IMG/VR virus record: IMGVR_UViG_3300010885_044958
Coordinates: 70,237-134,236 of that record
Strand: one strand, 5' to 3'
DNA: 64,000 nucleotides
Source: a virus
Under the pieces are notes generated by a model. It was not told the origin of the DNA and did no database searches. It worked only from the letters and a program-made list of their open reading frames with translations. The translations under genes and the position numbers were made by a program. Each line of letters opens with the position of its first letter. The stretch's first letter is position 1. Positions 1 through 64,000 of the stretch are shown here, in pieces.

Positions 1-8549: not shown

Positions 8550-8792
8550 CTAAATCTTGATTATTAAACCATTTACCAAAACTACTTGTGTATTTCTTTT
8601 TTTTTGCAAATCCCCCCATACACAAAGATTTAATATAATTGTACCCAATGTATTTATTATTGGCACAAACCAAAAAAATCTTGCACCACATGCAGATTTA
8701 AGCCAAATGTCGTGTTTTGCACACAACCTAGCTGCATTTCTACATCCAAATATACTTAGAATATAAATACTTATTAAAATTATTATTATCAT
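8550..8792 (-). CDS. small membrane protein
   Basis: two hydrophobic segments; WFVPIINT motif. Confidence 0.6.
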   Translation of the reverse strand: MIIIILISIYILSIFGCRNAARLCAKHDIWLKSACGARFFWFVPIINTLGTIILNLCVWGDLQKKRNTQVVLVNGLIIKI

Positions 8793-8977
8793 TCTACTAA
8801 TTTTTGTATTAATTCAAAATATTTTTCTACAGCTATTTCTATTAGCATAAATTCACATTGCCCAGTAAAAATCCAAAAAATGCAACAGGCAATTACACCC
8901 ACACACATAATAGGACAAATAAAAGGAACAAATATTACAGCTAATATAACTGCTGTAAGTCTTTTTAGTATTTTCAT
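8789..8977 (-). CDS. small membrane protein
   Basis: long hydrophobic stretch; ATGA overlap with the next gene. Confidence 0.6.
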   Translation of the reverse strand: MKILKRLTAVILAVIFVPFICPIMCVGVIACCIFWIFTGQCEFMLIEIAVEKYFELIQKLVE

Positions 8978-9039
8978 AAATTATTTTTTAAAAACGCTTG
9001 TTCTTACAATGAATCTACAAACAACCTATAGTATTTTTA

Positions 9040-9228
9040 TTATATTCTAGATGCAAGCACAGAAATTTCCCGTGTAATACGTGCTCTGTCTAAATCTGAC
9101 AATAATACAAATTCATCAGCTTTACATTCTTTAGTTACTTTTGTATTAGATTCTAATTGTGCCTTCAAAAAATTTAAGGTTCGCACTCTACGTTTTCTGG
9201 CTGATGCCTGTTTGCTCCATGTTTTCAT
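9040..9228 (-). CDS. hypothetical protein
   Basis: 62-aa basic ORF. Confidence 0.65.
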   Translation of the reverse strand: MKTWSKQASARKRRVRTLNFLKAQLESNTKVTKECKADEFVLLSDLDRARITREISVLASRI

Positions 9229-9280
9229 ACACTTCTTAGCTTTTAATTGTTATATAATAATTGTTTGTAATACATTTTTA

Positions 9281-9340
9281 AAAAACTGCATGTGAGCTGT
9301 CTAAGACATTTATCCTATCAATAAGGCCACTCACATACAG
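9281..9340 (-). terminator. terminator-like hairpin with a large loop
   Basis: CTGTATGTGAG/CTCACATGCAG (G.U on minus) plus T-run. Confidence 0.55.
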
Positions 9341-9350
9341 AACTCAATCT

Positions 9351-9572
9351 TTAAGCTTTTACTAACTCCTTCAAATCTGCCAAACTGTGATAGATTTTTG
9401 TTACTTTTTTGTTTTGTTGTGTGCGCTTTGAGATTGCTACTTTTACCCTATCATTAGGATGCGTAGCAGGTAAAAACTTGCGTCCAATTTTTGGAAAATT
9501 AGAGGCATCTTCTGTTAGTGGAACTTCTTTTACTTCTCCACCAATTACGAATACTGTTGGTTTCTTGTTCAT
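9351..9572 (-). CDS. hypothetical protein
   Basis: 73 aa, preceded by AAAAACTCAAATAT-ATG. Confidence 0.7.
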   Translation of the reverse strand: MNKKPTVFVIGGEVKEVPLTEDASNFPKIGRKFLPATHPNDRVKVAISKRTQQNKKVTKIYHSLADLKELVKA

Positions 9573-9591
9573 ATATTTGAGTTTTTAAATA

Positions 9592-9828
9592 TTATAAATT
9601 TATATCAAGCACATTTATATTAGTAAATACCTTTTTTTTATCTAAAATTACAAATTTGTATTTATCTGTAATCTTATTAATTCTTTTTTTAATATCTTCT
9701 ATTGTTTTTGCATCATTTTTTATAGTGTAAAGGCACATACTAAAATTCTTAGAGTTATAATGCCCCAGCTCATCATCAATAAATTCATTTACTAATGCAT
9801 TAAATATTTTATTATTTGTGTTTGGCAT
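9592..9828 (-). CDS. hypothetical protein
   Basis: 78-aa ORF. Confidence 0.55.
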   Translation of the reverse strand: MPNTNNKIFNALVNEFIDDELGHYNSKNFSMCLYTIKNDAKTIEDIKKRINKITDKYKFVILDKKKVFTNINVLDINL

Positions 9829-10307
9829 TTCTAATAATTTTATTAGATACTAAAGCTTTTATTATATATTGTGCATCTGCGCCTGGAAATTTTTTATTTA
9901 TTTCAGTTGAATGCCATTTTCCTTTTAAATTTGCAAAATAATTTCCTGCTATTAGTGTTTCATTACTCATATTCTTTTATTTAAATTCTTAGTGTATAGA
10001 TTTAGATTGATTTGCGTTTTAATTTTTTAAAATAAGCAACCTGCTTTGATGAATAGGCTGGTAAATAAATCAAGTTAAGGCAAAGCCTATAGCCTACAAA
10101 ACTCTGCCTTAACTATGTCTTACCTGCTCAGCACGAATGAGTTTTGGCTAATACCAGGAGTACCAAGTTAAGAAGACCTTTGTATTATTTAAAAGTAATA
10201 ATTGCAATCTATTGAAAAAATATATTATAATTATTATTATACGTGCAGAATATGCTACGATAATGTCATCCCAACTATATTGACTAATTTCCTTGTTGGT
10301 TGGGCAT

Positions 10308-10400
10308 AAAAAACCCGTTGAGTGTTCGCCTTGGAAGCTTTCTCAACGGGTCAGATATATATTTGACTATAAATCCCTTATTTGCGTTTCCAAGGCGAAC
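10308..10400 (-). ncRNA. candidate sRNA/leader whose 5' end pairs with its terminator loop
   Basis: TATATTTT box at 10412-10405; +1 GTTCGCCTTGGAA is complementary (13/13) to TTCCAAGGCGAAC inside the CCCGTTGAG/CTCAACGGG+T6 hairpin. Confidence 0.6.
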
Positions 10401-10549
10401 AAATAAAATATACAACTAATTTTTGAAATAAAAAAATGCAACAAAATAGGTGGCTTGAGTTCTTCGTAGAATTATGATATTATCTCCTTAGTCTCTAAGC
10501 AACATCCACCACAGCTCTAGATTACATTGTCTATTTTATTACAATTTCT

Positions 10550-10631
10550 TTTAAAATGCGCCTAGAAAATTAGAAAAAATCCCAGGCATTTATTTAAGTG
10601 AAACTGTATTTACAGATACAGTATCTTTTCT
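10550..10631 (-). ncRNA. candidate ~80-nt sRNA with its own promoter and terminator
   Basis: TTTG-N20-TAAATTTG promoter (10667-10636); ACTGTAT/ATACAGT hairpin, then a GCCTGGGA/TCTAGGC hairpin plus Ts; no ORF. Confidence 0.45.
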
Positions 10632-10776
10632 GATGCAAATTTACACCAAAATAATTTATAAACCAAATTTATTTATCCTATATTCCAAGGACTATTAGAA
10701 TCTTTTCTTACAAACCAAGATGCTTTCTTTGGTTTTCTTATTAATAATTTCTTTAATATATTATATATTTTGTGCA

Positions 10777-11007
10777 TTATTGTACAAATTCAATTGTATA
10801 ATCTTTTTGTAAATGTATTATTACGTCATGCCCAATAACAATATTTCTACCTGTTGGATATGTTACAGTATATTGCACTTTTTTATTTAAAATTTCTGGT
10901 TCAAGATGCATGTTATCACCAACGATATTAGCCATTATAGCATTTACAGTTCCGTTATCAATTGTTGCAATTTTTACTTTTTCTTTATTTAAGATTAATA
11001 TTTTCAT
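10777..11007 (-). CDS. hypothetical protein
   Basis: 76-aa ORF with an A-rich start region. Confidence 0.65.
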   Translation of the reverse strand: MKILILNKEKVKIATIDNGTVNAIMANIVGDNMHLEPEILNKKVQYTVTYPTGRNIVIGHDVIIHLQKDYTIEFVQ

Positions 11008-11304
11008 ATTTTATTTTTTAAAATGCATTTATTTCTTTATTTCAAGACTTTTAATTAATATAAATAGAACAATAAACCCATTAATACGTGGAATTCGCTT
11101 TTTAAATCGCTTATTACTGCTCTATTTATATTAATCTAATTATTTATATATCAGTTGCATCCTATAAAATTTTTGATTTCGCAAATTCCTTTAAACTAAA
11201 GTATTCTTTAAAATACCACATAGGAAACCTAAAACCTTGCTTTGCTAATAATCTAATACTAGTCTTTATTGTAACATTATTTAATGTATCCATGAGTTTT
11301 GATT

Positions 11305-11688
11305 TTATACTTGTTTTGAAATATTTTCTTTTATAATATGTATTGGTATTTTTGCAAGTGTATAATAATCATCCTCTGAAAACATTGCATATGCACCTTC
11401 ATAATTAGTTGCGTCATATTTATTTAAAATTAACGATATACACTTACCATTAGATTTCAAATTAAGAAATTGATAATCTTCCAAAGAACCATCTCTTCTA
11501 CATTCTTCTTTAATTCGTTTGTCAAATTCTAATTCTAAAGAAATACTGCCTTCTTTTATTTGTTCTGAAATATATTTTTCTAATAATTCAATATTTTCAG
11601 GAGCATTTAATTCTAAATTATACTTTATTAATTCACCAATAACTATTCTTGGCTTCTTTTTTATACCTAATAATGCTAACAATCCCAT
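11305..11688 (-). CDS. hypothetical protein
   Basis: 127 aa, preceded by AAAACTCAAAAA-ATG. Confidence 0.75.
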   Translation of the reverse strand: MGLLALLGIKKKPRIVIGELIKYNLELNAPENIELLEKYISEQIKEGSISLELEFDKRIKEECRRDGSLEDYQFLNLKSNGKCISLILNKYDATNYEGAYAMFSEDDYYTLAKIPIHIIKENISKQV

Positions 11689-11731
11689 TTTTTGAGTTTT
11701 AAAATGTGTTTATATAATAATTAATTAAAAA

Positions 11732-11826
11732 TAGATAATAGCCAAGATCGTATAAGAGTTGAACCTATATCTTTACACAAAATGTAACACTTTAACCGTT
11801 AAGCTAACCACCTTAGCTATTATCTA
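11732..11826 (-). ncRNA. tRNA-like element (pseudo-tRNA) within an extended stem
   Basis: D-arm GCTT-AACGGTTA-AAGT, TTACA-TTTTG-TGTAA arm, ATAGG-TTCAACT-CTTAT T-arm; the acceptor is extended by about 13 further base pairs. Confidence 0.55.
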
Positions 11827-11840
11827 AGAACTTATAAAAA

Positions 11841-11995
11841 TAGATAAAATATACATTTATTTTATTAAAATGCGTTTTTCGCCTCATTTTATCGAAGGCT
11901 GTGCAATTAGCTATTCTGCACTCTATGTCTCAATTCATCCATCTATTACGTAATTCGGGAAACTGTGAGAAACAGTAAAATGTATATTTTATCTA
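11841..11995. repeat. 18-bp perfect inverted repeat enclosing ~120 nt of non-coding sequence
   Basis: TAGATAAAATATACATTT ... AAATGTATATTTTATCTA. Confidence 0.8.
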
Positions 11996-12047
11996 ATGTG
12001 TTGCATTTTTTCAAAAATTTCTGCGCAAATACCTATACACCAAGACT

Positions 12048-12857
12048 TTATTTACTAGCTTTTATTCTACTATCTACCTGTACAGCATGTGAGAGTTTGT
12101 ATTCTGCTAACCATTCTCGAATTTTATCTGCCCACCAACTTTCTTCATACGTATCAGGGTAACTATCAGTTTTACCTATACCTTGTAAAATTATTTCAAA
12201 AATTTGTGTATCTGTCCATCCTGTACTACATACTACAGGTAGATTCTTTGCTGCACTATCATACGCTGCCATCCAAAAATCATGTGCTTTACTATCAGAT
12301 ACTTTATCAGCTTCTTCTCTATTCAGCTTTGCATATTCACGTTCTGCTATTTCTCCCACACTACCTGTTGGTTGTACAGACTGAGACTGTATATCGGCAC
12401 CATGATTATCTCTCTTGTAATATTCCAAGAGTTGTGTACAATTGTGCAGTCCTCTTTGTGAATACGTTTGCATAAAGTCAATCATATCTTTATCTGACCA
12501 ACTACCCGATTTTTGCTGAGATTGTATAGCTGCATTATATCCTGCACGACACCCTTTCATGAATATGTTGTTATCGTACTCTTCTGTTTGATGACTATCA
12601 AAATCAGGTGTATCGGGTTTCCCATATCCATAACTTGTTGCCAATGTTGCCAATATCTTCTCTACCTCTTCCTGAGTAAGTCTAGATACTGGTGTATGTG
12701 CTACAGTTTTTGATTTTGCAAATAACTGTTCTAACTCCGCAAATGATTCAGCTATACACGCTCTACCAGAATTATAGTAATATTTACCGTATTGACTGAT
12801 TCCTTTACTTTGCATCCACTGTAACATATCCTGTGGTATTGTCTGTTGCTGTTCCAT
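12048..12857 (-). CDS. hypothetical mosaic protein
   Basis: 269 aa; own TAAATTTG box at 12895-12888; repeated W(S/T)D.. modules. Confidence 0.75.
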   Translation of the reverse strand: MEQQQTIPQDMLQWMQSKGISQYGKYYYNSGRACIAESFAELEQLFAKSKTVAHTPVSRLTQEEVEKILATLATSYGYGKPDTPDFDSHQTEEYDNNIFMKGCRAGYNAAIQSQQKSGSWSDKDMIDFMQTYSQRGLHNCTQLLEYYKRDNHGADIQSQSVQPTGSVGEIAEREYAKLNREEADKVSDSKAHDFWMAAYDSAAKNLPVVCSTGWTDTQIFEIILQGIGKTDSYPDTYEESWWADKIREWLAEYKLSHAVQVDSRIKASK

Positions 12858-12934
12858 ATTCTATTTGTTTGTATTAAGTAAATATTGCAAATTTACAAAA
12901 ATTTTTTAAACTTAGCGCATTTAAAGCTTGGCAA

Positions 12935-13093
12935 TTATTCTTCATTTACCCACATAATAAATTCTAACATTTTTGCAGTTAATCCTGTTATTATATACAT
13001 AGGTAAATATTGCTTATTTCCTAAAATTGCAAACGCAACTGACCATAAAACAACAAGCATACATATTATTCTTGCAATTGTATATTTTTTCAT
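12935..13093 (-). CDS. small membrane protein (52 aa, not in ORF track)
   Basis: MKKYTIARIICMLVVLWSVAFAILGNKQYLPMYIITGLTAKMLEFIMWVNEE; preceded by AAAAAACTCAAAA-ATG. Confidence 0.6.
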   Translation of the reverse strand: MKKYTIARIICMLVVLWSVAFAILGNKQYLPMYIITGLTAKMLEFIMWVNEE

Positions 13094-13197
13094 TTTTGAG
13101 TTTTTTAAGATTAAATAATAATTTTCAATTTTTAAGACGCAATATAATACAAAAATAAGTTTAGCCTTTGATATAATCTCCAGCTAAACTCAAATTC

Positions 13198-13563
13198 TTA
13201 TTCACCAATAGATTCTTCAAAGTCTTCAAAATAACCTCTATTACCATTTCTATCCATTCCATAATACATTCCTTGCGGTGCGTTTGAATAAATTTCATTA
13301 GAAGCCTCTTCATAAGACCAAGGAGTTTCATCATATTGCCCACCTTCTGGCAATTTTTCAAGCCCGGCAATTTCTTCAAGAATATCATCTATTTCAGCTT
13401 GCTGTTCATCCCTATACCAACCATATTCAAGATTACTCTGATAATTATCAGATACATCTTCAATATCTTCAGCCGTGCAATGTGAAGGCTTATTATCTAC
13501 AAGCTCTTGTTTTATTTTAAGAACTTGCAATTTCAATTCGTCAATTTTTTCAAGATTTGTCAT
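13198..13563 (-). CDS. acidic hypothetical protein
   Basis: 121 aa, very D/E-rich; AAAACTCAAAAAAC upstream. Confidence 0.75.
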   Translation of the reverse strand: MTNLEKIDELKLQVLKIKQELVDNKPSHCTAEDIEDVSDNYQSNLEYGWYRDEQQAEIDDILEEIAGLEKLPEGGQYDETPWSYEEASNEIYSNAPQGMYYGMDRNGNRGYFEDFEESIGE

Positions 13564-14055
13564 AATAAATAGTTTTTTGAGTTTTAAATGTGAAAATTTT
13601 TTAACAAATGCGCAATATATTATACTAACAAATCACTTCAATAAGTCAGTATTGCCTCTCCTGTATAATAAATAAAATATAATTGCCTTAACCTAGCAAT
13701 CTTGTAAATGCAAATAGGTGTGAAATAATCACAATTGATAGTTATACTGGAATATCAGCCTTTGATCCGTAACAGCGTTATTCGGTGTCATGCTCGCGTT
13801 CTTATTGCAATCAGAATAGTTCTTTTGAATAGTTAGAACTAACAACATCTATTTGTGAATGAAAAAATGTACAATTTTGCAGTAAAATTGATACCCACAT
13901 AAAGCAAAGGTTTAGTTACAGATACCTATAAACTGCTATATTACTTGAAGTCAAGGTTATGATCCTTATTTCTCGAACTCATTGGCATTGCACCAATCTT
14001 AGCTTATATAGAACTATTGTAAAATAAAATTATAAAAATAGCTCGGCAATCAATT

Positions 14056-14102
14056 AAAAAGAGCTAACGCAAACCAATATTACTATCAGTCTACGTTAAC
14101 TC
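14056..14102 (-). terminator. intrinsic terminator
   Basis: 19-bp stem (with G.U on minus), GTAA loop, T5. Confidence 0.75.
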
Positions 14103-14109
14103 AAAGAGA

Positions 14110-14349
14110 TTAATCAACAAGTTTATCACCTGTTGTGCGATATTTCTTTACTATATCACGAGTAATAGTAAAAGAACATACTTCGATAGTATATCCTTCT
14201 GCTTTAAAATGATGTAGTTCACATTCAAAAGGTAATTCAGGTATACCTGTTGTTTGTCCTGGATAAATAGTTGCCTCACTATTGTTGACAACATCTTCTT
14301 CTACTATTTGTCCTTCTGCATCTTTGATGGCATAATAAACTGGTATCAT
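14110..14349 (-). CDS. hypothetical protein
   Basis: start reassigned to MIPVYYAIKD (14349), downstream of AAACTCAAAAAAC. Confidence 0.65.
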   Translation of the reverse strand: MIPVYYAIKDAEGQIVEEDVVNNSEATIYPGQTTGIPELPFECELHHFKAEGYTIEVCSFTITRDIVKKYRTTGDKLVD

Positions 14350-14444
14350 AATTGAAATGTTTTTTGAGTTTGAATATAAAATATAATTATATTTTCGTCC
14401 AAGTCTGATCACAAACTAATTTTAAAGTCTCCTTGGCTGACTGA

Positions 14445-14476
14445 TTTGGAATATTGAGTTTATTTATGTATATTTT
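14445..14476 (+). promoter_or_regulatory. promoter TTTG-N20-TATATTTT
   Basis: exact spacing shared with several other copies. Confidence 0.7.
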
Positions 14477-14496
14477 ATTATACTAAACTCAATTAT

Positions 14497-15096
14497 ATGG
14501 TTTATTTTATCGGTAATAAAGAAAAACAATTAGTAAAGATAGGTAAAGCTAATCAACCCAAAAGAAGAATCGAAGAAATACAAGTAGGGTTTCCTTATCA
14601 ACTTGAGATATTTTTGATAATAGAAGGCAATGAAGCAATTGAAAAAACTCTTCACAATAAGTTTAAAAATAAACACATTAGAGGAGAATGGTTTATATTA
14701 GATGAAGATATATTATCATTTATTGACAATCCTCAAATAGAAATTAATACAATATATCAAGACTCTTTAGATCATATGGTTAGATATAGTAAAGAAACAG
14801 AAAACAAAATTGAACTATTATATTCTAAATCTATGTCTAATATAGAAATAGCTAATCAATTAAATATTAATATTTCTAAAGTGAGAAAAATTATTAAACA
14901 AAGAAAATTAGCTAGTAAATATAGAATATATAAAGAATATAAAAACAAATTAACATCGCAATATAATAAAGATAGAAATATTAGAAAAAAATACAGAGAA
15001 TTATATAGAAAATCTCTAATAACTAAAGAACAATTAGATAATATACTTCTTCAATATCCCACTAAAGATAAAAGAGGTAGAAAACCTAATGAATAA
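14497..15096 (+). CDS. T5orf172/MUG113-like GIY-YIG protein with C-terminal HTH
   Basis: MVYFIG...VKIGKA..P..R..EIQ.G.P..L...E..LH.KF....IRGEWF; 'MSNIEIANQLNI..SKV'. Confidence 0.85.
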   Translation: MVYFIGNKEKQLVKIGKANQPKRRIEEIQVGFPYQLEIFLIIEGNEAIEKTLHNKFKNKHIRGEWFILDEDILSFIDNPQIEINTIYQDSLDHMVRYSKETENKIELLYSKSMSNIEIANQLNINISKVRKIIKQRKLASKYRIYKEYKNKLTSQYNKDRNIRKKYRELYRKSLITKEQLDNILLQYPTKDKRGRKPNE

Positions 15097-15622
15097 TTTA
15101 TTTACCATGTTTAAAGTCTTGGAAGGAACATAAAGACTAAAATTTTTCACGAAAACGCATTTAATTATAAATATCTACTAGATAAACAAATTATCTTATT
15201 ATTTACCTAAAGACTATAATTAAATAAGTTTAGGTCTAAGGTAAAAGAATGTGTTTAATAGGTCTTGAATAAAGAATATCCATATTCGTGCGCAAACGTT
15301 AATTAATTTTAACAAATATTCAGAGCAAAACAACTAAGATAAATGTATGATAAGTTACAACAATTCCATCAATTCACACTAAATAATTCTAAATTATACA
15401 ATAGAGTGTGCAAACAACTATAGTTCTGCCTGCACATGGATTACTATTATCCACTCTACTGTAATGATTTGTAATAAATTAGAATTGCATCTAACAAAAA
15501 TAGAATAGTTTGACTTTAATGGTATGGAGAAATGATATGTTTATAGTATTCTACCTCTATTAAATGCAATTCTAATAAATAATGTTATTAAATAAATATA
15601 TAATATTATAAATAAAGCTAAT

Positions 15623-15693
15623 ACCAAACTCATTCGCGTGCACAACTCACTAGACTCATTCGAGTATAAGTATCTCAACCAAACTCATTCGCG
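15623..15693 (+). repeat. 16-bp direct repeat (2 full copies plus 1 partial)
   Basis: ACCAAACTCATTCGCG at 15623 and 15678; ACTCATTCG at 15654. Confidence 0.85.
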
Positions 15694-15795
15694 CTTGCAT
15701 AACATATAGCACAAAATACTAATAAGTAATAATAGGAATGCAATACAATCTTTACTCAAGACCATATTACATTCCCATTAAGAACTAATTACCAA

Positions 15796-16383
15796 TTACG
15801 AAAGAACTGGTTCAACATTACTTGCAGCTACTTCAGGTGTATTACGCCTTGCAGCTTTACGTGCAGCAATTGTAGCCTTCATTTCAGCGTCCTTAGCAAG
15901 CTTACGTGCAGCATAATCATCTTCAGCCTTACGATTGGCTGTGAATGCAGTTGCAGTTGCAGAGGCATTATTCAGAGCAATACTCTCCAAATAATCCTTC
16001 TTGTCTTGAAGGCTTGGTTCATTACGGAATGCGTCTTCCTCGTCCAGAGTTACATACGATGCAACCATAACAGGATAAGGCTCTACTTCGTAACCTACCA
16101 ATTCGCCGTCTGAATCCAGCACTTCAACAGCACCAACTGGTGGATTTTCCAGCATACGCACATTACGCATTACTTTCTGTGCAACTACAAATACTTTGCA
16201 GTCGAAGCCCAAAGAACGCATTTCATCTATATCCATATCATCCTCGATACCAACGATATCACGAATAAGCTGACGCTCACCCTTTTGGATTTCAACGAAT
16301 GCAGATTTGTCACCAGCAACACGACCTGCTTTTGGGAAAGTAGACTCACTCTTCCCGTTTAACTGATTGATTTTCAGTATCAT
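15796..16383 (-). CDS. hypothetical protein, first gene of the left arm, Ala-rich C-terminus
   Basis: 195 aa; visibly higher GC and a codon style like the capsid gene. Confidence 0.85.
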   Translation of the reverse strand: MILKINQLNGKSESTFPKAGRVAGDKSAFVEIQKGERQLIRDIVGIEDDMDIDEMRSLGFDCKVFVVAQKVMRNVRMLENPPVGAVEVLDSDGELVGYEVEPYPVMVASYVTLDEEDAFRNEPSLQDKKDYLESIALNNASATATAFTANRKAEDDYAARKLAKDAEMKATIAARKAARRNTPEVAASNVEPVLS

Positions 16384-16535
16384 AAGTACAATAATTTAAT
16401 ATGGCTACCATTGAATGGTTTGTTTATTGATGGGGGGTAGCCTCTAACCCAAAACTCCCCAGGGTCAATTCGATGGTTACATAGGCTATCCTTACTTACA
16501 CAAAAATTTTTTCAGAAAAAATAAAATTTTTTACA

Positions 16536-16543
16536 TATCTTTG
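16536..16543 (+). promoter_or_regulatory. -7 promoter box TATCTTTG (leaderless transcript)
   Basis: canonical TAnnTTTG; ATG lies 12 nt from the box start. Confidence 0.6.
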
Positions 16544-16547
16544 CTAA

Positions 16548-16946
16548 ATGAAAAAGAAAGAAAAACCAATTTGGTTTATAATACCACTAGAAATGTACCC
16601 ATTTGAAATAATTGTTTCAGTTAATCAAACAGATATAGAATTAAATAATGTATTAAAAAGAAAGGGAATAGAAGACAGATACCTTGCTGAATATGGCTCT
16701 AAAAATGGCATAGGTAAATATGTACTATGGGTGGATGAAAGTTATGGGTTAATACGTATAAAAAATTTACCAAGAACGGCACAAGATTATTCAGTTCTGA
16801 TACACGAGGTGCTGCACATAGTTATTTCTGTACTTAGAGCTGTTGGTATGAAGATAGATAATGAAATGGGTTCAGATGAAGCATATACTTATTTAATGTC
16901 TTTCTTAGTTAAAAAGATTTTTACTAAATTAAATGCCTTTTATTAA
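16548..16946 (+). CDS. minimal zincin-like metalloprotease (HExxH)
   Basis: VLIHEVLH...SDEAYTYL. Confidence 0.7.
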   Translation: MKKKEKPIWFIIPLEMYPFEIIVSVNQTDIELNNVLKRKGIEDRYLAEYGSKNGIGKYVLWVDESYGLIRIKNLPRTAQDYSVLIHEVLHIVISVLRAVGMKIDNEMGSDEAYTYLMSFLVKKIFTKLNAFY

Positions 16947-16953
16947 AAATTTA

Positions 16954-16985
16954 TTTGTTTAATAAATATTAATAGTTTATCTTTG
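16954..16985 (+). promoter_or_regulatory. promoter TTTG-N20-TATCTTTG for the tRNA-Gln operon
   Basis: canonical Bacteroidota -33/-7 boxes. Confidence 0.75.
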
Positions 16986-17061
16986 CTCAAGAGTCTTTGA
17001 TCTATTTGTTCCGTGTGGATGGTCTGTTGAATTTCAGCTAGTACTTAGTTAACGGAAACTT

Positions 17062-17132
17062 GCTTCTATGATGTAACGGTAGCATATCAGACTTTGACTC
17101 TGAGAGTCCTAGTTCAAATCTAGGTAGAAGTA
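17062..17132 (+). tRNA. tRNA-Gln(UUG)
   Basis: GCTTCTA/TAGAAGT acceptor, TCAGA-CTTTGAC-TCTGA anticodon arm, CCTAG-TTCAAAT-CTAGG T-arm. Confidence 0.92.
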
Positions 17133-17157
17133 CTAACAAAAATTAAAAATTCATAAC

Positions 17158-49156: not shown

Positions 49157-50338
49157 ATGCCAACAATAATTCCAGTTTGGGTTCCAAATACGAAAATAGA
49201 TTTACCTAGTAATCTAATTTATACAGATTCTAACGGTAATCCGGTATATACATTATATCCATATGATTATTTAGTTTTGGTTGGGCAAAAAACAAATACA
49301 TTAATTACGCAATATACTGCACTTAATTCAGAAGTAGCTTTTATAAATAGTGAAATTAATACATTATTTATTTTAACATCTGGGATTACTACACCTTATA
49401 CAACTCCAACAATAGCCCCACAATGTGTAGGAAATGGTTGTAGTGGATGTACAGCACAGCCAATTGATATAGTTTTAACAGAACTTTTAAATTCTTATTG
49501 CGCCTTATATTCAATTTTAGGTGGTACTGGTTCACTTGCAAACTCCATAACAAAAGAATGTGTCAATCTAAATAGTTCTCCTTCTTTTGCAACTCCCGGA
49601 ACCTCTATGTCTGCTATTACGGGCTGGATTTCAAATCCAACAACTATTGCAGATACAATAACAGATATATGGTTAACTATTTGCGATGCTCGCGCAGGAA
49701 TAACAAACGCATTAGCAGCAATAACACCAACATGTTCTCAAGTAATAATTAATTTTGCAGCAAATGTTGTGAGTTATTCTGCAGGTATTAATGTTTATTT
49801 TGACGGGTATACTTTTATTCCTACAGGTTTTACTGATGGGAAGTCTATAATTAAAGTAACTGATAGTGCAGGTAATATATATCAGACTTCAATAAATGTA
49901 GTAACGCAATCAACAAGTACTTCTCCATTTAATATTCCTCTAACTGGAACAACTTTAATTCCAACTTCAGCTTATACTATTACTCTCACTTCAATAGTGA
50001 CAAATAGTACACTTGGTCTTACGTGTAACAAAACAACTTTACAGTCTGTAACAAATAGCATTTCTTATTGCCCAGTTGTAAATGCAGTTGCGTCAGGACA
50101 AACAGCAATAGGGTTTACATTAATACCTTATATTACTTCTAATGTAACTTATCGTGTAGATCTATATTACGCCACAGGTGGAACAAGTCAAGCAAATACA
50201 TCGTTTGTCAACCCTTCAGGCGCACAAACATATACATTCTCAGGATTAAGCGCAAATACAGCATACAATATAGTTGTAACAACTACAGTATCTGGTGTAG
50301 CACCATATGTATGTGCAGCAATTGCAATAACTAGCTAA
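49157..50338 (+). CDS. Thr/Ser-rich structural protein with C-terminal FN3-like domain
   Basis: 'YTFSGLSANTAYNIVV' FN3 signature. Confidence 0.7.
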   Translation: MPTIIPVWVPNTKIDLPSNLIYTDSNGNPVYTLYPYDYLVLVGQKTNTLITQYTALNSEVAFINSEINTLFILTSGITTPYTTPTIAPQCVGNGCSGCTAQPIDIVLTELLNSYCALYSILGGTGSLANSITKECVNLNSSPSFATPGTSMSAITGWISNPTTIADTITDIWLTICDARAGITNALAAITPTCSQVIINFAANVVSYSAGINVYFDGYTFIPTGFTDGKSIIKVTDSAGNIYQTSINVVTQSTSTSPFNIPLTGTTLIPTSAYTITLTSIVTNSTLGLTCNKTTLQSVTNSISYCPVVNAVASGQTAIGFTLIPYITSNVTYRVDLYYATGGTSQANTSFVNPSGAQTYTFSGLSANTAYNIVVTTTVSGVAPYVCAAIAITS

Positions 50339-50349
50339 ATAAATAAATA

Positions 50350-51795
50350 ATGTCTTGTAGTAGATGCCATCAAAATAATTGTTCTTGCCCCAATGTAAAT
50401 TGTGGATGTCCTCCTAATTATGCGTTTGATCCGGCAACTAATACTTGTCAAGGAACTACTTGTGAGGCAACATTACCAACAGCTTGTATATTTTCTACTA
50501 CTTATTTAGATTGTGTTAAGCTTGCAGTAAATACTGATCTGCAAACAGTTCTTAGCGCAATGGATGCAAAGATATGTGAGTGTGGATCATGTTCAGGTGG
50601 GACGCAACCATTGCCTTTATTTTATGTAGATTCTAACAATACAGAAACTGGCGATGGCTCTGTAGGAAATCCTTATAAAACAATAGATTTAGTTTGTACA
50701 GCAGTAGTTGGAACTGGTACAACTGCCTCACCAGAATTTACAAACGCAACAGTTTATGTAATGGGAGGTACTTATAGTACAGCTCAAAACATATATATAC
50801 CAAGTACTAACTGGACATTCTTTAATGGTGCAAATGTTACATTTACTGGGCAGGGAACTTATTTTATAGATAATGCAGCAATTGCAGACGGTGCTGCAGA
50901 TTTTAAAGTTTCTGGTTGGATTAATTTTAAAACTAGTACAGGAGGATTTCTTAGAAATAGTGCAGGTTATACATCTAATTCCATAAATAAAGCAATTACA
51001 ATAGAGGCTTTTAAAATAATTGGAAATACAACTGGCACAGCACAACCATTAATAAAACAAGCCACTAGTAATACTGGTACTGGAACAGGTAGAAATTCTA
51101 CTATAATTAAAATGCAAGGTCCGGCATCAGTAATCGCATCTGCATCTCAGCATTGTATTGGTTATACAGGATCAACATTTATACTTAATTTGGATGGTGG
51201 TTCGATATATTATGGTGTAGATTTAATTGGGAGTATTCCTGGTAGTTCTTCTGGAAATATTCTCAATTATAATTGTAATGATACTCTTAATCCTGGCGCA
51301 GCATATGTAGTAATACAAAATGGTTTGGTAGGAGCTAGTTATGCTACTGATATGTTTTATGTTGCTGGAAAATATAACACTTTAAGATTAGATAATCTTG
51401 AAACAGTTAATGTATCAAATAGTAACCAACCTATTACATTTTTAAATATAGCTACAACAAACGCAAATCTCGCATCTGGTGCAATAATTTATGAGTTTTT
51501 ATTAAAGGATGTATATATCATTCCTTCATGTTTTAATAGTGTCGGGGGTGTAGTTATTGTATATACTGCGGGTGGAAATTCATTTAACTACTTAGAGATG
51601 CAAAATTGTGTTTTATACACTGGAGCAACAATTCAATTTGCAACTATTATATTAGGTGGATCTGTAAATAGCGGGCTAGTAGCTGGATATAATGTAATTA
51701 ACGGTAGAACAAATATATATAATTTACCAACTTCTGCTGCTGGATTAGCAACAGGAACTCTTTGGAAAAATGGTGCAGTAATAAATATTGTTTAA
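50350..51795 (+). CDS. tailspike-like protein (Cys-rich N-terminus, beta-helix-like body)
   Basis: 'FYVD.....GDGS..NPYKTI' beta-helix entry motif; C-terminal 'LPTSA.GL..G.LW.NG'. Confidence 0.65.
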   Translation: MSCSRCHQNNCSCPNVNCGCPPNYAFDPATNTCQGTTCEATLPTACIFSTTYLDCVKLAVNTDLQTVLSAMDAKICECGSCSGGTQPLPLFYVDSNNTETGDGSVGNPYKTIDLVCTAVVGTGTTASPEFTNATVYVMGGTYSTAQNIYIPSTNWTFFNGANVTFTGQGTYFIDNAAIADGAADFKVSGWINFKTSTGGFLRNSAGYTSNSINKAITIEAFKIIGNTTGTAQPLIKQATSNTGTGTGRNSTIIKMQGPASVIASASQHCIGYTGSTFILNLDGGSIYYGVDLIGSIPGSSSGNILNYNCNDTLNPGAAYVVIQNGLVGASYATDMFYVAGKYNTLRLDNLETVNVSNSNQPITFLNIATTNANLASGAIIYEFLLKDVYIIPSCFNSVGGVVIVYTAGGNSFNYLEMQNCVLYTGATIQFATIILGGSVNSGLVAGYNVINGRTNIYNLPTSAAGLATGTLWKNGAVINIV

Positions 51796-51801
51796 TATAA
51801 A

Positions 51802-51862
51802 ATTTGAGGTTTATTGGTTTATCCTCTAATAGCCTGCTTATTCCTAGGCGGGCTTTACTTTT
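51802..51862 (+). ncRNA. candidate sRNA B (loop UUUAUUGGUUUAU) plus intrinsic terminator
   Basis: GAGG/CCTC stem around TTTATTGGTTTAT, then AGCCTGCTTA-TTCC-TAGGCGGGCT plus Ts. Confidence 0.55.
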
Positions 51863-51871
51863 TAAACTAAA

Positions 51872-51903
51872 TTTGGGTAAGAACTAGAAATAGATTACCT
51901 TTG
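51872..51903 (+). promoter_or_regulatory. promoter TTTG-N20-TACCTTTG
   Basis: canonical Bacteroidota -33/-7 boxes. Confidence 0.75.
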
Positions 51904-51923
51904 TGTTAACTAAAACTTTAAAA

Positions 51924-53180
51924 ATGAGTACAATTTTTGAAAATGTGTTGCGTGCTATGTCCCACAAAAAAAGTGACGCTGCAACCGCTGAAAAGTTAGG
52001 AATGTCACTTAGGGAGTATCAGTCTGTTAAAAATGAAATTAGACAGATGCAAAAAGAAGAAGATGAAAATGAATCTCTTGTAGATTTAACAAAAGAAATG
52101 TTTACAACAGGTTACACAGAAGATTTAGAAAAAGGTCGTGCAGAATACAAAATACAAACATCCTTTGAACCAAGAACTGCAGAAGAAATAGAGTCTCTAA
52201 TTAAATTAGATAAAACCAAATGGAAACTTGCTAGATATTCAGTTTGGAATGGTGGTAGGGAAGATGTATGGTTAACTAGTGCTAAAGTAGTTGCGATTGC
52301 AGATGAATCAAATCCAACACAGCAATTTGAGGAATTTTTAAAGACCTATAATTCAAGTTACAAACCTTTAAATTTTACAGTTAACCGTACTGATGAAGGT
52401 GGAGATGACAATAGAAATTGTGCCCTAATCCCAATGCCTGATTTTCATTTGGATAAATTAACAGTAACTGGTACTCCAATTAAAGAACATATAGAAAATT
52501 ATAATAGAATTTTAGATGCATTAATATGGCGAGCATCAAAGTCGTTTAATTTAGATGAAATTATATTTTTAGTGGGTAATGATTTTTTCCATACAGATTC
52601 TATACATAATACTACCACTAAAGGAACTCCACTATTTGTTAGTACTGAATGGGATAACGCTTATGAATTAGGATTTGATTTAATGGTAAATAGTATTATG
52701 AAACTGAAGAAGTTTTGTAATAAACTAAACATTATTTTAATACCTGGTAATCACAGTGTTACAAAAGAATTCTATTTAGCTCACGCATTGGAAGTATATT
52801 TTAAACCTGATAAAAATATAGTATTTAATCGTACTAAAGATGATCAAAAAATATACAAATATGGTGAAACATTACTTTGTTTTTCTCACGGAAACAACGT
52901 AAATGATAAATTACCTTTAGTATTTGCAACCCAATTTTATAAAGAATGGGGTACTTGTAGGTATCATGAGATAATTTTAGGGGATAAACATTATAATAGT
53001 GAGAAATTATTTAGATCTCAAAATGAAGCTAATGGTGTTAGAATGCGGATAATTCCATCATTATCTGGTACAGATCAGTGGCATAAAGACAATTTATTTG
53101 TTGGTGCAATTCAGGCAGGAATTTGTCTTATCTATAATGAAAAATATGGTAAGTGCGCCGAAATAGAAGAAAGGCTATAA
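51924..53180 (+). CDS. calcineurin-like metallophosphoesterase with N-terminal HTH-like region
   Basis: PDFH, GNDFFH, PGNH, FSHG, GDKH motifs; start probably MSTIFEN. Confidence 0.88.
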   Translation: MSTIFENVLRAMSHKKSDAATAEKLGMSLREYQSVKNEIRQMQKEEDENESLVDLTKEMFTTGYTEDLEKGRAEYKIQTSFEPRTAEEIESLIKLDKTKWKLARYSVWNGGREDVWLTSAKVVAIADESNPTQQFEEFLKTYNSSYKPLNFTVNRTDEGGDDNRNCALIPMPDFHLDKLTVTGTPIKEHIENYNRILDALIWRASKSFNLDEIIFLVGNDFFHTDSIHNTTTKGTPLFVSTEWDNAYELGFDLMVNSIMKLKKFCNKLNIILIPGNHSVTKEFYLAHALEVYFKPDKNIVFNRTKDDQKIYKYGETLLCFSHGNNVNDKLPLVFATQFYKEWGTCRYHEIILGDKHYNSEKLFRSQNEANGVRMRIIPSLSGTDQWHKDNLFVGAIQAGICLIYNEKYGKCAEIEERL

Positions 53181-53202
53181 TAGTTAAACTTTTTAGGTTT
53201 AA

Positions 53203-53234
53203 TTTGTAAATCCCCTAAGTTTTTCGTATATTTT
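53203..53234 (+). promoter_or_regulatory. promoter TTTG-N20-TATATTTT (leaderless)
   Basis: ATG lies 12 nt from the box start. Confidence 0.7.
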
Positions 53235-53238
53235 ATAT

Positions 53239-53814
53239 ATGCGATCTACGTACAAAAAACCAAATGTAAAAGGACCACGTTTTAGAAATAAAGTAAAAAG
53301 AGCGTTAGATCAGGACTTTTTTGTTAAATTAACAAAGATGTATCCTGATTTAACTATTTCTAGACAAGATGTTAGAAAAATTCTTAATACATTCCATGCA
53401 ATTTGCATTAAAGAAATTGCAGAAACCAGAGATGGAATAGAACTATTAGAACAACTCGGCAATATAATAGTAGGTAAATTTAAGACTCAAGAAACCTGGA
53501 AAGGTAATGTTCCTAAATCCATACAATACGAAACTAAGATAGATTACTTAAACTGGGAACAAAATGAATGGATTTGCAAAATATTCTATTCTAATTTTGC
53601 TTCTAAATACAGATTCAGAAATGCAGCACTTTGGGCATTTGAACCTGTAAAATCTATGAAAAAAGTAGTCTCCAAAGCCTTTACTAAAGACCCCTATAAA
53701 TATGTTTTTGCAGATCACTACAACAGAATAAATAAAGTATTCAGACTTGCAAAGAAGGCATTAAACGAAAAATTAAAAGCACAACAAAACGATGAGCCAA
53801 CTCCTTTACAGTGA
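53239..53814 (+). CDS. IHF-like protein (crAss tail-module type)
   Basis: 'VRKIL..F......I...RDGIEL.E.LG.I.V.K'; synteny. Confidence 0.65.
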   Translation: MRSTYKKPNVKGPRFRNKVKRALDQDFFVKLTKMYPDLTISRQDVRKILNTFHAICIKEIAETRDGIELLEQLGNIIVGKFKTQETWKGNVPKSIQYETKIDYLNWEQNEWICKIFYSNFASKYRFRNAALWAFEPVKSMKKVVSKAFTKDPYKYVFADHYNRINKVFRLAKKALNEKLKAQQNDEPTPLQ

Positions 53815-54472
53815 TGCAATCGCTAGAGTTAGATTTAAATTACGCGCTGTTAAACAAGATGCATTCCTCACAGACAGGGATATTTGGAGTTTATATAAAC
53901 CTTGGCTTTCGCAGGTTATGAAGGAGCTTGATGCAAAGAATCGTTTAATGGCATTTAACTCTTTATTTCAGACTTTAGACATCATTCCCTTAGTAGAGGT
54001 TGATAGAATAGAAGCTGGCTGTAGTGGACTTAAAACAGGGTTTACATTCATGCGTACAAAAGATCCAGTAGGTGCATTATTTATGGAAGCTTATTGGGGG
54101 GATATGATTAGATCTGTTACATCTGTAGATGGGTCAGAGGAGATGCAACCAATCACTCCTTCTGGATATTTAAATATTTCTAAATCAACTTCTTTTAGAT
54201 TTAATAAAACTAAGTATTACTGGCGTTTAAATGATTTTTACTATTTTCCAAATATTACTTGGGGTGCAGTAAAAATGGAAGTAATACCAGAAGGTGATAT
54301 TTCTAAATATAAATGCAATTCTGATGAGTCATGTTTGCCAATGCAAGAATTATCTTTGAATATTCCTGATTATATAATGGCTAGAGTGGAATCGCTTTTA
54401 TTCCAGAGTTTAGGTCTAAGTCTCCAAATTAACCCAGATTTAGAAAATGACAATAAAACAAATTTAATTTAA
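53792..54472 (+). CDS. tail ring protein (putative)
   Basis: 'D..LTDR.I', C-terminal 'D..ND.K'; synteny. Confidence 0.6.
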   Translation: MSQLLYSDAIARVRFKLRAVKQDAFLTDRDIWSLYKPWLSQVMKELDAKNRLMAFNSLFQTLDIIPLVEVDRIEAGCSGLKTGFTFMRTKDPVGALFMEAYWGDMIRSVTSVDGSEEMQPITPSGYLNISKSTSFRFNKTKYYWRLNDFYYFPNITWGAVKMEVIPEGDISKYKCNSDESCLPMQELSLNIPDYIMARVESLLFQSLGLSLQINPDLENDNKTNLI

Positions 54473-54473
54473 C

Positions 54474-55496
54474 ATGGGTAATACAGCAATACAAACACGC
54501 ACATTTGACCAACTTATGGCGGATGTAGTTGTAGATTATAGAAATCTTGACGAAGAAGGTCTTATAGAGCCAGCACAATTGCTTAAAGTAGCCCAGCGTG
54601 TTAATTACGATCTTGGTTTAAGAATAAATCAAACTAAAGAAATTATTCTAGATGTTTGTAATAATATTGCAAAACTACCAGAAGATTTTTATGTTTTGAA
54701 TTTTGCATTGATGACTGGAAAATCTAAATGCATTACTCCAGTTACTTGGGCAGGTAGAACTACTGAAAATATTTCGGAGCCTTGCACATCTGACCCAACT
54801 AATAACTCAGTCCCATGTTCAGTACCACTTACTTATGAAACTAACCAGTTAAACCCTTATCAGACTTATAATAATGGATGTGGACTTTTAGGCACTGAAC
54901 CAAATCCACCTAATACATGTACCCCAGAACAAGATCCTTGGTTTCAAAGAAGTTGTTATGCAATGTGTGGTGATGGGCAGAATACAGTCAAAGTAATCGA
55001 ACATAAGAACCATCAAGTATACGAATATACTTATTTTGAAAAACTCTATATAAAACCCCAGGCATATCTAGATCCAGGTTCAATGAATTCTAAATATGTT
55101 GGTTGCCATTCTGTTGAAATAAAAAATGGTTATTTATATTGTTCTTACCCACATGGTAAAATCTATATTTCTTATCAAGGTGCATTAGAAGATGAACAAG
55201 GTAATTTACTTGTTTTGTCACATCCTGAAATAGACTTCTACTATATTGCCGCAATACAAGAATATATTTTCAAGATTATGTTTTACAGTATGGGAGAGCA
55301 GGTTGAAGGCAAGTATCAAATGGCAAAACAAGAAACTAAAGAAGCAAGAGTCCGTGCATTAAGTATTGTAAACTGCCCCAATTTTGAAGAAATGAAACGA
55401 ATGTGGTCCCTTAACCGTATCGCACAATACAAAAAATATTATGAAACTTTTGAAACGGGGGCATTTCATCAGTACTTCAGATCACTTCCTTTTTAA
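54474..55496 (+). CDS. tail tubular/ring protein (P22 gp4-like position), with Cys-rich insertion
   Basis: 'A.LP.DFY', 'G.IY.SY.G..ED..G..LV', 'A...A......P...EM'. Confidence 0.6.
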   Translation: MGNTAIQTRTFDQLMADVVVDYRNLDEEGLIEPAQLLKVAQRVNYDLGLRINQTKEIILDVCNNIAKLPEDFYVLNFALMTGKSKCITPVTWAGRTTENISEPCTSDPTNNSVPCSVPLTYETNQLNPYQTYNNGCGLLGTEPNPPNTCTPEQDPWFQRSCYAMCGDGQNTVKVIEHKNHQVYEYTYFEKLYIKPQAYLDPGSMNSKYVGCHSVEIKNGYLYCSYPHGKIYISYQGALEDEQGNLLVLSHPEIDFYYIAAIQEYIFKIMFYSMGEQVEGKYQMAKQETKEARVRALSIVNCPNFEEMKRMWSLNRIAQYKKYYETFETGAFHQYFRSLPF

Positions 55497-55514
55497 TCTT
55501 TTAAATTTAAACCA

Positions 55515-55874
55515 ATGTATCTATCTACAACAATACCAATTAAGATATATGATACAAAGGTGCAATTTATCATAACAAAAGATATTACTAAGATTTTCAA
55601 TAGAATTAATTGTTATCATAAAACAGGAGTTTCTTGGAAGAAAAATGAGTCTGCCGCAGGTTGTACAATTTTATGTAGTATGGCAAAATACTATATATTA
55701 ATTAATCAAGATTATCTTTCGTATAATACGATTTGTCATGAGATATATCATTGCACACATAATCTTGCAATAGATCGCGGAATACATGAAGAAGAATCAC
55801 AAGCATGGATTCAAGGAATTATTGCCCAAGAAATTTTTAATTTTCTACGTAAAAAAAATTTAGAAATTGCCTAA
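55515..55874 (+). CDS. minimal zincin-like metalloprotease (HExxH)
   Basis: TICHEIYH...HEEESQAW. Confidence 0.7.
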   Translation: MYLSTTIPIKIYDTKVQFIITKDITKIFNRINCYHKTGVSWKKNESAAGCTILCSMAKYYILINQDYLSYNTICHEIYHCTHNLAIDRGIHEEESQAWIQGIIAQEIFNFLRKKNLEIA

Positions 55875-58800
55875 TCCAGAAACACATAACCAATTTACTA
55901 AAGGTTTAAATAAAGATTTAATAAATTATTTGATGTCACCCCAGTCGTGGTCATCAGCTAAAAATGTTATTAATTCTACTCAATCTGGTGATTTACTCTC
56001 TCTGTCTACAGAGTCAGCTAACGAACTATGTGTACAATTTCCATATCCTTTAATAGGGGCAATATCGTTAGATGGTGGTGTATGGATGGTTTTCCTAACA
56101 GACAATACTTCTCCAGATCCAACAGTTTCTGCAAACTCTGAAATAGGTATTGTAGATACTGATAATTGCACCTACACAAAATTTTCTAATTCATCTTGTC
56201 TTAATTTTAGCCAAACTAATCTTATAACAGGTGCGTCTCGTAGAAATTTTGATTGTGGGTTTAATGTTTATTGGTCAGATGGCAAACGCAATCCAGATAG
56301 ATATGTAGATACAGATACAACAAATCCTAATAACTTAATTTGGGTTCAAAACTGCACTACAACTGGCACACCACCAAATACTTGTACTACTTGTGTAAAT
56401 ACAGATATACTTAATTGTGATAATATAAGAATTGCGCCTTTAGTAACCATTCCTTGTGTTAGTCTTAGTAAATCTTTTGGTGCAGGCAATCTTGAAAATG
56501 GTATGTATCAGATTGCTGTAGCTTATGTTGTTAATGACATCAAAGTAACTGATTATCTAATAGTTTCTAATAGTCTTGCAGTTTGGTCACATAATAATGT
56601 GGCAGGCGCAATAACAGCAACAATAACTAATGCGGATAACATACATTTTAAACAAATGTTAGTAACTGTAATTTCTTATAACAATTCGCAATTAGTTGCA
56701 AGAAAATTAGGAATTTATGATACAACACAACAATCTATTACAATAGATTCTATCAACCAAACTTTGCCGGTAGAACAACTTTCTAATATTCCTTTACAAA
56801 CACCTTTAATAGAAAAATCAGATTCTATTTGGTCTGTAAATAATTATTTACTTAGAAACGGTATAAGTGAAAGACCTGATATAAACTATCAACCACAAGC
56901 AAATCTAATAAATACTTCTTGGGTTTTAGTAGAATATCCTGAACAATACTATAAACAAACTGCTAATCTTTTAGGTGGTGCGTCTTTATTTTCTGGAACA
57001 AACTATTCTTTTCTAGGAGATGAGCAATACTGTCTATTTATAAGATGGGTTTATACTACGGGGGATAAAACGGCTTCCTACCATATTCCTGGTCGTGCGT
57101 TTTTGCCTGGGGATGCTGCGTGGGCAACTAGAAATACTGCTTTTATAACTTCTTTAGGTGGTCCATCAGTAGATGGTGGAACTTTAATAGCTCGTGGACA
57201 AATGGGTTATTGGGAATCAACTGAAAAATATCCTAGTAATCAGGCATCTGTTTGGGGAACTTTATGTGGTACTCCAATAAGACACCATAAATTCCCAGAT
57301 CAAACAGTTAGTCCAGCACTTAGTCATTTTAGATTTGATCCAGTTTCTGGTAGAGGATTTATACGAGCATATGGTATTCAATTAGATAATATAACACATC
57401 CTTTAGATAATACAGGTAATCCAATAACCGATATAGTAGGCTATGAAATCCTTAGAGGATCTCGTGAAGGAAATAAAAGTATTATTGCTAAGGGAATTAT
57501 TAATAATATGTGGGAGTATACCATACCTGGAACTGGTTCTGGTGGTGCTCCTGCAGAATATGGATTATTTCAAAATTTTCCTGCAAATGATCTTCGTATA
57601 AATACGTATCTTACATGGGATTCTGGTTTAGTTACAAATGGGGGAAATGATGGTTTGCCTGCCGGTAAAGAATTACAAATAAATACAACAGATCATGGTA
57701 GAATACATAAAGATATTTTTTCTTTCCACTCTCCAGATACTTCGTTTCAGCACCCATATTTAGGTTCTCCAACACTTAAAACTTATCAGGGACTATCGGG
57801 TAAACAAATTGGATATTTTACTGAACCTTATAAACACCCTTTATTTAAATTACCTAGTGATTTTGTAAGTATAATTACAGACATAATTGCTGTTGCACAA
57901 GGCATTGCTGATTTGGCAATACTTATTGGTGGTGACTATGATGCACAAATTACAGCTAGTGATGACATAAACTGGCAGTTTAATATGGGGTATCATCCTA
58001 ATTATACTACTGACTATACTGGTGCATTTGCAGATATACAACAGGGCATCGCGTATGCTGTAAATATAGCAATGTTCATAGTACTTGAACCATTTAAACT
58101 CGCTGCATTACAACAACAGTTATATCATATTATAAAGGGATTAATACCGGGAGTACAATATGCAAATCAATTCAACGGACACTCTTATTATAATCAATAC
58201 CACTGGATACAAAATGATGTCACAACAAGGCAGGTTGTAGATTATGAATATATAGAAGGAGGTGTACAGACATTTGGTAATCGTGAAGTAAATAATCTTT
58301 TTAGAAACAATTGTGTTACATTACAATTAGATAACATAATTCCAAATCCTGAAGATCTTCCTAGTTTTGGTGTTCGAGATATTTCAAGATATACTAGAAA
58401 TGCATCCCCCGCCAATTTAAGTCCTGAGAGTAAACCGTCTGCTACATCGTGTTACTATTCTGGATTAAAGGTTGCGTTCCCATCGCAATATGGTCAAATA
58501 GGTTCTGTAAATCAAATACCATTATCTGGCTGCTGGTATCCAACTATTCCTAATAATACTTTATATACTTCGCCGATTTTATTTGGTGGGGATACTTATA
58601 TTAATCGTTATACAGAAAAGAATCCGATGTTCTTTTTTAATGATTGGTTGGGGGCTGAAGGACAAATTGTTCCTGAAGACTATCCTTATAATTATAGAAA
58701 TTATATAAATGTACCTTATCCCGCTTATTGGGTTGATAATCAGCAAAATCCCATAGGTGTTCTAGGTGCAACCTTAGCACATAATTTTAGAAGACTTGAT

Positions 58801-64000: not shown

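What the first reader, a model, noticed from the sequence alone, without database searches (positions are those of the whole stretch)
51802..51862. sRNA B: a second hairpin whose loop is antisense to a different start-region motif in structural genes
Seen: right after the tailspike stop codon, a GAGG-UUUAUUGGUUUAU-CCUC hairpin precedes a terminator. Its complement AAACCAATAA(A) lies immediately upstream of the starts at 39559 (motif 39546-55), 42648 (42637-47) and 46458 (46444-53); TAAACCAAT overlaps the start at 55515. The MCP start lacks it. The AGG-[U-rich loop]-CCU architecture is the same as in sRNA A, yet each loop matches the motif of its own genome arm. Two parallel cases make coincidence less likely. 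Inference: a paired guide-loop/start-motif system that tunes stoichiometry or timing of gene classes.
Basis: partly seen in the sequence, partly recalled or inferred. Interest (0 to 1): 0.88.

Follow-up and report, generated by a model that had tools for sequence, protein, structure and literature searches.

The report
Conserved anti-leader RNA hairpin, crAss-like phage
Just behind the last tail gene, this uncultured crAss-like phage and most of its relatives keep a small RNA hairpin whose loop mirrors a short tag in front of several virion genes, so it probably controls their translation by RNA pairing.

Summary
After the tail-gene stop codon lies GAGG-UUUAUUGGUUUAU-CCUC (51807-51827), then a 10-bp terminator (51831-51854). 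The loop's complement AAACCAATAA sits 1-4 nt before the ATGs at 39559, 42648 and 46458 (5 exact sites, 0.69 expected).

The window's 4-bp stem looks weak. But 73 of 80 related loci carry a hairpin at the same place with the same loop core UU[A/G]UUGGUUU and 35 different stems. All 9 stem pairs show compensatory changes. No Rfam family matches.

The AAACCAA box recurs in leaders of the same virion-gene families. Three hairpin-less genomes on separate tree branches lack it in both orthologous leaders.

Best reading (0.55): a 3'UTR anti-leader loop that pairs with 5' leaders and tunes translation in a host group that does not use Shine-Dalgarno sequences.

- Not shown: any transcript, the pairing itself, or its direction of effect.
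- No own promoter was found, so a separate sRNA gene is unsupported.
- My systematic test for fine loop/box covariation was inconclusive.
- Two isolated boxes occur without a hairpin.

This scan has reported the same element in at least seven other genomes, plus a parallel case here.

The parts
50350..51795 (+). Last gene of the virion (tail) module, 481 aa; its 3'UTR carries the hairpin
   Evidence: ORF list. No PHROG or PDB match, so 'tailspike' is inferred from position only.
51807..51827 (+). Anti-leader hairpin: stem GAGG/CCUC (51807-10 / 51824-27), loop UUUAUUGGUUUAU (51811-23)
   Evidence: Weakest member of covariance model R1 (17.4 bits). Homologous hairpins occur in 73 of 80 related loci. 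Stem covariation is shown.
51831..51864 (+). Intrinsic terminator: 10-bp stem, 4-nt loop, then a U-rich tail
   Evidence: A G+C-rich hairpin plus T-run follows the conserved hairpin in the relatives.
51872..51903 (+). Bacteroidetes-type promoter-like pair (TTTG, 20 nt, TACCTTTG) for the exonuclease gene
   Evidence: Read. The same layout appears in relatives. The consensus TTTG / TAnnTTTG is recalled, not tested.
51924..53180 (+). DNA-repair exonuclease gene (418 aa), the conserved downstream neighbour
   Evidence: phrog_704, E 2.3e-52. 134 homologues found. The loop lies a median of 169 nt upstream of its start in relatives.
39546..39555 (+). Leader box AAACCAATAA, 3 nt before the ATG at 39559
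   Evidence: Duplex with the loop region is -10.7 kcal/mol.
39559..40809 (+). Box-bearing gene between portal and MCP (416 aa, unknown; scaffold-like by position only)
   Evidence: In its orthologue family (alignment A6), 6 of 6 hairpin-bearing loci have AAACCA in the leader.
42637..42647 (+). Leader box AAACCAATAAA, directly before the ATG at 42648
   Evidence: Duplex is -11.2 kcal/mol.
42648..43724 (+). Box-bearing gene after MCP (358 aa, unknown)
   Evidence: Family A5; 15 of 21 members match phrog_16383, a family with no function named. 18 of 19 hairpin-bearing loci have AAACCA in its leader.
46444..46453 (+). Leader box AAACCAATAA, 4 nt before the ATG at 46458
   Evidence: Duplex is -10.1 kcal/mol.
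46458..46616 (+). Box-bearing small Cys-rich ORF (52 aa)
   Evidence: The L012 orthologue (50 aa) carries an exact box 1 nt before its ATG.
55508..55516 (+). Possible fourth target: TAAACCAAT overlapping the ATG at 55515 (119-aa gene, phrog_1365)
   Evidence: Duplex is -10.0 kcal/mol. The 9-mer count alone is not above chance.

Best explanation
This is a conserved structured RNA element in the 3'UTR of the last tail gene, immediately before the terminator that ends the virion-gene transcripts.

The stem only has to pair. The single-stranded loop UU(A/G)UUGGUUU is the functional part. It is the antisense of an A/C-rich box, AAACCAA(U)AA, that lies 1-25 nt upstream of the start codons of a subset of virion genes: the gene after the portal, the gene after the MCP, a small Cys-rich ORF and tail-fibre genes. 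The MCP itself lacks the box.

Most likely the loop base-pairs with these leaders. It could do so as part of full-length late mRNA or as a stable 3' fragment of hairpin plus terminator. The pairing covers the unstructured A-rich region that Bacteroidia ribosomes need for initiation, and so lowers or times the translation of those genes.

Shown here: the element, its conservation, stem covariation, the complementarity, and joint presence or absence of hairpin and box.

Inferred: that the RNA exists and accumulates, that the pairing occurs, and that the effect is repression rather than activation or stabilisation.
For: 1. The window's exact box occurs 5 times against 0.69 expected. In the whole 134-kb record, 4 of 5 + strand copies lie 4 nt or less before an ATG.
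2. 73 of 80 related loci (exonuclease identity 34-58%) hold a hairpin plus terminator at the same place. These give 36 distinct hairpins and 35 distinct stems.
3. I aligned 22 of the 36 distinct hairpins, those with 12-nt loops, which give a gap-free alignment.
   - 9 of 9 pairs show changes on both sides.
   - 90.4% of cells are paired, against 32-51% when the partner is slid.
   - The covariation score is 0.676 against 0.20 in shuffles (0 of 500 as high).
   - 11 of 12 loop columns are invariant and the twelfth is A or G.
4. In 55 non-redundant loci (855 genes), the exact box lies within -35..-1 of 13 genes and within one mismatch of 50. The reverse complement gives 1 and 2. 200 permuted motifs average 1.1 and 15.6. 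ACCAATAA is seen 17 times against 0.85 expected.
5. The boxes recur in orthologous families. 18 of 19 leaders of the post-MCP gene and 6 of 6 of the post-portal gene have AAACCA in hairpin-bearing loci.
6. Three hairpin-less genomes (two 100% complete, one 79%) have no R1 match followed by a terminator anywhere.
   - They lack AAACCA in both orthologous leaders, 0 of 3 and 0 of 3.
   - On the exonuclease tree each sits next to a hairpin- and box-bearing relative, and the hairpin label needs at least 4 changes.
7. In the 71-nt 3' fragment the loop is unpaired. Duplexes with the four boxed leaders are -10.0 to -11.2 kcal/mol, against -5.1 to -6.9 for three unboxed virion leaders. The four boxed leaders fold at -1.3 to 0 kcal/mol on their own.
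8. Precedent: Bacteroidia initiate on upstream adenines without SD (PMC6847099 and PMC13000457, abstracts in the search listing). The Bacteroides sRNA GibS represses by pairing at such start regions (PMC7366714, passages).
Against: - No RNA data: no RNA run was listed for this phage.
- The window's own stem has only 4 pairs. It is absent from the MFE of a longer stretch and is the lowest-scoring match of the model (E 5.2 over all loci; E 0.48 in its own genome).
- Across relatives only a 7-8-nt core (AAACCAA) is shared between loop and boxes.
- A systematic test of seven loop classes against each genome's leaders did not show that a genome's own loop class pairs best. The matching indels I saw (L055, L173, L135, L113, and L052 against L057) are therefore anecdotes.
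- Two exact boxes occur without a hairpin: L053 at 6412, in a complete genome, and L013 at 3906.
- At gene level the enrichment between hairpin-bearing and hairpin-less loci is only borderline: 53 of 678 against 2 of 94, Fisher p 0.05.
- 17 of 48 hairpin-bearing loci, many of them short fragments, show no AAACCAA leader.
- A/C-rich leaders may be favoured in these hosts for translation alone.
Confidence: 0.55

Rival explanations
1. The hairpin is a protein-recognised RNA signal at the operon end. It could be a boxB-like antitermination or termination-efficiency element, a processing or stability determinant, or a binding site for S1 or an RNA chaperone. Under this reading its likeness to the complement of the leader boxes has no pairing function.
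For: The anatomy fits protein-bound hairpins: an invariant loop, a free-to-vary stem, and a fixed position 0-12 nt before a terminator. The loop is U-rich. Fine loop/box covariation was not demonstrated. Some hairpin-bearing loci show no boxed leader (17 of 48).
Against: It does not explain a 10-11-nt exact complementarity to a motif that is itself enriched and conserved in leaders. It also does not explain why three separate hairpin-less lineages lack the box in two orthologous leaders.
Confidence: 0.2
2. The link is at the DNA level. The box and its inverted copy are sites for one phage or host DNA-binding protein, for example a late-gene regulator acting near transcription starts. Alternatively the hairpin works as single-stranded DNA in replication or packaging.
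For: A double-stranded site reads the same in either orientation, so joint loss would follow from loss of the protein. Boxes lie in short 5' regions downstream of promoter-like sequences, not in tiny intercistronic gaps as I first assumed.
Against: Compensatory stem changes (9 of 9 pairs) mean selection on a single strand, not on a duplex site. The element lies in transcribed 3'UTR just before a terminator. Box distance to the ATG is small (1-25 nt) while distance to upstream signals varies. Most loops have G where boxes have T, which is tolerated in RNA as G.U but is a different duplex site.
Confidence: 0.1
3. The box is a translation enhancer that pairs with an exposed rRNA segment or recruits S1. 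The 3'UTR loop is a mimic or decoy of that ribosomal partner, competing for the leaders or titrating them late in infection.
For: The hosts are SD-blind and rely on A-rich leaders. Boxes mark genes that are probably highly expressed. The MCP uses a different A-rich leader.
Against: The host and its rRNA are unknown, and no rRNA complementarity was tested. Box-to-ATG spacing is variable (1-25 nt). This is a variant of the pairing model rather than a full alternative.
Confidence: 0.08
4. Chance: a weak 4-bp hairpin in an A/T-rich spacer that happens to contain the complement of an A-rich leader word.
For: In the window alone, the reverse complement of the box occurs once. By my own base-composition estimate (not a tool result) about 0.26 copies are expected on that strand. 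With one mismatch the motif is not enriched. The stem is marginal.
Against: The same hairpin with the same loop is at the same place in 73 of 80 related loci, with covarying stems.
Confidence: 0.02

Closest known systems
icaR mRNA 3'UTR-5'UTR pairing in Staphylococcus aureus (PMC3868564; abstract and outline read)
   Same: A short motif in a bacterial 3'UTR is complementary to the ribosome-binding region. In icaR the pairing blocks the initiation complex.
   Different: icaR acts on its own single mRNA through an anti-SD UCCCC motif and creates an RNase III substrate. Here the motif sits in a hairpin loop and matches non-SD A/C-rich leaders of several genes. The host group ignores SD, and nothing has been shown experimentally.
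c4 antisense RNA of phages P1 and P7 (review PMC12197685, passages read; primary paper Citron and Schuster 1990 seen only as a reference)
   Same: A phage-encoded RNA whose loop-exposed sequences pair around a ribosome-binding site of a phage mRNA to block translation.
   Different: c4 controls one antirepressor operon in temperate enterobacterial phages. No Rfam C4 match was listed in 51500-52200 at E up to 10. Here the element is in the 3'UTR of a late structural operon and would act on several virion genes.
GibS, a trans-acting sRNA of Bacteroides thetaiotaomicron (PMC7366714, passages read)
   Same: It shows that in SD-less Bacteroidetes an RNA pairing at the translation initiation region represses the target. 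It is A/U-rich and has a single-stranded seed.
   Different: GibS is a host intergenic sRNA with its own promoter and a long unstructured 5' seed. The phage element has no detectable promoter, and its 10-12-nt seed is held in a hairpin loop.
3'UTR-derived base-pairing sRNAs of enterobacteria (CpxQ, SroC, DapZ type; recalled, not looked up here)
   Same: A regulator released from the 3' end of an mRNA that shares its terminator, so its level follows the parent operon.
   Different: Those depend on Hfq and RNase E processing. No processing site or chaperone is known here.

Membership tests
Any Rfam 15 family (including C4 antisense RNA) | Covariance-model match at or above the family's gathering score | tested here: not met
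   8 matches at E up to 10 in 51500-52200, all far below gathering (best SAM-V, 24.4 against 41 bits). None covers the hairpin meaningfully and C4 is not listed.
Conserved anti-leader hairpin of environmental crAss-like phages (model R1, built here) | Hairpin with loop core UU[A/G]UUGGUUU closed by a stem | tested here: met
   The stem has only 4 pairs, and the R1 score is 17.4 bits, the lowest of 73 matches.
Conserved anti-leader hairpin of environmental crAss-like phages (model R1, built here) | Position: 10-29 nt after the stop of the last tail-module gene, directly followed by an intrinsic terminator, upstream of the exonuclease gene | tested here: met
   In the window the loop starts 16 nt after the stop and 113 nt before the exonuclease ATG. 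Relatives: 45 of 48 loci at 10-29 nt, median 169 nt to the exonuclease start.
Conserved anti-leader hairpin of environmental crAss-like phages (model R1, built here) | Complementary AAACCAA box in leaders of virion genes of the same genome | tested here: met
   The window has three exact 10-11-nt boxes 1-4 nt before ATGs, plus one 9-nt box overlapping an ATG.
Trans-acting base-pairing sRNA (independent gene) | Own promoter and a discrete transcript | tested here: not met
   No TAnnTTTG within 100 nt upstream in the window or in 45 of 48 loci. The motif is recalled. Whether a transcript exists could not be tested.
3'UTR-borne or 3'UTR-derived antisense regulator | Regulator sequence lies between a stop codon and the mRNA's terminator | tested here: met
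3'UTR-borne or 3'UTR-derived antisense regulator | Demonstrated RNA-RNA pairing and an effect on the target's translation or stability | not testable with these tools
   Only predicted duplex energies are available.

The most novel reading that the evidence does not exclude
These phages run a small RNA code for translation in SD-blind hosts. Each gene class carries its own leader tag: AAACTCAAAA on the early left arm and AAACCAATAA on virion genes. Each tag has one mirror loop placed in a 3'UTR next to a terminator. Operon output would then feed back, through RNA-RNA pairing, on the translation of a whole class of phage genes. The hairpin studied here would be the master anti-leader of the virion class.
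Probability: 0.3. Interest if true: 0.85.

Novelty: new variant of a known kind. Interest (0 to 1): 0.72.

Why it matters
crAss-like phages are among the most abundant viruses of Bacteroidota, and almost nothing is known about their post-transcriptional control. Their hosts do not use Shine-Dalgarno pairing, so how a phage sets different protein yields from its late genes is an open question.

A single conserved loop that mirrors the leaders of a defined set of virion genes gives a concrete, testable mechanism. It also gives a new structured-RNA family that is absent from Rfam. The covariance model can be used to annotate hundreds of uncultured genomes and to mark the end of the structural operon.

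Tried and rejected
Relatives and cultured phages
- Megablast of 50300-53300 against deposited phages found no match.
- tblastn with a relative's exonuclease found only 31-33% identical, non-crAss-like phages, so there is no cultured relative to lean on.
- A first single-protein scan of viral contigs found only 26-44% identical loci. It was replaced by the alignment query.

RNA evidence
- No RNA holder was listed, so I did not use read laying.

Target-gene function
- PHROG and PDB searches of the boxed genes and the tail gene gave nothing usable.

Ideas I dropped
- I supposed the box before the post-MCP gene lies in a spacer too short for a promoter. One search showed spacers of mostly 100-200 nt with a terminator-like hairpin, so I dropped that argument against a DNA-level role.
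- Loop-class against box-class test, first version: allowing G.U everywhere was uninformative.
- Second version, with strict pairing at GG, was inconclusive. A genome's own class was best or tied in only some variant genomes.
- The A-run length table was also weak: nU1 genomes 2 of 39 genes against 4 of 718.
- R1 matches in hairpin-less genomes G002 and G003 lack terminators and lie in coding-like context, so I rejected them as copies.

Technical slips
- Alignment A2 held a row with wrong coordinates for L021 and unaligned stems. I replaced it with A3.
- The careful tree did not finish, so the quick IQ-TREE tree was used. L016, a truncated locus, was wrongly labelled as hairpin-bearing there.
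- One search missed L018 because of a mis-estimated gene start. I added it by eye.

Literature
- Three searches found no paper describing this hairpin or box.
- In the Drobysheva et al. preprint, the passages found for five search terms report host-RNAP promoters for middle and late genes; 'hairpin' and 'terminator' do not occur in its text. Its supplementary file of promoter sites could not be seen and may bear on where the boxes lie relative to transcription starts.

Full report
**What is in the window.**
- The 481-aa last gene of the virion module ends with TAA at 51793-51795.
- Twelve bases later comes GAGG (51807-51810), the 13-nt loop TTTATTGGTTTAT (51811-51823) and CCTC (51824-51827).
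- A strong intrinsic terminator follows at 51831-51854, with 10 pairs and then TTACTTTTT.
- Next is a promoter-like pair: TTTG at 51872-51875, then 20 nt, then TACCTTTG at 51896-51903. This was read, and the Bacteroidetes consensus is recalled.
- Then comes the DNA-repair exonuclease gene, ATG 51924 (phrog_704, E 2.3e-52).
- The window is the last 64 kb of a 134,236-bp virus record estimated 73% complete. It holds portal (36665-39409) and MCP (40849-42534) genes of crAss-like type.

**Is the match more than chance in this window?**
- Exact AAACCAATAA occurs five times on both strands against 0.69 expected, and 0 of 100 shuffles reach five.
- Four copies are on the + strand. Three lie 1-4 nt before the ATGs at 39559, 42648 and 46458, and one is inside an ORF at 21066. 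The only - strand copy is the loop.
- In the whole record there is a fifth + strand copy, 4 nt before the ATG of a 142-aa ORF outside the window.
- With one mismatch allowed the motif is not enriched (24 against 19.4). The 9-mer at 55508 alone is not above chance either.
- The 4-bp stem is not in the MFE of a 91-nt stretch. In the 71-nt 3' fragment it is paired with probability about 0.98, and UUGGUU is 0.96-0.99 unpaired.
- Taken alone, the window would leave the case open.

**Relatives settle that the element is real.**
- I aligned 26 exonuclease homologues and used the alignment to fetch 80 loci from viral contigs, with 34-58% identity in the best segment.
- 72 of the 80 have a hairpin within 900 nt upstream of the exonuclease gene. 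Each has a loop containing T-rich-GGTTT and is followed by a T-run. L018 was missed by a mis-estimated start and added, giving 73 of 80.
- The 7 without are L010, L013, L014, L019, L053, L088, and L016, which is truncated at that point.
- The 72 comprise 36 distinct hairpins with 35 distinct stems of 3-12 pairs. The commonest loop is TTTGTTGGTTTT (43 loci).
- I aligned the 22 of 36 distinct hairpins that have 12-nt loops, which give a gap-free alignment. Eleven of twelve loop columns are invariant and the twelfth is A or G.
- All 9 stem pairs have changes on both sides. 90.4% of cells pair, against 32-51% when the partner is slid by 1-3 columns. The covariation score is 0.676 against 0.20 in shuffles, with 0 of 500 as high.
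- A covariance model (R1) finds 73 matches at E up to 10 over 89 sources, essentially one per locus at the same place. The window's copy is the lowest (17.4 bits) but is the best match in its own genome.
- No Rfam family reaches threshold.
- 21 further non-redundant loci from metagenomes added more copies and loop variants.

**It is a 3'UTR element, not a gene with its own promoter.**
- In 45 of 48 non-redundant hairpin-bearing loci the loop starts 10-29 nt after the stop codon of the upstream ORF. The C-termini of those ORFs are unrelated.
- A TAnnTTTG word lies within 100 nt upstream in only 3 of 48 loci.
- In hairpin-less relatives such as L010 and L088 the terminator remains but the hairpin is gone.

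**The box is conserved too.**
- In 55 non-redundant loci (855 called genes) the exact box lies within 35 nt upstream of 13 starts, and within one mismatch of 50.
- Its reverse complement gives 1 and 2. 200 permutations of the same letters average 1.1 and 15.6.
- ACCAATAA, TAAAACCA and AACCAATA are among the most enriched leader 8-mers, for example 17 seen against 0.85 expected.
- Of 31 exact AAACCAA[CT]AA sites on the + strand of the loci and the window, 21 lie 1-15 nt before an ATG that opens an ORF of at least 40 aa.
- The boxes sit before the same gene families. 18 of 19 leaders of the post-MCP gene family (window 42648) have AAACCA, as do 6 of 6 of the post-portal family (window 39559). 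They also precede tail-fibre genes with a shared N-terminus and a 50-aa Cys-rich ORF (window 46458).
- MCP leaders never have it: 0 of 24 contain AAACC or AACCA.
- Across relatives only the core AAACCAA is constant, and the 3' part of the box varies.

**Joint loss.**
- Whole-record searches with R1 found nothing in G004 (L053, 100% complete) or G005 (L088, 79% complete). G003 (L014, 100% complete) gave only weak, terminator-less matches.
- In all three, the leaders of both orthologous genes lack AAACCA while keeping the AACTACAT-like motif next to the ATG. That is 0 of 3 and 0 of 3.
- By my hand calculation the chance is 4/1540 and 1/84 if the genomes were independent.
- On a quick maximum-likelihood tree of 55 exonucleases, the hairpin-less rows sit apart. 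L053 is next to L055, L088 next to L056/L052/L057, and L014 next to L011.
- The label needs 5 changes, at least 4 of them forced by well-supported branches. The losses are therefore repeated events, not one.

**Results against the link.**
- An exact box stands before a 359-aa Cys-rich gene in hairpin-less L053, and before a 961-aa gene in L013, whose record is 66% complete.
- Gene-level enrichment is borderline: 53 of 678 against 2 of 94, p 0.05.
- 17 of 48 hairpin-bearing loci, many of them short, show no AAACCAA leader.

**Fine covariation.**
- Variant loops exist: TTTGTTTGGTTTT (L011, L123), TTTATGGTTT (L055, L135, L173), TTTTTTGGTTT (L113), TTTAGTTGGTTTT (L052) and TTTTGATTGGTTTT (L027).
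- Some leaders in these genomes match the change.
  - AAAATCATAAT occurs in L055 and L173, and ACCATAAAAA in L135, where the loop is one U shorter.
  - AAACCAAAA occurs in L113.
  - The L052/L057 pair also matches its own loops better (9 and 11 contiguous pairs with the own loop against 7 and 8 with the other's, my hand alignment).
- A systematic comparison of seven loop classes against all leaders of each genome did not show that the genome's own class is best. I count these matches as anecdotes.
- Earlier notes of this scan claim that loop and tags change together. I could not reproduce that as a statistic.

**Mechanism.**
- Duplexes of the window's loop region with the four boxed leaders are -10.0 to -11.2 kcal/mol, against -5.1 to -6.9 for the MCP, 44456 and 50350 leaders. 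The four boxed leaders are unstructured on their own, with MFE -1.3 to 0.
- Hosts of crAss-like phages are Bacteroidota. Bacteroidia ribosomes ignore SD and use upstream adenines and lack of structure (PMC6847099 and PMC13000457, abstracts in the listing).
- In Bacteroides, the sRNA GibS represses by pairing at such start regions (PMC7366714, passages).
- Middle and late genes of the crAss-like phage phi14:2 are transcribed by host RNA polymerase (preprint 10.1101/2020.03.07.982082, passages). So the hairpin would be made with the late messages.
- I therefore favour an anti-leader loop carried by every transcript that ends at this terminator, or by a stable 3' fragment. It would pair with boxed leaders and reduce or time their translation while the MCP escapes. 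The sign of the effect is inference.

**Rivals.**
- A protein-bound hairpin of boxB type or a stability element explains the anatomy but not the complementarity or the joint loss.
- A DNA-level site explains the joint loss but not the compensatory stem changes.
- A ribosome-decoy variant cannot be tested without the host.

**Comparison and novelty.**
- The closest known systems are icaR 3'UTR-5'UTR pairing (PMC3868564), the phage P1/P7 c4 RNA (PMC12197685), GibS, and 3'UTR-derived sRNAs (recalled).
- It is not a member of any Rfam family.
- Three literature searches found no description.
- After my own analysis I found that this scan had already reported the same element in at least seven other genomes, and a parallel 'sRNA A' case in this genome. 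Those are unchecked AI notes and are not counted as evidence.
- For sRNA A, I confirmed only that its box AAACTCAAAA occurs 5 times, all on the - strand, against 1.04 expected, and I read its sequence.
- The AGG/CCU stem likeness between A and B is not a conserved feature of B.

Noticed in passing
L-loci, e.g. L075:540-573, L087, L028; G003-G005 leaders (L095-L100): A second leader motif, AACTACAT (or AACTAAAT), sits directly against the ATG of the post-portal and post-MCP genes in most relatives. It is kept even in genomes that lost the hairpin and the AAACCAA box. The window's own leaders do not have it.
   Followed up: partly
window 14470-14496, 19065-19091, 42610-42630 (approximate; also near 53225): A promoter-like word, TATATTTTATTATA(G), recurs upstream of the starts at 14497, 19092 and 42648.
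   Followed up: no
relatives, leaders of the ~187-aa 'MADLKLDILV' gene family (e.g. L020:5058-5097, L024, L029): A conserved 13-nt word, ATCCTCTGGCATA, lies about 12 nt upstream of the ATG. It gives the top-ranked enriched leader 8-mers. Its function is unknown.
   Followed up: no
relatives, exonuclease leaders (e.g. L029:9920-9949, L023, L046): The exonuclease gene just downstream of the hairpin often carries TTTTAACCAA(A/T)AAAA in its own leader. Read-through transcripts would then hold both the loop and a partial box in cis.
   Followed up: no
G000:C1:34319-34328 (35.9 kb before the window): A fifth exact AAACCAATAA box lies 4 nt before the ATG of a 142-aa ORF outside the virion module.
   Followed up: no
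window 6295-14371, - strand: The left-arm box AAACTCAAAA occurs 5 times, all on the - strand before small early genes, against 1.04 expected. Its mirror lies in the loop at about 7370-7385.
   Followed up: partly
window 42535-42600: A terminator-like hairpin (AACAGGGTA...TATCCTGTT, then a T-rich tail) follows the MCP stop. The post-MCP gene therefore probably has its own promoter. The same layout appears in relatives.
   Followed up: no
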